Source of the DNA: Patescibacteria group bacterium
GTDB lineage: Bacteria > Patescibacteriota > Patescibacteriia > UBA9934
Reading direction: 5' to 3'
NCBI GenBank assembly: GCA_049296775.1
Contig: JBAQTB010000003.1
Coordinates: 270,068-334,067 of the forward strand
Length of the DNA stretch: 64,000 nucleotides
A program made the translations under genes and the position numbers. A model generated the notes under the pieces. The model had not been told where the DNA came from and made no database searches. It worked only from the letters and a program-made list of their open reading frames with translations. The stretch's first letter is position 1, and each line of letters opens with the position of its first letter. Shown here piece after piece: positions 1 to 64,000 of the stretch.

Positions 1-277
1 GGTCGATCATGATCAACTGTTGTCCGGCTGGATATCTACCCGCGATATATGGCGAGTAAACGAGTGGTGGCAATGATGAGGCAACTGCGACCACGGGCTG
101 ATTATCAACCACCGCCTCCCCAGCTTCATCCTCCATCACATACTCCTTCACTACGTATCCAAGTACCACAGATTCGATCACAATAAAGACACCGAGCATG
201 GCAGTAATGAGCGGCAAAGCTCCATGATGGCTATGCGGAGTGTCATGCATAGACACTGGCTGTGGCATTTGATCCAT
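1..277 (-). CDS. Partial hypothetical membrane protein (continues beyond window start)
   Basis: Minus-strand ORF starting ATG at 275-277 (MDQMPQPVSMHDTPHSHHGALPLITAMLGVFIVIESVVLGY...) runs off the 5' edge; hydrophobic segment; not in supplied ORF track because it is partial. Confidence 0.3.
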   Translation of the reverse strand, partial: MDQMPQPVSMHDTPHSHHGALPLITAMLGVFIVIESVVLGYVVKEYVMEDEAGEAVVDNQPVVAVASSLPPLVYSPYIAGRYPAGQQLIMID

Positions 278-347
278 ACGATTTGAGATTAAAGTTGAGA
301 GATGAAACTGATATGCATCAGTATACAACACCAAGCAAGCTGAAGAG

Positions 348-1868
348 TTACACCTCGCTCTGCAATCGCTCGGCGATCAACGTCAACGCTTCTTCAGGGG
401 TAGCGACTTGACCCTCGTCTCTCGCGGCTTCGACCATTTGGATGAGTGCGCCGATGCGGGGACCGGGGGTAAGGCTAAACTTAGCAATGATCTCTCCCCC
501 GCTGACTAATGGCGTTTTAGCCTGAGCTTCGAGATCAAACTTGGCGAGTGTAGCGCGAAAAACTTCGCCTTCAGTGTACGGAGCGGTTAGAGCATCGGCT
601 ACACCACGGCCACGTTTGTCGGCTTCAGTCACAGTTAAGAAGACTTCAACTGGGACTCCGGCAAGTCGTCGCAATAAGCGACGCAGAATGTTGGCATACT
701 GCTTCTCATCGATCTCGCCTTTGGTTAACGATTGCCAGTAACGCGTGGTCTTCAGGTGATCACGAGTAATTTTCACAACTTGATCCACGGTATCGTGACT
801 GAAAGTAAAATTCGCACAAAACGAACGTGCTGGAGCCTCACCCGCTGCTTCATGACCCTTCGACCGGATGCGACCATCTTCCACGTGCGTAGTCAGTGCT
901 TTGCCAAAGTCGTGGCATAAGGCGGAGAGCATAGTCGTTAGGGCATCGTCAGGGTAAAGCGATCGCTCAGGCGAGCGCAACAGGTGCGCTGCTTGGTCAA
1001 TCACCATGCCAGTGTGAATCCAAACATTCCCCTCGGGGTGCCACTCAGGCTCTTGTGGAGTGGCTATAAGAGCTTTAAGCTCGGGATAGTATTTGTCGAT
1101 AATGCCAAGCTCGAGCATGAGTTCGAGCCCCTTCGAGGGATAACGGGCTTTGAGAAGAAGCTTCTTCCATTCATCCGTCACCCGCTCTTTTGAGAGCTCA
1201 TCCAGCTGACCGCGTTGCACCATTTGCTTCAACAAATGCAAAGTCTTGGGTTCGATAGTAGCCTCAAGCCGGGCCGACAGTTGCACAGCCCGAAAAACTC
1301 GCAAAGGGTCTTCTTGAAAAGTTGCCTCATCGACCACGCGGAGCACATCGTTAGCGAGGTCAGTGACGCCGTCGTAAGGATCGTGAATCAACCCTGTCAA
1401 CGGATCGAGTGCAATGGCATTCACGGTGAAGTCTCGCCTACGGGCGGCCGCACGGAAGCTCAAACCTGGGTCACTCTCGATAATAAAACCTTTGTGACCT
1501 TGTCCGACCTTGGCTTCTTTCCGCGGAATCGCAACGTCGAGCTCAAAACCACCTGTTAGCATAACTTTGAGCACGCCAAATGATTGACCGATAATGTCGA
1601 CAGGTCCAAACAATTGACTGACGAGCGCCTTCAGTTGCTCCGGCGCCACGCCATAAACCTCGACATCGGCATCTTTAGGTTTTTTACCCAGTATGAGATC
1701 GCGCACATACCCACCCACAATCACGGCGCGTGGTTGTGCAGGTGCATAAGCGTGGTCTGGCTCCATAGCCAAAACTGCCTCGGCTAGCTTGCTGATAGCT
1801 GCCACGAGGATGGGATCTTGCGCAAGAAATTGCTCGCGCCAATGCTTGGGACCGGGAAGTGATGTCAT
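348..1868 (-). CDS. cca: CCA-adding tRNA nucleotidyltransferase with C-terminal HD domain
   Basis: Pol-beta NTase head motifs GGYVRD..DADV and RRDFTVNA; downstream HD-domain signature (HDFGK); 506 aa. Confidence 0.85.
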   Translation of the reverse strand: MTSLPGPKHWREQFLAQDPILVAAISKLAEAVLAMEPDHAYAPAQPRAVIVGGYVRDLILGKKPKDADVEVYGVAPEQLKALVSQLFGPVDIIGQSFGVLKVMLTGGFELDVAIPRKEAKVGQGHKGFIIESDPGLSFRAAARRRDFTVNAIALDPLTGLIHDPYDGVTDLANDVLRVVDEATFQEDPLRVFRAVQLSARLEATIEPKTLHLLKQMVQRGQLDELSKERVTDEWKKLLLKARYPSKGLELMLELGIIDKYYPELKALIATPQEPEWHPEGNVWIHTGMVIDQAAHLLRSPERSLYPDDALTTMLSALCHDFGKALTTHVEDGRIRSKGHEAAGEAPARSFCANFTFSHDTVDQVVKITRDHLKTTRYWQSLTKGEIDEKQYANILRRLLRRLAGVPVEVFLTVTEADKRGRGVADALTAPYTEGEVFRATLAKFDLEAQAKTPLVSGGEIIAKFSLTPGPRIGALIQMVEAARDEGQVATPEEALTLIAERLQSEV

Positions 1869-1893
1869 GATAGGGGTAGTCGGGTATCGGCAA

Positions 1894-3534
1894 TTAGAGC
1901 AACGATGTTCCAGTCATTTGGTCTGGTTTGGGAATGTCCAAGATCGCCAATAGCGTCGGAGCAACATCTGCCAACATACCTACAGGCGGCATCAAGGAGA
2001 GGTCGCCATCTGGAACGTCTCCAGAAATAGATTGTCGCCCTTCAAACTGTTTGCCGATAATCCAAAACGGCACTGGATTAGTACTGTGCTCTTTATCAAT
2101 AGCGTGAGTCTGCAAATTCTGCACCTCCTCGGCATTGCCGTGATCGGCCGTAATACACAAAACGCCATCCGCCTCCAACACAGCTTGCACTAACTTTCCA
2201 ACACACTCATCCACCGCCTCAATGGCCTGAATAGTCGCGGCTAAATTGCCAGTATGTGCCACCATATCCGGGTTAGCAAAATTAGCAATAATGACATCGT
2301 AATTATCAGTTTTGATCTCTCTAATCAAACGCTCCGTCACTTCATAAGTACTCATGGCTGGCACGGTGTCATAACTAGACACATGCGGAGAAGCTATCAA
2401 AGCCCGATCTTCATTTGGAAAGGGCTCTTCCCGTGTCCCGTTCATGAAAAACGTCACGTGCGCGTATTTCTCAGTCTCGGCGATGTGTAACTGAACCAAG
2501 CCCGCTGCGGAAATCACCTCCGCCAAACACTGCGTCACGGCCTCAGGTGGAAACGCTACGCTCACCGGCAAGCCCGCTTCATACTCCGCCATGGTCACCA
2601 CGGTCAGATCTTGAATGTACTCACGCGCGAAATTATCAAACGCCGGCAACACCAACGCCTTAGTCAATTCACGTGAACGATCTGGTCTGAAATTGAAAAT
2701 AATCACCGCATCGCCCGGCTTCACGGTCGCGACCGGCTTGCCACGTTTAGTTACCACGGTCGGCTCAAATTCTTCATCAAAAACATCTTGAGCATAAGAC
2801 TCCTCCAAGGCCGCGAGCGGATCTTCTGTGGTGTGTACACCCTCGCCCAAGACTATAGCTTTATACGCTTTTTCAATGCGATCCCAACGGTTGTCCCGAT
2901 CCATAGCAAAATATCGACCAGCCATGGAAGCCAAATAACCAACACCAGTTGCTTTCATCTGCTCCTCCAGAGTACGGACAAAATCGATCCCGGAATTATA
3001 CAAAGTATCCCTGCCATCCAAAATCGCATGCACAGCTACGTCTTTTAGTTTATTCTTTTTGAAAACTTTCAATAACTGAAAAGCATGATCGTCAAAAGAA
3101 TGTACCTTGCCTGCTGACATCAACCCCACCAAATGTAACGTACCCCCAGAGGCTTTGACCTTAGCGATCGCCTCCGCAAAAGCGGGATTATCCGCAAATT
3201 CACCAGACACAATAGCCTTGTTAATCCTGGGTAAAGTCTGGTAATACACCCGACCAGCACCAATGGCTAAGTGGCCGACTTCTGAATTCCCCATTTCACC
3301 CCAACTCAAACCAACCTCATCACCAGAGGCACGTAAAGTCATGGTGGGATAGCGTTCAGTTAAGAGTTTGAAGTTTGGAGTATTCGCACGAGTAATAGCG
3401 TTACCATCACTATCTGGAGCCACGCCAAAACCATCAATAACCAAAAGAACCGCCGGTCTAGGTCGTCCCGTCTGATCTTTTATATCTCGTTCCATACCAG
3501 GCACATTGTAACATGCCGGGCCCCCAAATTGCAC
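1894..3534 (-). CDS. gpmI: 2,3-bisphosphoglycerate-independent phosphoglycerate mutase
   Basis: Full-length match to iPGM family (LLVIDGFG.., ..ADHGNAE.. motifs), 546 aa. Confidence 0.9.
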   Translation of the reverse strand: MQFGGPACYNVPGMERDIKDQTGRPRPAVLLVIDGFGVAPDSDGNAITRANTPNFKLLTERYPTMTLRASGDEVGLSWGEMGNSEVGHLAIGAGRVYYQTLPRINKAIVSGEFADNPAFAEAIAKVKASGGTLHLVGLMSAGKVHSFDDHAFQLLKVFKKNKLKDVAVHAILDGRDTLYNSGIDFVRTLEEQMKATGVGYLASMAGRYFAMDRDNRWDRIEKAYKAIVLGEGVHTTEDPLAALEESYAQDVFDEEFEPTVVTKRGKPVATVKPGDAVIIFNFRPDRSRELTKALVLPAFDNFAREYIQDLTVVTMAEYEAGLPVSVAFPPEAVTQCLAEVISAAGLVQLHIAETEKYAHVTFFMNGTREEPFPNEDRALIASPHVSSYDTVPAMSTYEVTERLIREIKTDNYDVIIANFANPDMVAHTGNLAATIQAIEAVDECVGKLVQAVLEADGVLCITADHGNAEEVQNLQTHAIDKEHSTNPVPFWIIGKQFEGRQSISGDVPDGDLSLMPPVGMLADVAPTLLAILDIPKPDQMTGTSLL

Positions 3535-3539
3535 CCTAA

Positions 3540-3857
3540 CTAGCGCAGAGCAACTTCTGCATTTCCCGCTTGAATATAAGTCACATTTTGCAGCTTGACT
3601 AAGCCCAAGAAAGCTTCCCGCTCAGACACACTCGCCAGTGAACGTAAACGATCAATCTCAGCTACCAATTTCTCATTTTCACGACGCGCCGCTTGATTGG
3701 CCTGCTCCAAATCACGCATCGTAAATCCTTTAGTGGACGCCGCATTGACCTGCACCACATACAACACCCCGAAAGCCAAGGTGAGCGAGAGCATAAAGAC
3801 TCGCAAAACTTTTTGATTATGTAAAACTGCGTTTAATTTTCCCCCTGATGTAAACAT
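3540..3857 (-). CDS. FtsL/DivIC-like septum formation initiator (small bitopic coiled-coil protein)
   Basis: 105 aa, single N-terminal TM segment followed by coiled coil; positioned immediately downstream of mraZ-rsmH as in dcw clusters. Confidence 0.5.
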   Translation of the reverse strand: MFTSGGKLNAVLHNQKVLRVFMLSLTLAFGVLYVVQVNAASTKGFTMRDLEQANQAARRENEKLVAEIDRLRSLASVSEREAFLGLVKLQNVTYIQAGNAEVALR

Positions 3858-3876
3858 ACCCCCGAATGTTTATCCG

Positions 3877-4728
3877 TTACTTTCGGCGTGCTAGCCTGAG
3901 CTTAGCACTCCGCGAACGGGAATTGGCAAGGATCTCAGTCCGACTAGGAATAATCGGTTTTTTAGTCAACGTCTCAAAAGCTTCAGACTCTTTTAACCAG
4001 TGTTTTACCAATCGATCTTCCAAAGAATGGAAGGTGATCACGGCTAGAATGCCACCAGGCTTCAACACGGTCATAGCTGCCTCAAGTCCCTTCTTGACCT
4101 CACCTAGTTCGTCGTTGACCGCCAAGCGTAAAGCTTGAAAAGTACGCGTGGCTGGATGCATCTTGCCGCGCCGTGGCACGACAGTTGAAATCAACTCAGC
4201 TAACTGGTGCGTGGTCGTAATGCGCTGTGTGCGTCTGGCGTCAAAGATCGCTTTGACGATGCGGTGTGCCGCTGGTTCTTCACCCAAGCGTCGTAGAATT
4301 GTGCCCAGATCTTCCCTGGACCAACTATTGACGATCTCTTCCGCGGTCAGCTCACCCCGCGTGTCATAACGCATATCCAAAGGTCCATCATTCTGAAATG
4401 AGAAACCTCTGTCTGCCGCATCCACATGCACCGAGGAAAAACCCAGGTCCAGTAAAACTGCGTCCACCGTCACATTTAGACTAGCCATCTCGGCAAACGA
4501 GCTGTGCACGTAACGCACGCGTTCCCCAAAAACAGCTAAATTCTGCTGAGCTGTAACCAAGTTTCGATCATCCCGATCGATACCGATTAGCTGTCCATCT
4601 GGCGCAGTCGCTGCCAAAATCAAAGCGGCATGTCCACCTAATCCCAAGGTGCCGTCAATCACGGTCTGACCTGGCTTAAGCTCTAAGCCGGCGATGACTT
4701 CAGTTGCGAGTACAGGAATGTGCTGCAT
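3877..4728 (-). CDS. rsmH: 16S rRNA (cytosine1402-N4)-methyltransferase
   Basis: Classic RsmH/MraW N-terminus MQHIPVL..EV.. and SAM-binding DGTLGLGGH motif; follows mraZ. Confidence 0.9.
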   Translation of the reverse strand: MQHIPVLATEVIAGLELKPGQTVIDGTLGLGGHAALILAATAPDGQLIGIDRDDRNLVTAQQNLAVFGERVRYVHSSFAEMASLNVTVDAVLLDLGFSSVHVDAADRGFSFQNDGPLDMRYDTRGELTAEEIVNSWSREDLGTILRRLGEEPAAHRIVKAIFDARRTQRITTTHQLAELISTVVPRRGKMHPATRTFQALRLAVNDELGEVKKGLEAAMTVLKPGGILAVITFHSLEDRLVKHWLKESEAFETLTKKPIIPSRTEILANSRSRSAKLRLARRK

Positions 4729-4790
4729 AAGGTTGACGATTAGCGCTGATACCGGCCTACCTAGCCTGGTAGCCCGTCAATTGTCAACAC

Positions 4791-5240
4791 TTAAATACCC
4801 ATAGCTCCCAACTGCTCTGCGATCGCTGTGGAATCCTCCTCAGCCTGTTTGGCGTAAGCCTCCCAAGCTGCCTTGTCCCAAATTTCTAGTCGGTTCTGGA
4901 CACCGACCAACACCGCCTCCTTATTGAGACCTGCGTACTGACGCAGATACTCAGGCACGATAAACCTTCCTTGCTTATCCAAACGTGTATCCATGGCACC
5001 CGCAAGCATGAGTCGGGCGAAGGCACGTGAATTAGCTTGTCCCAAGGGTAAACCGGCTAATTTATCAGCCAGCTTCCCCCACTCTTCCAAAGGGAGCAGG
5101 AAGAGTGAAGCGTCGAGACCCCGCGTCACAACTGCCCCAGTTGCTAGGGCCTCGCGAAACTTCACCGGAACGGCAAGCCGTCCCTTATCGTCGATGGTGA
5201 TGTTGTATTCGCCAATGAACATGACAGTTGCGATTACCAC
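4791..5240 (-). CDS. mraZ: Transcriptional regulator MraZ
   Basis: Two MraZ repeats with DxxxR motifs (IDDKGRLAVP / LDKQGRFIVP); 149 aa; first gene of the mraZ-rsmH-ftsL block. Confidence 0.85.
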   Translation of the reverse strand: MVIATVMFIGEYNITIDDKGRLAVPVKFREALATGAVVTRGLDASLFLLPLEEWGKLADKLAGLPLGQANSRAFARLMLAGAMDTRLDKQGRFIVPEYLRQYAGLNKEAVLVGVQNRLEIWDKAAWEAYAKQAEEDSTAIAEQLGAMGI

Positions 5241-5485
5241 GCCACGACAGATACGCAGCCAAAGCTGATGGCGTATCTTTCATGACGAGGGGAAGTTTCC
5301 AGAAATTCGGACGTCACTATTTGCCGCATGGTGATATCACCTTGCCCTGCAGCAAATATCCGTGTCCTTTCTTGCCGAATAGCAAGATACTTGGCACACC
5401 CCACAATGTGCCTTACTTCTCCACTATACACCACTGTTTCACCTTTTCAAACCCCCTAACTCCAATGTGGGGATAAACGTCATTA

Positions 5486-5514
5486 TTGACTTTTTGAGCT
5501 AATTAGAGTAAAAA
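5486..5514 (+). promoter_or_regulatory. Sigma70-like promoter (TTGACT-17 nt-TAAAAT) upstream of 5564 gene
   Basis: Hexamers read directly at 5486-5491 and 5509-5514 with 17-nt spacer; AGGAGA 6 nt before the TTG start. Confidence 0.4.
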
Positions 5515-5563
5515 TGCTTAGTTCTATTAACTCTAGAACGACACTTTTTTTCAGGAGAGTACC

Positions 5564-6010
5564 TTGGGCAATTTGCTGGGGTCCGAACTCGGGCCCGGAA
5601 GTTATGCATTAATCGCCATGATCTTTTGCTTCACAGCTGCAACGGTGCTCTTCACAGAGAAACCCGAGTCAGCAACCCCGCCACCCCCGTTTGGCCTCCC
5701 CCGGCTAGACACGGGCACAGAACCACCGATCATGCCCGAACCGGTCGAGGTCGAGGAGCCGCCACCACCCGATCCTGCGATATACAGTCCGACTGGCTAT
5801 CGGTACGGGGATCCGGACCCGTGTGCTAGCTATATCAAAGCTAAACCGAACTTCTCCAGCGACGAGTGGCTGCTGTGGTGCGAAGAACATCACATGCGTC
5901 CGAGCGATGACATAAACTCGGAATGTCAAAACAGCCTGTATCTGGCCTGGGCCTATGGGGATACCGACAAACACCCGAGCTTCAAAAAACCGGATGGCTG
6001 TCACGACTAG
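5564..6010 (+). CDS. Hypothetical membrane-anchored Pro-rich protein (TTG start)
   Basis: N-terminal TM helix then proline-rich linker (PPPPFGLPRLDTGTEPPIMPEPVEVEEPPPPDP) and Cys-containing C-domain; preceded by promoter and RBS. Confidence 0.45.
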   Translation: MGNLLGSELGPGSYALIAMIFCFTAATVLFTEKPESATPPPPFGLPRLDTGTEPPIMPEPVEVEEPPPPDPAIYSPTGYRYGDPDPCASYIKAKPNFSSDEWLLWCEEHHMRPSDDINSECQNSLYLAWAYGDTDKHPSFKKPDGCHD

Positions 6011-6120
6011 CTCACGCGGCGTCTCTCAAGGACCTTACCTCTCATGGTGGGGTCCTATTTATTTACAAGCTATGCACGCCGACATTCACAGATCGTAAGT
6101 TTCCAGTTAAACTTACGCAT

Positions 6121-6558
6121 ATGAATAAAGCATTAGAATCAACGCCGTCAGCCGTCTCACGAGCGGAAGATGACGCTAAGCAACAAAAAGAGGCCTTCCT
6201 GCAGAACCTCCATCTAATTTCCGATCAGCAACGGACTGAAGTCTTGGCGCTCATCAATCAGCGCCAACTCCGGACTCTAGCCGAACAAGAAACCGCCTTC
6301 CATGAAGTCATGAGTAAATACCAAAAAACTAAAGTCGATAGCGGCGTTGGCGCTGAGACCCTAATCAACCAATACCTACTCATGAATCAGATCGAGACGA
6401 CGGCCGCTGAACAAAAACAGTTACTCAAAAATCTCAAAGCTAGCGAGGCCCTAACGTTACCGACTCCGCAACGTGAACGCGTCGTAGCTCAAATACTCGA
6501 CACATACTTTGGCAAAATTAAAGCCGACGATCAGGATGCCGCCTTGGCCCAAGCTTAG
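6121..6558 (+). CDS. Hypothetical coiled-coil protein
   Basis: ORF track 5923..6558 overlaps the previous gene; first ATG clear of the overlap is 6121 (MNKALESTPS...). No recognisable domain. Confidence 0.4.
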   Translation: MNKALESTPSAVSRAEDDAKQQKEAFLQNLHLISDQQRTEVLALINQRQLRTLAEQETAFHEVMSKYQKTKVDSGVGAETLINQYLLMNQIETTAAEQKQLLKNLKASEALTLPTPQRERVVAQILDTYFGKIKADDQDAALAQA

Positions 6559-7988
6559 TCGCGTTTGATCCCAGACGATTTGGAACGCAAGTTCCGGTGA
6601 TAAGCACCGGCGAATCTATGCGCTTCATCACGAGCTTTTTGAAAAACTTCTTTAAAGGCACTGGTTACCCGTCTTAACTCAGCATTACTAGCGTCATACA
6701 CTAACCGATCTTGTTTACGATCAAAACCTTTAGCAATCCCAACGATGGGAATGTTAAGCTTAAGCTCACGCAAAATTTGCTGAACACGATTAACCTGACC
6801 TTCGCCACCGTCGATAACCATAATGTCCGGCAGTGGCCATGATTCAGCTGACTTTTTTACTTGGTATGCAGGCGTGACTTGGTCGGAAAGAGTCGGCAAG
6901 CGAGCTAAGCGGCGTCTCATGACCTCTTCCATGGCGCCAACGTCATTACTGCTAGTAAAGCCTTTGATTTTAAATTTGCGATACTCGGATTTGCTCGGCT
7001 TGCCGCCCTCAAACACTGACATAGCGGCTACCATGCTCGTACCAGAAATATGGGCAATGTCATACGCTTCCACCCGGCCGAGAGCGTTAATATGACCAGC
7101 TGCAGGCGCGGCCGGCACGTCATAACCAGCGCCATCGTCTTTGATTAATAAACTAATGTCTTGGATGTGCTCCAGCGCGAACACGCGATTACGCAGGACG
7201 GCCGCGGCTTCAAAAGATTTTTTCCTGGCGGCCGCGGCCATTTCGCGTTTGAGCTGACGCAGCAAAGTCGCTTTCTTGCCCTCGAAAAATAACATCAGCT
7301 TCTTGATATTGCGTCGATACGTACGTTTATCGATAGTGCCAGCACAAACTCCCGGACATTTACCAATCTGCGCATCAAAGCACATTTTTGCGTTAGAGTA
7401 CTTCTCCCCCTTTTTTAAGGGGGAGGTTTGGTCGGAGGGGGTACTAGGGGCGGGTGGGTTACAAGTCGACCACGGAATCGAACGACGAATGAGATCGAGA
7501 GCGATCTTCAAAGATCGTCCACTCAGGTACGGACCGTACACAGCCAAGAATTGGCGACGAGCCTTGAGTGACAAGCGCTTGGAAAATGGTTGAATACCGA
7601 TGCGTTCAAGATCAAGTCCACGCATCAAGACTGGCTTAGGAAAGTCCTCGTTGGTAATACAAAGATAAATGAAACTCTTGTCATCGCGACCAAGAATGTT
7701 ATACGGCGGCTTATGCAGGCGAATCTGGTTGGCCTCCAACACCAAAGCCTCAATCACGGTTGGAACTTGAGAATATTTGATCTCGACAATCTTAGACACA
7801 AGCTCCGCCGTACGCGGATGTTTGTAGGTGCCAACGAAGTACGATCCAACGCGCTTCTTCAAGCTCGTCGCCTTACCAACGTACAGCAATTTACCAGCGG
7901 CATCGTAATAAAAATACACGCCTGGCGTATCTGGAAGGTCATTGTTGTGAATTTTGATTTGGTCTGGAATCATAGTTATCATTGACAT
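6555..7988 (-). CDS. uvrC: Excinuclease ABC subunit C (short form, 477 aa) with an in-frame repeat insertion
   Basis: GIY-YIG N-terminus (GVYFYYDAAGKLLYVGKATSLKKRVGSYF), Cys motif C..C..C, UVR region and RNase H-like domain; lacks a long C-terminal HhH tail. Confidence 0.85.
   Translation of the reverse strand: MSMITMIPDQIKIHNNDLPDTPGVYFYYDAAGKLLYVGKATSLKKRVGSYFVGTYKHPRTAELVSKIVEIKYSQVPTVIEALVLEANQIRLHKPPYNILGRDDKSFIYLCITNEDFPKPVLMRGLDLERIGIQPFSKRLSLKARRQFLAVYGPYLSGRSLKIALDLIRRSIPWSTCNPPAPSTPSDQTSPLKKGEKYSNAKMCFDAQIGKCPGVCAGTIDKRTYRRNIKKLMLFFEGKKATLLRQLKREMAAAARKKSFEAAAVLRNRVFALEHIQDISLLIKDDGAGYDVPAAPAAGHINALGRVEAYDIAHISGTSMVAAMSVFEGGKPSKSEYRKFKIKGFTSSNDVGAMEEVMRRRLARLPTLSDQVTPAYQVKKSAESWPLPDIMVIDGGEGQVNRVQQILRELKLNIPIVGIAKGFDRKQDRLVYDASNAELRRVTSAFKEVFQKARDEAHRFAGAYHRNLRSKSSGIKRD
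7404..7460. repeat. G/C-heptamer palindromic element (CTCCCCC-N8-GGGGGAG ... GAGGGGG) embedded in-frame in uvrC
   Basis: Inverted heptamers at 7404-7410 / 7419-7425 plus a third copy at 7435-7441; encodes the extra segment NPPAPSTPSDQTSPLKKGEKY between conserved UvrC Cys residues. Confidence 0.6.
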
Positions 7989-8032
7989 TATGCCTTATAT
8001 CTGCTAGTCTTGCACGTTCCGAATTATTCGGA

Positions 8033-8659
8033 ATGACTATTACGGAGCAAGCCATGCCCCTCGTGCAGCGTCCCTACACCTGGAAAGAGCGGCTCGTCGA
8101 CCAGATGGTCAAATGGATCAACCAGGTCACCGGTCATACCTATGAGCTGTCGTATCGCAAACACCTACCCTACCCAACTACACTCGCCGAAGAGTTGGAT
8201 GTACTCACGAAGTTGCACTTTGCCCTCAACCTCAATCGTGATAATGGTGGTGATACGCTACTCGTCAAACTAACGTGCTCTACAGTGCGACCTGTGTTTG
8301 GCCCTAGATTGTCGCAGCTCACTTACCCTACCGAAAGTTTCGTTCTGCCGAACAAGACAGTGAATGTCTACACCGTACTGTCTCATGAAACGCGCGGCCT
8401 CATACCCCGCCGTGAGGACAAACCCGGCGAATATGACTTCCGACACTGCCCAGTGACTATGCGCGCCTGGCAGGAAATCAAGCGACAGATGCCTCCGACC
8501 GGAACGACCACGATTACTTTAGATGACAAACATGGGAGATTGTCACGTTTTGTTTCAGGCGACTTCTTCATCGGTTCCTACCGCATCTTTAGGGGGCGTA
8601 TCGAGTACTCGCCTGAGATTCTGTCGGTAGTGATCGTACCGCAGTGGCACTCAACATAA
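8033..8659 (+). CDS. Hypothetical protein (between uvrC and uvrA, opposite strand)
   Basis: ORF fills the gap exactly; first ATG at 8033 (MTITEQAMPLVQRPYTW...); no recognisable domain. Confidence 0.4.
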   Translation: MTITEQAMPLVQRPYTWKERLVDQMVKWINQVTGHTYELSYRKHLPYPTTLAEELDVLTKLHFALNLNRDNGGDTLLVKLTCSTVRPVFGPRLSQLTYPTESFVLPNKTVNVYTVLSHETRGLIPRREDKPGEYDFRHCPVTMRAWQEIKRQMPPTGTTTITLDDKHGRLSRFVSGDFFIGSYRIFRGRIEYSPEILSVVIVPQWHST

Positions 8660-8693
8660 CTCGCCCCGCGGCCAACTCTGGCCCGGGGTGTTT

Positions 8694-11243
8694 CTATTTC
8701 AAGACATTACGCAAATATTTGCCCGTATGACTATTGGATTTGCGTGCAATGTCCTCTGGCGTGCCTACAGCCACAACAGTACCACCGCCATCGCCGCCTT
8801 CTGGACCCATATCGATCAACCAATCAGCGGTCTTAATCACGTCCAGGTTATGTTCAATAATAACCATACTATTCCCCTTGTCGACTAACTTATGCAGAAC
8901 CTCTAATAGCTGCTTAACATCATCAAAGTGTAAACCGGTAGTCGGTTCATCAAGCAGGTATAACGTACGTCCGGTCTGACGCTTTGATAATTCACTCGCC
9001 AACTTAATGCGCTGCGCCTCACCACCAGACAACGTGGTCGCGGATTGCCCAAGCTTAATGTACGCCAAACCGACCTCGTTCATGGCCTTCAACTTGTCAT
9101 GTACATCCGGCACATCTTTAAAGAACTCGATGCCGGTCTCCACGGTCATATCTAACACATCAGCGATATTCTTGTCCTTGAAAGTTACTTCCAAAGTCTC
9201 ACGGTTAAAGCGCTTGCCCTTACAAATTTCACAAGTTACATACACCGTTGGCAAGAAGTGCATCTCAATCTCAATCACACCGTGACCTTCGCAGTGATCG
9301 CAACGTCCACCTGGCACGTTGAAGCTAAAACGCCCTGGTTTGTAACCACGGAACCTGGCCTCTTCTGTAGCTGAAAAGAGTTCACGAATCGGCATCCAAG
9401 CGCCAGTGTAAGTGGCTGGGTTAGACCGTGAGGTTCGGCCAATGGCTCCCTGGTCAATCAAAATCGCCTTGTCTAAATACTCTAAACCAAGCACAGACTT
9501 ATGCTTACCCGGCTGCTGCTTGCCACCGTACAATTTCTTAGAGATCGCCTTGTACATGACGTCGTAGGCTAAGGTCGATTTGCCCGAACCCGACACGCCA
9601 GTCACACACACAAATTTACGCAATGGGAAATCGACGTCAACATTCTTTAAGTTATTTTCAACCGCACCACGGACCTTAATAGCACCGGCTTCTTTAACAC
9701 GACGCTCGGTGGGTACTTCGATCTTTAAATCTCCGCGCAAATACGCCGCGGTACGTGAATTTTTGTCCTTAAAAATCTCAGGTGTGGATCCCGCCGCAAC
9801 CACGTGGCCGCCGTGCACTCCAGCTCCAGGACCAATTTCTACCATGTAATCAGAACGGCGAATCGTGTCCTCATCATGCTCCACCACCAACACGGTATTC
9901 CCAAGATCACGAAGATGCTCCAAAGTTTCGATTAAACGTTCATTGTCACGCTGATGCAAGCCGATCGTTGGCTCATCGAGGACGTACATGGCGCCCACCA
10001 AGTGTGAACCGATCTGTGACGCTAAACGGATACGCTGCGCTTCACCACCAGACAACGTGCCAGCAGTTCTGTTCAAAGTTAGATAATGCAAGCCCACGTC
10101 CAACATGAAACTCAAACGGTTACTGATCTCTTTCAGCACGGAAGCCGCAATCTCTTGCTGACGTTCGTCTAATTTTAACTCTAGCAAAAACGTGATCGAC
10201 TCATCGACCGACTTATTGGTCACGCCCACAATCGATTCACCGCCAACATAAACATGCAGCGCTTCAGGCCGTAAACGCGCACCATGACACTCCAGACAAG
10301 CATCATCTGAAAATAAATTCAGCGTGCCCAACCCCGAACAAGTCTGACAGGCACCGTACGGACTATTAAACGAGAACAGTCGAGGTTCAATCTCCGGGAA
10401 AGAAAAACCGTCATCAGGACAACTAAATTTTGAAGATAGCAACCGTTCCTCCCCATCCGGAGTTACGATTAACGCCAAATCTCCACCTCTCTCAACTGCC
10501 TGTTCCAAGGCATCGGCCAAGCGTTGACGAGTGTCTTTGTGCATGTCGATCACAGCCGTGGCTGGCAAAGTATCAATCACAACCTCAATGGTGTGTTGTT
10601 TGTACCGTGACAATTCAACCTTTTCACTCAGTCTGTGGAACTTGCCGTCAATTCTCACTTTGGCAAAACCGGCGTTGTAAAGATCGTAAAGTAACTGGTA
10701 GTACTCGCCCTTTCTACCGCGAATTACGGGCGCTAGAATAACGACCTCTGCACCCGTTTTAAGTCGCGGACGGGTCGCGGATCCGTCCCTACCGCCAACA
10801 CCAGGCGCCTGCACATCGCGCTGCACGATGTCGACCATTTCATCAATAGATAACTTTTCGATCTTACGACCGCATTTAATGCAGTGCGGTTCACCAATTC
10901 TGGCGTACAGCACGCGCAAATAATCGTAAATTTCGGTAATGGTAGCAATGGTGGAACGCGGATTTCTGGAATGGGCTTTTTGATCAATGGAAATTGCCGG
11001 AGATAAACCTTCGATCTCATCCACGTCAGGCTTTTGCATGTTGCCCAGAAACTGCCTGGCATATGCCGAGAGCGATTCCACATACCGGCGCTGACCTTCT
11101 GCGAAAATGGTGTCAAAGGCTAACGAGGACTTGCCTGAGCCGGATAAGCCAGTAAAACAAATCAATTTATTCCTAGGGAGTTCTAGGGAAATATTCTTTA
11201 AATTGTGCTCTCTGGCACCTTTGATGACAATTTTATCTTGCAT
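8694..11243 (-). CDS. uvrA: Excinuclease ABC subunit A
   Basis: Two ABC ATPase modules with Walker [24 protein letters not shown] and [11 protein letters not shown], signature LSGGEAQRI twice, and zinc-finger Cys clusters; 849 aa. Confidence 0.9.
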
Positions 11244-11259
11244 ATGTTAGAGTATTGAC

Positions 11260-11784
11260 GTGAAATTGGAGGTCTCCATGCTGAACGAGGAAGAAATTAG
11301 CCTACATGTGAATCGCCATCGACAGGTGTTAATAGACAACATCTTTAGATGGCGTCACCTTTACAGCGGCAGTCCCGCCGAAGTGGAGGCAAGCATACAG
11401 CGGCGTTTAAAAGTAATTGATCTGCTCGCAAGTTTCCATGTTGACGACTTGGTGATGCAGATCTGCAACCCTACCTTTACAGAAGCTGACCTACAATCAC
11501 TCAAAGACCAGGCTATGCAGCTTGGGATGGGCGGTGCCAGTCAACCGGACACTTGCGGACAGGGCGTAGAAGAGCCGAGCATTGACTACAACGCTTACAG
11601 CGAACCACCGAGTGAAGACGATGGCAAAACTATCGTTACTGCTACCGATGCCGATGCCCGTAGCAATGGCGTTGGCCTGCCCATCCTCGACATCCCCAAG
11701 GGATTAGAAATCATGGACAATCCCCAGGAAGAACAAGATAAAGCTTGGTGGCCAAAGAGGATCTGGAACAAGCTCACCCGTTAG
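11260..11784 (+). CDS. Hypothetical acidic protein (between uvrA and uvrB, opposite strand)
   Basis: 174 aa ORF filling the gap; 4-nt convergent overlap with the uvrB stop; no known domain. Confidence 0.4.
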   Translation: MKLEVSMLNEEEISLHVNRHRQVLIDNIFRWRHLYSGSPAEVEASIQRRLKVIDLLASFHVDDLVMQICNPTFTEADLQSLKDQAMQLGMGGASQPDTCGQGVEEPSIDYNAYSEPPSEDDGKTIVTATDADARSNGVGLPILDIPKGLEIMDNPQEEQDKAWWPKRIWNKLTR

Positions 11785-13919
11785 AGTGGCGTCTTGCCAC
11801 TCCGTCGCCCGGTTCTCCGTTTCTTGGGGACCGGGCTTCCTTTTTTCTGTGCTAACTCGTTTTCTAGCAAGATAATCTCATCACGCAGAATAGCCGCCGT
11901 CTCGTAGAGCAAGTTACCGGCCGCGTCTTTCATCTCGCGTTTCTTGTCTTGAATAACCTCCTCCAACTCTTTGGGACTAGCACTAATTTCGATATTGAGA
12001 ATCTTCTTGGTCTCAGCCTCACTGGTAGCACCGAGCATGGCACGAATGTCTGAAATTTTCTTGCTAATCGTCACCGGCGTAATGCCGTGCGCCTCATTGT
12101 GGGCTAATTGAATCACGCGGCGACGAGCCGTTTCTTTCAGAGCCCGATCCAACGAACCGGTCATATGATCGGCGTACAGCACCACTAAGCCGTTAATGTT
12201 ACGCGCGGCACGACCGATAGTCTGAATCAAGGAAGTTTCTGAGCGCAAGAAACCTTCTTTATCGGCATCCAGAATACCGATCAACGAAACCTCAGGCAAG
12301 TCCAAACCTTCACGTAATAAGTTCACACCCACCAAAACATCGTAAACACCGCGTCTGAGATCGGAAAGAATGGTGATTCTGTCTAAAGTCTCAACGTCAG
12401 AGTGCAAATATGCCACCTTCATGCCGTCCTCCTTCAGATAGCCAGCCAAATCTTCCGCCATTTTCTTGGTCAAAGTCGTAATCAACGCACGCTCGCCATC
12501 CGCAACGCGTTCCTTAATCCGCGCAATAATGTCCTTAACCTGGCCAGGATAGTCAGTCGGTAATTTGTAATCACTGGATTGCAAAGTAAACTCCCCCGTC
12601 AGCGCAGCTGCCGGCGAGACCGGTAGCACTAAAGTTTCTGGGTCCACCAAACCGGTCGGACGAATAATTTGCTCCACGATTTTATCTGAAACTTCCCGCT
12701 CGTACGGCCCAGGCGTGGCCGAAACCATCACCATTTGGCCGACATTTTGAATGAACTCATCAAATTTCAGCGGACGATTATCTTTGGCAGACGGCAAACG
12801 GAAACCGTGCTCCACTAAAGTTTGTTTACGTGCTTGATCGCCAGCGAACATACCGCCGATTTGCGGCAAAGTCACGTGTGATTCATCAATAACCGTCAAG
12901 TAATCCTCTGGGAAGTATGACAGCAGAGAAAACGGTGGCTCGCCTGGAGCGCGGCCGTCAAAGTGACGAGAATAGTTCTCAATCCCGTTACAGAAACCGA
13001 TATTTCTAATCATCTCGATGTCATACCGTGTACGGCGCGATAACCGCTCGTACTCCAGCAGCTTACCTTCACCGTCTAACTCAGCTAAACGCAGCTTCAG
13101 TTCAAGCTCCATGTCTTGCAAGGCACGCTCGCGGTCTGCCGGCGAGGTCATAAAGTGCTTAGCCGGAAACAGCCACATGTCTGGAACGTTTTCCAAGATC
13201 TCCCTAGTAATGGCATCTAATCTAAAAATCTCAGACACTTGCTCACCATCCAAAATGACCCGGTACAACACCTCTTCATTAACCGGCATGATTTCGATCA
13301 CGTCACCGCGAGCCCGGAATTGACCCCGCGTGATATCGGCCGTGGTGCGAGTGAATTGCATGTCGATCATGCGCCGAATCAAATCATCCCGACGCATGCG
13401 CTCCTTGGCGACCACATGCATGACGACTTTTTGATATTCGAGCGGTGAACCCAAACCGTAAATACATGAGACTGACGCCACAATAATGACATCCTTACGA
13501 GTGAGAAGGGCCTGAGTGGCAGCATGGCGCAAGCGATCGATCTCTTGGTTAATCGTCGCTTCTTTTTCAATGTACGTATCCGTCCGCGGCAAATAAGCTT
13601 CCGGCTGGTAATAATCGTAATATGACACGAAATACTCCACCACATTATCTGGGAAAAATTCTCTAAACTCATTACACAGCTGTGCGGCCAAAGTTTTATT
13701 GTGCGCAATCACTAAAGTTGGCCGTTGCACATTCTGAATGACATTGGCCATGGTAAACGTCTTACCCGAACCAGTCACACCTAATAAAGTTTGGCGACCT
13801 AAACCGTCCCGCAAGCCTTGCGTGAGTTCTGCGATCGCTTTGGGCTGATCACCAGCCGGAGCGTAGTCGGAGTGAAGTTTAAACGGCATAAAATCAGGAT
13901 TGAATACCAATGTCCCCAA
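11781..13919 (-). CDS. uvrB: Excinuclease ABC subunit B
   Basis: Helicase motif I GVTGSGKTFTMANVI and following helicase motifs; conserved beta-hairpin region; 712 aa. Confidence 0.9.
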   Translation of the reverse strand: MGTLVFNPDFMPFKLHSDYAPAGDQPKAIAELTQGLRDGLGRQTLLGVTGSGKTFTMANVIQNVQRPTLVIAHNKTLAAQLCNEFREFFPDNVVEYFVSYYDYYQPEAYLPRTDTYIEKEATINQEIDRLRHAATQALLTRKDVIIVASVSCIYGLGSPLEYQKVVMHVVAKERMRRDDLIRRMIDMQFTRTTADITRGQFRARGDVIEIMPVNEEVLYRVILDGEQVSEIFRLDAITREILENVPDMWLFPAKHFMTSPADRERALQDMELELKLRLAELDGEGKLLEYERLSRRTRYDIEMIRNIGFCNGIENYSRHFDGRAPGEPPFSLLSYFPEDYLTVIDESHVTLPQIGGMFAGDQARKQTLVEHGFRLPSAKDNRPLKFDEFIQNVGQMVMVSATPGPYEREVSDKIVEQIIRPTGLVDPETLVLPVSPAAALTGEFTLQSSDYKLPTDYPGQVKDIIARIKERVADGERALITTLTKKMAEDLAGYLKEDGMKVAYLHSDVETLDRITILSDLRRGVYDVLVGVNLLREGLDLPEVSLIGILDADKEGFLRSETSLIQTIGRAARNINGLVVLYADHMTGSLDRALKETARRRVIQLAHNEAHGITPVTISKKISDIRAMLGATSEAETKKILNIEISASPKELEEVIQDKKREMKDAAGNLLYETAAILRDEIILLENELAQKKGSPVPKKRRTGRRSGKTPL

Positions 13920-14014
13920 GAGTTGTGACTCTAGGGGTATGTTCGTATTTTGTACGGTTAGGATATCACGAACCTAAAGCGCCTTCAAGGGATGTCCACA
14001 ACTCCCGGTCAGAG

Positions 14015-14043
14015 TTGACAATTTCCCTATTCCTAGCTAATAT
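14015..14043 (+). promoter_or_regulatory. Strong sigma70-like promoter TTGACA-17-TAATAT for 14101 gene
   Basis: Consensus -35 at 14015-14020 and -10 at 14038-14043; core nearly identical to the promoter at 14636. Confidence 0.5.
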
Positions 14044-14100
14044 CCCACAGCTTTTACCGTAGAAGCTCTGTTCAACACCCCACCGAGTGAGAAATACCAG

Positions 14101-14553
14101 ATGCAGCTCGTAGAACTCGTCGCCCTCATGCGTGACCACAAGGCCGCCCAACCGGTCGTTACGGCAGCCGTCAAAACACTGCCCTTGCCCATCACATCGT
14201 GCCTGCACGTCGCCGTACGTGTCGCCGACGTGCTGGTAGAAAATCGCTCCAGCACGAGCGAGATCGAGCTCATCACCTGGGTGGTAAAAGCTGATCACGG
14301 AGAGACCGCCAAACTCCGTCTACTCATGGCGGCGACGCTGTTTGAACAGCTCCAAAGCGAATTGCTGACTCCAGGTCGAACCCGGAAATTCTGCGAAAAG
14401 GTCATCGAACACTACTTCGAACACCGCAGTGAAAAACTGGACGTGCCGCTCCTCGAACTACACAAATGGGTCTTGTCACCTGACGAGATCAAGTCACTCG
14501 AACGTGACGGCATCGCCGCGTTCGAACAGCAATATCTCCTGCAAGCTGCCTAG
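14101..14553 (+). CDS. Hypothetical protein
   Basis: 150 aa ORF with its own consensus promoter and downstream terminator hairpin; preferred over overlapping antisense ORF 13966..14298. Confidence 0.5.
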   Translation: MQLVELVALMRDHKAAQPVVTAAVKTLPLPITSCLHVAVRVADVLVENRSSTSEIELITWVVKADHGETAKLRLLMAATLFEQLQSELLTPGRTRKFCEKVIEHYFEHRSEKLDVPLLELHKWVLSPDEIKSLERDGIAAFEQQYLLQAA

Positions 14554-14565
14554 AAGGTAGCAGCA

Positions 14566-14602
14566 AGGAGATCGTGGACCCCAAGCCAACTGGCGACGGG
14601 GT
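14566..14602 (+). terminator. Rho-independent terminator
   Basis: GACCCC..GGGGTC stem followed by TTTTTTATT. Confidence 0.5.
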
Positions 14603-14635
14603 CTTTTTTATTGCATAAAGACCAGTTTCACTGTC

Positions 14636-14664
14636 TTGACAATTTGGCTTAAATTAGCTAGTAT
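14636..14664 (+). promoter_or_regulatory. Strong sigma70-like promoter TTGACA-17-TAGTAT for 14697 gene
   Basis: Hexamers at 14636-14641 / 14659-14664; shares TTGACAATTT..TAGCTA.TATCCC with the promoter at 14015. Confidence 0.5.
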
Positions 14665-14696
14665 CCCGTGGCCATACTGGCCATTGGGGGTAGCTA

Positions 14697-15122
14697 ATGC
14701 AGGATATCGATGATACCCAGGTAATCGATCGTGAAAGCCTACAAACGAGGCTCAACAAACTGAAGAGTACGCCTCGATCGCTGAACGATGTCGAAACGCT
14801 GATCGCTGGCGTGACGACCAATTCCGGATACACATTCAAAAGCGAAACCAGCCTACAAATTTGGTGCGACTGTGCGCCAAGTTACAGAATGGCGGTAGAC
14901 CGCACCCGCGTAGTGCGAACACTGATCGCTCGGATGACCGTCTCAGACTCAAAGGTCAACGAGCTGGCCGACAAGCTGCTCGCGCAAACGAGCGGCAAAC
15001 ACAACGCACGTCAAGTGCGTGGACTCGATGAACTCAAAACAGAGAGCGACAAACAAGTCCTCTCCGATCTTGAACTCGAGCATCTCACCCTGAAAAATGA
15101 GCTTTGGCTCTTGCGGGACTGA
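14697..15122 (+). CDS. Hypothetical protein
   Basis: 141 aa ORF with own promoter and terminator; no recognisable domain. Confidence 0.5.
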   Translation: MQDIDDTQVIDRESLQTRLNKLKSTPRSLNDVETLIAGVTTNSGYTFKSETSLQIWCDCAPSYRMAVDRTRVVRTLIARMTVSDSKVNELADKLLAQTSGKHNARQVRGLDELKTESDKQVLSDLELEHLTLKNELWLLRD

Positions 15123-15146
15123 ACCCGCGTCCCCAGCTCATCTCAA

Positions 15147-15177
15147 GACCCCGGCTCGCAACTGCGAGACCGGGGTC
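15147..15177. terminator. Bidirectional terminator hairpin between convergent genes
   Basis: GACCCCGGCTCGC-AACT-GCGAGACCGGGGTC, ~13-bp stem with one bulge. Confidence 0.5.
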
Positions 15178-15186
15178 GAATTTTAT

Positions 15187-15729
15187 CTATTTAGTCGCAT
15201 CTTCAATCACGTCCAGGGCACCAGCCGGAACTTTAGTGCGCCAAGCGGCATCGTGTTTCTGAATTAACGCCCGAATCTCCTCACCAACAATCCCTGGCAC
15301 ATGCACAATTTTCTTGGTCGCAATACCTTTAGCCTCAAAGATGGCACGCACTTGGTCATTACCACTCCAGACCATAGCTTCACTTGGATTACCCGCGGCA
15401 TCCAAAACATACTGGGCCCAAGCGTCATCTGATGCTGCATCTTTAACAACCGCGATAGTCACGTCCAGAATATCAACCGCTAACAAAGCCGCCCCAATCA
15501 TGTCACGGCGTTGATCTAGGCTAAATGTAACAACCCCCTCTATCTCCCCCTTATCCAGGGGGGAGGGCAAGGTGAGCGAAGGGGTCTCGCAAATCACTAC
15601 CACCACTTGATCGGACAGCTTCACCATCCCCTGGATGACCATTAAGTGACCGTTATGAAAAGGCTGAAAGCTGCCTGGAAAAATAATCGTCGCCATAGCT
15701 ATATCAAGTTTAATTATTCTGTCTGCCAA
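15187..15729 (-). CDS. Archaeal-type nicotinamide-nucleotide adenylyltransferase (cytidylyltransferase fold) with in-frame repeat insertion
   Basis: N-terminal GSFQPFHNGH matches the GRFQPFHKGH motif of archaeal NMNAT; 180 aa; contains the G/C-heptamer element. Confidence 0.7.
   Translation of the reverse strand: MADRIIKLDIAMATIIFPGSFQPFHNGHLMVIQGMVKLSDQVVVVICETPSLTLPSPLDKGEIEGVVTFSLDQRRDMIGAALLAVDILDVTIAVVKDAASDDAWAQYVLDAAGNPSEAMVWSGNDQVRAIFEAKGIATKKIVHVPGIVGEEIRALIQKHDAAWRTKVPAGALDVIEDATK
15534..15588. repeat. Second copy of G/C-heptamer palindromic element (CCCCCTC..CTCCCCC-N7-GGGGGGAG) embedded in-frame in the NMNAT gene
   Basis: Heptamers at 15534-15540, 15544-15550, 15558-15565; encodes TPSLTLPSPLDKGEIEG. 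Confidence 0.6.
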
Positions 15730-16643
15730 TCAAGTAAATGTTCACGCGTGGTGGATGGTAATTGGAATGAACGCATGAGATCGTTCAATTGGAGCGGCGG
15801 TACATCGATCTTGGACATGTCATTCACCCCCAAACCCGCCTCCGCCAACAGCTCTAAGTAACCCAGACCATGCGGATCCAAGCCCATGAGAGTCGCCGCT
15901 ACCGCGTCCACTGCCACGGCGTCATAACCTGATAAAGCCAGGCCCATCGCCACCGGACTCCCCTCCACCGGCCCAGAGCCTTCCATGGCTAACACGCCGT
16001 CGATAATCGCCACGTCACACGCCTTCTGCGTATACAAAAACGCCAAGAGCTCATGCATCATGCGCGGTCCACCCACCGACAACCACGGGTAACGCGACCA
16101 CACCCGTCCCTGCACCGTTACGCGTGGCGGCACCAACATAGTTCCTTCTGCCCAATTGCTCACAGCCAAAGCCGCACCGTAATCCTTATGGGTCTTCAGG
16201 TTTGTGATCGAAATAGTTAAATCAGCCTCCATGACGACCTTGGGACGACGCAACACCGATTGGTTACCGCTAACGCTCACAAAAGTCTGCTCAACATAAT
16301 CCTCGTCCTGTAGATCAAGTAATTTTAGATCGGAAAACTGTTCCGGCAAACGTTCGTAGCCAAAATTCCTAAAGGCCGCCTTAGTCCCAAAATGAGCCGC
16401 ATCACCCACAATCACCGGCGCCTTGGTATACATGCGGATCACATCCAGCAAGCCCCGCACGGCATCAACGTGCACCGCGGCTAATTGCAACTCGTAATGG
16501 ACTAAATCGGGCTTAATCAGAATTAATTTTGCAAGCTTTAACTTGTCTACAAAAGACTGCCCAAGAGCCTCAACTGACTCCCGCACAACCTTACGACGAT
16601 TCTCACCCTGGATGATATTTACCTTAGTCATACAATGATCCAA
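15714..16643 (-). CDS. DUF362 domain protein
   Basis: 309 aa; motifs KPDLV, ITNLKTH and DGVLAMEGSGP are typical of the DUF362 family; 16-nt overlap with the NMNAT start. Confidence 0.6.
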   Translation of the reverse strand: MDHCMTKVNIIQGENRRKVVRESVEALGQSFVDKLKLAKLILIKPDLVHYELQLAAVHVDAVRGLLDVIRMYTKAPVIVGDAAHFGTKAAFRNFGYERLPEQFSDLKLLDLQDEDYVEQTFVSVSGNQSVLRRPKVVMEADLTISITNLKTHKDYGAALAVSNWAEGTMLVPPRVTVQGRVWSRYPWLSVGGPRMMHELLAFLYTQKACDVAIIDGVLAMEGSGPVEGSPVAMGLALSGYDAVAVDAVAATLMGLDPHGLGYLELLAEAGLGVNDMSKIDVPPLQLNDLMRSFQLPSTTREHLLDWQTE

Positions 16644-16763
16644 GAATACCTTAACCGTTTAAAAAGTGCCATTCTACCTCAAGCAAACCAGTTGGTTTGC
16701 AGAAATCAAGAATTTGCGCTATTTTACCTCCGCAATCCCATCAGAGTTTACACAAATTAGCCC

Positions 16764-16837
16764 TCCGAGATCGTCTAATGGCAGGACAGCGGCCTTTGAA
16801 GCCGTGAATCTTGGTTCGATCCCAAGTCTCGGAACCA
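16764..16837 (+). tRNA. tRNA-Gln (anticodon UUG)
   Basis: Hand-folded cloverleaf: acceptor TCCGAGA/TCTCGGA, D-stem GTCT/GGAC, anticodon stem GCGGC/GCCGT with loop CTTTGAA, T-arm CTTGG-TTCGATC-CCAAG, discriminator A, encoded CCA; 74 nt. Confidence 0.85.
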
Positions 16838-16894
16838 TGAAGTAGAAACCCAACCGGTTTCTATTTTTTGTTTACCGGTGGGTTTCACTTCATG
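16836..16894 (+). terminator. Long near-perfect hairpin (~21-bp stem, T-rich loop) immediately 3' of tRNA-Gln
   Basis: CATGAAGTAGAAACCCAACCGGT ... ACCGGTGGGTTTCACTTCATG; a 21-bp stem with one mismatch and one bulge; starts inside the tRNA CCA. Confidence 0.55.
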
Positions 16895-17083
16895 GTTACA
16901 CCTTAAGCTAAATGCTAAAAATGGGTGGTCTTGTCCTGAACCATTGCAGGGATTTGAATAGCTATATATAAAATGTTCCACAATAATGAGCTGAGTAGAA
17001 ACAAATCGATAATCTGTCTTCAGCAATGAAGCTAAATTTTTGGCTTGTTCATTACTCTAATATTAATGTAAAGTGTTATTGAT

Positions 17084-17539
17084 ATGTCTGATAAATACGT
17101 TTATAATTTAATTTTCCCTGATCATGTAGACGAGTTTAAGATCGGTGATTATACGTTTAGGCGGACAGCCGACTACGTACACCGCGTCGATCAGATGCAA
17201 CACTTAATCAATGTCACGGGAACCGAGCATTCATTCAGTACTCAGACAGGCACGCATGCACTTACGGCTACAGTACATATTCCTGCCGATGAAAAGCCTG
17301 GAACATTATCCTGGTCCGAAAAAATTCCCAACGCGACACAGCTTCTTGACATCCTATTGCTACTCACTCTATTTACCAAACATAATGTTTTTGCTGAGGA
17401 TGAGGCAATATCACCAGATGTACCGATCATTCAGGATCACCGTTCCCATGCTTACGGTAATGAACTTCGATTGGCACTACCAAGCGACCTGCATGGAGAC
17501 ATAAAGCAACGCGCGTTATATTGGGTGACAGCGAGATGA
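17084..17539 (+). CDS. Hypothetical protein, first gene of AT-rich two-gene module
   Basis: 151 aa; AT-rich relative to its flanks; stop TGA overlaps the ATG of the next gene (ATGA). Confidence 0.5.
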   Translation: MSDKYVYNLIFPDHVDEFKIGDYTFRRTADYVHRVDQMQHLINVTGTEHSFSTQTGTHALTATVHIPADEKPGTLSWSEKIPNATQLLDILLLLTLFTKHNVFAEDEAISPDVPIIQDHRSHAYGNELRLALPSDLHGDIKQRALYWVTAR

Positions 17540-18054
17540 ATTGGCAGCAAATATCAAAATACCATCGTGTAGATCTTGGATTTGAAAAAAATCTTAATCT
17601 AGTGCTAGAGACGATTGAGGATCCTACATGGAGAAATAAATATGATCGTGGTTATTTTCTATTCTTGATTCGGGATGTTTTGCAGCGGCAAATTATTGAG
17701 AAGGCCTTTTTAACATCGTGGACGATCTGGGAACAAATTTTTGCGCTCGAGAATACAAGTTGGTTGTCAGAAGATGAGATCTTTCGTATGAGCGGAGACC
17801 GGAAGATCGCCTATGGCCTAACGACCTACTTCGACGTTAAGCTCACAAAAGTGGGTTGGAAAAACGTAAAACGAATGACGCGCTCTCGGAATCGTTTGAC
17901 TCATTACGGAAAAATTGGTGACGTATCAATCAAGGAAAAACGAATGTTCATTGAATTGACGGAGCAACTAGTCGCTAAAACGTTAGGATTGACACCGTCC
18001 AACGCGTTAAATACACGAGAATACGTTGAGGAATTTCTGGCAAAGACTGATTAG
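17536..18054 (+). CDS. Hypothetical protein with HEPN-like R-x4-6-H motif (RSRNRLTHYG)
   Basis: 172 aa from ATG 17536 (the ORF track starts at TTG 17521); predicted helical; the Rx4-6H motif is in the position typical of HEPN/Abi-type RNase domains; translationally coupled to the upstream gene. Confidence 0.45.
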   Translation: MNWQQISKYHRVDLGFEKNLNLVLETIEDPTWRNKYDRGYFLFLIRDVLQRQIIEKAFLTSWTIWEQIFALENTSWLSEDEIFRMSGDRKIAYGLTTYFDVKLTKVGWKNVKRMTRSRNRLTHYGKIGDVSIKEKRMFIELTEQLVAKTLGLTPSNALNTREYVEEFLAKTD

Positions 18055-18206
18055 AGATTTTGTGAGTTACTTTCTCGTGTACCGAAAAGAACTTTTGTCA
18101 ACAAACTCAGATAATCAAATAAATCAAAAATTATGAGATTCTCAAAAGTAGGCAGGTGACAGGAATTAGCCTACAATGAGTGATAAATTGTTTAGACAGT
18201 ATAAAT

Positions 18207-18746
18207 ATGTTGAATGTTTTAGTGGCTTCTAGGAATCCCGTGAAAATTCAGGCTATAAAACAGGCGTTTGAGAAGATGTTTCCCACTGAAGAATTAACTA
18301 TTAGCGGAGCAGAAATAGAGTCTGGAGTGGCCGAGCAACCCATGAGCAGTGAAGAAACTTTACGTGGTGCCAGAAATAGGAATCAAACTTTAAGACAAAA
18401 TCACCCTCAGGCCGATTATTACGCCAGCATTGAAGGTGGTGTGTTTGCTGACACTAATGACGAACTCATGGTCTTGGCCTGGATAGTTATCACCAATAGC
18501 GCCGGCCAGGAAAGCAAGGCGCAAACTGGAACTTTTTTGTTGCCGCCAGTCATCACAGCTCAAATTAAAAATGGGGTAGAGATGGGGGTAGCGGCAGATA
18601 ACTTGCACGGCACCACTAATGTTAAACAAGGCCTGGGCACCGTAGGTATTTTAACCGACGGCGTTATTAATCGGACGGATTACTACGTGCATGCGGCCGT
18701 GCTGGCACTGATTCCGTTCAAGCAAGGCGAGCTGTATAAATTCTAA
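18207..18746 (+). CDS. yjjX: Inosine/xanthosine triphosphatase (YjjX family non-canonical purine NTPase)
   Basis: Collinear with E. coli YjjX: NPVKIQAI.QAF, ESGV.EQP, ETL.GARNR, AIEGG, WIVI.NSAGQ, LLPP motifs; ATG at 18207 preferred over the GTG at 18180. Confidence 0.75.
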   Translation: MLNVLVASRNPVKIQAIKQAFEKMFPTEELTISGAEIESGVAEQPMSSEETLRGARNRNQTLRQNHPQADYYASIEGGVFADTNDELMVLAWIVITNSAGQESKAQTGTFLLPPVITAQIKNGVEMGVAADNLHGTTNVKQGLGTVGILTDGVINRTDYYVHAAVLALIPFKQGELYKF

Positions 18747-18758
18747 GATCTATCTAGT

Positions 18759-20156
18759 TTAAACGACTAGGGGTAATTCGTGCATTGACCAGTCTTGGCC
18801 TTTGACGACATCCTCAATTCTATACGCGCCATGAGTGGGGGCATTCACGTAACCGTTCCAGGCCATGCGTGCTAAAGCTCCGCCATCAATCCAATCCCAC
18901 AACCACTCCCCCGCATACTCTGGCTCCAAAGCATCGGTACCACCACCAACTTGCCGCAACCAATTACGATTAAAATCTTCTTGACTGCCAACAGTCGGCG
19001 CCATGAGAATCGGTAAACCAAGACCAGTGTAGAACGATAACTCAGACGGCTTAGTCCACAAAATGTCGGTCTTACGCATGAGCTTGTTGAATTCCGCAAA
19101 ATACTCGGCACGATCTGGGGTCGACAAAATTCTCAAGCGGCCATCTTTCAGGGCGCGTCGCAGCGGCGTGACCGCTAGCTCGGCTTCAAAATACTCGGCC
19201 ACTTCCGGCCGAGTGCCAGCCACTAGAGTCATGATCAGGCGATCGTCTAAAATATCCCTGGTTAAACTCTTGGCCACGGCTACACCCATTTCTCGCTGAG
19301 CACCCGCACCACCCACCGCAAAAGTTAGGGCGATCGGCGTGGGACGTTTGCGCTGGATAGCAGCACAAAACGTCTGACCAAAAGCCGCCTCCAACATAGC
19401 CTCAGAATGAAAAGCGAATACACCACGAGGATCTAAATTGCACATGCGGCGTGAGAGATCGGATAAAACGTACTTACCCTCCCGATCCCCCACATTCTCC
19501 ATGGGCAACGGGAAACCAGTCAACAAGATATTCTCCTTGCGCACGCCGTAAAGCTGCAATCTCTCAGCCACCCGGCCCGTTGGTGCTAAATACTTAATCC
19601 GACTTTTGTGAGGATTGAGTGGCACCCAGGCCCGGGAAACATCGGCATCGCAAATGACCAAATAAATATCTTCCGGATAACCAAACTCCTCGGCCGCAAA
19701 CGCCGGCGTCATGAAAGTACAAATTAACGGCTTGGGATTAGCAGCTAATTGCTCAATTAAGTGTTTGCAGTGCTTAGCTTTACGAATCAGGGCGTAAGTC
19801 TGCTTAACCTGCAGGGTTGGAGCCGATAAATCACGCCGGGGGTAAAACGGCTGAATCTCCTGCATCTTGTCCATGACACCAAAGGCCGCTTGACCCACAA
19901 TGGGAAAACGCTTAAACCTAGAAATGCGCTCATACCACGTCTGACCCGTGGACCAAATCTTGCGATCAGCTTCAGGAATACCGGAGTACGTATTAGCTAG
20001 AATGACCTTGCCGCCAACCGCCAAAGAACGCAAAGCTGAGGCGGCCCGTTCATGGCCGTACCCCATACTCACCGCGACCACATGAGCCGCTCCCCCATTT
20101 TTTCCCCCAACTGCCATATGAATAGCCCCAGTATAACAAACAAATTCCCCTCCCAC
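18759..20156 (-). CDS. Conserved hypothetical protein (465 aa)
   Basis: Long ORF with good coding character; no confidently recognisable domain. Confidence 0.5.
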   Translation of the reverse strand: MGGEFVCYTGAIHMAVGGKNGGAAHVVAVSMGYGHERAASALRSLAVGGKVILANTYSGIPEADRKIWSTGQTWYERISRFKRFPIVGQAAFGVMDKMQEIQPFYPRRDLSAPTLQVKQTYALIRKAKHCKHLIEQLAANPKPLICTFMTPAFAAEEFGYPEDIYLVICDADVSRAWVPLNPHKSRIKYLAPTGRVAERLQLYGVRKENILLTGFPLPMENVGDREGKYVLSDLSRRMCNLDPRGVFAFHSEAMLEAAFGQTFCAAIQRKRPTPIALTFAVGGAGAQREMGVAVAKSLTRDILDDRLIMTLVAGTRPEVAEYFEAELAVTPLRRALKDGRLRILSTPDRAEYFAEFNKLMRKTDILWTKPSELSFYTGLGLPILMAPTVGSQEDFNRNWLRQVGGGTDALEPEYAGEWLWDWIDGGALARMAWNGYVNAPTHGAYRIEDVVKGQDWSMHELPLVV

Positions 20157-20237
20157 TTATCCAGGGTGATTTGGGCCTAAGACTTGACCAGTTTTAGGCT
20201 TTAAGGTAAACTCCTGCCAACTTGTTTATACCCTTTT

Positions 20238-20468
20238 ATGTCAAAGATTTGCGCCATTACTGGCAAAAAGCCTAACGTTGCCAACAATGTTAGTCACGCC
20301 AACAACAAGACTAAGCGTCGCCAGATGCCTAATCTCCAAAATCGGACTCTGATCAACCCAAAGACTGGTGAGAAGCACCGTGTCATGATCTCTAGCCGTG
20401 GTCTACGTACGCTGACCAAGTGGTTAGCTGAGGGTAAGCAGATTGACTTCAAGGCTTTAATTGCCTAA
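20238..20468 (+). CDS. rpmB: 50S ribosomal protein L28
   Basis: MSKICAITGKKP..NNVSHANNKTKRR..PNLQ matches bL28 N-terminal consensus; 76 aa. Confidence 0.85.
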   Translation: MSKICAITGKKPNVANNVSHANNKTKRRQMPNLQNRTLINPKTGEKHRVMISSRGLRTLTKWLAEGKQIDFKALIA

Positions 20469-20480
20469 AAGGTCAGACAA

Positions 20481-20507
20481 AAAACCGTCCTGATGGGACG
20501 GTTTTTT
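20481..20507. terminator. Bidirectional rho-independent terminator
   Basis: AAAACCGTCC-TGATG-GGACGGTTTTTT; serves rpmB (+) and the giant gene (-). Confidence 0.6.
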
Positions 20508-23500
20508 AGTTGCTGACCAAGGGGTCTGTGCCATTTTCGACCTCCTGTGAATCAATGAAGCCATCATTATCTGTGTCATTCAAATCTGGATTAGTCTCGT
20601 AGAGCAACTCCTCATCGTCAGTCAGACCATCACGATCCTGATCGTTTCTAGTTAAGCCAAAACGTGTAAAGAAGTCCCGAATCTTCAGAGGCACAGTCAC
20701 CACGAAGGCCTCGCCAAACCAATAATGACGGAACATGGTAGGTGGCACAGTCAGAATAAAGTCTTGCCAATTATCGCCTAAGATAAATCTAGCATCCTCC
20801 TCATTTGAAATGTGGTGCAGGATATTTGGCGCCTCAGATGTATATACTTCTGGCTGACTCTCGATCTGAACTAAGATAACTCCGGTCTGAGGCAAAATTG
20901 GCTCACCCATGGGATAGAGCGATAAGGTTTCATCTGGCACAACCACTAGGCTATCCATATTGGTAAACCAGGTGTAGAAAATCTCTTCATTCCAGAACGG
21001 ACGGCGTAAACCGTCTTCCAGCCAGTACACAGTGGGTAACCCTTCACCCTTAAAGACATCCCCGTTCGCCACTGGACCGGGCGGCGTAGTCTCTCCAGTG
21101 TCTTCATCATCAGTCGTGTCATCGTCAGCACTCGGCGCACAAACGCCAAGATCTACAATCACGGGCACGGTTGGATGACGATTATTCGTTGTCGAAACTA
21201 AGAGCACATACACGGTCTGTAGTCCCTCAGTAGCCGGGATATGCCACGGAATTAACATCGCTTCAATGCCCGCCTCATCGGCCAAACTAGCATCTGGCTC
21301 AAAGTCATACATCTCAGACTCAATAAACTCTGCATCATTAGCTATAAACACCCTCACCGCTCCCCTGGCTTGAATAAAGAGATCGACATTGGCGCCATCA
21401 GTACACGAATTAGTCAGCTGTCTAGCCTCCACGATCACGCCCGTCACAAATGAAGGTGATACTCCCCCTGAACCTGAGCTGTCATTATCCAAAACTTCGA
21501 CCTCAACATCAGCAATCACGAAACCATCGTAAACACCATCAAAGGAGGCGGCGGTGTGAGAAATCGTAACCGTCATTGGACTGGTTTCATCCTGAGAATC
21601 ATCCAGGGCTGTCACGGTGACAGCTTGAGGCGTATCCCAATTAGCATTAGTAAACGTAAAGACCTCAGCACTCACCTCAATTTCAGTAGCATCGTAAGTT
21701 AACGAAATCGCCACGTCAGAGGTTGGTTCACTGGTTAAAACTAAAGTGTAATCATCAGAAGTCGCTCCAAGCTCATCCACGCTGGTTGCGCCGCCAGATT
21801 CAACCACAGTAATCCCAGCTGTGTCATTATCGGTGTTAGTGACGTCAACATCAGCTGGATTTAAACCGTTATAAATCAGATCGTTAGAAACGGCTGCACC
21901 TAAAATAATCATGTACGCCACATCGCCGTCATCCAAATCATCATCCGCACCTGTAACTGTGACGGTTTGCGGAGTGCTGTAATCGCCTACGGTGAAGGTC
22001 AGAGTACCTCCACTCGTCACCGCGCCTTCACTGTCGTCATTGGTCGCCACGGCGATAGTGACGGTGTCACTAGGCTCAGTCTCTAAAACTACGGTGAAAG
22101 TGGCCGTGCCACCGGCTTCAGTGGTATTACCAGAAATCGCCGAGACCGTAATACTAGAAGTATCGTTATCAGTGACGTCAACGTCCAAAGCATCAAAGAC
22201 TAAACCGTCGTAGGTAAGGTCAGAGGATGAAAACTCGAAAGTCACCACCCCGACATGTGGGTCTGTTTCATCCAGATCATCATCAACAGCTGTGACCGTG
22301 ACTTCTTGCGGCGTATCCCAATTTTCAGTGGTAAAAGTCAATTGTGCAGTTGAGCCAGTAATATCCGCATCAAAAGCCAGGTCAACCGTGACATTATTAG
22401 ACGGCTCAGAGGTCAAGACCAATGTAAACGTATCCGAAGTTTCAGATGCCTCAGCCACTGCCGTATTCCCACCAGACTCGACCAAACTAGCACCCAATGC
22501 ATCATTGTCAGTATTCGTGACCGACACATCGTTCGGGTTAATCGCATCGTACGCTGCATCTGCAGTACTCGCGTCATCGGTTGAGGTCTGAATGGAATAA
22601 GCGATATCGCCATCATCCACGTCGTCATTAACACCGGTCACAGTCACGGTTTGTGGAGTGCTCCAATTCAGCGTGGTGAAAGTACGAGTCGCTCCGGAAG
22701 TAACCGTACCCTCCGTACTATCCGACGAAGCCGAGTCTACCCGCACGTCACCAAGCGGCTCAGACGTTAACACGACCGTAAACGTAGCCGTACCCCCGGC
22801 TTCCGTGGTATTGCCAGAAATAACTGAGACAGTCACGCCCGCGGTGTCGTCATCTGTGTTAGTGACTGACACGTCACTTGGATCATAAGCATCATAGCCC
22901 GCATCGAGAGTGCCGGTATCGTTAGTAGACACATCGATAGTATAAACAACATCACCATCATCAACATCATCATTCACGCCGGTCACAGTCACGGTTTGTG
23001 GGGTGTCCCAGTTATCCGTCGTGAAGGTCAAGGACGAACCGTTCGTAACCGTACCTTCCGTAGCATCATTAGTGGCAGAGTCGATGACGACATCATCTAA
23101 AGGTGCAAAATCCAAAACCACTGTATAAGTCGCCGTACCCCCGGCCTCTGTAGTATTGCCAGAAATAGCGGAAACGGTCACACCAATATCTGAAAACCAA
23201 CCATCAGTATTACTACCTTCCTCGGAATTGGCTGGGTTAAGCGGCACCGTCACCGCAGAAGAGTTGTCGATGGCGGTATTGTCTGAAACGGTCAAATAGT
23301 CACCGGTAAAGGTGGAGGCACCAGTAAAATCAAAGGCGGCCTCGCTACCGTCCATGGTAGCGATAATGATGATCTTATCGCTACTATCAAGACCGTTTAA
23401 TAGCAAAGAGCTACCGATAGTCTGTATCGATCCAGAAGCCAGAGTCAAAGTATTACTGGCGGCATCGTTACTCGTCTGTTCATAAATAAAGTCATACCAA

Positions 23501-26448
23501 GTAGTATCACCAGTCAAACTATGATCTGCATCAGCATCAAAAGTGACCGTTCCAGCCTGTGCTGCAAACGTGCCGGCATTAGTCCAGTCTCCCCCAATGG
23601 TCAAAGCGTAATCCTGGCCAGACACCATATTCAAAGTACCGGACGTCAACGTCAAATCAGCATTAACATCTAAAGCAGTAGCTGGTTGAAAAGTGTCAGT
23701 CGCACCGTCAGTGCTATTAATCACGAGGTTAGAGTAGGTATCCTTCAATGTAGTCAAAGTATAAGTATCTATAGCAGTATCGCCGTCTCCTACATACGTC
23801 ACTATAGAGCCGGAGTTGAGAGTTGGATAAGTTGCATTCAAAGTAATCGTTTCTGCGCCTTGAAGCTGAAAATTACCTCCATCTTCAACGATAAACGTAC
23901 CGCTCAGTCCGTTCACCGTTAACGCTTGTCCGCTTAAGTAAAATTTGCCTTCCTCAATAATCAAATCCTGGTTATCTTCATCGACCACAAGAGCTGACAG
24001 CAAATTCACCTGCCCCCCATCTTTGTTAACATATATATCTGCGGTAAATTTATCTGTGGCGCCGGTTAGATCAAAAGACTGGGTAGCCGAACCGCTGAAT
24101 CTCAACGGCACAGTGCTACCATCAAAACCAGCTTGAACGGTCACGTTAGCCTGAGGCTCGATACTGCCTGTAATAGTCGACAGCGTGCCGTTGGTTAAAA
24201 TTAAATTACCAGTCAACGTTAAAATGTCTCCTTCACCAATAGAGGTTCCAGAGATTCTGTTGATGGTTAATTGATTAAAAGTCTGCGTACCATTGAAATT
24301 CCAAGTTCCGCTAGTGACCGTGGCTGTAATCAGCGTAGGCGCAATAAAAGTACCTCCGGTTATGTCGAAATCTCCACTCACATTCCAGGCACTTTGGGCA
24401 CTGGCGTCATAAGAGCCCGCCGCCTGCATCCAATCATCAACTGTGAGCGTAAAATCACTGGGATTATTCAAGGGAATTGCCCCAGAAAAATCAGATGTAG
24501 CCTCAATGGCGTTCAGAGTCGCAGCTGCTCCAATGTCAATATCATCATTTGCATCCGCCGCACTATTCAGACGAATTCTCGGAGCAATACCCCCAGTAAT
24601 AGTGTAGGTTTGTGCCACGGAATCATCACCAAAATCAATATAGGCCGTACCCCCATCAAAACCTGCGCCCTGAGAAATATTAGCTCTGGCATCTACCTGC
24701 GAAGTACTCCCGGTGATTGAGCCGTTAGTTAGGGTCAATAAACCCGTAACCACAAAAGTATCGCCCGCGATCATTGAAACGGAACTAGCACGATTAATTG
24801 TTAATTGATTAAAAGTTAAACTCGTAACCACATTCCAAGAGCCACTCGTACCAGTAGCAGTTACCAAAACTGGGGGCACAAAGGTGTCCACCGACAAAGT
24901 CAGATCACCACTCAAGTTCCAAGCACTTTGGGCACTGGCGTCATAAGTACCGACGGCCTGCGTCCAGGCATCGATAACTAGAGTAAAATCGCTCGGGTTA
25001 TTTAAGGGGATAGCCCCAGAGAAACCCGCATTAGTTTGAATAGCGTTCAAAATGGCCGCCGCTTCAATATTAATGTCATCACTAGCGTCAGCGGCACTAT
25101 CCAAACGAATTCTAGGCGCAGTACCACCGCTCACGGTATACGTCTGCACCAAGCTATCGTTACCAAAATCAATATACCCGTTACCACCGTCAAAACCAGC
25201 GCCCTGGTTGACATCCCCTTGGACGATGATCTCACCAGTCGATCCAGATATTGAGCCGTTAGTCAAAGTCAACGTACCGTCGACCGCTAAAGTGTCATTC
25301 GTTCCAAAAACTAAGGAGCTCGTACGATTAATCGTGAAATCTGCAAAGGTCTGGCTGGTATTGACATCATACGTACCCGTCGTTCCGGAAGCTGTCACCA
25401 AGGCAGGAGCCGTCAATGTACCACCAGATATGGTCAATGATACGATATTCCAAGCAGTTTGCGCGCTGGCGTCATACGTACCAGCCGCCTGCGACCACAA
25501 GGTAAAAGTTGGCACAAAATCACCAGCGTTGCTGAATGGAATAGTTCCAGAAAAACCGGAGGTAACAGTTAAGCTCGTAAATGTGGTGGCGGCGCTATGT
25601 AGAACGGTGTCGCTAGCATCCGCAGCGCTATCTAAACGAATGTTAGGAGCGATACCTCCAGCAGCGGTATAGGTCTGACCCACACCGTCATTACCAAAAT
25701 CAATGATCGCCGAACCACCATCAAAGCCAGACGTTTGGCTAATATCCCCATTAGCCGTAATCGTTCCCGTATTTACCACACCGTTTGTCAGCGTCAGCGT
25801 GCCATCTACCACCAACGTATCTCCTGACGTAATCGTCATCGTGGAAGTACGATTGATAATTAAGTTATTAAAAGTTTCTGTCACGCTCACGTTCCACGTG
25901 GCGGTGGAGCCATCCGCAGTCACCGTACCAGTAGACGGAGCAAAACTTCCTGAACTAACCGTAAAGGCCCCCGCCACTGCCATATTGCCGCTAGTCGACG
26001 TAAACGTTCCGCCCGAAACCGTAAACGCATCATTAAAATCTAAAGCGCCATCACTCCCAGTAAACGTACCGGCGGAAATATCAAAGTCAGACGTGCCAAC
26101 AGTCAGCGTTGCGGCCGCCGCCTGCGTAACCACGCCGGAGTAGCCCGTGTTAATGTCTACGCCACCCACACTGATTGCACCATCAAGAGTGGCAGCCTTG
26201 GTGCTAGTACCGTCAAACGTAGCTATGTCACCAACACCTGGCTCTACATTACTACTCCAGTTAGCATCACACGACCATTTATTGCCGTCACCCACTCCAC
26301 CGCCACATGTACCATCTGCGCCACCGCCGTCCCAAGTAATGACCGCCGCCTGAACTGAACTAGAACTTAACGCAAAAACAACCAAAAGACTGGCAAGACT
26401 AACGCATATGACGCTACTCATCCTCAAAAACCAATAGACACGCTTCAT
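20506..26448 (-). CDS. Giant secreted surface/adhesin-like protein (1980 aa)
   Basis: N-terminal signal peptide; four ~145-aa beta-helix-like tandem repeats; about five Calx-beta/cadherin-like repeats (VTVTGVNDDVDDGD); acidic linker; conserved C-terminal domain also found in the 50512 gene; terminal DxDxDG thrombospondin-type-3-like Ca-binding repeats. Confidence 0.8.
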   Translation of the reverse strand: MKRVYWFLRMSSVICVSLASLLVVFALSSSSVQAAVITWDGGGADGTCGGGVGDGNKWSCDANWSSNVEPGVGDIATFDGTSTKAATLDGAISVGGVDINTGYSGVVTQAAAATLTVGTSDFDISAGTFTGSDGALDFNDAFTVSGGTFTSTSGNMAVAGAFTVSSGSFAPSTGTVTADGSTATWNVSVTETFNNLIINRTSTMTITSGDTLVVDGTLTLTNGVVNTGTITANGDISQTSGFDGGSAIIDFGNDGVGQTYTAAGGIAPNIRLDSAADASDTVLHSAATTFTSLTVTSGFSGTIPFSNAGDFVPTFTLWSQAAGTYDASAQTAWNIVSLTISGGTLTAPALVTASGTTGTYDVNTSQTFADFTINRTSSLVFGTNDTLAVDGTLTLTNGSISGSTGEIIVQGDVNQGAGFDGGNGYIDFGNDSLVQTYTVSGGTAPRIRLDSAADASDDINIEAAAILNAIQTNAGFSGAIPLNNPSDFTLVIDAWTQAVGTYDASAQSAWNLSGDLTLSVDTFVPPVLVTATGTSGSWNVVTSLTFNQLTINRASSVSMIAGDTFVVTGLLTLTNGSITGSTSQVDARANISQGAGFDGGTAYIDFGDDSVAQTYTITGGIAPRIRLNSAADANDDIDIGAAATLNAIEATSDFSGAIPLNNPSDFTLTVDDWMQAAGSYDASAQSAWNVSGDFDITGGTFIAPTLITATVTSGTWNFNGTQTFNQLTINRISGTSIGEGDILTLTGNLILTNGTLSTITGSIEPQANVTVQAGFDGSTVPLRFSGSATQSFDLTGATDKFTADIYVNKDGGQVNLLSALVVDEDNQDLIIEEGKFYLSGQALTVNGLSGTFIVEDGGNFQLQGAETITLNATYPTLNSGSIVTYVGDGDTAIDTYTLTTLKDTYSNLVINSTDGATDTFQPATALDVNADLTLTSGTLNMVSGQDYALTIGGDWTNAGTFAAQAGTVTFDADADHSLTGDTTWYDFIYEQTSNDAASNTLTLASGSIQTIGSSLLLNGLDSSDKIIIIATMDGSEAAFDFTGASTFTGDYLTVSDNTAIDNSSAVTVPLNPANSEEGSNTDGWFSDIGVTVSAISGNTTEAGGTATYTVVLDFAPLDDVVIDSATNDATEGTVTNGSSLTFTTDNWDTPQTVTVTGVNDDVDDGDVVYTIDVSTNDTGTLDAGYDAYDPSDVSVTNTDDDTAGVTVSVISGNTTEAGGTATFTVVLTSEPLGDVRVDSASSDSTEGTVTSGATRTFTTLNWSTPQTVTVTGVNDDVDDGDIAYSIQTSTDDASTADAAYDAINPNDVSVTNTDNDALGASLVESGGNTAVAEASETSDTFTLVLTSEPSNNVTVDLAFDADITGSTAQLTFTTENWDTPQEVTVTAVDDDLDETDPHVGVVTFEFSSSDLTYDGLVFDALDVDVTDNDTSSITVSAISGNTTEAGGTATFTVVLETEPSDTVTIAVATNDDSEGAVTSGGTLTFTVGDYSTPQTVTVTGADDDLDDGDVAYMIILGAAVSNDLIYNGLNPADVDVTNTDNDTAGITVVESGGATSVDELGATSDDYTLVLTSEPTSDVAISLTYDATEIEVSAEVFTFTNANWDTPQAVTVTALDDSQDETSPMTVTISHTAASFDGVYDGFVIADVEVEVLDNDSSGSGGVSPSFVTGVIVEARQLTNSCTDGANVDLFIQARGAVRVFIANDAEFIESEMYDFEPDASLADEAGIEAMLIPWHIPATEGLQTVYVLLVSTTNNRHPTVPVIVDLGVCAPSADDDTTDDEDTGETTPPGPVANGDVFKGEGLPTVYWLEDGLRRPFWNEEIFYTWFTNMDSLVVVPDETLSLYPMGEPILPQTGVILVQIESQPEVYTSEAPNILHHISNEEDARFILGDNWQDFILTVPPTMFRHYWFGEAFVVTVPLKIRDFFTRFGLTRNDQDRDGLTDDEELLYETNPDLNDTDNDGFIDSQEVENGTDPLVSN
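24080..25810. repeat. Tandem ~435-bp coding repeats (x4) inside the giant adhesin gene (approximate bounds)
   Basis: Protein-level repeats ..GFDGG..YIDFG.D...QTYT..GG.APRIRL.SAADA.DDI.I..AA.LNAI....FSGAIPLNNPSDFTL..D.W.QA.G.YDASAQSAWN.. recur four times. Confidence 0.55.
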
Positions 26449-26460
26449 AAGCGTGTCTAT
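26434..26460. promoter_or_regulatory. Perfect 12-bp inverted repeat with the giant gene start codon as its 3-nt loop
   Basis: ATAGACACGCTT-CAT-AAGCGTGTCTAT; CAT 26446-26448 is the ATG of the minus-strand gene. Confidence 0.5.
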
Positions 26461-26480
26461 TTTACCATAGATTAAAGGTA

Positions 26481-26508
26481 AGATTTTAGATCTTAGACTT
26501 TAGATTTT
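26481..26508. repeat. Four tandem heptamers AGATTTT AGATCTT AGACTTT AGATTTT just upstream of the giant gene start
   Basis: Exact 7-nt periodicity; shares AGACTTTAG core with the sites at 41691 and 50405. Confidence 0.55.
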
Positions 26509-26510
26509 GG

Positions 26511-27734
26511 CTAGCTATCCACCAAAGTTGCTAATAGCTCCCTACCCTTCTCTTCCCACTCAGTTAAACTATAAAACTGCTTCTCAAGTACGTAGTCGGT
26601 AACTACCTGAACAGCCTTGTCATGATCTACGTCACGCAGCTCTCTTAAATACTTCTCCATGAACCTAAAGTGCAGTTCTTCACGCGCATCATCATTCTCA
26701 ATTTGGCGCCACAACTGCTCAGCGTAAACATGGGCCACAGTCTCGTTAGCCGCCAAGGACTCGCGCATGTAGGCCTCTAACTCAATCTGCAATTCATCAA
26801 CACTCTTGTATGACAAATCCTCAGGCGATAACCGACCCTCCAGACTAGCGAGCAACGCCGCTACCTGCACTTCAGCGTTATCTGTGTCCAAATGATAATC
26901 CCGGGTCTCGTAATACGGTTTCATGGTTAAGGTGATGTCCTGCGGATGATCGGCGATCTCAGCGGCACGATAGGCGGTGTACAGAGCCTGAGCAGTTTTG
27001 AAATCCAAATCAGTATCGACTAACGAATATAAAATATGTAACAAGGTCGTCGACATCCCATCTCCGCCCAACAATTTCAAGGCCATGTCCTTCATGAAGA
27101 CCGCTTGATTCTGACTCCGTTGTGGATCGCCAATGGCGTAACTCTGGCGATGACGTAACCACTGCAGCGTCTCAGTCGTAGGCAACTGCAACACACGGAA
27201 GATCCCTAAGGCTTGAGAAAACCCGACGGTCGCGACATAGTCCGCTTTCACCCCGACGATTTTTTCAATTTGCGTAACCCCGTAATCTAAACCGCCAAAG
27301 GCACAAGCATTAGACACGTAATAATCTGTTTCCAAATACTCTCGTCCTGGTGGCAAGGGCGTGTAAGTGCCACGCGGCACGGACGTAATCAGCATGCTCC
27401 AATCTTCCAAATCCAAAGTGATCATGTGGATAGCATCGCAATGACGCTCTAGTCCTTCTTTCCTAGAGTCCAGCCCGAGAGTCAGAATATTGATCTGGGA
27501 GTTGGTCCCAAATGGAATACCGGTATCAGCCTCAATCTCCGCCTGACGCGCCTCAACCGCCGCCTCAACCGCATCCCAGGCTGGCGGCGCAGCTGCCTCT
27601 AAAGAAGTATTCGGAGCAGCTTTAACAAACAAAAGTCCGCCGGCCACCACACCGCCGGCCACGGTAGAGAGTAAGAAAATCGGGAGCAACCAAGCCTTCA
27701 TAGCACTGAGCATTACAGAAACAACTATCTTCAC
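26511..27734 (-). CDS. LytR-CpsA-Psr (LCP) family cell-envelope phosphotransferase
   Basis: N-terminal TM anchor; LCP core NILTLGLDSR...HCDAIHMITLD. Confidence 0.7.
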   Translation of the reverse strand: MKIVVSVMLSAMKAWLLPIFLLSTVAGGVVAGGLLFVKAAPNTSLEAAAPPAWDAVEAAVEARQAEIEADTGIPFGTNSQINILTLGLDSRKEGLERHCDAIHMITLDLEDWSMLITSVPRGTYTPLPPGREYLETDYYVSNACAFGGLDYGVTQIEKIVGVKADYVATVGFSQALGIFRVLQLPTTETLQWLRHRQSYAIGDPQRSQNQAVFMKDMALKLLGGDGMSTTLLHILYSLVDTDLDFKTAQALYTAYRAAEIADHPQDITLTMKPYYETRDYHLDTDNAEVQVAALLASLEGRLSPEDLSYKSVDELQIELEAYMRESLAANETVAHVYAEQLWRQIENDDAREELHFRFMEKYLRELRDVDHDKAVQVVTDYVLEKQFYSLTEWEEKGRELLATLVDS

Positions 27735-27785
27735 TTATATATCTATCACATACCAAAAATCTGAGCCTTTGTCGAGAGGCTGTGG

Positions 27786-27820
27786 AAAAATAAAAGAGCC
27801 CCCATATACGCATGGGGACC
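27786..27820 (-). terminator. Rho-independent terminator for hup
   Basis: CCCCAT-ATACGC-ATGGGG stem followed on the minus strand by CTTTTATTTTT. Confidence 0.5.
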
Positions 27821-27837
27821 CTTTTACTGGTAAAAGC

Positions 27838-28122
27838 TTACATCAAGGACTCTTTGGCAGCCTTAGCGACTGAGAACTTCACCACCGTCTTAGCTGGGAT
27901 CTGGATAGTTGCGCCAGTAGCTGGGTTGCGACCCTGACGTGCAGAGCGATGCTTCTTAGCCATCTTACCCAAACCTGGCATCACAAACTCACCAGCGCGC
28001 TTGATCTCCTCGTAAGCGAGCTTAACGAAGTTGTCGTACATCTCACCTGCCTCGCGCTTAGAGACGTTCCAGCGTGAAGAGAGCTCGGCCATGATCTGAG
28101 ACTTAGTCATGCGCTTTGACAT
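27838..28122 (-). CDS. hup: DNA-binding protein HU
   Basis: 94 aa; HU/IHF arm signature RNPATGA.I.IPAK. Confidence 0.85.
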   Translation of the reverse strand: MSKRMTKSQIMAELSSRWNVSKREAGEMYDNFVKLAYEEIKRAGEFVMPGLGKMAKKHRSARQGRNPATGATIQIPAKTVVKFSVAKAAKESLM

Positions 28123-28216
28123 AGCAATTTGCGGTTAAATGAATATTCATTTTTACGGGGAAAATCGTAACACAAGCCTGAAATAGCAACAGGAAGTTAT
28201 GCACATGGTCGAATTT

Positions 28217-28786
28217 TTAAGGTTGCAAAACTTCCTCATCTGGCACACCATCGATCCTAATTACGACCGACTGAATGCTAGAAAATTGCCTTAACGTAGC
28301 CTCAATTTGCGCTCTAGCCGCTGTCACCTTGCATGAGCCCGCTAACCCCGTAGCTAGCTCATTGCTAAAGGTCACCGTAGCCTCACCGTCGGCCACTACC
28401 AAACTTTCTACCCTAGCTCCGGAGGCCAGGTTGGAAATATAGCCCTCGGACTTTTCCACAGCCATGACCCCACTTAAAAGCTGATCCAGAGCCTCCTTGG
28501 CCACGGCTACAGTAGGTGTAATCGCTCGTGTTACCGGGAACACTTGTTCGCAGTTTACAGCGCCTGGATCACGCTGCGTGTTACTGAAAAAGACCTGAAT
28601 TTCACTCACGCTCGGCTCGACTACGGCCGGCTCGTCTGGCTCCCCCACCTCAGGCTCCGGCTCTGGCACCAACGTTTCGTCAGATGGAGTTGGCGCCGTC
28701 ACTACCGACTGATCATGTAAAAAAGTTAAGATTAAAATACCTGCCACGATCACTAACCCGAGTGCGATAAAAATCTTACCTGACAT
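28217..28786 (-). CDS. GerMN domain-containing membrane-anchored protein
   Basis: N-terminal TM helix, Pro/Glu-rich linker, C-terminal GerMN-like fold (VFFSN..CEQVFPVTR). Confidence 0.5.
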   Translation of the reverse strand: MSGKIFIALGLVIVAGILILTFLHDQSVVTAPTPSDETLVPEPEPEVGEPDEPAVVEPSVSEIQVFFSNTQRDPGAVNCEQVFPVTRAITPTVAVAKEALDQLLSGVMAVEKSEGYISNLASGARVESLVVADGEATVTFSNELATGLAGSCKVTAARAQIEATLRQFSSIQSVVIRIDGVPDEEVLQP

Positions 28787-28790
28787 AAGC

Positions 28791-30020
28791 CTAATGATTA
28801 AGCGGCGCCTCCTCTAAAGTTGCCTGCACCGTTTTTGACTCACCGTCGTGTAACAGGTCTAAACTCACAATAGCACCAACCTGGAATTCTTGCAGCCTTA
28901 CGTTCAGAGGATGCTCAGCGTCAACCGGTAGCCCGTTCACTTTAAGAATGATGTCATTTTCCTCTAAGCCTGCTTTATCACCCGGTGACCCAGGCAAAAC
29001 TGCCAACTCCCCAGCACTACCACGCACTAACAAGGCCCCCTCTGCCACGCTTAAATTATTCTCAGCTTGAATAGCTGGCGTCAGCATCAAAAATCTTACG
29101 CCCAGGTAGGCCCGCACCACCCGGCCGTGCTCCCGAATAGAATCCACTGACGCTTTGACAGCATTCGCCGGCAAGGCAAAGCCAATATTCTCAGCCGCCC
29201 CCAATGAAGCAGCAACGTTCACGCCGATCACCCGACCTGATAGATCCAGCAAGGGTCCACCTGAATTCCCTGGATTGATCGCGGCATCAGTCTGAATGAT
29301 GTTGGTTAATTGCTCAGACTGCCCAGAACCATTAGAGGCAGAGATGGAACGCGCTAAGCCAGACACCACACCAACCGACACGGAATTACTAAACTCGCCG
29401 AGGGCATTGCCAATAGCAATCACCGACTGTCCCGCTTTGATAGTCGTGGAATCGCCAAACTCCAAGTACGGCAAAGAGTCAGCGGCAATTTTCAACACGG
29501 CAACGTCTAGCACGGTGTCAGTGGCGACGACCGCAGCTTCGTACTTAGTCCCGTCTGATAGGAACGCGGTGTAGCTGGCCTCCGCATCATCAACTACGTG
29601 AGCATTAGTCACAATGTAACCATCTGCACTCACAAGGAAACCTGACCCACCGCCCACCTCTTTAGACTCCGTACCATTTTGACGATACTGCGGAATTCTA
29701 TACACGCCACCAAACAAACCACCAAACGGATTTTGCTGCTCTTCATAATAACGCTCGATGATCGGCACGTCTTTAGTAATCACAATTGAGACCACAGCCG
29801 GACTAGCCGCCTCTACTACATTCACTACACTGGAATGCTCCCCCGCCGAATCCACCACCGGCACAGCTGTGGTAGACCTCAGCTCCAACCAGTCAGCGAC
29901 CTTAGCTTTACCGTCTGGAGTCTGTAAAAATAGCCAAGCACCGAGTCCAAGCGTAAGATTCACTAATAAGGCGCCTAACATGCCCCACGCAAAAGCTTGT
30001 TGTAGATGTTGCTTATCCAT
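28791..30020 (-). CDS. HtrA/DegP-family serine protease with PDZ domain
   Basis: Catalytic triad context TNAHVV, D, GNSGGPL; C-terminal PDZ; N-terminal TM anchor. Confidence 0.8.
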   Translation of the reverse strand: MDKQHLQQAFAWGMLGALLVNLTLGLGAWLFLQTPDGKAKVADWLELRSTTAVPVVDSAGEHSSVVNVVEAASPAVVSIVITKDVPIIERYYEEQQNPFGGLFGGVYRIPQYRQNGTESKEVGGGSGFLVSADGYIVTNAHVVDDAEASYTAFLSDGTKYEAAVVATDTVLDVAVLKIAADSLPYLEFGDSTTIKAGQSVIAIGNALGEFSNSVSVGVVSGLARSISASNGSGQSEQLTNIIQTDAAINPGNSGGPLLDLSGRVIGVNVAASLGAAENIGFALPANAVKASVDSIREHGRVVRAYLGVRFLMLTPAIQAENNLSVAEGALLVRGSAGELAVLPGSPGDKAGLEENDIILKVNGLPVDAEHPLNVRLQEFQVGAIVSLDLLHDGESKTVQATLEEAPLNH

Positions 30021-30081
30021 ATAGCTGAATTATTCTAAGCTTGAGATCAACTGTCAATTAATCACGTATACTCTGCAACAT

Positions 30082-30990
30082 ATGAAAATTTCGATCATAG
30101 GTCTTGGCGAGATTGGATCAGCTCTGATGCACGTCTTAAGCTCTCAAAATAACGTCGTGGTTACAGGCTGGGATAAAAATGCCTCCAAACGCCCTGAACA
30201 GTTAACCCTAGAGAAGAGTCTAGTTGAGGCTGACTTGATCTTTGTCTGTGTACCCTCCTGGAATCTGCGCGGCGCTCTCATGAGTATAGTGCCGCACATT
30301 CAGCCCACAGTGGGCATCATAGCGCTCGCCAAGGGCATCGAGAAAGAAAGCCACAAGTTCGTTGATCAATTACTCGAAGAACAGCTACCTAAGTATCACA
30401 TTGGTGTGCTGGGTGGGCCGATGCTAGCCGAGGAGATGCTGGCGAATAAAATTACGAGTGGGGTCATAGCAAGCCGCTCCAGTGATCTACGTTCACAAGT
30501 GAAGACTGCCTTTCAGGGCAGCACTTTGCGCATCTTCAAGAGCACCGACATCCGTGGCACAGCTTTATGCGGAGTGCTTAAAAATACTTACACGCTGGGC
30601 ATTGGTATAGCTGAAGGACTAGGACTAGGCGAAAATGCCAAAGGCGCTTTGTTCTCCCAAGCCTTAAGAGAGATGCAGATGATCGCCAAACAGTGCGGCG
30701 GCAAACAGGACACCATTTTAGGCTTGGCGGGAGCGGGAGATTTTTTCGCCACTTGCCAAAGTCCACACTCGCGTAACCGCATGATCGGCATCACCTTGGC
30801 CACGGGCGCCGATGGGCACCTAGAAAGTGAAGGCTTCATGAGTCTGACGTGCCTCAGGGGCCTGTTAGACATCACGAATAAAAACTTACCCTTACTCGAC
30901 TGTCTCATTAAGATCGGCCATGAACGAGCTAATCCGCGTCTTTTGGAACAAGTCATGTTCGACCAAGCTAAACCCCTCCTCATGGCTTAA
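30082..30990 (+). CDS. gpsA: NAD(P)H-dependent glycerol-3-phosphate dehydrogenase
   Basis: N-terminal Rossmann GLGEIGSAL; C-terminal GpsA signature GVLKN..TLGIGIAEGLGLGENAKGAL and GLAGAGDFFATCQSPHSRN. Confidence 0.75.
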   Translation: MKISIIGLGEIGSALMHVLSSQNNVVVTGWDKNASKRPEQLTLEKSLVEADLIFVCVPSWNLRGALMSIVPHIQPTVGIIALAKGIEKESHKFVDQLLEEQLPKYHIGVLGGPMLAEEMLANKITSGVIASRSSDLRSQVKTAFQGSTLRIFKSTDIRGTALCGVLKNTYTLGIGIAEGLGLGENAKGALFSQALREMQMIAKQCGGKQDTILGLAGAGDFFATCQSPHSRNRMIGITLATGADGHLESEGFMSLTCLRGLLDITNKNLPLLDCLIKIGHERANPRLLEQVMFDQAKPLLMA

Positions 30991-31062
30991 TACGCAACCA
31001 CCGGCTTGCAACTTTCAAGTCATTAAGTCTAAGATAGAGCAAATCTTAATCTGTATAAATCT

Positions 31063-31806
31063 ATGTGGGTCTTTCCGGTCATAGTCATCGCTGTCCTCTT
31101 CCTCGGCTGTCTGCGTCAGGTTAACCAGTACGAGCGCGGCATCAAGTTCACCATGGGACGCTACACTGGCATGGTAGACCCAGGTTGGCGCTTGATTATC
31201 CCGGTCTTCCAGTTCATGAAGAAGGTCGACCTCCGTACCAAGGCGGTCGAGGTGCCAGCCCAGGATGCAATTACCAAAGATAACGTCTCAGCTAAAATCA
31301 CAGCCGTGATTTACTACAAGATTTCTGATGCCTCTAAGTCGATTTTGGAAGTTGAAAATGTCAGCTACGCTGTCTTGCAGCTAGCTCAGACCACCATGCG
31401 TAACGTGGTTGGTGAGGTTACGCTCGATGAGCTTTTGACCATGCGTCAAACACTCTCAGAGAAGATCGAAAAGATTGTGGAAGAAAATACTTTGTCTTGG
31501 GGAGTTGAGGTGTCTACCGTAGAACTAAAAGACATTAACCTGCCGCCAGACATGGTCCGAACTATTGCCAAACAAGCTGAGGCTGAACGTGAACGCCGCG
31601 CGGTCATCATCAACTCTGAAGGTGAAGTGGCCGCTGCCGAAAACCTCATGAAAGCCGCTAAGATGTTGGGAGAGACTCCAGGCGCCCTGCACTTACGTAC
31701 TCTAAACGCTATTAACGATATCAGCTCAGACGCTTCCAACACCGTCGTCTTCACAGTGCCGCTAGAAATTCTTTCAGCCATGGCTGGTCATAAGAAAACT
31801 AGCTAA
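31063..31806 (+). CDS. SPFH/band-7 (stomatin/prohibitin-like) membrane protein
   Basis: N-terminal TM helix then SPFH domain (NQYERGIKFTMGRY...); C-terminal coiled coil. Confidence 0.75.
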   Translation: MWVFPVIVIAVLFLGCLRQVNQYERGIKFTMGRYTGMVDPGWRLIIPVFQFMKKVDLRTKAVEVPAQDAITKDNVSAKITAVIYYKISDASKSILEVENVSYAVLQLAQTTMRNVVGEVTLDELLTMRQTLSEKIEKIVEENTLSWGVEVSTVELKDINLPPDMVRTIAKQAEAERERRAVIINSEGEVAAAENLMKAAKMLGETPGALHLRTLNAINDISSDASNTVVFTVPLEILSAMAGHKKTS

Positions 31807-31839
31807 ACAGAAAATCCCTCACCAAGCGTGAGGGATTTT

Positions 31840-32358
31840 TTAATCCGTATCAATATCATGGATGACACGTCGACTGAGTTTATCTACATCTAGTTCATCC
31901 AGAGCACCAATTTTGTCTACGTGAGTAACCTTGAGGTGGTGCATGATAGTATCAAGCGTCCGCATCATCTCAGCAATCTGACGCTCACTAGCAACGTTAA
32001 CCTCGAAATCGATCTCTTCCCGAGTTTCTGCAATTTTGTTAGAACGATTTTGGCTAATCAACACCACTACCGACAAGACGATCGCCTCCAAAGACACGAT
32101 CATGGTCAACATCCCAAACGGGTACGGATCAAAAATACTCAGCTCCGGATGAGCGCCTAGGTTCCAGGCCACCCAACCCACAAAAAAAGTTACGTTCAAG
32201 CCTAAAAAAGCTAGACTCCCAAAGAAACCCGACAGCTTATCTGCAAACTTTTCAATCCAAGTCTTTTGTCGACCAAACCTAAACTTAGTCGGTGTATTCA
32301 CCGATCTCGTCGTCGCTTTCACGACCCTCTTAACTTGCCGAGTCTTCCTCCTAGGCAT
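31840..32358 (-). CDS. DUF1003 family membrane protein
   Basis: FGS.AF...N..FF..W...N......FDPYPF..L....SLEAI.LS..VL.SQNR signature; start set at MPRRKTRQ (32358) rather than the ORF-track 32424. Confidence 0.6.
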   Translation of the reverse strand: MPRRKTRQVKRVVKATTRSVNTPTKFRFGRQKTWIEKFADKLSGFFGSLAFLGLNVTFFVGWVAWNLGAHPELSIFDPYPFGMLTMIVSLEAIVLSVVVLISQNRSNKIAETREEIDFEVNVASERQIAEMMRTLDTIMHHLKVTHVDKIGALDELDVDKLSRRVIHDIDTD

Positions 32359-32470
32359 AATTAGGCAGAGTATAACATGCGATGAAGAGCAAAGACGCTG
32401 CGTCGACCATATAGCGATTACCATCCTGAGGTGAATACCGAAGGACTGTGCCGACCTTCAGAAACAACAC

Positions 32471-32496
32471 GACCGGAGCTCAGAAGAGCTCCGGTC
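32471..32496. terminator. Perfect 11-bp hairpin between convergent genes
   Basis: GACCGGAGCTC-AGAA-GAGCTCCGGTC. Confidence 0.5.
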
Positions 32497-32516
32497 AAGA
32501 AAATATTGAACTATTT

Positions 32517-33065
32517 TCAGCGTGCAAACATCTCGTAAGCACGTCGGATGTAGTCGAGCTGGTATGGGTATGCCAGTGGCTCTGGTAGCTCGTCAAGGTC
32601 GAACAGGCCAACCGCGAGAGTCTCGTCCATGTCCGGTTCAGCGTACGGACGTGGTAACTCCGTTAGGCTAGCGGCCCAGAAGATGAGGTGGGACATTTCA
32701 TCCGTACCTGGACGCTCCCCAATGTACTTCAGCGACAAATCGAGATCATCTGGCGAGCAACGGAAAACCTCTTCCGCAAGCTCTCGCACAGCGGTCCTAT
32801 GGCTGTCCTCTCCCCACTCGGTGAAGCCTGAAGGCACTCCCCAGTGACCACGTTTGGGGTCACGGCCGCGCTGGGTCATGAGAACCATACGCTCGATCAT
32901 CACGATACCGACAGCCACCAGTTGCGGTGAAACAAAGATCAGATGGCCACCGGCACACTTATACGGGTGCCTCGGCCGATGGCGTTCCAACACCTCCGCG
33001 CCACAGCGGGCACAGAAGTTCGGAATGCGATCACGAGGAAAGGGCGGCAAAGCTGAATCAAACAT
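32517..33065 (-). CDS. NUDIX hydrolase with N-terminal zinc ribbon (NudC-like architecture)
   Basis: CxxC..CxxGH ribbon; Nudix box GHWGVPSGFTEWGEDSHRTAVRELAEEV. Confidence 0.7.
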   Translation of the reverse strand: MFDSALPPFPRDRIPNFCARCGAEVLERHRPRHPYKCAGGHLIFVSPQLVAVGIVMIERMVLMTQRGRDPKRGHWGVPSGFTEWGEDSHRTAVRELAEEVFRCSPDDLDLSLKYIGERPGTDEMSHLIFWAASLTELPRPYAEPDMDETLAVGLFDLDELPEPLAYPYQLDYIRRAYEMFAR

Positions 33066-33182
33066 TGACCCTCCAAGGTTGCGATCGTATGTTTACATGA
33101 ACCAGATCGAACTATCAAGCCCCCAGCCTAACTTTACGAACAGATCTTTTTCCGCTATACTGCCGTCGATCCGTAAAGCAAA

Positions 33183-33306
33183 GGAAACCTACTAAGTTTG
33201 TCGGATACGAGGCGCGGGGTAAATTTTTCTGAAGCGTATGTGACCATACGGAGAGGAAAAATTGGGGCCCCGCAACAAAGTAGCCGGCAAACTTGGGTAG
33301 GTTTCC
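33183..33306 (+). ncRNA. Candidate ~125-nt rod-like structured RNA immediately upstream of tRNA-Trp (identity unknown)
   Basis: Terminal 18-bp helix GGAAACCTACTAAGTTTG / CAAACTTGGGTAGGTTTCC encloses nested helices (GCGGGG/CCCCGC, AUUUUUC/GAAAAAU) and an apical CGTATG-TGAC-CATACG hairpin; no ORF. Confidence 0.3.
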
Positions 33307-33313
33307 TACATGA

Positions 33314-33388
33314 AGGGGAATAGTGAAATGGCTATCACAAAGGTCTCCAAAACCTTTATTCAGGGTTCGAATCCCTGTTCCCCTGCCA
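33314..33388 (+). tRNA. tRNA-Trp (anticodon CCA)
   Basis: Hand-folded: acceptor AGGGGAA/TTCCCCT, D-stem GTGA/TCAC, anticodon stem AAGGT/ACCTT with loop CTCCAAA, T-arm CAGGG-TTCGAAT-CCCTG, discriminator G, encoded CCA. Confidence 0.85.
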
Positions 33389-33440
33389 GGCAACTGCCGC
33401 GGTGTCTAGATTTTCACCCGACACCGCGGCAACTGCCTGG
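33386..33440 (+). terminator. Perfect 21-bp hairpin starting in the CCA of tRNA-Trp
   Basis: CCAGGCAACTGCCGCGGTGTC-(13 nt loop)-GACACCGCGGCAACTGCCTGG. Confidence 0.55.
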
Positions 33441-33475
33441 CATGCCACCAACCTTTGCGGTAAAATGAGACAGAT

Positions 33476-33775
33476 ATGTTTCCTGTCTCATTTTATGTTT
33501 ACGTCTGCGTAAGTCTAAAAGATAATAGGCTTTATACGGGCTCGACAAATAACCTCGAGAAAAGATTAGCCGAACATGCTAATGGACTGGTCACATCGAC
33601 CAAGCCGCGCTTGCCTTTGAAGCTCATTTATTATGAAACGTACTCGAACGAGACAGATGCAAGAATGAGAGAGAAGTATTTGAAGGGCGGAGGAAGGGCA
33701 AGAAGGAATTTTCGCTTGCAGCTATCTGAGACTTTGAAGGATTTCGATATAGCCAAGGAACGGAACAAAATATGA
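33476..33775 (+). CDS. Stand-alone GIY-YIG nuclease family protein (COG2827-like)
   Basis: YVYVCVSLKDNRLYTGSTNNLEKRLAEH is the canonical small GIY-YIG signature; 99 aa; AT-rich. Confidence 0.75.
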   Translation: MFPVSFYVYVCVSLKDNRLYTGSTNNLEKRLAEHANGLVTSTKPRLPLKLIYYETYSNETDARMREKYLKGGGRARRNFRLQLSETLKDFDIAKERNKI

Positions 33776-34272
33776 AAAAGACATTGATCATTGCAACGTT
33801 GGTGATATTCGCACTATTTGTTATTACTATTTTCTCTCCGCTGTTATACGGAAAGCGAAGTCTTACCGAAAAAGAACTCACAATTTTGCAACCGGTCTAC
33901 GAATCAAGTGTCGATTTCGACAAAGTTAAGATTAAATCCGGCGGACCGCTAACGTTTGTCTACCCGGGCGTCACCATCGGCAACACCGTTTCTTTTCCAA
34001 AAGACGCTTACAATGAGAATGATCAAAAAGATCAAGCACTCCTCGTCCACGAGCTTTGTCATGTTTGGCAATATCAACATTTTGGCCTGGGCTATATTCC
34101 TCGTTCACTTTGGGAGCTCATCACCCAACGTGATACGTACGTCATCCATTATGATGCCAAAAAATCTTTTCGAGAGTACGATATCGAAGAACAATGCGAG
34201 ATCGTAGCTGAGTATTTTCTAACAGAAGATATTCGATACGCTTCGTACATCGAAGAGCTACGAGCACAATAA
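33772..34272 (+). CDS. Membrane-anchored putative zinc metallopeptidase (HExxH)
   Basis: N-terminal TM helix; LLVHELCHVWQYQHFG zincin-like motif; ATGA overlap with the GIY-YIG gene. Confidence 0.5.
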   Translation: MKKTLIIATLVIFALFVITIFSPLLYGKRSLTEKELTILQPVYESSVDFDKVKIKSGGPLTFVYPGVTIGNTVSFPKDAYNENDQKDQALLVHELCHVWQYQHFGLGYIPRSLWELITQRDTYVIHYDAKKSFREYDIEEQCEIVAEYFLTEDIRYASYIEELRAQ

Positions 34273-34380
34273 GGTTCTAATGCAGCTCATCAGCCGCTGC
34301 CAAACTCCGACCAGCATAATTGCTGGCCGGAGTTTGTTTGGAAAAACGAGAATTGAGAAATTTATAATTTATATATAAAA

Positions 34381-34421
34381 AAGGCCCCGCGCCGTCCCAG
34401 TCGTTTGGGATAGCGTGGGGC
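34381..34421 (-). terminator. Terminator hairpin for the 34427 gene
   Basis: GGCCCCGCG...CGTGGGGCC stem followed on the minus strand by a T/A-rich run. Confidence 0.45.
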
Positions 34422-34426
34422 CAAGT

Positions 34427-35308
34427 CTAGTTGTCCAGCGGGTGATTACGCAGGTGTTCGTCGATGAGTACCTGGATCGCCTCTCGATCCTCTGATGGGA
34501 TCTGCTCGAAGTCAGGCGCTTCGGACGCCCGCATGTAGAAGGCGATAGCTTCATCTCTTCTATTGAGCAAATCGAGGCAGCGACCCGTCTGGACGAAATG
34601 GAAAGCCTTCACAGGTTCCATCTCGCAGCTAGTCATGAAATGCCCGACGGCAGCCTCGGCGTTCCGACGGAACCGGATCAGATACGACGCGTAGTCGTGT
34701 TGAGCAATACTACACTCGGGACTCTCACCCAAGAGCCGCTTGTACAGTTCGTCGGCCCGCTCCAGATCGTTACGAAGAGCCGCGATCATGGCAGAGCGAG
34801 AGAGCTCAGTTCGACCGGCGCCTGGATCGAGAGGGGCACCATCGATCATCGCTACCTGCCCTTCGACGTACTCCTGAAGAGTGTTCACGATCTCGTCAAG
34901 ATACCCAGAGGCGATGCGCTGTGCGAAGCACTCTGCGCCCCGTCCGTACACCGTGTAGATCTTCGTCACGGTCTCGATGAGTGCCCGAAGGCTAGCGAGT
35001 CGCGCACCGTGTGGTGGCTTTGGGAGACTGTCTTGTGGACAGTACTCAAATCGCAGTGTGAACACTTGCTCACGAAGAGCTTGGTACACCTTGTCCTCAG
35101 GAATTCCGAACCCGAGTCCACCGCATCCACTACAGACAGGAATACCGTACGAGGTATCCGAATCTACATCCCTGAACATGCCCGTCCCGATATTGAGACA
35201 AGAGTCTCCGCAGCACCATTCGCAACGTACAACTCCGTCGTTTTCAATGTTCTGAGTCAAAACTACCTCCTGCATCATGACGTTAAGCTCGTTTTTTAAA
35301 ACGAACAT
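34427..35308 (-). CDS. Hypothetical protein with N-terminal Cys-rich zinc-ribbon-like region and helical repeat C-terminus
   Basis: CEWCCGDSC...CSGCGG cluster; preferred over antisense ORF 34598..35299 because of the downstream terminator and upstream promoter. Confidence 0.5.
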   Translation of the reverse strand: MFVLKNELNVMMQEVVLTQNIENDGVVRCEWCCGDSCLNIGTGMFRDVDSDTSYGIPVCSGCGGLGFGIPEDKVYQALREQVFTLRFEYCPQDSLPKPPHGARLASLRALIETVTKIYTVYGRGAECFAQRIASGYLDEIVNTLQEYVEGQVAMIDGAPLDPGAGRTELSRSAMIAALRNDLERADELYKRLLGESPECSIAQHDYASYLIRFRRNAEAAVGHFMTSCEMEPVKAFHFVQTGRCLDLLNRRDEAIAFYMRASEAPDFEQIPSEDREAIQVLIDEHLRNHPLDN

Positions 35309-35311
35309 GAC

Positions 35312-35340
35312 AATATAATATATTTACTCCAAAATGTCAA
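35312..35340 (-). promoter_or_regulatory. Sigma70-like promoter (TTGACA-17-TATATT) ending 3 nt before the ATG; possibly leaderless transcript
   Basis: Minus-strand read: TTGACATTTTGGAGTAAATATATTATATTgtcATG. Confidence 0.35.
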
Positions 35341-35424
35341 TGTTTTGCAGTATCGCTATAATGAGAGTGAAACACGCTTGCATATATCAAGGTTCCAAGT
35401 ACTTCTACCATTCCCTGTCACTAG

Positions 35425-35453
35425 AACATCAGCCAAAACGGCTGGCGTTTTTG
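35425..35453 (+). repeat. Member of conserved hairpin family (AACATCAGCC-AAAAC-GGCTGGCGTTTTT)
   Basis: Shares the GGCTGG(T/C)GTTTT arm with at least seven other intergenic hairpins. Confidence 0.5.
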
Positions 35454-35485
35454 GTTGGTACATGCCTATACTCAAGATAATTTTT

Positions 35486-36118
35486 ATGAAAATAAGAACA
35501 GCCTTCGTAATCACCTTTATTACTGTCATTATTATATACGCAGCCGTTTGGATTCCCTGGCTCGTGCTTCGCGAAACCAGCGACATAACAAGCTCGCTTG
35601 AAGATCTTGAAAAACACGATGTCGCTGTCATCTTCGGCGGCTTACACGAAAGTGGCAAAGATCTTACCGAGACTAACCGGGAACGGCTCTTGGCAGGCGC
35701 GGCTCTGATTAAAGAAGAAAAAGTTACTAGCCTGATTGTTTCAAATACTTCTGAAGCAACTAAGGCTATGAAGACCTTTCTCCTCGAACAAGGGATTTCT
35801 GAAAACCAAATCGAACTCGACACCACCGCCGTAGTCACGGCAGATAGCTGCGTCGCCGAAAGGAATGCTCATCCCGAAGGCAGATCTGTCATTTTTGTTT
35901 CACATGGATATCATCTGCCCCGGATCCTTTATTCATGTCATCGCCTAAGTGTGTCCGGAGTCGGCGTACCGGCAGAAGAAATTGCGACTATCCAACGACA
36001 AGAATTGTCGCAGTTCGATACCCTGCGAATACGTTTTGGAAGGAATCAACGTGAAGCTCTCCTTACTCTATTGAACATTTTGGGCATATACGGTCCAACA
36101 CTGGAAAAAGAGTTCTAA
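35486..36118 (+). CDS. DUF218 (SanA/YdcF-like) membrane-anchored protein
   Basis: N-terminal TM helix; DVAVIFGG...RL..A..L profile of DUF218; start at ATG 35486 because the ORF-track extension contains the hairpin. Confidence 0.55.
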   Translation: MKIRTAFVITFITVIIIYAAVWIPWLVLRETSDITSSLEDLEKHDVAVIFGGLHESGKDLTETNRERLLAGAALIKEEKVTSLIVSNTSEATKAMKTFLLEQGISENQIELDTTAVVTADSCVAERNAHPEGRSVIFVSHGYHLPRILYSCHRLSVSGVGVPAEEIATIQRQELSQFDTLRIRFGRNQREALLTLLNILGIYGPTLEKEF

Positions 36119-36464
36119 CTCCGTCCGCTAGCCCATGCCAAAAATACTTCGCTTATTTTAGCGGAGTATTTTCATAGGACAAACGCGAGTTAGAACTTTT
36201 TGAAATATTACCTAAAAAAGAATGTCCGGGGTGCAAGATAGCAACCCCGGACAACGCGCTCGTTAACAACTTGTTAGACGAGCGGAAACGGCGGTCCCGC
36301 ACAGCGTTCCCATCCGCCCCCTGTCACTACCATAACCTAATAATAATGTCAATATATCATGCGAGCACTTTTCTAAGCGCCTCTACCATGCCCTGCCAAA
36401 AACCCATCAACTGTAGGTTGGCGATTTTCTGATACACTACGATCAATATAATTTTACAAACTTT

Positions 36465-37043
36465 ATGAAGACCTCCGCAACACCCTTCAGATCGGGCGCG
36501 ACTCAATCAGTGCAGAAGATAATAATTTTAATGAGCGCATTTTGCTTAGGATTAATTGTTCCTTTGATAGCCATGTATTTTGGAATGTCCTTGACCCCCT
36601 CGGCGACGGATGCGTTCGTTTCACCAGAAGGCGCCCGTGTAGAGCTCGTCAAGAAAAATAACAAAGATTGGTTTGGTGACGCATATTATTTCTACCAAGA
36701 TTCTGAGAGAGAAAATCAGTTACTCATAGCCCCTTCGTTGACTATGGAAAACCAGGGAGTGACAAATTCTTTCGATTCCGTTTTCTATACCGATGCGATC
36801 TTATCCCCGGATGGTCGCTGGGTGGCACTGCCCGCAACCTGCTGGGAGGAAACGTGTTTACGGATTTATGATGTAAAACGTCAATCACTTCACTGGGCTG
36901 ATCGCGCAGCCATGAACGTATCCTGGTCAACGGATGGCCGTCTGCACGCTGAGGGTGATTGTGCCGCTCCGAAGGTAACCGCATGCGGACCATTTGAATC
37001 AACCTCGGCTAATGAACCTTGGAGGATGCAGTCTGTTAAATAG
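36465..37043 (+). CDS. Hypothetical secreted/membrane-anchored protein
   Basis: 192 aa with N-terminal hydrophobic anchor; no domain recognised. Confidence 0.45.
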   Translation: MKTSATPFRSGATQSVQKIIILMSAFCLGLIVPLIAMYFGMSLTPSATDAFVSPEGARVELVKKNNKDWFGDAYYFYQDSERENQLLIAPSLTMENQGVTNSFDSVFYTDAILSPDGRWVALPATCWEETCLRIYDVKRQSLHWADRAAMNVSWSTDGRLHAEGDCAAPKVTACGPFESTSANEPWRMQSVK

Positions 37044-37090
37044 ATGCTCTAAATAGTCGAGTTCTAACCTCGCTCACTAGCCCCTGCCAG

Positions 37091-37120
37091 AAATCACCAG
37101 CCTTTACGGGCTGGTGTTTT
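37091..37120 (+). terminator. Hairpin family member (AAATCACCAGCC-TTTAC-GGGCTGGTGTTTT)
   Basis: Perfect stem plus T-run after the 36465 gene. Confidence 0.55.
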
Positions 37121-37126
37121 CTGTTA

Positions 37127-37171
37127 TTGACATCCCCTTCCCTGCATGATTAACTTAAGATAATCTTAAGT
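37127..37171 (+). promoter_or_regulatory. Promoter TTGACA-17-TTAACT overlapping a 19-nt perfect palindrome ACTTAAGATAATCTTAAGT (putative TA operator)
   Basis: Palindrome at 37153-37171 sits between the -10 and the antitoxin start codon. Confidence 0.45.
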
Positions 37172-37177
37172 TAATCT

Positions 37178-37399
37178 ATGAAAAATCTGATCACCTTAAA
37201 GGAATTTAGGCAGGACGTGGCGAAATACGCCGAACGAGTAGCTAAAGGCGAGTCCTTAATCATCACCAAACGATCTCGGCCGCTATTTCGAGTCGGCCCG
37301 GTAGAAGAGGAAGGCTGGGAAACACTCATAGATTTCACAAAATTCCGCAAGGGTGGCATCCCGGCGAGCGAGATTCTCAAGATTCTGAAATCAGTTTAG
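37178..37399 (+). CDS. Type II antitoxin, Phd/YefM-like
   Basis: 73 aa; N-terminus LITLKEFRQDVAKYAERVAKGESLIITKRSRP matches the Phd/YefM consensus; 2 nt before the toxin gene. Confidence 0.65.
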   Translation: MKNLITLKEFRQDVAKYAERVAKGESLIITKRSRPLFRVGPVEEEGWETLIDFTKFRKGGIPASEILKILKSV

Positions 37400-37401
37400 G
37401 T

Positions 37402-37650
37402 ATGGTTGATCGCATTCGTAAAATCTTGCGACAATTACTACCCAAAGACTTGAAGCGGTTACAAGAAGTCGTTCAAAAAGTTCACGACAACGATGTGATT
37501 GGTCTCGATGTAAAAAAACTTGAAGGACGAGATGATGTCTATCGTGTCAGAAAGGGAGACTTCAGAATTATCTTTCAACGTGTTCCGGGTAAGGAAAACT
37601 TGATTATCGCTATCGAGCGTCGTTCAGATACAACATACAACGAGCTCTAA
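37402..37650 (+). CDS. Type II toxin, RelE/ParE family
   Basis: 82 aa; VYRVRKGDFRIIFQRVPGKENLIIAIERR matches the RelE/ParE core (YRiRvGdYRiiy...i.HRkd.Y). Confidence 0.7.
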   Translation: MVDRIRKILRQLLPKDLKRLQEVVQKVHDNDVIGLDVKKLEGRDDVYRVRKGDFRIIFQRVPGKENLIIAIERRSDTTYNEL

Positions 37651-37700
37651 CGTCGTTCACTAAGGCCTGCCCCGTCATTCGCAACCGACGTGTCTTGCCA

Positions 37701-37733
37701 CAAACCCATCAGCCCAAACGGCTGGTGTTTTTG
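37701..37733 (+). terminator. Hairpin family member (CAAACCCATCAGCC-CAAAC-GGCTGGTGTTTTTG)
   Basis: Follows the TA operon and precedes the QueC-like gene. Confidence 0.55.
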
Positions 37734-37777
37734 TTTGAGGCGTGATAATTTCGGCGTGCGCAAAAAGGAGGAGTTCA

Positions 37778-38388
37778 TGCCGAACCCTGCGGGTACGTGT
37801 CTCGTGATGTTGTCGGGCGGAGTCGATTCAGCCGTCCTATTATATGAACAACTAGCGTCCGGAGAGAAGCCGGTGGCCATGACTCGCGCCACGAAGGCGC
37901 GTGAGGTAGAGGCAGCGAAGCAAATTGCGGATCTGGCCGGTGTCCCGCACATCATCCTGAATCCTCGAGAGGAGGCCCAAAGGCTATTCGATTCCGCAAT
38001 CTTCGAACGAATGGACCCGAGAGACCATTTAGGACCGGGGGCATTCCCTCATATCTGTTCGTTGGCGGATTCGCTGGCGTTTGCGGCGCTCTTTTCCATC
38101 CCGAAGGTGCTCTGGGGCTGGCGCCGTTCAGAGATGCATCCGCTCGAGCAGCCGGACATTTTCCCTGACTACCTGGCCTACATCAGCCTGCACAGCAGCT
38201 TGCGACAATGCCCCACTATCGAAGCACCGTTTTTCGAGTGGACGAAGAACATGGTATTGGAAACGGGTTCCAAGCTCGGTGTCCCCCTTCACTACACCTT
38301 CAGCTGCATCAAGGACCAATCCGAACCCTGCGGCGACTGCCGCCGCTGTGTGGAACGTGAGGCCGCGTTCCGGGAGGCTGGCTACTAA
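37778..38388 (+). CDS. QueC-like PP-loop ATPase (7-cyano-7-deazaguanine synthase family), orphan
   Basis: PP-loop LVMLSGGVDS; C-terminal zinc motif C-x7-C-x2-C-x2-C (CIKDQSEPCGDCRRC); strong AAGGAGG RBS 8 nt upstream of ATG 37778. Confidence 0.65.
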
Positions 38389-38400
38389 GATCGTCACGAG

Positions 38401-38452
38401 AACCGCTCCTCACGGGGCGGTTCATTTTTTTAAAGCACGGGCTGGTGTTTTT
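38401..38452 (+). terminator. Terminator hairpin AACCGCTCC-TCAC-GGGGCGGTT + T7, followed by a half-copy of the family hairpin (CACGGGCTGGTGTTTTT)
   Basis: Read directly from the sequence. Confidence 0.5.
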
Positions 38453-38458
38453 ACTTCA

Positions 38459-38941
38459 TCAACGCACCGGTTTATTCTTTAAGAAAGCTTTAAACTTAAA
38501 AGTAAAGTAAATAAGTACAATCACTGAAGAAAAAATAAGAACGTACGTACTCACCGTTTTATTGTCCTGAATTAAGTCTTCCTGCACGCTTGCCGTCTGT
38601 TCAGAGAGACTTGGATAGGCTGGATCATATAAAAGGTCGATTTGCTGACCAACGCTATACTGCTCCATCTTTGAATGTGAGAGCATGGTCAATCTGTATG
38701 TATACGTCGTACCATCCACATCGTAATCAGCTGATATCCTCCAACCCCGTCGTACTGGACTGATATTTGTCACTGTCGCGGTGGTTGTCATACCCCTTTC
38801 GAGCAAAACAAGTCCACTCGCCTCTCTTACACCGATACTCTTAAACTCATTCCACATAACAAAAGCCACGATGACGGCAATGAGAGCAAAAATACCTATA
38901 CGAAAAATATCTTGTAGAGATTTTTTGCTTTGCTTAGTCAT
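38459..38941 (-). CDS. DUF3592-like membrane protein
   Basis: Two TM helices flanking a beta-rich domain; start taken at MTKQSKK. Confidence 0.45.
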   Translation of the reverse strand: MTKQSKKSLQDIFRIGIFALIAVIVAFVMWNEFKSIGVREASGLVLLERGMTTTATVTNISPVRRGWRISADYDVDGTTYTYRLTMLSHSKMEQYSVGQQIDLLYDPAYPSLSEQTASVQEDLIQDNKTVSTYVLIFSSVIVLIYFTFKFKAFLKNKPVR

Positions 38942-38975
38942 ATGCACACATGATAGCACTAGGGCTACATCGCCT

Positions 38976-39010
38976 CAAAACACTCAGCCTTTACGAGTCG
39001 AGTGTTTTTG
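38976..39010 (+). repeat. Hairpin family variant (CAAAACACTC-AGCCTTTACGAG-TCGAGTGTTTTTG)
   Basis: Shares the AGCCTTTACG loop with the 37091 copy. Confidence 0.45.
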
Positions 39011-39040
39011 TTTAATGAAAAATAACAGCTCCCCTGAATT

Positions 39041-39331
39041 TCAGAGGAGCTTGAGAACGATATGCGCGATGCGATCATCACCGATAGTAATATCGCCGAA
39101 GACATCGAACCAGGCGGTAAGGCCAAGTTCGTTTTGAGATGAAGGATCGGTGCCAGGCATGAAGTTGTTGGGACTAGCTGGGCCCGAGATCTCAAACGAG
39201 CACAGCTCTACCTCCGGCAACTGACGATTAATATAACACCGCCAATGCATCGGGTCACCGAGCGTTTTAATACGCCTCACATTCCCGGCGATACGAATCC
39301 AAGTCGACATAGCTTTCACGTCTACCTCCAT
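39041..39331 (-). CDS. Hypothetical small protein
   Basis: ORF track 39041..39418; internal start MEVDVKAMSTWIR preferred to avoid overlap with the divergent gene. Confidence 0.35.
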   Translation of the reverse strand: MEVDVKAMSTWIRIAGNVRRIKTLGDPMHWRCYINRQLPEVELCSFEISGPASPNNFMPGTDPSSQNELGLTAWFDVFGDITIGDDRIAHIVLKLL

Positions 39332-39442
39332 AGGTAGCAGACCGTAACATATATTGAAAGAGCTGCCAAATAGATGATAAGATGATCCTAAAGTGACGTG
39401 AGAAACTCCTCTCAACACTCATATATATTCAAAAACTCATCT

Positions 39443-40408
39443 ATGCCGGAGATTAAAGAAGATAAGCGCTCAACACCTCAAGAGACACTCACTCAAGAAG
39501 GCCTGAGTGACGTAAGAGAACTCCCCCAGCAAAAATCGGATGTTTGGTTATTTGAGGCCGTGAAGGATGGTCAACCTGTGTTCGTCAAAGGATCGGTAGA
39601 AGTCAGTAATGGCGTTGACCGCATTGAGAATCAAGTCTTAGCGCAAAAACTATTACATACTGAGCTCTTAGAGCAAGCTCTCAAAGTGCCTGATGCTGAG
39701 CTTGTGCGCAGTAACGGACTATCTTTAGCAATCATGGAACGTGTTGAGGGGTCGCTACTTGGTGAATCGCGGCCTGATGGTCTCAAGGAGAAAATGTCCG
39801 AAGCTGAGCTTGAAACACTTGTGGATTGGCTAGTAGCGGCGCGCCGCATTCCAGCCGAGAAGCTACCTGAACAATTCCGTGAGATCGCAGACAAGGTTTG
39901 GAATCAAGATTTTTATAGCCAACGCCTGGAGCAGAATGCTAAAGAGCCACTGGCGCTTGGTCTACTCACTGACCAAGAGCTGCAAACACTCCAGCAATTG
40001 TGGGCCGAAAATTACGGGCTACTTACCTTCCAACACCACGACATCGTACCCTTCAACCTAATGCGTGATCAGGAGCAAAAACTGTGGTTACTCGACGGCG
40101 AATTCGCCCGTCTAGGCATGGCCGGCTATGACTCTGCGTACTTTGCACTCCAGTCATACGGTTTATATGGTGACGGTGAGAGTGCAGCGATAATGCTTGA
40201 GAAAAGCTTATCTGCTTGGGAGAAAAACTTCCCAGAAGACCAGTTGGAATCGGCGATTCTAGCTCCGTTAGCCTACCGGATCGTGGCCAGTCTCAACGAT
40301 GCCCCAACCAAGAATAATCAAGCTGTCCGTGAACGCACCATCTTTTTAAAAGACTTAATCCTGAGCGGAGATGTCAGAAAGTTAATTGCCGGTCTGCGTA
40401 GCACATAA
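39443..40408 (+). CDS. Aminoglycoside/choline-kinase-like phosphotransferase (APH fold)
   Basis: Catalytic loop HHDIVPFNLM and LLDGEFARLG (DxE metal site) are typical of the APH/ChoK protein-kinase-like family. Confidence 0.55.
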   Translation: MPEIKEDKRSTPQETLTQEGLSDVRELPQQKSDVWLFEAVKDGQPVFVKGSVEVSNGVDRIENQVLAQKLLHTELLEQALKVPDAELVRSNGLSLAIMERVEGSLLGESRPDGLKEKMSEAELETLVDWLVAARRIPAEKLPEQFREIADKVWNQDFYSQRLEQNAKEPLALGLLTDQELQTLQQLWAENYGLLTFQHHDIVPFNLMRDQEQKLWLLDGEFARLGMAGYDSAYFALQSYGLYGDGESAAIMLEKSLSAWEKNFPEDQLESAILAPLAYRIVASLNDAPTKNNQAVRERTIFLKDLILSGDVRKLIAGLRST

Positions 40409-40462
40409 ATGTACGAGCCATGAGTGAATTCATCGTGTACCGTCCGGCCTAGTACACAACCA

Positions 40463-40495
40463 CAAAACCATCAGCCCAAACGGCTGGTGGTTTTG
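40463..40495 (+). terminator. Hairpin family member (CAAAACCATCAGCC-CAAAC-GGCTGGTGGTTTTG)
   Basis: Nearly identical to the 37701 copy. Confidence 0.55.
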
Positions 40496-40538
40496 TTTTC
40501 ATGATACAATCTTTGCAATAAATCATCTAAGTTACCCC

Positions 40539-41078
40539 ATGAAAAAATTCGAAACTCCTACAGTCATAGGACTCGTAACAGTAAGCGTGGTCCTAGGAGC
40601 GATATTCGGTCTCGGTATCGCGCCACTGTTAAAAGACATGAACGTCGCATCTACACAGGATGCTGACATGCTAACAGCTGGTACCAAGCTGAACGATGAC
40701 TACCTTGCAAAAACTTACGGCTTTAACATTAATACTCCAGACAATTACTCTCTGTTTACCACTGCCGAACCGAATACGATTTGGGTTGGAATGAGCAGCA
40801 CTCCCGATACGAGTAAGGGTTTTTACGTCCGCCCCGTCGACGATCGAGAGGATCGTATTGCAGCCATCAAAGAAGACGCAACCAAAATTATCCAAGAACG
40901 ACAATCATTCGCCGTCGGTAATGTGAATGGCCATAAACTTACCGTACAAACGGATGATGGCCAACAAATCACCCACTTCATGGTTACAGGAGAAGCAGAA
41001 ATTGAAGTCGCCGACGCCAATACAACGGCTTACACCGCCATTGTGGATACATTTTTCGCAGCCGAAATCATGAACTAA
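40539..41078 (+). CDS. Hypothetical membrane-anchored protein
   Basis: 179 aa; N-terminal TM helix; no domain recognised. Confidence 0.45.
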   Translation: MKKFETPTVIGLVTVSVVLGAIFGLGIAPLLKDMNVASTQDADMLTAGTKLNDDYLAKTYGFNINTPDNYSLFTTAEPNTIWVGMSSTPDTSKGFYVRPVDDREDRIAAIKEDATKIIQERQSFAVGNVNGHKLTVQTDDGQQITHFMVTGEAEIEVADANTTAYTAIVDTFFAAEIMN

Positions 41079-41107
41079 CGGCCGATCTCCGTACAAATCA
41101 TGTTCGT

Positions 41108-41139
41108 AAAAACACCAACCGTAATGGCTGGTGTTTTTT
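41108..41139 (+). terminator. Hairpin family member (AAAAACACCAACC-GTAAT-GGCTGGTGTTTTTT)
   Basis: Read directly from the sequence. Confidence 0.55.
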
Positions 41140-41167
41140 GTATGGTCGAGGAGAAGTAGAGTGTGAT

Positions 41168-41248
41168 TTAGAACAGTTGGATGAGAACCCAGATCACGAG
41201 TACGAGGCCGAGGGGCACGCCTAAAAGCCAGAGGAGAAGATATTTCAT
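41168..41248 (-). CDS. Candidate 26-aa hydrophobic micro-peptide (MKYLLLWLLGVPLGLVLVIWVLIQLF)
   Basis: Uninterrupted ATG..TAA ORF 19 nt downstream of the 41267 gene on the same strand; below the ORF-track length cutoff. Confidence 0.25.
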   Translation of the reverse strand: MKYLLLWLLGVPLGLVLVIWVLIQLF

Positions 41249-41266
41249 AATGGTGGAATTAAACTT

Positions 41267-41617
41267 TTATTTAAGTCCGGCAACCACGGTCTTCCACTGA
41301 TCCTCTAGGTCTTGCTTGAGACCAGATAATTCGTCCTTGGAAACATCTTTCATGTTCTCATAACGTTTTAGCACGGCGCTGATAATGCCGGTGTAAGCTT
41401 CACGTGTCACATGCGGAATCTTCTGCAGTTCGTCCATGACGTCTGCCTTGGCACGCAGAATCCAAGCTTGCGCGGTCTGGGCTGCACTCTTCTTCTTGGA
41501 ACGGCTCATGAGATACAGGCCACCAATGGTAGCTGCCAGTGCTCCGGCTGCCACCAATCCCTTGGCGCCTCCTTCCATGGTTGCGGGCGGAGCGTTCTTT
41601 TTGACAAGTTTAGTCAT
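41267..41617 (-). CDS. YtxH-like small amphipathic membrane-associated protein
   Basis: Gly/Ala-rich N-terminal helix GAKGLVAAGALAATIGGLYLMSRSKKK followed by a charged coiled-coil region. Confidence 0.4.
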   Translation of the reverse strand: MTKLVKKNAPPATMEGGAKGLVAAGALAATIGGLYLMSRSKKKSAAQTAQAWILRAKADVMDELQKIPHVTREAYTGIISAVLKRYENMKDVSKDELSGLKQDLEDQWKTVVAGLK

Positions 41618-41690
41618 AGAAGAAAAGTGAAGAGTTATTCATTGACAATAGCACCCTCAGCTCAAAGCACAAGTGCCAGTGATAAGAACT

Positions 41691-41724
41691 GGATTTTAGA
41701 ATATAGACTTTAGTTGAAAGTATC
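41691..41724. repeat. Tandem heptamers GGATTTT AGAATAT AGACTTT AGTTGAA AGTATCA in the divergent intergenic region
   Basis: Shares AGACTTTAG with the repeats at 26481 and 50405. Confidence 0.45.
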
Positions 41725-41727
41725 ATC

Positions 41728-42018
41728 GTGCTGTATCATGGCAGATACATGAAAATCAACAATTCCCTCCTCCTGCCCTTTAGTCTGACCGGTGGCTTGA
41801 TCCTGATGGTCGTGATGAGCAACTTCGGGACTAAATGTCACCTAGTTGAACCAGGCGGAATCAATGAAGGCGGCACAGGCTTTCCATTCCACTACCATAC
41901 CTGCGGCGTTTGGGGCGAAGCTTTTAACTGGCTCATCGTCGCCATTGATTTCGCTATACTCTCCCTCGCCGTTTATCTGGTGTTGAAACTCATCCAACGA
42001 TTGACCCAAAAACACTAG
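41728..42018 (+). CDS. Hypothetical small membrane protein
   Basis: Two hydrophobic helices; start could alternatively be MKINN at 41749. Confidence 0.4.
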   Translation: MLYHGRYMKINNSLLLPFSLTGGLILMVVMSNFGTKCHLVEPGGINEGGTGFPFHYHTCGVWGEAFNWLIVAIDFAILSLAVYLVLKLIQRLTQKH

Positions 42019-42038
42019 CCAACACGGCTAGTGTTTTT
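42008..42038 (+). terminator. Hairpin family variant (AAAAACACTAGCC-AACAC-GGCTAGTGTTTTT)
   Basis: Read directly from the sequence. Confidence 0.5.
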
Positions 42039-42165
42039 ACATATATCGATGCACTCAACAAGAGAATCGACTGCGCTAAGCATCTGGCTAAGGTCAGCGT
42101 GATATTAGTGGTATGCTGTAGTCAATTAATTCATACGGTGCCGCCGAGCACGTAGATCCTCTAAC

Positions 42166-44016
42166 ATGAAAAGATATACTCAAGCATTAGGAGGCCTCGT
42201 GGCCTTGGTTTTAATCTTTGGATCCCTGCAGCCCATGACAGCATCGGCGGCAACGACGGTTGATCTGGGCACAGCCGAAACTTTTGCAGTTTTGGCAGGT
42301 ACGGCAATTTCAGATACGGCTCCTTCTGTCATTACAGGGGACGTGGGTTTAAGTCCTGCCGCTGGTACTAACATCACCGGACTAACTTCAGGAGAAGTCT
42401 CCGGCACCATTTACGCAGTTGACGCTAATGGACCCGACGGCGCTTCTGGTAATGAGCCGGCATTCGTGAATGGCGCTAAAACCGATTTAGTCGCTGCCTA
42501 TTCTAGTGCTAGTCAAGTCACAACCGGAGTCATCGCCGCCGATCTTGGTGGGCAAACCCTGACGGCCGGCGTTTACGATGATAACGATGCACCTAACTCA
42601 CTTTCTATTGATGCCGGTGAAACGCTCACGCTCGACGCAGAAGGTGACGCTGATGCAGTCTTCATTTTCAAGACAGGGTCAACCCTGACAACAGGTGCCG
42701 GGAGTACAGTCTCACTGATCAATGGCGCCAGCGCCTGCAACGTCTTCTGGCAAATCGGGAGTTCCGCAACTCTAGGGACGGGCACTACTTTCGCCGGTAA
42801 TATCTTAGCTCTTACTTCGATTACTGATGATGGTGGTGCGACCGTTAATGGTCGCTTGTTGGCCCGTAACGGTGCAGTGACCCTGAATGACACTACCGTC
42901 ACCGTACCAGACTGTGCCGACCCTGAACCACCAGCTTCTGGCCCATCTTTCACAGGCAGTATCAACGTCGTTAAAATCGTCATCAATGACAACGGCGGCA
43001 CCGCCACTATCGACGACTTCCCACTCTTTGTGAACGGTACAGCGGTAGTCTCAGGTCGACCAGGTAATTTCACCGCCGGGACCTACACCATTACCGAAAC
43101 TAGCAATGCCAACTACACCCAGAGTTTCTCGGGAAGCTGTGATGCTGCCGGTAGATTAACTCTAAGTGCTTTCGAAACCACAGCCTGTATTGTTACCAAT
43201 GACGATATCGGTACGCCAGCTGTCATACCGCCAGCACCCCCTATCATCACGGTCGTCAAAGTACCTAGTCCACTTAGCTTGCCAGATGGTCCAGGCCCAG
43301 TCACATACACCTTCACTTTAAACAATATTGGAACTGTAGCCGTTACCAATGTCACCATGATTGATGACACTTGCAGCCCTGCTGCCTTAATCTCTGGCGA
43401 TACCAATGGGGACGCGGCGCTCGATATTAGTGAAACTTGGACCTACAGCTGTTCTGCCCTACTCTCGGAAACTCACACGAATACAGTCGTCGCGACTGGC
43501 TGGGCCAACGGCCTCAGTACCACCGATATCGCCTTTGCGACCGTGGTCGTAGGTGAACCGATCATTCCACCCTTCATTCACGTCACCAAAGTCCCAGATC
43601 CATTGACACTACTCGCTGGTGGTGGCTTAGTCACTTACACAGAAACCATCACCAACCCAGGTGAAGTCGCCCTAGAGAACGTCACTTTAACTGACGATAA
43701 ATGTTCACCGGTAAACTACATTTCCGGCGACACCAACGGTGATAACAGACTTGATCCGAACGAAGCCTGGGTACACACGTGTCAGGACACACTTACCGTA
43801 ACCACCACGAATATCGCTACCGCCACTGGTGAAGCTAACGGCCTAACGGCTACGGATTTTGCAGTGGTCACAGTCTTAGTCGCCGAATCTCTGCCAAGCC
43901 TGCCAAACGCCGGCATTGCCCCTCTGAATCGCAACCTAGCCCTACCAATCATTGCAGCTAACCTTGGTGTCATCACTGTACTTGGTTATTTGACCCTGAA
44001 AAAACTCTCTGTCTAA
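42166..44016 (+). CDS. Secreted ice-binding-like (DUF3494) protein with DUF11-type repeats and C-terminal LPNAG sorting signal
   Basis: Signal peptide; DLGTAETFAVLAGTAISDT..ITGDVGLSPAAG is the DUF3494/IBP signature; two ~100-aa DUF11-like repeats; C-terminal LPNAG + hydrophobic stretch + KK tail. Confidence 0.7.
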   Translation: MKRYTQALGGLVALVLIFGSLQPMTASAATTVDLGTAETFAVLAGTAISDTAPSVITGDVGLSPAAGTNITGLTSGEVSGTIYAVDANGPDGASGNEPAFVNGAKTDLVAAYSSASQVTTGVIAADLGGQTLTAGVYDDNDAPNSLSIDAGETLTLDAEGDADAVFIFKTGSTLTTGAGSTVSLINGASACNVFWQIGSSATLGTGTTFAGNILALTSITDDGGATVNGRLLARNGAVTLNDTTVTVPDCADPEPPASGPSFTGSINVVKIVINDNGGTATIDDFPLFVNGTAVVSGRPGNFTAGTYTITETSNANYTQSFSGSCDAAGRLTLSAFETTACIVTNDDIGTPAVIPPAPPIITVVKVPSPLSLPDGPGPVTYTFTLNNIGTVAVTNVTMIDDTCSPAALISGDTNGDAALDISETWTYSCSALLSETHTNTVVATGWANGLSTTDIAFATVVVGEPIIPPFIHVTKVPDPLTLLAGGGLVTYTETITNPGEVALENVTLTDDKCSPVNYISGDTNGDNRLDPNEAWVHTCQDTLTVTTTNIATATGEANGLTATDFAVVTVLVAESLPSLPNAGIAPLNRNLALPIIAANLGVITVLGYLTLKKLSV

Positions 44017-44194
44017 GTCAGTTCACTATACAACCGTAAGAAGACGTATCGTCGGCATTTTTGCAGTCTCGACTAGTCTTCTTGGTGTATTCGCCTTCCT
44101 TGGTTGGCACAACCTCTCAGCTTACGAGCCATCAGTCATTCCCGTCGCAGTTGCCATAGCCGAGCCCGAGATCGAACCTGCCATAGCCGTTCAT

Positions 44195-44671
44195 GTGATC
44201 GTCACTCCCCCACCCGTCAAAATTAGCGACCCTGTCAGACTTAAAATTCCCAGTCTCAAAATTGACGCTGCTGTTGAACAGGTGACCGTTACCGCCGCCG
44301 GGGCCATGGCCGTCCCCACCGATCCTATGATCACGGGTTGGTATCAACACGGACCTCGTCCCGGCGAATCAGGTAGTGCCACCATCTCTGGACACGTCAA
44401 TTGGTGGTCAGGAGTTGAAGGTATTTTTATCGATCTCCATAAACTAAAAATCGGCGAAACTATCGTAGTCCAAGATGATCAAGGACAAGACGTTACTTTT
44501 GCGGTAAGAGACATTCAAAAGTTAGACTCAAACGCCGACACTACGGCCGTTTTTACCTCAGACGATGACCGAGCCCATCTCAACCTCATCACCTGCTCCG
44601 GCGCCTGGGATTCTGCAGCTAGGCAATATACCCAACGCCTAGTGGTCTTTACGGATAAGGTTGGCGAGTAG
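44195..44671 (+). CDS. Sortase (class E/F-like) adjacent to its LPNAG substrate
   Basis: Catalytic His (ISGHVNWW), TLITC motif (LNLITCSG) and Arg (RLVVF); GTG start at 44195; upstream in-frame TM anchor lacks a canonical start codon. Confidence 0.7.
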   Translation: MIVTPPPVKISDPVRLKIPSLKIDAAVEQVTVTAAGAMAVPTDPMITGWYQHGPRPGESGSATISGHVNWWSGVEGIFIDLHKLKIGETIVVQDDQGQDVTFAVRDIQKLDSNADTTAVFTSDDDRAHLNLITCSGAWDSAARQYTQRLVVFTDKVGE

Positions 44672-44712
44672 GGGCTGGCTTTTTTGGGAGGTTAGGCATA
44701 AGGTGTGGGTAT

Positions 44713-44988
44713 ATGCAAATGAAAAAACTTTATAGAAGCTCAACAGACAAGATGGTGGCTGGCGTATGTGGTGGCCTAGCTGATTACCTAGATATTGACG
44801 CGACTGTCTTGCGCCTCATCTGGGCACTCGTGGTGGTCTTCACAGGCTTCGTGCCAGGCGTGCTGGTCTACATAGTGGCGGCGGTCATTACCCCGCTCAA
44901 CCCCGTGTCCGTTATACCAGCAGAGAATGTGACAGCTACTCCAGTTAGCGAAACTGAAACCCCCACCGACAAACCAACTCAAACCTAA
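44713..44988 (+). CDS. PspC domain-containing membrane protein
   Basis: LYRSSTDKMVAGVCGGLADYLDIDATVLRLIWAL is the PspC signature. Confidence 0.7.
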   Translation: MQMKKLYRSSTDKMVAGVCGGLADYLDIDATVLRLIWALVVVFTGFVPGVLVYIVAAVITPLNPVSVIPAENVTATPVSETETPTDKPTQT

Positions 44989-44991
44989 CCT

Positions 44992-45028
44992 AAAACCCCT
45001 TCTGTAATTTCAGAGGGGGTTTTGAGAT
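44992..45028 (+). terminator. Rho-independent terminator (AAAACCCCTTCTG-TAATTTCA-GAGGGGGTTTT)
   Basis: Loop sequence resembles the hairpin at 39020. Confidence 0.55.
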
Positions 45029-45044
45029 ATGCTACGCTACCGGC

Positions 45045-45470
45045 ATGAAAGCTCCGCATAAACTAAGATCGGGAAGTAACTCACGTGCGCGTCAGCAGCT
45101 ACAACGCGAGGTGTACTTATATATCGCTGTCGGCATTCTGGGGTTAGTCATTGATTTTGCCTGTTTCTTTTTAGCTCAAAATCTCGGCTTCTCACTCATA
45201 GTGGCACAGTGGATCGGTGCTACGGTTGGCTTTGCACATAATCACCTGTGGCATCACTACAAAGTTTTTTCACACTCGGAACGCCTTACAAAAACGACGA
45301 CTTGGTCATTCATCATGTCCGTGGTCAGCATTATTCTCTCGGGGCCACTCCTATTGGGCCTGAATTCGCTCGTTGACCAGGTCGTAATCAATAAAATCCT
45401 CCTCTTGATTGTCATTAGTTTGCTCCAATTTTTAGTCAGGAAATATTGGATCTTTAAAATCAGACTCTAA
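45045..45470 (+). CDS. GtrA-family polysaccharide-synthesis membrane protein
   Basis: Four TM helices; GtrA-like conserved Lys/Trp pattern (KYWIFK). Confidence 0.6.
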   Translation: MKAPHKLRSGSNSRARQQLQREVYLYIAVGILGLVIDFACFFLAQNLGFSLIVAQWIGATVGFAHNHLWHHYKVFSHSERLTKTTTWSFIMSVVSIILSGPLLLGLNSLVDQVVINKILLLIVISLLQFLVRKYWIFKIRL

Positions 45471-45528
45471 ACTAGGTCGCTAATTATGCTACTCTATCAA
45501 GCATAAACGGTAATCATCGCATTCGATT

Positions 45529-46650
45529 ATGCCAAAAAAGAAGCTGCTGTGGTGGCAAAAAACGATCCTATTATTCGGACTCTGGCTAATTGCCATTAAC
45601 GTATTTGCCGTGGTCGCCAATAACCGCGTCAATCTCACCCCTGACACCGCCTACGGCTGGATGTGGCCAGATGATCTGCCAGTGTTACGGGTCAATAATT
45701 TAATCGATCTCCATAACCGCTGGGACTCAAAATGGTATTTGGAATTAGCTGAAGATGGCTACGTATACAACGGCCCGGACAAGCTATCAAACATCGTCTT
45801 CTTCCCCCTGTATCCCGGCATGATCTGGATCCTCTCCCCCCTATTCGGTCTGCCACTCGCCGGTTGGCTTATTAGCTTGACTGCACTCCTCGGCGTTTTA
45901 CTGCTACTCCATAAGTACGTCGCAACTTATCACCCAGAACTTGATCCGGAAGAAGTTCAATTCCTACTCCTCACCTTTCCGACCGCTTTCTTCTTAAACG
46001 CCATCTACACCGAGTCACTCTTTCTGCTCTTGGCTTTAAGCTCATTTTATTTTGCCCTCAAAAGAAACTTTGTGGTTGCGTCCATGTTCGCCATGGGTGC
46101 CGCGCTAACCCGCGTGACTGGCGTCCTGTTGTTCTTGCCTATTCTCATTGAATACGTCGTCGCCTGGACCAAAGAAAAGCGCGGTCTCAAGCTAGACGTT
46201 CTGTCCCTGGCCTTAATTCCCGCCGGCACCATTGGCTTCTTTGCCTTTCACTGGCTCAAATTTGGCAGTCCGACTTTGTTCTTTGAAGTCCAAAGCAATT
46301 GGGGCCGTGGCTTCACCGTCGCCACCGAACACTTCCTACGTTCTTCCCCACCGGCCACCACCAATCTGTACCTAGACATTGCCTTCATTGTTTTTACCCT
46401 AATTTGTTCGCTGTTAATCTGGAAAAAATTCCGCTTGTCCTACGCCGTGTTTACCTTCCTGGGCGTTCTAGTCCCCGTGATCACCGGCACACTTATGAGT
46501 ATTGGTCGGTATGTCATCGTCCTCTTCCCAATCTTCTTTTTGTTAGCCGCTAGCAAAAATACGGTCTTCAAAAAAATCTGGCTATTACTTTCGATCCTGC
46601 TACTAGCTCTCTACACCCTCCTGTTTGTTTCCAACTACTGGGCTGGATAA
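45529..46650 (+). CDS. GT-C fold integral-membrane glycosyltransferase (PIG-V/mannosyltransferase-like)
   Basis: Multi-pass membrane protein with WDSKWYLELA..GY and FFPLYP motifs. Confidence 0.5.
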   Translation: MPKKKLLWWQKTILLFGLWLIAINVFAVVANNRVNLTPDTAYGWMWPDDLPVLRVNNLIDLHNRWDSKWYLELAEDGYVYNGPDKLSNIVFFPLYPGMIWILSPLFGLPLAGWLISLTALLGVLLLLHKYVATYHPELDPEEVQFLLLTFPTAFFLNAIYTESLFLLLALSSFYFALKRNFVVASMFAMGAALTRVTGVLLFLPILIEYVVAWTKEKRGLKLDVLSLALIPAGTIGFFAFHWLKFGSPTLFFEVQSNWGRGFTVATEHFLRSSPPATTNLYLDIAFIVFTLICSLLIWKKFRLSYAVFTFLGVLVPVITGTLMSIGRYVIVLFPIFFLLAASKNTVFKKIWLLLSILLLALYTLLFVSNYWAG

Positions 46651-46651
46651 T

Positions 46652-47383
46652 ATGGCCCTACCTGAAATTTCGATCATCATCCCGTTCAAGAATGAAGCGG
46701 CTCGTTTGCCGAAAAGTCTCGCCACAGTCTTAGTTTATGCCAACCAGAATTTCAAAAACGCAGAGATCCTCCTAGTAAATGACGGGAGCACGGACAATAC
46801 GGAACAACTCATCAAAAAACAGCTCAAAGATCCACGGGTTAAATTGCTCACGCACTCGCAAACACAGGGTAAAGGTGCAGCTATACGTACCGGCGTCCTC
46901 GCCGCCACAGGTAAATTGATTCTGTTTACAGATGCCGATCTCTCGACTCCAATTCAGGAATTAAGTAAACTCATCATCACCCTCGCAGCTAATGACTGCG
47001 ATATCGTCATTGGTTCTAGGGCAGTAACCGGCGCTACCGTCCTAGTCCATCAACCTCTCAGTCGCGTTCTGATTGGGAAAAGTGGCAACCTGCTAATTCG
47101 CTCAGTCACTGGACTCCCCTTTCATGATACGCAGTGTGGCTTTAAACTCTTTAAAGCCAAGGTCGCTAAAGAATTGTTCCGTGAGCAGCATTTTCCTAGT
47201 TGGAGCTTTGATATCGAGATTCTGTACAAAGCTAAACTCAAGGATTATCGTATTTGCGAAGTCGGTGTCGAGTGGCGTGACATGCCGGGATCCAAAGTTC
47301 AGAGCCTATCAGACCCCATCCGCGTCCTACGAGACGTCTTTAAGATCAAACACATGTACCATCGCAACAAGGAAAGAATTTAA
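46652..47383 (+). CDS. GT2 polyprenyl-phosphate glycosyltransferase (Dpm1/GtrB-like)
   Basis: ISIIIPFKNEA, LLVNDGSTDNT and TDADLSTP motifs; start at ATG 46652. Confidence 0.75.
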   Translation: MALPEISIIIPFKNEAARLPKSLATVLVYANQNFKNAEILLVNDGSTDNTEQLIKKQLKDPRVKLLTHSQTQGKGAAIRTGVLAATGKLILFTDADLSTPIQELSKLIITLAANDCDIVIGSRAVTGATVLVHQPLSRVLIGKSGNLLIRSVTGLPFHDTQCGFKLFKAKVAKELFREQHFPSWSFDIEILYKAKLKDYRICEVGVEWRDMPGSKVQSLSDPIRVLRDVFKIKHMYHRNKERI

Positions 47384-47390
47384 AATCCCT

Positions 47391-48203
47391 ATGAAATATA
47401 CGCTCGCACTCGTACAGATGCGCATTACTTGGCAGGATCATGAGGCTAATTTGCGAGCCATGGAGGCAGCGATTAGCGAGTCAGTCAGCGCTGGAGCGCA
47501 GGTGGTCGTCTTCCCAGAATACGCCATCACGGGCGACCTCCCCCAAGCTGCCGAAAGTGCCGGTTTGCATAAAAATATCAAGACCAAACTCCAGGCTTTA
47601 GCTAAAAAATATCGAGTCGACCTAGTGCCGGGCTCCATGGCAGAAAAGGTCGGTAAAGATTTTTTTAACACCGCTTACTACATTGATCATACCGGTAAAA
47701 TTCTTGGTAAGTATAAAAAAAATAATTTGTGGCATCCAGAACGCGCTACGCTTACCGCTGGAGATAAAGTCAGCGTATTTAAAACTCGTTTCGGCAAAGC
47801 AGGCTTGATTATTTGTTGGGATTTAATCTTCCCAGAAATTTTTAGAGCCATGATCAAAAAAGGTGTAGAAGTGGTGTATTGCCCTAGCTACTGGTCTGTG
47901 GAAGACGCCGGTCCAGGCCTAACGATTGATAAACGTTCAGAAGAAAAATTAGTGGACGCCGCTTGCAGCCTAAGAGCCACAGAAAATGAAATTATCTTAG
48001 CGTACTGCAACCCCGCTAAACCAAAGTGGCCGAGCCATGGCGCCACCACCTTGGGACATTCACAAATCACCGCGCCATTTAGCGGCGTCCTTGGCAAACT
48101 TAATCACGACAAAGAAGATATCTTAATACGGGAAATCGACACCGATATTTTGAAAGTGGCAGCCAAGGCTTATACCATCCGCGAAGATCTGCGCAGAGCT
48201 TAA
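47391..48203 (+). CDS. Carbon-nitrogen hydrolase (nitrilase superfamily)
   Basis: LALVQM..FPEYA (catalytic Glu), K and C (IICWDLIFPE) of the E-K-C triad; start at ATG 47391. Confidence 0.7.
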   Translation: MKYTLALVQMRITWQDHEANLRAMEAAISESVSAGAQVVVFPEYAITGDLPQAAESAGLHKNIKTKLQALAKKYRVDLVPGSMAEKVGKDFFNTAYYIDHTGKILGKYKKNNLWHPERATLTAGDKVSVFKTRFGKAGLIICWDLIFPEIFRAMIKKGVEVVYCPSYWSVEDAGPGLTIDKRSEEKLVDAACSLRATENEIILAYCNPAKPKWPSHGATTLGHSQITAPFSGVLGKLNHDKEDILIREIDTDILKVAAKAYTIREDLRRA

Positions 48204-48205
48204 CT

Positions 48206-48880
48206 ATGGCGAGTTTTAGAACTCACATGGCGTTTGGAGTGGCTTTTGGCGTCATGAGTGCCGTAGCTATCGCCAGCCTAGCTGTCTTGCCGCCCAACTG
48301 GAGCCTGTCTATTCTGATTGGCTTGGCCGTCACTTTAGGTGCCCAATTACCTGACATAGACAGCGACTCTGGCCTGCCTTTTCATATCACCTTTGGTTCG
48401 TTAGCCTTAAGTGCCGGCGGTTTAAGTTTGCTTTACGCCATTGATCACTATCCCGGCGACTATCTGTTAATCACCGTCATTCCCCTCTTAGCAATTTTTG
48501 CAGTTTGGGTCATCCTCGGCACGGCCATTAAGAAATTTACCCGTCACCGGGGCATGGCGCATTCTTTGCCAGCGGCAATCCTGGCAGGCTTGATCACTTT
48601 TCGCCTCATGACCTGGCTAGACTTTGCAGCCACTCAGGCCGCCTGTTTAGGGCTAGCTATCAGCCTAGGCTATACACTCCATCTCATCCTGGACGAGGTG
48701 TGGGCCGGTATGAATTTTCATGGGCAATTATTCGTGCCCAACAAAGCGTTTGGAAGCGCCCTAAAACTCATCTCTCACGATCATAAGCTCACGGTACTGA
48801 CCTACTTCGCCATAGCCCTCATGCTCACTCTAGACGGCCAACTCATCCTCACCACCCTAAACACACTTGTCAACAGCTAA
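48206..48880 (+). CDS. Membrane-bound metal-dependent hydrolase (YdjM/DUF457-like)
   Basis: Multi-TM protein with HRGMAHS and conserved His/Asp pattern. Confidence 0.55.
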   Translation: MASFRTHMAFGVAFGVMSAVAIASLAVLPPNWSLSILIGLAVTLGAQLPDIDSDSGLPFHITFGSLALSAGGLSLLYAIDHYPGDYLLITVIPLLAIFAVWVILGTAIKKFTRHRGMAHSLPAAILAGLITFRLMTWLDFAATQAACLGLAISLGYTLHLILDEVWAGMNFHGQLFVPNKAFGSALKLISHDHKLTVLTYFAIALMLTLDGQLILTTLNTLVNS

Positions 48881-49888
48881 TTAAACACGCTCAAGTAAAG
48901 AGACTAAATTCAGCTCATCCGGCGTCAAATGCCTGTAACGACGGCGCAATATTCGCAAAGATCTAGGTAACTTAAAATTGCCAGACAAGTAATGTTCAAG
49001 AATTTTAGGGTGAATATAACTATGTCGACACACCGCCGCGGTATTTCTCAAAGCCTCGGCTGCGACTTTGACAGCAGCAACTACCGTGCGCTTACGTTCC
49101 GTTAGCGACGCACTAGCTTCATGTCTAGCTAAATAGGCCAAAGCCACCACTGAGCCGTGCCAAGTCCTAAAATCTTTAGCCGTAATTTGCGCGCCGGTAG
49201 TGACGTGGAGATAGTGATTCACGTCCTCTGAATACAGGCGACGCGACTCACCCAGATCGTCCAAATAAGCGAAGAGCTCTTGGCCCGGTAAATCCTGACA
49301 AGCTGCGATCACCTTAATTACACGCTCGTCTTTCAGGGATACGTCATGAGCGACACCGCTTTTACCTTTAAAGATCAGATGCATGCGTAAGCCCCGGCCG
49401 TAAACATGGCGCTGAAGCAACGTCGTCAAACCGTAAGAATGATGATTCTTGGCATAAACTTCATTGCCAACACGCACATACTTGGTATCCAGCAACCTCA
49501 CAATCGCCGCCAAGATCTTGTCCTTTGGCAAACCTCGTAACCGCAAATCCCTGTTCACTTGACGGCGCACTGCACCAAGCGCACTCGCAAACGGGAGTAA
49601 ATGAGCAAACTTTGCGGCTTCTAAGCGTGCTTGCCAAGCGGAATGATAAAAATAATGCTTACGCCCCAGCTTATCTAAAGCCGTGGCCTGTAAATGCGCC
49701 TTAGGATCAGTCGCAATCCAAACATGCTGGTACGCCGGCGGTATTCCCAAACTCTCACATCTAGCGATCACGTCAGGACGAGTAACTTGCCTCTCATTAG
49801 CCGTAAAAAAACAAAATTTAGACCCGATTTTCTTCCGAGTCAGGCCGGGCAGATGACCCGAGGTATGCTGTGACTGTGCAGACGACAT
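48881..49888 (-). CDS. DNA topoisomerase IB (poxvirus-type, bacterial form)
   Basis: IPPAY..VWI..DP.AHLQATALD.LGRKHYFYH, GLTTL, ITAKDFRTWHGS, LRNTAAVCRHSYIHP with active-site Tyr; start chosen at MSSAQ (the ORF track extends to 49996). Confidence 0.65.
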   Translation of the reverse strand: MSSAQSQHTSGHLPGLTRKKIGSKFCFFTANERQVTRPDVIARCESLGIPPAYQHVWIATDPKAHLQATALDKLGRKHYFYHSAWQARLEAAKFAHLLPFASALGAVRRQVNRDLRLRGLPKDKILAAIVRLLDTKYVRVGNEVYAKNHHSYGLTTLLQRHVYGRGLRMHLIFKGKSGVAHDVSLKDERVIKVIAACQDLPGQELFAYLDDLGESRRLYSEDVNHYLHVTTGAQITAKDFRTWHGSVVALAYLARHEASASLTERKRTVVAAVKVAAEALRNTAAVCRHSYIHPKILEHYLSGNFKLPRSLRILRRRYRHLTPDELNLVSLLERV

Positions 49889-49913
49889 AATTTCTTGTAC
49901 CCTAGCAGTATAT

Positions 49914-50387
49914 ATGACGATTGATATCATCTTCACCATCCTCCTCTGCCTAGGCCTACTCCTCACCTTCATCCCGACCTTGCCCGGAGTGCCCATGATG
50001 TTCGGTACACTGTTTATTTACGGCTTAATCGATAAATTCCAGACACTTGAAGCTTGGCATCTCGCCGTCTTTGGTGGCCTAGCACTTCTGTCCATTCTCA
50101 TCGACTACTCCTCTGGATTGATTGGTGCCAAACTTGGCGGTGCCAATAAAAAGTCTTTGCTCTTCGGTATCATCGGACTCTTTGTAGGCTTAATTGTCTT
50201 CCCACCGTTTGGAGCGTTTATCGGTCTATTCTTGGGCGTCTTCGTAGCCGAACTCGTGCAATTCAAAGATAAACACAAAGCCTTAAAAGCGGCCTCCTAC
50301 TCACTCGCCGCCACCGTCACGGGCGCCGCCGCCAATATCCTCATCGCCATCGCCTGCTTGGTAGGTTTTTTGATCATCATCATTTAG
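49914..50387 (+). CDS. DUF456 family membrane protein
   Basis: Four TM helices; glycine-zipper-rich DUF456 pattern. Confidence 0.55.
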   Translation: MTIDIIFTILLCLGLLLTFIPTLPGVPMMFGTLFIYGLIDKFQTLEAWHLAVFGGLALLSILIDYSSGLIGAKLGGANKKSLLFGIIGLFVGLIVFPPFGAFIGLFLGVFVAELVQFKDKHKALKAASYSLAATVTGAAANILIAIACLVGFLIIII

Positions 50388-50404
50388 CGTGATACGGGAA
50401 GAAA

Positions 50405-50432
50405 TTAGAATTTAGAGTTTAGACTTTAGAAA
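50405..50432. repeat. Tandem heptamers AGAATTT AGAGTTT AGACTTT AGAAACT upstream of the 50512 gene
   Basis: Exact 7-nt periodicity; same family as 26481 and 41691. Confidence 0.55.
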
Positions 50433-50511
50433 CTGGGGTACTGTGGGTAAATTTTACGATTAGATCTGGATTCTTGTTATCATATAAACAAATTAATCCT
50501 TTTCCTTGTAG

Positions 50512-52128
50512 GTGCCTATGTACTCACTAAAATTAACTCCTTTATCGCTCCTACGTACGGCAGCGGTGTTTGGCTTAGTAGCTATCGCTTCCCTAGCCTT
50601 CTTCAGCCAGGCCCACGCCGCCGACACCATTAACTCCGCCGTCTACCAGGATGCTAACGGTGACGGTACGGTAGATAGAATTCGCTGGACCATGGATGAA
50701 AACGTCACCGCCTGTACTTACGAAGCCGGTGACTGGACCGTTAACACCGCTAGTCAGATGACCGTCGTTATCACGGGCTTAACCTGTGCTACTAACGATG
50801 CCTTCCTTTACATCAACATCACCACTGACGCCAATGAAACTGGCGCCGCTACCAGCCCAGTCGTGAGCTACGCCAACGCCGTCACCGCTGGAAGTGTTAC
50901 TCTAACCAGCGGTAACATGGCAGCACATGCCAGCATAACTGCAGATGATGGTGCTGCTCCAGTACTGGTCAGCACATCACCTACCAGTGCTGCCACCGGT
51001 GTTGCGACCTCTGCAAGTGTCGTTTTAACCTTTTCTGAAGCCATGGCGACCACCTTCGTGGAAGGCACGGAATTCACCATCTCTCCTGATCCAGGTGCCT
51101 TCTCAGCAGCCTGGACTGTGAGCGACTCTGTAGTCACTTTGAGCATGACGGATCTTCACTGTTCGCTGGCATACACCATCACTACAGTCGAAGCTGAAGT
51201 CCTGGCTTCAGCAGGTACACCTGACGCTTTAATCACCACTGGTCCACAAGATGGTGACTGGACTTTTACGGCCTCGCCTTGTGGCAGCAGTACAGGTTCA
51301 TCTAGCCCAGCTGTCATCAGCTCATTCACTTACGCTGGTCCAGTATGTTCGGCTACTAACACCCACTCTTTCTCAATTACCGGTAGCAATATTGACGCGC
51401 ATCTAGTCTCAGGTGACATGTATTTCGCCGATGCTACTTGGGAATCAAATAACATTGAAGGTTCAGCAACCATTGAGGCTGCTTTTGCGGCTAACGCCAC
51501 TACGGCCTATTTAGCTCTTAAGAGCGACTCCGGCGCCGTCAGCAACACCCATTCTTTCAGCTTGAGCAGCTGGGCCTCAGCCTGTGCTAGCTCAACGGAT
51601 GACGAAACACCTACAGATGATTCAGAAACTGACGATAACGATAGTAGTGAAGATGAAATCGTTCCAGTGGCCGGAGTTTCTCCAGGCGACGTCATTCACA
51701 GCAGTAGCTCAACCGCTGTTTACTACGTGACTCCAACCTACGGTCGCCGCGTCTTCATTAACGAGGCTACCTACTTTACCTGGTTCCATTCCTTTGACGT
51801 GGTGAAGGAAGTTAGCACCAGTACCCTGGCCGCTCTTCCACTAGAAGGCAACATGTTACCAAAGGCCGGTGTGGTACTCGTTAAAATCCAATCATCTCCA
51901 GTAGTTTACTTCTTGGATGATAGCAACACCTATCTAGTCCCTGCTCTACGTGAAATTCGTGATGAGGCTACAGCTATTACCCTCTTTGGTAGTGCCTGGG
52001 CTGATTACGTGATCGATGTTGAGCCAACCTTCTTCATGAAGTTTGAAGCCGGCCTGGATGTAGAGGTTGGTGAAGACCTAGACATTGACATCGGTACCAT
52101 GAAAAAGCGGGTTAACTTGCACGAGTAA
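50512..52128 (+). CDS. Secreted surface protein sharing a C-terminal ~120-aa domain with the giant adhesin
   Basis: Signal peptide, Ig-like region, acidic D/T/E linker, then a C-terminal domain alignable to the 20506..26448 protein (YY/YW..R..F.NE..FTWF..D..V......L...P..LP..GV.LV.I.S.P.VY). Confidence 0.6.
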   Translation: MPMYSLKLTPLSLLRTAAVFGLVAIASLAFFSQAHAADTINSAVYQDANGDGTVDRIRWTMDENVTACTYEAGDWTVNTASQMTVVITGLTCATNDAFLYINITTDANETGAATSPVVSYANAVTAGSVTLTSGNMAAHASITADDGAAPVLVSTSPTSAATGVATSASVVLTFSEAMATTFVEGTEFTISPDPGAFSAAWTVSDSVVTLSMTDLHCSLAYTITTVEAEVLASAGTPDALITTGPQDGDWTFTASPCGSSTGSSSPAVISSFTYAGPVCSATNTHSFSITGSNIDAHLVSGDMYFADATWESNNIEGSATIEAAFAANATTAYLALKSDSGAVSNTHSFSLSSWASACASSTDDETPTDDSETDDNDSSEDEIVPVAGVSPGDVIHSSSSTAVYYVTPTYGRRVFINEATYFTWFHSFDVVKEVSTSTLAALPLEGNMLPKAGVVLVKIQSSPVVYFLDDSNTYLVPALREIRDEATAITLFGSAWADYVIDVEPTFFMKFEAGLDVEVGEDLDIDIGTMKKRVNLHE

Positions 52129-52142
52129 TCATTAAGTAGATT

Positions 52143-52174
52143 AAAAACACCAGTCTACCCAGGCTGGTGTTTTT
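52143..52174 (+). terminator. Hairpin family member (AAAAACACCAGTCT-ACCC-AGGCTGGTGTTTTT)
   Basis: Read directly from the sequence. Confidence 0.55.
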
Positions 52175-52388
52175 GCTTACTTTATGGTAGGCTGGTTCTT
52201 TATGACTAGTCGCCAAATCATCATCTTAGGCAGTCTCATTGGCTCCACGTTAACCGTGCTCTTTTTGATGGCGTATATTTTGATTTGGATTGCTAGAGGC
52301 TAAACAACTGAGCACAGGCCACTCTTCACTAATTGCCACAGCTACGTTAAAATAGACAAGTTGTAAGTCAATTAAGCCTGAAATTGTT

Positions 52389-52868
52389 ATGAGTAAAAAA
52401 GCCTTCGCGAGTTTAGCTTTAATTCTATTAGCTGGTGCTGGTTGCTCGAGTACAGCGACCGTGACACCGGAAGTACCGATCACCATAGAAGATAGCATTT
52501 TAGACACAGAACCGGTCATTGAAATTATTACCGATCACGAAGACCCCACCACACCTCCCAACTCAGACAATGCCGATGACGCAGAAGGCGCCGTAAAAGA
52601 ATTTACCATTACCGGCGGCAATTTTGCCTTCACTCCAGATGTCATGACTGTAAAGAAAGGTGACACTGTACGAATTACTTTCAAGAATGATGACGGCTTT
52701 CATGATTTAGTCATCGATGAATTTGCAGTTGCTACCAAACAAATCCAAGCTGGCGCCAGTGAAGTCGTGGAGTTTGTAGCTGACAAGGCTGGAACTTTTG
52801 AATACTACTGCTCAGTTGGTAAGCACCGCGAAATGGGCATGAAGGGCGTCCTCACTGTAACAGAATAA
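52389..52868 (+). CDS. Cupredoxin-like (type-1 blue copper) lipoprotein
   Basis: Lipobox LLAGAGCSS; copper-ligand pattern FHDL...YYCSVGKHREMGM (His, Cys, His, Met). Confidence 0.7.
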   Translation: MSKKAFASLALILLAGAGCSSTATVTPEVPITIEDSILDTEPVIEIITDHEDPTTPPNSDNADDAEGAVKEFTITGGNFAFTPDVMTVKKGDTVRITFKNDDGFHDLVIDEFAVATKQIQAGASEVVEFVADKAGTFEYYCSVGKHREMGMKGVLTVTE

Positions 52869-52871
52869 GAT

Positions 52872-53249
52872 ATGGCTAATGCCAGACAATACTTAATCGG
52901 CTTAGTGGTAAGCGTATTTTTGGCCGGCGGACTCATAATCGTCATCTGGAACGAGTCCCAAGCCGAGCCAGCCGCTGACGTCGACAATCCTCCCACCACA
53001 TCACAAACTGAAACTTACAACCTGGCCACCATCCAAGTACACGGAGACGCTACCAGCTGTTGGACCGCCATTGAAGGCAACGTCTACGACCTCACAGATT
53101 ACATTGCCAACCATCCTGGTGGCTCTAAAGCCATTCTAGCCGTATGTGGCAGTGATGGCACAGGTTCATTCAACAGCATGCCGGGCAGCGTCATGGTGGC
53201 GGCACGTCTAGCGCTCAGCAAATTCAAAATCGGTACTCTCAGCGACTAA
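52872..53249 (+). CDS. Membrane-anchored cytochrome b5-like heme-binding protein
   Basis: N-terminal TM helix; HPGG motif with flanking His (ANHPGGSKAIL) of the cytochrome b5 fold. Confidence 0.65.
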   Translation: MANARQYLIGLVVSVFLAGGLIIVIWNESQAEPAADVDNPPTTSQTETYNLATIQVHGDATSCWTAIEGNVYDLTDYIANHPGGSKAILAVCGSDGTGSFNSMPGSVMVAARLALSKFKIGTLSD

Positions 53250-53259
53250 CGCTTAGCTT

Positions 53260-53670
53260 ATGCGAAATACCGATCACTTTGCACCCATTATCTTACGCCT
53301 GGGATTAGCCGTAGTCTTCCTGTGGTTTGGTCTGCAGCAATTCATTGCGCCAAGTGACTGGACGGCCTTTGTGCCAGGTTTTACGGCTAACCCCTGGGTC
53401 TCCCCCACGTCCATCATCCTTCTAAATGCCTGGTTTGAAGTCATGGCCGCCGCTCTCCTCATCAAGGGATTCCTGGTTAGGCCCGTGGCGATTACGCTTA
53501 GCTTACACATGCTGCTCATCACCCTGGATACGGGCGGCGCCATTGGTATGCGGGATTTCGGCATTGCCATGGCCTGTCTCGCCCTAGCTAGCCTAACTCC
53601 TGACCGCTGGAGCCTGGATAGCTGGCTCAAGAATCGTGAAATAAACCCTAAACACACACCCGTAGTCTAA
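53260..53670 (+). CDS. DoxX family membrane protein
   Basis: RLGLAVVFLWFGLQQF N-terminus and 3-4 TM pattern typical of DoxX. Confidence 0.6.
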   Translation: MRNTDHFAPIILRLGLAVVFLWFGLQQFIAPSDWTAFVPGFTANPWVSPTSIILLNAWFEVMAAALLIKGFLVRPVAITLSLHMLLITLDTGGAIGMRDFGIAMACLALASLTPDRWSLDSWLKNREINPKHTPVV

Positions 53671-53675
53671 AAAGC

Positions 53676-53702
53676 AAAAAACCACCGCTTAGGTGGTTTT
53701 TT
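53676..53702 (+). terminator. Rho-independent terminator (AAAAAACCACC-GCTTA-GGTGGTTTTTT)
   Basis: Perfect stem with flanking A/T runs. Confidence 0.6.
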
Positions 53703-53715
53703 ACTTACGCTGTGC

Positions 53716-53844
53716 TTAGGCCTGAGCCTCTGGCATAGCTTCCTCTGTAGGAGCTGCGACCTCCTCAACTGAGGTATCATCAGCCATAGGAGCTGCTGCA
53801 GTATCATCGGTCATCGGAGCTGCTACGGTTTCATCGTCGAACAT
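53716..53844 (-). CDS. Candidate 42-aa acidic repeat micro-protein (MFDDETVAAPMTDDTAAAPMADDTSVEEVAAPTEEAMPEAQA)
   Basis: ATG..TAA ORF on the minus strand with AAPM(T/A)DD tandem motif; below the ORF-track cutoff; no RBS evident. Confidence 0.2.
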   Translation of the reverse strand: MFDDETVAAPMTDDTAAAPMADDTSVEEVAAPTEEAMPEAQA

Positions 53845-53969
53845 AATAAATATGCTTAAAGAATCAGACGAGTCCCCCCACAAAGATGAGGACTAAATAA
53901 GTATACGCCTCTAAGCTCATAAGTCAATGAAGATTAGCTAAAAATCGCGGTAATCAAAGCAAGCCCTAT

Positions 53970-54581
53970 ATGACCTACACCACCCTAGCTGATCAAGCCA
54001 CCATCAAGAGGACTCTAACCGCCCTAGAAGGGCGCAATATCCACACTAAACACGTCAAAACTGCCGCCGAGGCACTCGAAGCTATCAAAAGTCTGATTCC
54101 AGCCGGGGCCTCAATCATGTCTGGCGGCTCGACTACGCTAGAACAGATTGGCTATATTGAAATCCTAAAAAATAATGATCATCCCTGGAAGAATCTGAAG
54201 AATGAAATCCTGGCAGAAACAGACCCCGCTGAACAGAATAAGCTCAGAGCACAAAGCTCACTAGCTGACTTCTTTCTTGGCAGCGTTCACGCCGTCACTG
54301 AAAACGGCGAACTACTCATCGCCTCCGCTACCGGCAGCCAACTTGGCCCCTACGCCTTCACTAGCCCCAACGTCATTTGGATCGTGGGAGCACAAAAAAT
54401 CGTCCCCAATCTAGAGGCGGCATTTTCACGTGTCAGAGAACATGTCTTTCCACTTGAAGATGCACGCATGAAAGCCACCGGCGCCCCAGGGAGCGTGTTT
54501 GGAAAGTGGCTGATCTTTGAACGTGAAGTCATGCCACGCAATCTCCATCTCATCTTAGTTGATGAAGTTCTAGGGTTCTAA
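53970..54581 (+). CDS. LUD domain protein (LutC/YkgG-like)
   Basis: SGGSTTLEQIG...NG.LLIAS.TGSQ pattern of the LUD fold. Confidence 0.55.
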   Translation: MTYTTLADQATIKRTLTALEGRNIHTKHVKTAAEALEAIKSLIPAGASIMSGGSTTLEQIGYIEILKNNDHPWKNLKNEILAETDPAEQNKLRAQSSLADFFLGSVHAVTENGELLIASATGSQLGPYAFTSPNVIWIVGAQKIVPNLEAAFSRVREHVFPLEDARMKATGAPGSVFGKWLIFEREVMPRNLHLILVDEVLGF

Positions 54582-54584
54582 ACT

Positions 54585-55043
54585 ATGGCCAAACCCACCT
54601 ATCGTCTCTTTCTGATGATTGATGGACTCCTCATTCTTGGAGCTATCTTTGCATTTACGCTTCGTGATACCCCTCAGGATAACGTGACATCGAGCGTTCA
54701 CGGTGTCGTCAGTCTCAAGACAGGCAATTGCATGCCCATGGTGGTGCCAGATGATCAACCAGTGGCGACCACCTGCGCCAGCAATCCTGCTATCGCCGAG
54801 ATTTACCTGTATCGTAACCTGGGTCTAGATACCCCCGTCATTCCCGATCTCAACACGCTCGGCGAGCCCATAAACTCCACTATCTCTAACGCCCAAGGCG
54901 AATATAGTTTTAACAGCCTCCCTCCCGGCACCTATACTCTCATCGCAACCACGACCGATCACGAGACTAAGACTCTCGAAAATATCGATCTCCAAACAAC
55001 CCCCATACAACTCGACCTTACCCTCGACCAAGCAGCATACTAG
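54585..55043 (+). CDS. Membrane-anchored carboxypeptidase-regulatory-like domain protein
   Basis: N-terminal TM helix; beta-sandwich signature GEYSFNSLPPGTYTL. Confidence 0.45.
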   Translation: MAKPTYRLFLMIDGLLILGAIFAFTLRDTPQDNVTSSVHGVVSLKTGNCMPMVVPDDQPVATTCASNPAIAEIYLYRNLGLDTPVIPDLNTLGEPINSTISNAQGEYSFNSLPPGTYTLIATTTDHETKTLENIDLQTTPIQLDLTLDQAAY

Positions 55044-55045
55044 AC

Positions 55046-55077
55046 AAAAATACCCCTGACCAAGTCAGGGGTATTTT
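55046..55077. terminator. Bidirectional terminator (AAAAATACCCCTGAC-CAAG-TCAGGGGTATTTT)
   Basis: Perfect stem; A-run on one side and T-run on the other. Confidence 0.6.
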
Positions 55078-55088
55078 CTTACAAACGA

Positions 55089-56378
55089 CTAATTAGCAGC
55101 GCTGGCGAAATGGAAAGTTAGGTACGCTTTACGTGTACCATTGGCGACTGGGTTGAAATACACGCCCACGGCCGTGACGTCCCAGCGGGCATCGACAACA
55201 TTCTGGAAATGCATGCCGTTATAGGATTCTTCGCTCATAAACATTGCGAATGATTCGGCTAACATGCGCTGCATTTCAGACGCCTCTGTATCGGCGTAAA
55301 CCATACTCAGATTCTCGCCAAAATCGTAAGTATCGTATGAACCTTTGGCCCAAGCCAATAAATTCTCGCCGTACGGACGCGTATGTGTAAGCGTTTGGCG
55401 TGTTCCCAAATACGCCGACCAATTAGCGCTAGTGTCCACTAACCCCTGAACAGTATCTAACGGTGCCAGTCCCCGCCCTGTCCGTTCAGTATTCAACATG
55501 TCTAGCCACAAGCTATTCAGTTCAACAATATCAAAGCCACCTGGCAAAGCACCGGCCTGGTATTCGCTAAGTTCAATCACCCGTACCTCATCCGTCTCAC
55601 CCAAAACTTCACCAATCCCGTCATCACCGTACGGACGCAGGGTCAGCTCAGCTTCTGTAATCGCGGTCAAATCGAGATCAGTAATACCTAAACTGTGTAA
55701 ACGCATGACAGCGTAAGCGGCTGGGCCATCGGCCAAGTAATACACGGTGCCGTTAGGGTGAATGTAATAAGCCTCACCATATTCCTCAACGCGCAGCACA
55801 ATGCGTCCGCGTAAACGTCTGCGCAATTCCCCGTCACTCGCCGCTAAAATGGCATAATCGGCCTCTGTCATGCCCAAACCAAACGTCCGCATCATTTCAT
55901 AAGCCGTTGGCCCGTCTTTCATGTAAAAACGTTGTCCAGTTAATGGATCCACGTACCAGGCCTCACCATGAGCCTCCGTCTGCAACAAGATATAGCCCCT
56001 GGTTCTGGCCCGAATACCCGCCGCCGCTGATGACGACAGTGGCGTCTGGCTAGCTGATTCTGTGTATAGCGCTTCTGTCACGGCCAAGAGCTGAGCACCC
56101 ACCCAGCCTTCTGTACCGTTACTCAACCGAACACGCCACCAACCATCAGTCTCGCCAGTCACCGCCAGTTTTGTGCCAGCACTCAAAGTCGTCATGACCA
56201 GAGAGCCCTCCATACAAGCCACATCACGCACAAAAGCACCGCTAATCACAACCCCTGTCCAAGTATGGTCAAGCACGGGATCGCTAAAGCAGTCACCGGC
56301 CATAGCTGGCCTAACACCCAGCGTAGCACTTAGTAAAGCCACGCCCAAGATAACGCTACAGAGCTTAGAAAATTTCAT
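55089..56378 (-). CDS. Secreted CAP/SCP/YkwD-domain protein with two ~55-aa GEAWY repeats
   Basis: Signal peptide; repeats ..GYILLQTEAHGEAWYVDP.. / ..GRIVLRVEEYGEAYYIHP..; C-terminal CAP domain (HTRPYGENL...MSEESYNGMHFQNV). Confidence 0.6.
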   Translation of the reverse strand: MKFSKLCSVILGVALLSATLGVRPAMAGDCFSDPVLDHTWTGVVISGAFVRDVACMEGSLVMTTLSAGTKLAVTGETDGWWRVRLSNGTEGWVGAQLLAVTEALYTESASQTPLSSSAAAGIRARTRGYILLQTEAHGEAWYVDPLTGQRFYMKDGPTAYEMMRTFGLGMTEADYAILAASDGELRRRLRGRIVLRVEEYGEAYYIHPNGTVYYLADGPAAYAVMRLHSLGITDLDLTAITEAELTLRPYGDDGIGEVLGETDEVRVIELSEYQAGALPGGFDIVELNSLWLDMLNTERTGRGLAPLDTVQGLVDTSANWSAYLGTRQTLTHTRPYGENLLAWAKGSYDTYDFGENLSMVYADTEASEMQRMLAESFAMFMSEESYNGMHFQNVVDARWDVTAVGVYFNPVANGTRKAYLTFHFASAAN

Positions 56379-56420
56379 ACCTTCATATACTATCAGACTT
56401 GGAACTGCTATGATACAGCT

Positions 56421-57476
56421 ATGCGAAAATATCTTGTATTTCTAGGCTTAGCGGCGCTACTTATGCCCGTGCCTAGTCAGGCCGCTACCAGCTTAGCTGA
56501 GCGCCTCAGCGGGCGCGTCCTTTTAGCGGTGGAAGCGCACGGTGAAGCCTGGTACGTGGATCCGGTGAGTTTAAATCGAGCTTTTCTCAACAGGCCCGCT
56601 GACGCCTTCAGAATCATGACCAGCTACGGACTAGGTATTACCAATCAAGACTTAAACAAAATCCCCACTGTAGCTAGCTCCAGCACTGGCGACCTCGCCC
56701 TAAGGCGCCGTCTGGCTGGCAGAATTTTATTGCAAGTACAGGGGCATGGTGAAGCTTGGTATGTTGATCCTGTGAGTTTGAAACGCGTCTTCCTGAATCG
56801 CCCCGAAGATGCCTTTGGTATCATGACTGATTACGGACTCGGCATCACCAATGCTAACTTAGCCAGCATTACCCTAGCTATGAGCAGTAATAGCATCAAG
56901 GTCGCTCAAACGGTGCCATTCACTACTCAAGCACCGCTTGGGGCCTGGAGTGACCCGCGTCAACAAGATGGCTGTGAGGAAGCCGCGGTGCTTATGGCAC
57001 TCGCCTGGGCCAAGGGCGAAAGTTTAACGCCCGCCTCCGCTGCAGCAACTATCATCGCCATGTCTGACTGGGAAGAACAAACTTTTGGCTATTTTCAAGA
57101 CACCAGCATCCAGGACACCGCCACTCGCCTAATGGCTACTTACTCAAATTTCACAAATTACGCCGTTAAAACTCCGGCCAATCTCACTGATTTAATCGTC
57201 AGTCTAAACGCTGGTAAAATCGCGATTGTACCCATCAACGGCCAGGTCTTCTCACCCTTTCATTACACTCCCCCAGGACCAGCCAGACACGTCATCGTCG
57301 TCCACGGCTACGATTCGGCTACACAAATGTTCAGCGTACATGATCCCGGCACTAGCTCCGGCGCCAATCTACAAGTCACCGCGCAAGTTCTAGACACCGC
57401 TTGGCGTGATTACGCCTCAGGTGAACAAATACCCATTCCAGAGCTCCCCAATGCTATGATAGTCGTCAGTAGATAA
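56421..57476 (+). CDS. Secreted protein with two GEAWY repeats and C-terminal peptidase C39-like (papain-fold) domain
   Basis: Repeats GRVLLAVEAHGEAWYVDPVSL x2; C39_2-like Q..GCEEAAVLMAL (Cys), HVIVVHGYD (His), D. Confidence 0.6.
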   Translation: MRKYLVFLGLAALLMPVPSQAATSLAERLSGRVLLAVEAHGEAWYVDPVSLNRAFLNRPADAFRIMTSYGLGITNQDLNKIPTVASSSTGDLALRRRLAGRILLQVQGHGEAWYVDPVSLKRVFLNRPEDAFGIMTDYGLGITNANLASITLAMSSNSIKVAQTVPFTTQAPLGAWSDPRQQDGCEEAAVLMALAWAKGESLTPASAAATIIAMSDWEEQTFGYFQDTSIQDTATRLMATYSNFTNYAVKTPANLTDLIVSLNAGKIAIVPINGQVFSPFHYTPPGPARHVIVVHGYDSATQMFSVHDPGTSSGANLQVTAQVLDTAWRDYASGEQIPIPELPNAMIVVSR

Positions 57477-57492
57477 ACTTTGTCAGTAACTT

Positions 57493-57966
57493 ATGCGGAG
57501 TCCCCAAGGTTTTAGCCGAACAGATACCACCGTGGTACTGGGTCTTATAGCCATCATTGCCGTCATACTTTTGGCGACCCTCAATCCGGCTGCTCGTTTC
57601 CAAGAGGCTAGAGATGCCAAACGCTGGAGCGACGCTGAAAATATCCTCGAAGCGATTAAGCAGGCACAAATTGAAAATGGCGGGAGCTACCCTGCAAGCG
57701 TTGCCAATACGGCCGCAAATAAACTGTATCAAATCGGTACGGCTGAATCTGGTTGTGACACTGGCTGTGGCGATTTTGTCACAGAGCCAACGTGCGTGAA
57801 CTTAACCGACCTCGTCAACCAAGGTCAGCTAACAGAAGTACCGCTCGCGCCAGGCATGTATTCAGACGCTATGACCGGTTATTATCTCATCCGCAAACTT
57901 TCCGGCAGTCTTGAGGTTGGGGCCTGTGACCCCGGCCAAACCGAGAATATCTCCGTGTCGCGCTAA
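57493..57966 (+). CDS. Type IV pilin-like protein (prepilin-type N-terminus)
   Basis: QGFSRTDTTVVLGLIAIIAVILLATL resembles a class III signal (G/F, acidic +5, hydrophobic helix), followed by pilin-like ARDAKRWSD..YP and a Cys-rich head. Confidence 0.5.
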   Translation: MRSPQGFSRTDTTVVLGLIAIIAVILLATLNPAARFQEARDAKRWSDAENILEAIKQAQIENGGSYPASVANTAANKLYQIGTAESGCDTGCGDFVTEPTCVNLTDLVNQGQLTEVPLAPGMYSDAMTGYYLIRKLSGSLEVGACDPGQTENISVSR

Positions 57967-58010
57967 CAATCCCGGAGAGCAGCAGATTTGCGTTATACTA
58001 GTAGCAAAAC

Positions 58011-59255
58011 ATGCTAAAAAAACGCCTCAAAAAACCCAGTCTAGGCCAACGTGTCTTGAAGGCTTTGCATACCGGACTCAAGAATCATTTCATTCCGCAT
58101 GCTGGCAATCAACACGTCCCCAAAATTCTGCACAGACGGAGTTTATTTGGCTTTAGCATTCTCTTGATTACTCTCAAAGTCTTGGTTATTGGGGTTGGCA
58201 TCAGTTTTCCAGCCGCGAGTTTATTTTCAAGCGCTGTCACCCCCACCAACATCATCAATCTCACCAATGAGACCAGAACGAGCCTTGATCTACCAACCTT
58301 AAGCACAGACACTAAACTCATGCAGGCTGCCCAAGCTAAGGCGGAAGACATGTTCCTCAATGATTACTTCGCTCATACCAGCCCAGAAGGCACTACTCCT
58401 TGGTATTGGTTCAAAACTTTTGGATATAATTATCGCTCTGCCGGCGAAAATCTCGCGGCCCACTTCAGTCAGGCCGAGGATGTCGAGGCGGGTTGGATGG
58501 CTAGCCCGAGCCACCGAGATAATATCGTCAGTGATCGTTACAATGAAATCGGCGTAGGCGTGGCGCAAGGCATGTTCGAAGGCTACCAAACTACCTTTGT
58601 CGTGCAAATGTTTGGCTATGAGCTCAATCAGGCCGCCAGCCACGACGCTGTAGTCACTCCGACTCCTACCACTGACCAAACCGAACCAGTACAGATTGCC
58701 GTGGTAGACACTCTGCCGCCAATGACAGAAGATACTGTCGATGACAGCGAGGCTCTAGTAATTGAGGCGGAAAGTCTCGTACTGACACCTATCCAGGGCG
58801 GCTATGCAGCCACTATTTACATGGAGAATGTGAATGAGGCCGTGTTGTACATTGGCAACAACAGGGTACCCTTCGTGCCGGCCACAGCGCCAAACACCTG
58901 GCAAAGCGTAGTGCTCTACGATGACAAAACGATCAGCGAGGAAGGTGAAAGACTGTATTTAGTGGCAGGTAGTGCCCAAGGAGAACAGAAGATCGTCGAC
59001 CTAGCCTGGATCATGCCGGGCGCGGATGCACCCAAAGTTTACGCCTTCAAACAAGCAGAAACGCCTAAACTCTTAGGCGTCATGGATATAGCTAACCTAG
59101 ATGACAACGTCAAAAAAATCTACCTCTTTGCCCTGCTCTTCTTGGGCAGTGCTCTAGCCGTCGCCGTCTTGGTCAAGTTCGAGATTCAAAAACCAACCAT
59201 GATCGCCCACAGCCTAGCAGTGATGGCCCTGATTCTAATTCTGACTTTCATCTAG
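58011..59255 (+). CDS. Membrane-anchored CAP/SCP/YkwD-domain protein
   Basis: N-terminal TM anchor; CAP motifs YFAHTSPEGTTPW, GENLA, GWMASPSHRDNI, EIGVGVA; C-terminal TM helix. Confidence 0.65.
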   Translation: MLKKRLKKPSLGQRVLKALHTGLKNHFIPHAGNQHVPKILHRRSLFGFSILLITLKVLVIGVGISFPAASLFSSAVTPTNIINLTNETRTSLDLPTLSTDTKLMQAAQAKAEDMFLNDYFAHTSPEGTTPWYWFKTFGYNYRSAGENLAAHFSQAEDVEAGWMASPSHRDNIVSDRYNEIGVGVAQGMFEGYQTTFVVQMFGYELNQAASHDAVVTPTPTTDQTEPVQIAVVDTLPPMTEDTVDDSEALVIEAESLVLTPIQGGYAATIYMENVNEAVLYIGNNRVPFVPATAPNTWQSVVLYDDKTISEEGERLYLVAGSAQGEQKIVDLAWIMPGADAPKVYAFKQAETPKLLGVMDIANLDDNVKKIYLFALLFLGSALAVAVLVKFEIQKPTMIAHSLAVMALILILTFI

Positions 59256-59849
59256 CTCTGCGATTACAATAAACCGCTGTAAAGCCGTACCAAGCGGATA
59301 AGAGGCCTGTAAGCTCAAGATCTTACGTTCGTAATTATACTGATCCAAAACGCTCAAGTCTCTTGGGCTCACGATTTTAGTTTCAAAAACAGTATACGTA
59401 AACACCTGACCCTCCGCATTGCTAACCTTGATTTGACTACCTAAAGCAATTTCTGGCAAACGAGCAAAAACGGTCTTGTAATTACCGGGTGTCCACACGT
59501 AATCACTAGAATGTCCAAAAATATACACGTTGCCCAACTCCCCTGGTTCTGGCGTTTGCGGGAATCTGACTACGCCGTCACGTAGCGCCAACTGATAAGC
59601 CGCTTCTGACTCTTCTTCCGTGTATTTAATTGGTGCCTCAATGCCTAAACTGGGGATTTGGAGCGTGTCTGGTGCCATGACCTCTGATGTCTGTTCGAGC
59701 GTCGCTTCTGGCTCTGGCAAGGGCTGAATCGGACTTAAACGCGCCTTAGCGTACGGATAAGCCAATACCAGAATCAGTCCCGCGAATACCATGGTCGCGA
59801 TCAGAGAAGCCTTAGCCTGAAACATATAGCTAGCAGAAAACCCCGCCAT
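59235..59849 (-). CDS. Sortase homologue with catalytic Cys replaced by Ser
   Basis: N-terminal TM anchor, conserved His (IFGHSS) and Arg (RFIV), but LSLQASYP where sortases have TLxTC. Confidence 0.6.
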   Translation of the reverse strand: MAGFSASYMFQAKASLIATMVFAGLILVLAYPYAKARLSPIQPLPEPEATLEQTSEVMAPDTLQIPSLGIEAPIKYTEEESEAAYQLALRDGVVRFPQTPEPGELGNVYIFGHSSDYVWTPGNYKTVFARLPEIALGSQIKVSNAEGQVFTYTVFETKIVSPRDLSVLDQYNYERKILSLQASYPLGTALQRFIVIAELDESQN

Positions 59850-59906
59850 CTCACCTGATCAATCAGGAAAAAGAGCGGGGTTTTGGATTAAACTCGTGAC
59901 TTAAGC

Positions 59907-62900
59907 CTAGTGTCTGCGACGGGCCATGAAGGCAAGGACGGAACCAACCGCGATCACGCCGGCCAGTGGCACACCAGTGCGCGGCAACTGGTCAGTCGCA
60001 CCTGCTACAACTGGATCTGGCTGTTCTTCCAGAGTACCGCCACTAGACTCGTCAGTAGTACCTGGTTGCTCATCAGACTCACCCAACACCTCGCCTGGAG
60101 TGGTGTCAGTATCAGTCGCGGAATCGTCTGTATTGTCATCAGTGCTGTCATCGGTACTGTTGTCAGTGTCGCCGTCAGTATTTTCATCGGTATCACCTAG
60201 AACAGCACCGTCACCCGTGCCCGAACCAGAGCCGCCATTACCACCACCATTAGTCGACCCACCAGATGATGAACCGCCACCTGACGGCAAACCACCAAAA
60301 GTGTTGGTGATAGTACAAATCGCATCCTCATCCGAGGCGATATTTCCTACAGCATTGTTAATAGATGTCTCCACACAGTCCCCAGAGAAACTAGACTCGT
60401 AACCGCTTCTAATATCTTCAAAAACGGTGTAGTCACCTGGAGGCAGTACGGTTGGCGCACCAACATCTACCTGTACGCCATTTAGATACAATCCAAAGCC
60501 ATCTTCTGGAGCATCGCCGCCGACAACGACAACGTTAATCGTCAAACTGCCGTCAAACATTTCGCCAGCAACATCGTCATTAGTGATATCACACACCTGC
60601 TCATCACCAGCTCTCACGATGAACTCGCCGTTGATACAGTCATTACTAAAGGTGGTCACGTAACGGTCAGAAACCTGTTCGCCTTCAGTTGGCTCAACTA
60701 CATATTCCTCGGTAATCACGTGGAAAACATCAGGGGTAACTTCAATTGGCGTATCCAACGCTACTTCTGTGCCGTCAATGAAGAAAGCGAAGTTAGCTAG
60801 CTCATCCACCGCGCCGTTATCCTGAATCAAAGTCTTCCGCAACGTAATCGTGGTTGGACCTAATTCTTCATCCATCACATCACAGTAAGTCGAATTGGCA
60901 TCAGCTGTGACGGAGTTTGGTTCGGTACTTACAATGGTCCAGGTCAACGGAATACTTCCAGCAAAGATAACTTCTGTGTAATCTCCCATGCTGTCTGTCT
61001 CAAAAGTGGAAGGCTGACCCTGATCCTGATCTAACAAACCACCACCAACAAATCGGTTCTCAAAAGTACCGGCCTGAATAAAGACTGGGCCTGGGTTAGA
61101 GGACGTATAGCCGAAGAGACCTCTCAACATCCCTTCACCGACGTCTTCAACGCACACCACGTGCGGAATGATCGAGGCAGTGACGCTAAAGAGTTCCGTA
61201 TCTTGCAAAGTAATCACACAGGCTAAGTCACCTCCAGTTGTCATGTCACCTGCACAATCATCACTATAATCAACGGTATAGCCCGTAGTATCACCAACCA
61301 AGTCAGTGCTAAAGGCGCCAGTAACCACAGCGTCAATGCCTGTTTCGCTACCCGCGACAGACTGATCACCAACGGTATCGGTAATTGTAACGGTAAAATC
61401 ATCAGCCTCCGCTACGCCGCCTTCGTCATTCTGCACGTTCACGGTAACGTTCAAGTTGCCAACTGGCGCCAACGGCTCAAAGCCAAAGCGCAAATATTTC
61501 CACTGACGATTCTGCGCCAATTCAACACGGTAACAATACTGACCAGCAACATTTGGATCAGCTTCTGAAGTAATTTTTACTGGAGCAGCAACCAGCGGCT
61601 CTTTATAGCCGTCAGCCGGAGAAGTTTGCCTAAAACCAGCGCCCATATCCTCGGCACACACATGGTAAACACCAGCTGGCAGACCCATAAAACGATACTG
61701 ACCAACTAGCAAGGGGCCAGTGTCATCTGTCTCAGTACCGGTCACAACGCTACTCATGAAGCCAAAAGTCTCATTGTAAAGGCTAATCGTGACGCCATCT
61801 AAACGATTCGTCTCCCCACCTGGGTGAACGCCGTCACCATCAACGTCAGCATAAACTATACCCTGCATGATAGCGTTATCCGTACTCACACCAATGTAAG
61901 TATTGGTAATCGTACAGTCTAAATGCTGACCAAGCGTCAAAGTACCAGACTCACAACCCTCTGAAATCAACGCGAGGTAATCAGGGTTCTCAATTTCGTA
62001 CAGCAAAAAGTCACCAGCGTCTAAGCTGAGATCAATACCGGTAGCACTCGCTTGGAAGACCTGCTCGGAGACTGGCCCAAGTGGCGCTGTATTAAGATCC
62101 TCATCTTGATCAACAAACACGTCAGCGCCCTCAACAGCTAGGCTAAAATCGCTAGCGCTGACTGCTGGGCCACCGTTGATCAACTTGGTCACCGTGATGG
62201 TAGCTGGTTTGTCGTCATTAACAATAGTACAGAAGGTTTCCTCACCCTCAAGCACGACCAAATGGGCGATACCATCAACATCCTCATAGCAATCCCCTTC
62301 GTAAGTCACGTCATACCAATCAGCAATCTCAAGATCACCGTGATCTCCTACCCAGCTCTCAACCAAAATGTAATCACCGGCGAAATAGTTGAAAGGCACA
62401 CCTGAAACAGCGTTAGTGACCGCTGGTGAACCATCTCGGTTGTAGACGTTGAACACAAAGTCAGAATCAGTTTCTGTGCCACCGTTATCGTTCGGCAAAG
62501 TCTTAAAGATGGTGACTGGAGCAACCTGAGGGGTGTAAGTGTTCGTAATCGTACAGGTCAAATCAGCCTCAGCCGCCATCACACCCGTACAGAATTCACT
62601 GCTCTCACGCTGATAGGTTGGGTAATCTGACTCAACCACTGAGAAAGCTGCACCGTCTGGAATAATATATCCTGTACCGCCCTCCTCAAAAGCGACTGGA
62701 CCGATAGCATCCTGATCGCCAATTTGAATGGTGTATGTGAAGTCAGCCACGCTAGCGTCACTATTTACGACCTCTTTAACAACCGTGAGCGTGCCGGGAC
62801 CAGGAACAACCTCAATTGGCTCAAAGCCAAAGCGTAAGAATTCCCAGGTCTTATTAGGCGTCAGGTTAACAACATAACAAAACTGACCAGGAACATTCGG

Positions 62901-63854
62901 ATCTAATTCAGGCTGAATTTTAACTGGCGCAGCTACCACTGGCTCTTTGTAACCTTCAGTTGGTGAAGTTTGCTGATACCCCGCCCCCATCTCCTCTACA
63001 CACACGTGGTAGAAAGCTGGAGTCAAATTGTTAAATTTGAACTGACCCACCAAAACCGGTCCAGTTTCTGGAGTTTCCACACCAGTCACCGAGCTGCGGA
63101 TAAATTCGAAAGACTCATTGTAAAGCGAGACTTCAATGCCGTCTAAACGATTAGCGATACCGTTTGGGTGCACACCATCACCGTCAACGTCGTTATATAC
63201 GATTCCCTGCAAACCAGAGTTACCCTGGTTACACGTTACGGACACATTATCGAGAAAAGTACCAAAACCATCCGCTGGAGTACCGCGATCCGCAAAAGCC
63301 ACTGAGGCGCCATCACCTGCGGCGGTCACTGTAAAAGTATAAGTCGACCAGGCAGTGTTGTCGCTAATGGCCGCGTCCGTAGTAATCACACCAAGAGAAT
63401 CGCCGTTCCAAAAAACCTCAACGGCATTATTTTCAATTGCAGTATCTGGACGAGCTGAAAAAGCAAAGCTCAGAGTGTATTCGGCTCCTGGCGTGGTCAA
63501 CAAACGCTGCCCAATGATAGTTGGTACGGTACTATCTAGTTCCGCGAATTGCTCACCTTCCGCTGCCAACCAACCGGCGTAACCAGACTGAATCTCTAAT
63601 TCTGAGCTAATGCTGTCATCGCTAGCCTCAGACACATACCACTCCAAGCCCTCGGTCTCGTCTGGAAAACTGTCCCATGTACCACCGTCATTACCTAAAA
63701 TCGGATCGACAACTGGCGTTTCAAAACTGCCATTAGCTACAATGTTGCCTGGCAAACACTCCAACTGCGGATCAATCGCGGCTAAGGCCGAGCTCAAAGG
63801 CAAGACGTTAAGACACATCGCAAGTACCGATACTGAGGCAATAAATCGTTTCAT
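59907..63854 (-). CDS. LPXTG (LPRTG)-anchored adhesin-like protein with SdrD-B/Cna-B-type repeats
   Basis: Signal peptide; two ~250-aa repeats each containing GIVY.DVDGDGVHP.G..NRLDG...SLYNE.F (SdrD-B-like); Gly/Ser and Asp/Thr low-complexity linker; C-terminal LPRTG + hydrophobic stretch + RRRH. Confidence 0.8.
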   Translation of the reverse strand: MKRFIASVSVLAMCLNVLPLSSALAAIDPQLECLPGNIVANGSFETPVVDPILGNDGGTWDSFPDETEGLEWYVSEASDDSISSELEIQSGYAGWLAAEGEQFAELDSTVPTIIGQRLLTTPGAEYTLSFAFSARPDTAIENNAVEVFWNGDSLGVITTDAAISDNTAWSTYTFTVTAAGDGASVAFADRGTPADGFGTFLDNVSVTCNQGNSGLQGIVYNDVDGDGVHPNGIANRLDGIEVSLYNESFEFIRSSVTGVETPETGPVLVGQFKFNNLTPAFYHVCVEEMGAGYQQTSPTEGYKEPVVAAPVKIQPELDPNVPGQFCYVVNLTPNKTWEFLRFGFEPIEVVPGPGTLTVVKEVVNSDASVADFTYTIQIGDQDAIGPVAFEEGGTGYIIPDGAAFSVVESDYPTYQRESSEFCTGVMAAEADLTCTITNTYTPQVAPVTIFKTLPNDNGGTETDSDFVFNVYNRDGSPAVTNAVSGVPFNYFAGDYILVESWVGDHGDLEIADWYDVTYEGDCYEDVDGIAHLVVLEGEETFCTIVNDDKPATITVTKLINGGPAVSASDFSLAVEGADVFVDQDEDLNTAPLGPVSEQVFQASATGIDLSLDAGDFLLYEIENPDYLALISEGCESGTLTLGQHLDCTITNTYIGVSTDNAIMQGIVYADVDGDGVHPGGETNRLDGVTISLYNETFGFMSSVVTGTETDDTGPLLVGQYRFMGLPAGVYHVCAEDMGAGFRQTSPADGYKEPLVAAPVKITSEADPNVAGQYCYRVELAQNRQWKYLRFGFEPLAPVGNLNVTVNVQNDEGGVAEADDFTVTITDTVGDQSVAGSETGIDAVVTGAFSTDLVGDTTGYTVDYSDDCAGDMTTGGDLACVITLQDTELFSVTASIIPHVVCVEDVGEGMLRGLFGYTSSNPGPVFIQAGTFENRFVGGGLLDQDQGQPSTFETDSMGDYTEVIFAGSIPLTWTIVSTEPNSVTADANSTYCDVMDEELGPTTITLRKTLIQDNGAVDELANFAFFIDGTEVALDTPIEVTPDVFHVITEEYVVEPTEGEQVSDRYVTTFSNDCINGEFIVRAGDEQVCDITNDDVAGEMFDGSLTINVVVVGGDAPEDGFGLYLNGVQVDVGAPTVLPPGDYTVFEDIRSGYESSFSGDCVETSINNAVGNIASDEDAICTITNTFGGLPSGGGSSSGGSTNGGGNGGSGSGTGDGAVLGDTDENTDGDTDNSTDDSTDDNTDDSATDTDTTPGEVLGESDEQPGTTDESSGGTLEEQPDPVVAGATDQLPRTGVPLAGVIAVGSVLAFMARRRH

Positions 63855-64000
63855 ACAATTTGTCAGTTAATCCAAGTACAGATTAGAGAATAATTTGTTT
63901 GAGATTACCATAAAATAAGCTAAAATGTCAAAGTAACTTTAAACGTTCGCGTATGGGAATTGAAACCAAGCTCATTTTGCTAATTTTAAGTGCAATTGCG

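Follow-up and report, generated by a model that had tools for sequence, protein, structure and literature searches.

The 204-aa sortase encoded near the end of the window, the whole 64,000-nucleotide stretch of Patescibacteria DNA that was analysed, belongs to a large, hitherto undescribed group of Patescibacteria sortases in which serine stands where canonical sortases have their nucleophilic cysteine. The genes of this clade are coupled, gene to gene, to those of proteins ending in LPRTG. Residue conservation and gene order together give somewhat better than even support to the view that this 204-aa member of the clade functions as an enzyme anchored in the membrane, with Ser183 as its nucleophile and a dedication to LPRTG proteins. 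Sortases are known from textbooks as cysteine transpeptidases; they are drug targets and, as tools for protein ligation, in wide use. Patescibacteria are ultra-small bacteria that account for a large share of the diversity of bacteria, are difficult to cultivate, have poorly understood envelopes and need adhesins for attachment to host cells. Literature searches for serine sortases, for sortases of CPR, Patescibacteria or Parcubacteria, for LPRTG and for QTSYP, covering some but not all journals, returned no description of the clade.

Results

A sortase with serine at the nucleophile position

The sortase gene and the codons of its catalytic positions are as follows.

59235..59849, minus strand: open reading frame of the Ser-type sortase, 204 aa
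59825, minus strand: alternative start at Met9 of the sortase, yielding the 196-aa NCBI protein MFZ2682313.1
59511..59513, minus strand: codon CAT of His113 in the motif IFGHSSDY, catalytic His position (aligned to the GH of 4d70)
59301..59303, minus strand: codon TCT of Ser183, position of the nucleophile Cys (sequence and alignment to 4d70 and 8t28)
59274..59276, minus strand: codon CGG of Arg192 in the motif LQRFIV, catalytic Arg position (aligned to the Arg of 4d70 and 8t28)

The protein is composed of an N-terminal membrane helix followed by a sortase beta-barrel (Pfam PF04203; MEROPS C60), which was detected both by sequence and in the predicted fold. A predicted helix, which spans residues 6-38 and contains the hydrophobic stretch ASLIATMVFAGLILVLAY, is the membrane anchor that would place the domain outside the cell, and the structural model is confident overall, the least confident block being residues 111-120 (pLDDT 79), which hold Asp116. 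We placed the catalytic positions by HMMER alignments to the solved sortases 4d70 (TIVTC) and 8t28 (TLVTCTPLG). His113 (end of strand beta4) and Arg192 (beta8) are in register with those of the solved enzymes, whereas the Cys of the canonical TLxTC motif (end of strand beta7) is absent and, in the alignment, Ser183 is found there instead, within LSLQASYP. A His-Cys-Arg triad has been described as common to all sortase classes (PMC8703055). An earlier note on this DNA had read the protein in the same way, as a membrane-anchored sortase homologue with Ser for Cys and with the His and Arg kept, and these alignments and the model bear it out. The protein falls below the cut-off of every NCBIfam class model (NF033745-NF033748, NF058671 and TIGR03784), scoring 48.8 against 140 for SrtD, 47.8 against 165 for class D, 39.8 against 160 for class E, 39.2 against 166 for class F, 27.9 against 160 for class C and 24.1 against 158 for class GN.

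Conservation of the serine and apparent remodelling of the active site

Clade members were selected by motif, giving 224 sequences that include the 120 closest homologues. Ser occupies the nucleophile position in all of them (224/224, and 120/120 of the closest homologues), Ala, Gly and Thr occur there in 0/224, and the motif L[TS][LVI]Q[TA]S[YW]P is present throughout; about 118 of the best 150 representatives at 50% identity likewise carry Ser. The relaxed or heterogeneous former catalytic positions by which a pseudo-enzyme is recognised were not seen in the 224 sequences (Ser 100%, His 100%, Arg 99%), and such conservation of His and Arg is unlike what is expected of a dead active site. His is invariant in both alignments, and Arg is also 100% conserved in the Cys sister group. 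Across 87 genes the Ser codon is TCT (23), TCC (22), TCG (21), TCA (19), AGT (1) or AGC (1), and the Cys codons TGT and TGC, a single step from TCT and TCC, were found in 0/87. Since all six Ser codons are used and Cys codons are never seen, Ser itself is under selection, and the clade as a whole shows clear purifying selection.

These data dispose of one account of the substitution that had been raised in the earlier note, namely a sequencing or assembly error, in which TGT was read as TCT, a single base away, or a gene in decay. Family-wide conservation and codon usage rule it out, leaving it a negligible probability: the 224 homologues, which come from independent assemblies, all carry Ser and between them use all six codons for it, the reading frame of the window's gene is intact, its model is confident and its core residues are highly conserved, and an identical copy of the protein is present in one NCBI MAG and one Logan assembly. 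The same note had asked whether orthologues conserve the Ser, and the answer is strongly positive. It had also allowed that a realignment might bring a Cys to the catalytic position, which is impossible because the 204-aa protein contains no Cys at all. The same is true of 86 of the 120 closest homologues, indicating that the nucleophile has not shifted to another Cys.

The exchange of Cys for Ser is accompanied by other changes around the nucleophile. Gln181 is present in 100% of the Ser clade (Met, Ile or Val in Cys relatives), Tyr109 in 91% (Val or Phe) and Asp116 in 96% (Asn, Asp or Gly; Asp in 24% of the Cys sister group), and Tyr184 and Ala189 are also nearly fixed. Together, these co-changes look like a remodelled active site. 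In a triad like that of the Ser-His-Asp hydrolases, a resemblance of mechanism and not of fold, Asp116 would be the candidate acidic partner of the His. We considered Asp116 as a reader of the substrate Arg and rejected it on three informative loci, an anecdotal sample, in which Asp is retained beside LPKTG and LPTTG substrates and Asn occurs at one locus with LPRTG.

On a neighbour-joining tree (unbootstrapped), the Ser proteins group together in a single clade, of single origin, nested among Cys relatives with the motif LTL[IMV]TC[TWY]PxGT..R. The clade spans at least 165 species genomes, nearly all of them labelled Patescibacteria, so that what had been presented as a single odd gene is instead a member of a large monophyletic group. 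Cys sister sortases (e.g. P0218, P0223 and P0229) show 35-51% identity and have in common with the Ser clade GHSS, W119, Y124-K125, F128, T182, P185-x-G187-T188 and R192; they differ in keeping the Cys, in lacking Gln181 and Tyr109 and in having Asp116 only in part. An adjacent upstream LPRTG substrate was not found in four Cys-sister neighbourhoods (P0218, P0229, P0234 and P0261), the contigs of which are short or uninformative.

Coupling of Ser sortases to LPRTG proteins

Around the sortase gene, the window contains the following features.

59907..63854, minus strand: secreted surface protein of 1315 aa, the candidate substrate (open reading frame, Pfam, NCBIfam and repeats)
59910..59987, minus strand: cell-wall sorting signal, consisting of LPRTG (59987-59973), the hydrophobic segment VPLAGVIAVGSVLAFMA and the basic tail RRRH
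59837..59884, minus strand: inverted repeat AAAACCCCGC ... GCGGGGTTTT, which lies in the 57-bp spacer and extends across the first ATG of the sortase gene (from the sequence)
58011..59255, plus strand: CAP-domain membrane protein, 414 aa (Pfam CAP, E 2e-18)

The 1315-aa gene and the sortase gene lie head-to-tail on the same strand, separated by 57 bp, and both open reading frames are as first described. A terminator-like site was reported at 59848-59831, and the inverted repeat possibly works as a partial terminator or an attenuator placed between the genes for the adhesin and the sortase. The CAP-domain gene is convergent with the sortase gene and overlaps its 3' end by 21 bp; its product is repeatedly found beside Ser sortases, with the same protein at four loci (L001, L004, L005 and L006) and a homologue inside 19 of 83 loci.

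The 1315-aa protein has a signal peptide, an N-terminal domain resembling DUF642 or choice-of-anchor-C (a sub-threshold match in Pfam and NCBIfam), a stalk of acidic, low-complexity sequence and, at the C-terminus, a sorting signal. Its repeats comprise two DxDGDG repeats of ~150 aa and five prealbumin-like C-x-I-T/V-N modules. The label of SdrD-B-repeat adhesin that it had been given is not supported, as no SdrD_B domain was matched in Pfam even at E<=5, and a PDB sequence search with the adhesin returned only noise. The LPRTG terminus, in contrast to that label, was read correctly: the protein ends ...ATDQ-LPRTG-VPLAGVIAVGSVLAFMARRRH, and the neighbour of the sortase thus bears the LPXTG-type motif, hydrophobic segment and basic tail of a sortase substrate. 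An orthologous arrangement of adhesin and sortase genes is present at L001 and L007-L009.

The same coupling recurs across the clade. Of 83 independent loci, 55 have, directly upstream of the Ser sortase, a same-strand gene whose product ends in an exact LPRTG with a hydrophobic segment and basic tail; the consensus of these tails is VLGAxTE-LPRTG-xP. Only two further LPRTG tails were found elsewhere in all of the flanking DNA, and one locus contains two substrate-sortase units in tandem. Roughly one Ser sortase in three is without an adjacent substrate. The coupled cargo proteins are highly variable in size, from 200 to 1680 aa. No Cys sortase is encoded within 7 kb at any of the Ser-sortase loci (83/83).

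The window also encodes a Cys sortase, in the following pair.

42166..44671, plus strand: comparison pair of an LPNAG protein gene and a Cys sortase gene
42166-44016, plus strand: ice-binding-like/DUF11 protein, 616 aa, ending in LPNAG, a TM segment and KK
44195-44671, plus strand: Cys sortase of class-F type, with LNLITCSG

The LNLITCSG motif of this first sortase is as the earlier note gave it. The note's further proposal, that the LPRTG protein may depend on this enzyme, is not favoured: the Cys sortase gene directly follows its own LPNAG substrate gene, and its homologues sit after [LF]P[NKQE]TG proteins and never after LPRTG proteins. Because the Cys sortase is paired with its own substrate, the Ser and Cys systems of the window look separate.

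A working enzyme or a pseudo-sortase

With decay set aside, two of the three options in the earlier note still stand, a Ser-nucleophile enzyme and a pseudo-enzyme, and the evidence leans towards the working enzyme. On the main rival reading, which we consider rather unlikely, a non-catalytic protein would bind the LPRTG signal of its neighbour and act as a holdase, chaperone or membrane-retention factor; such a protein would have kept the fold and the signal-binding groove, His and Arg included, with cleavage left to a separate Cys sortase or absent, a division of labour to which we assign the same modest probability. The defining Cys is, after all, missing, and the C184S mutant of S. aureus SrtA is crippled, with most of its activity lost (PMC4827206), so that a natural Ser would need adequate compensating changes. 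There is also a precedent in S. pyogenes SipA, an inactive signal-peptidase homologue that is reported to be required for pilus assembly and essential in a sortase pathway (PMC4049620). Signals like LPXTG might be cleaved by the Cys sortase that the genome of the window encodes, and signal binding alone might in principle account for the conserved His, Arg and Ser. A binding role, however, leaves unexplained why the hydroxyl is invariant (224 sequences without Ala, Gly or Thr at this position, and all six Ser codons), why reversion to Cys is totally lacking and why the co-changes around the nucleophile are near-fixed; moreover, the 83 loci lack a nearby Cys sortase gene, and the Cys sortase of the window goes with a different motif.

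For the working enzyme, we envisage the following reaction. After its secretion, the 1315-aa protein would stay in the membrane by virtue of the hydrophobic segment and basic tail at its C-terminus, and the sortase would bind the extended signal (V-L-G-A-x-T-E)-LPRTG. His113 would serve as a general base to activate Ser183, possibly assisted by the clade-specific Asp116, Gln181 and Tyr109, and Ser183 would attack the Thr-Gly bond to form an acyl-O-ester enzyme intermediate, with Arg192 stabilising the oxyanion and the substrate. A peptidoglycan-precursor amine, the putative acceptor, would then resolve the ester, leaving the adhesin linked to the cell wall. As the Ser clade usually comes right after an LPRTG surface protein, these adhesins are probably anchored by a new chemistry.

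The same evidence for catalysis would fit an active Ser enzyme that is not a cell-wall transpeptidase and that either hydrolyses the Thr-Gly bond, releasing the adhesin, or transfers it in ester linkage to a glycan or lipid hydroxyl. Ester and thioester acyl-enzymes partition differently between water and amines. Also in favour, the envelope of Patescibacteria is described as poorly known (PMC5220378). The substrates, however, retain the full tripartite LPXTG-type signal, the sortases retain the Arg typical of transpeptidating sortases and nothing points to a different acceptor; we regard this outcome as improbable.

Discussion

We see about an even chance that the members of this clade are the first natural serine-nucleophile sortases, their barrel having been converted a single time, at an early stage of a Patescibacteria lineage, and now being the standard means of attaching LPRTG adhesins in many of these bacteria. 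Under this proposal, and as part of the same evenly balanced estimate, the Cys-His-Arg site would have become a Ser-His-Arg site (plus Asp, Gln and Tyr), with an ester acyl-enzyme that is insensitive to oxidation and that could be used as an orthogonal ligation enzyme. If so, a second nucleophile chemistry would be shown to work on the sortase fold, the display of adhesins for host-cell attachment in many Patescibacteria would be explained, and a small, Cys-free enzyme with strict LPRTG specificity would be available for protein engineering. If the proteins are inactive, they would represent a widespread, dedicated receptor for sorting signals, which would likewise be new for the sortase pathway.

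The class D and E sortases (C. perfringens SrtD, 4d70; Streptomyces SrtE, 5go5 and 5cuw) have a Cys nucleophile preceded two residues earlier by a hydrophobic residue, in contrast to the Ser and Gln of the new clade, which scores far below both class cut-offs. The Ser clade goes strictly with LPRTG, preceded by a conserved VLGAxTE, whereas class D recognises LPxTA and class E LAxTG. In its one-to-one adjacency and distinctive motif variant, the clade resembles other pairs of a dedicated sortase and a single target, such as the class GN 'marine' sortases (TIGR03784) and the class C sortases of pilus islands; unlike these, it forms a separate clade (24 bits against the class GN cut-off of 158), has another nucleophile and serves highly variable cargo. 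SipA offers a parallel to a pseudo-sortase in that the catalytic residue is gone and the protein still works in surface-protein assembly (PMC4049620). It has a different fold and has wholly lost its catalytic residues, whereas the Ser clade strictly keeps a potential nucleophile and both of its partners.

In the literature searched, which did not extend to all journals, we found no report of a Ser/Cys swap inside the sortase family. Nucleophile swaps are established elsewhere, between the chymotrypsin-fold Ser proteases and the viral 3C Cys proteases and between the Ser D,D-transpeptidases and the Cys L,D-transpeptidases. The folds of these enzymes are unrelated to that of sortase; the logic is the same, with an acyl-enzyme formed on one fold or reaction type by either Ser or Cys.

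Results

The genes discussed here, with the codon at the active site, are placed in the window as follows.

63854-59907, minus strand: ORF of 1315 aa
59849-59235, minus strand: ORF of 204 aa (the Ser sortase), after a 57-bp spacer
59303-59301, minus strand: TCT codon of Ser183, read from the sequence
58011-59255, plus strand: CAP-domain membrane protein, converging on the Ser-sortase gene with a 21-bp overlap

Pfam places a Sortase domain in the 204-aa protein (E 3e-21, 75.9 bits), which scores 41.0 against 39.35 with the general NCBIfam sortase model and falls far under the NCBIfam cut-offs of all defined classes (A-F and GN). We set the active-site register with HMMER alignments to solved sortases (4d70 and 8t28), in which IFGH113SS pairs with IAGH, LSLQAS183YPLG pairs with MTIVTC of 4d70 and LTLVTCTPLG of 8t28, and QR192FIV pairs with DRYIV and HRILL. 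Because these alignments fix the register, Ser183 occupies the nucleophile position and the His and Arg are kept, as the earlier note had read them. The protein is identical to NCBI MFZ2682313.1 (Patescibacteria MAG, 383-kb contig), and NCBI annotates its start at Met9 (59825).

The upstream 1315-aa protein, described in the same note as an LPRTG adhesin, does have a signal peptide and the C-terminus ...ATDQ-LPRTG-VPLAGVIAVGSVLAFMA-RRRH; its SdrD-B label is without support in Pfam, but it does contain two DxDGDG repeats of ~150 aa each and five C-x-I-T/V-N modules. The spacer between the two genes holds a 10-bp inverted repeat, AAAACCCCGC/GCGGGGTTTT (59837-59884, minus strand), which extends across the sortase ORF's first ATG and looks like a terminator or attenuator.

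Conservation of Ser among orthologues had been proposed as an argument for function, and all 120 closest homologues carry the motif L[TS][LVI]Q[TA]S[YW]P, 86 of them with no Cys anywhere. Searching 1.84 billion cluster representatives exhaustively with HMMER gave 103 matches at E<=1e-30. Ser stands at the nucleophile position in ~118 of the 150 best matches, and 29 are the nearest Cys-bearing relatives, whose reading, LTL[IMV]TC[TWY]PxGT..[KR]R, makes the Ser/Cys correspondence unambiguous. For this Ser, 87 genes use TCT (23), TCC (22), TCG (21), TCA (19), AGT (1) or AGC (1), with free turnover at the third position, and TGT or TGC, one step away, occurs at the site in none of them.

When 224 Ser and 29 Cys sequences were aligned, His113 (100%) and Arg192 (99-100%) were conserved in both groups alike, and several other positions changed together with the Cys-to-Ser substitution: Gln181 (100% in the Ser group; Met, Ile or Val in the Cys group), Tyr109 (91%; Val or Phe), Asp116 (96%; Asn, Asp or Gly) and the near-fixed Tyr184, Ala189 and one-residue Gly147 insertion. 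In an NJ tree computed without bootstrap and rooted on the window's class-F-like sortase, 225 Ser sequences form a single clade nested among Cys sequences. Many sortases of the Cys sister group (proteins P0246-P0248, P0255, P0256, P0259, P0260, P0263 and P0266) are extended at the C-terminus by a conserved stretch, ...LPxxxPS[IL]W..I..FF, which is missing from the Ser clade. Long N-terminal regions are apparently fused to the Ser-sortase domain in P0122 (517 aa), P0126 (673 aa) and P0187 (919 aa), and a long ORF at locus L039 (5876-7429) may be a substrate-sortase fusion or reflect a missed stop or start.

When one genome per GTDB species was scanned, 165 proved to encode a relative, a count that covers the Ser clade only since the search patterns contained the Ser motif. 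Most of the 80 loci listed are in records whose titles name Patescibacteria or CPR lineages (Doudna-, Uhr-, Kerfeld-, Veblen- and Yanofskybacteria, Parcubacteria); the few other labels are probably placeholder names or binning.

ORFs were called in 83 non-redundant Ser-sortase loci, each taken with 7 kb to either side. At 55 of these the directly upstream same-strand gene ends in exact LPRTG, a hydrophobic stretch and basic residues, mostly less than 100 bp from the sortase gene or overlapping it; only two LPRTG tails occur elsewhere in the flanks. The extended consensus is V-L-G-A-x-T/D-E-LPRTG-x-P, two loci carry LPKTG or LPTTG instead, and the cargo proteins vary widely (200 to 1680 aa; DUF642, SpaA-like and DUF11 domains). 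One locus, L047 (5510-8818), has two consecutive pairs in tandem: an LPRTG protein (428 aa), a Ser sortase, an LPRTG protein (103 aa) and a second Ser sortase (301 aa). At about 26 loci the sortase gene has no substrate gene beside it and is surrounded by housekeeping genes (ruvB, uvrA and queA, for example), which suggests that some Ser sortases are general rather than dedicated enzymes. In one substrate-less sub-group (L003, L023, L025, L040, L066 and L082, ~6000-8700 in each) the sortase lies between a bPH_2-domain gene and ruvB. Upstream genes of L029, L055, L060 and L073 end in a variant tail, LPRTGFPFDLAQL..P.LAAYPW[LF][KR]RRY followed by ~15 more residues, that exceeds the usual hydrophobic-plus-basic tail in both length and conservation.

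A homologue of the CAP-domain protein is present in 19 of the 83 loci, often directly adjoining. In the window's copy the N-terminal part carries the conserved motif HFIPHxGNxHxPH and the C-terminal part a TM; 3 kb away is the gene of a second such protein, of SH3+CAP type (55089-56378, minus strand). Beyond the CAP gene, 56421-57966 (plus strand) encodes a Peptidase_C39_2-like protein and a small type-IV-pilin-like protein, and at locus L001 their homologues, of which the small pilin-like one matches N_methyl, adjoin T2SSE/T2SSF pilus-assembly genes. These neighbours place the adhesin-sortase pair within a cell-surface gene cluster.

The earlier note had suggested that the LPRTG protein might depend on the window's other sortase, which has a neighbour of its own.

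From 42166, plus strand: 616-aa ice-binding-like/DUF11 protein ending in LPNAG, TM and KK, upstream of the Cys sortase
44195-44671, plus strand: class-F-like Cys sortase, 179 bp downstream of the 616-aa protein

This Cys sortase scores 130 bits against class F, below the 166 cut-off. Of 22 metagenome loci, 11 have its homologue after a protein ending in [LF]P[NKQE]TG and none after an LPRTG protein, and no Cys sortase gene lies within 7 kb at any of the 83 Ser-sortase loci. The window therefore contains two separate sortase-substrate pairs, and the proposed dependence, though possible, is not favoured.

Discussion

We are highly confident that a conserved Ser-bearing clade is coupled to LPRTG substrates. 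An invariant candidate hydroxyl with invariant His and Arg, selection for Ser visible in its codons, neighbouring residues that co-evolved, one origin with later radiation, and close linkage to one particular sorting motif are what an active enzyme with a swapped nucleophile would show, rather than a decaying or merely structural homologue. Thus, among the readings first offered, gene decay falls away, and we lean, with modest confidence, toward catalysis through Ser183. The main rival, suggested by analogy with the inactive SipA of S. pyogenes (PMC4049620), is that these are non-catalytic LPRTG-binding proteins.

An active Ser sortase would run the standard sortase reaction through an ester instead of a thioester intermediate: Ser183, deprotonated by His113, would attack the Thr-Gly bond of LPRTG, Arg192 would stabilise the transition state, and a peptidoglycan amine would resolve the acyl-enzyme. 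Hydrolytic release or a different acceptor is a possible alternative outcome. Since a simple C184S mutant of S. aureus SrtA loses most activity (PMC4827206), a Ser nucleophile would need compensation, for which Asp116, Gln181 and Tyr109 are the candidate residues. Gln181 lies two residues before Ser183 and Tyr109 four before His113 on their respective strands, a spacing by which they should face the same side as Ser183 and His113; Asp116 does not track the substrate X residue in three informative loci.

According to a 2021 paper, all sortases share His-Cys-Arg (PMC8703055), and in CPR genome papers sortases figure only as an enriched family (PMC6744442); we found no description of the Ser clade in the literature searched, coverage of which was incomplete. 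A Ser sortase is unexpected for specialists, and the question is testable at the bench. By fold and sequence the protein belongs with known sortases, classes D and E being closest. It lacks the Cys for which the family is called cysteine transpeptidases, and it falls short of every class-specific model; in its gene arrangement, it resembles dedicated sortase-plus-target pairs.
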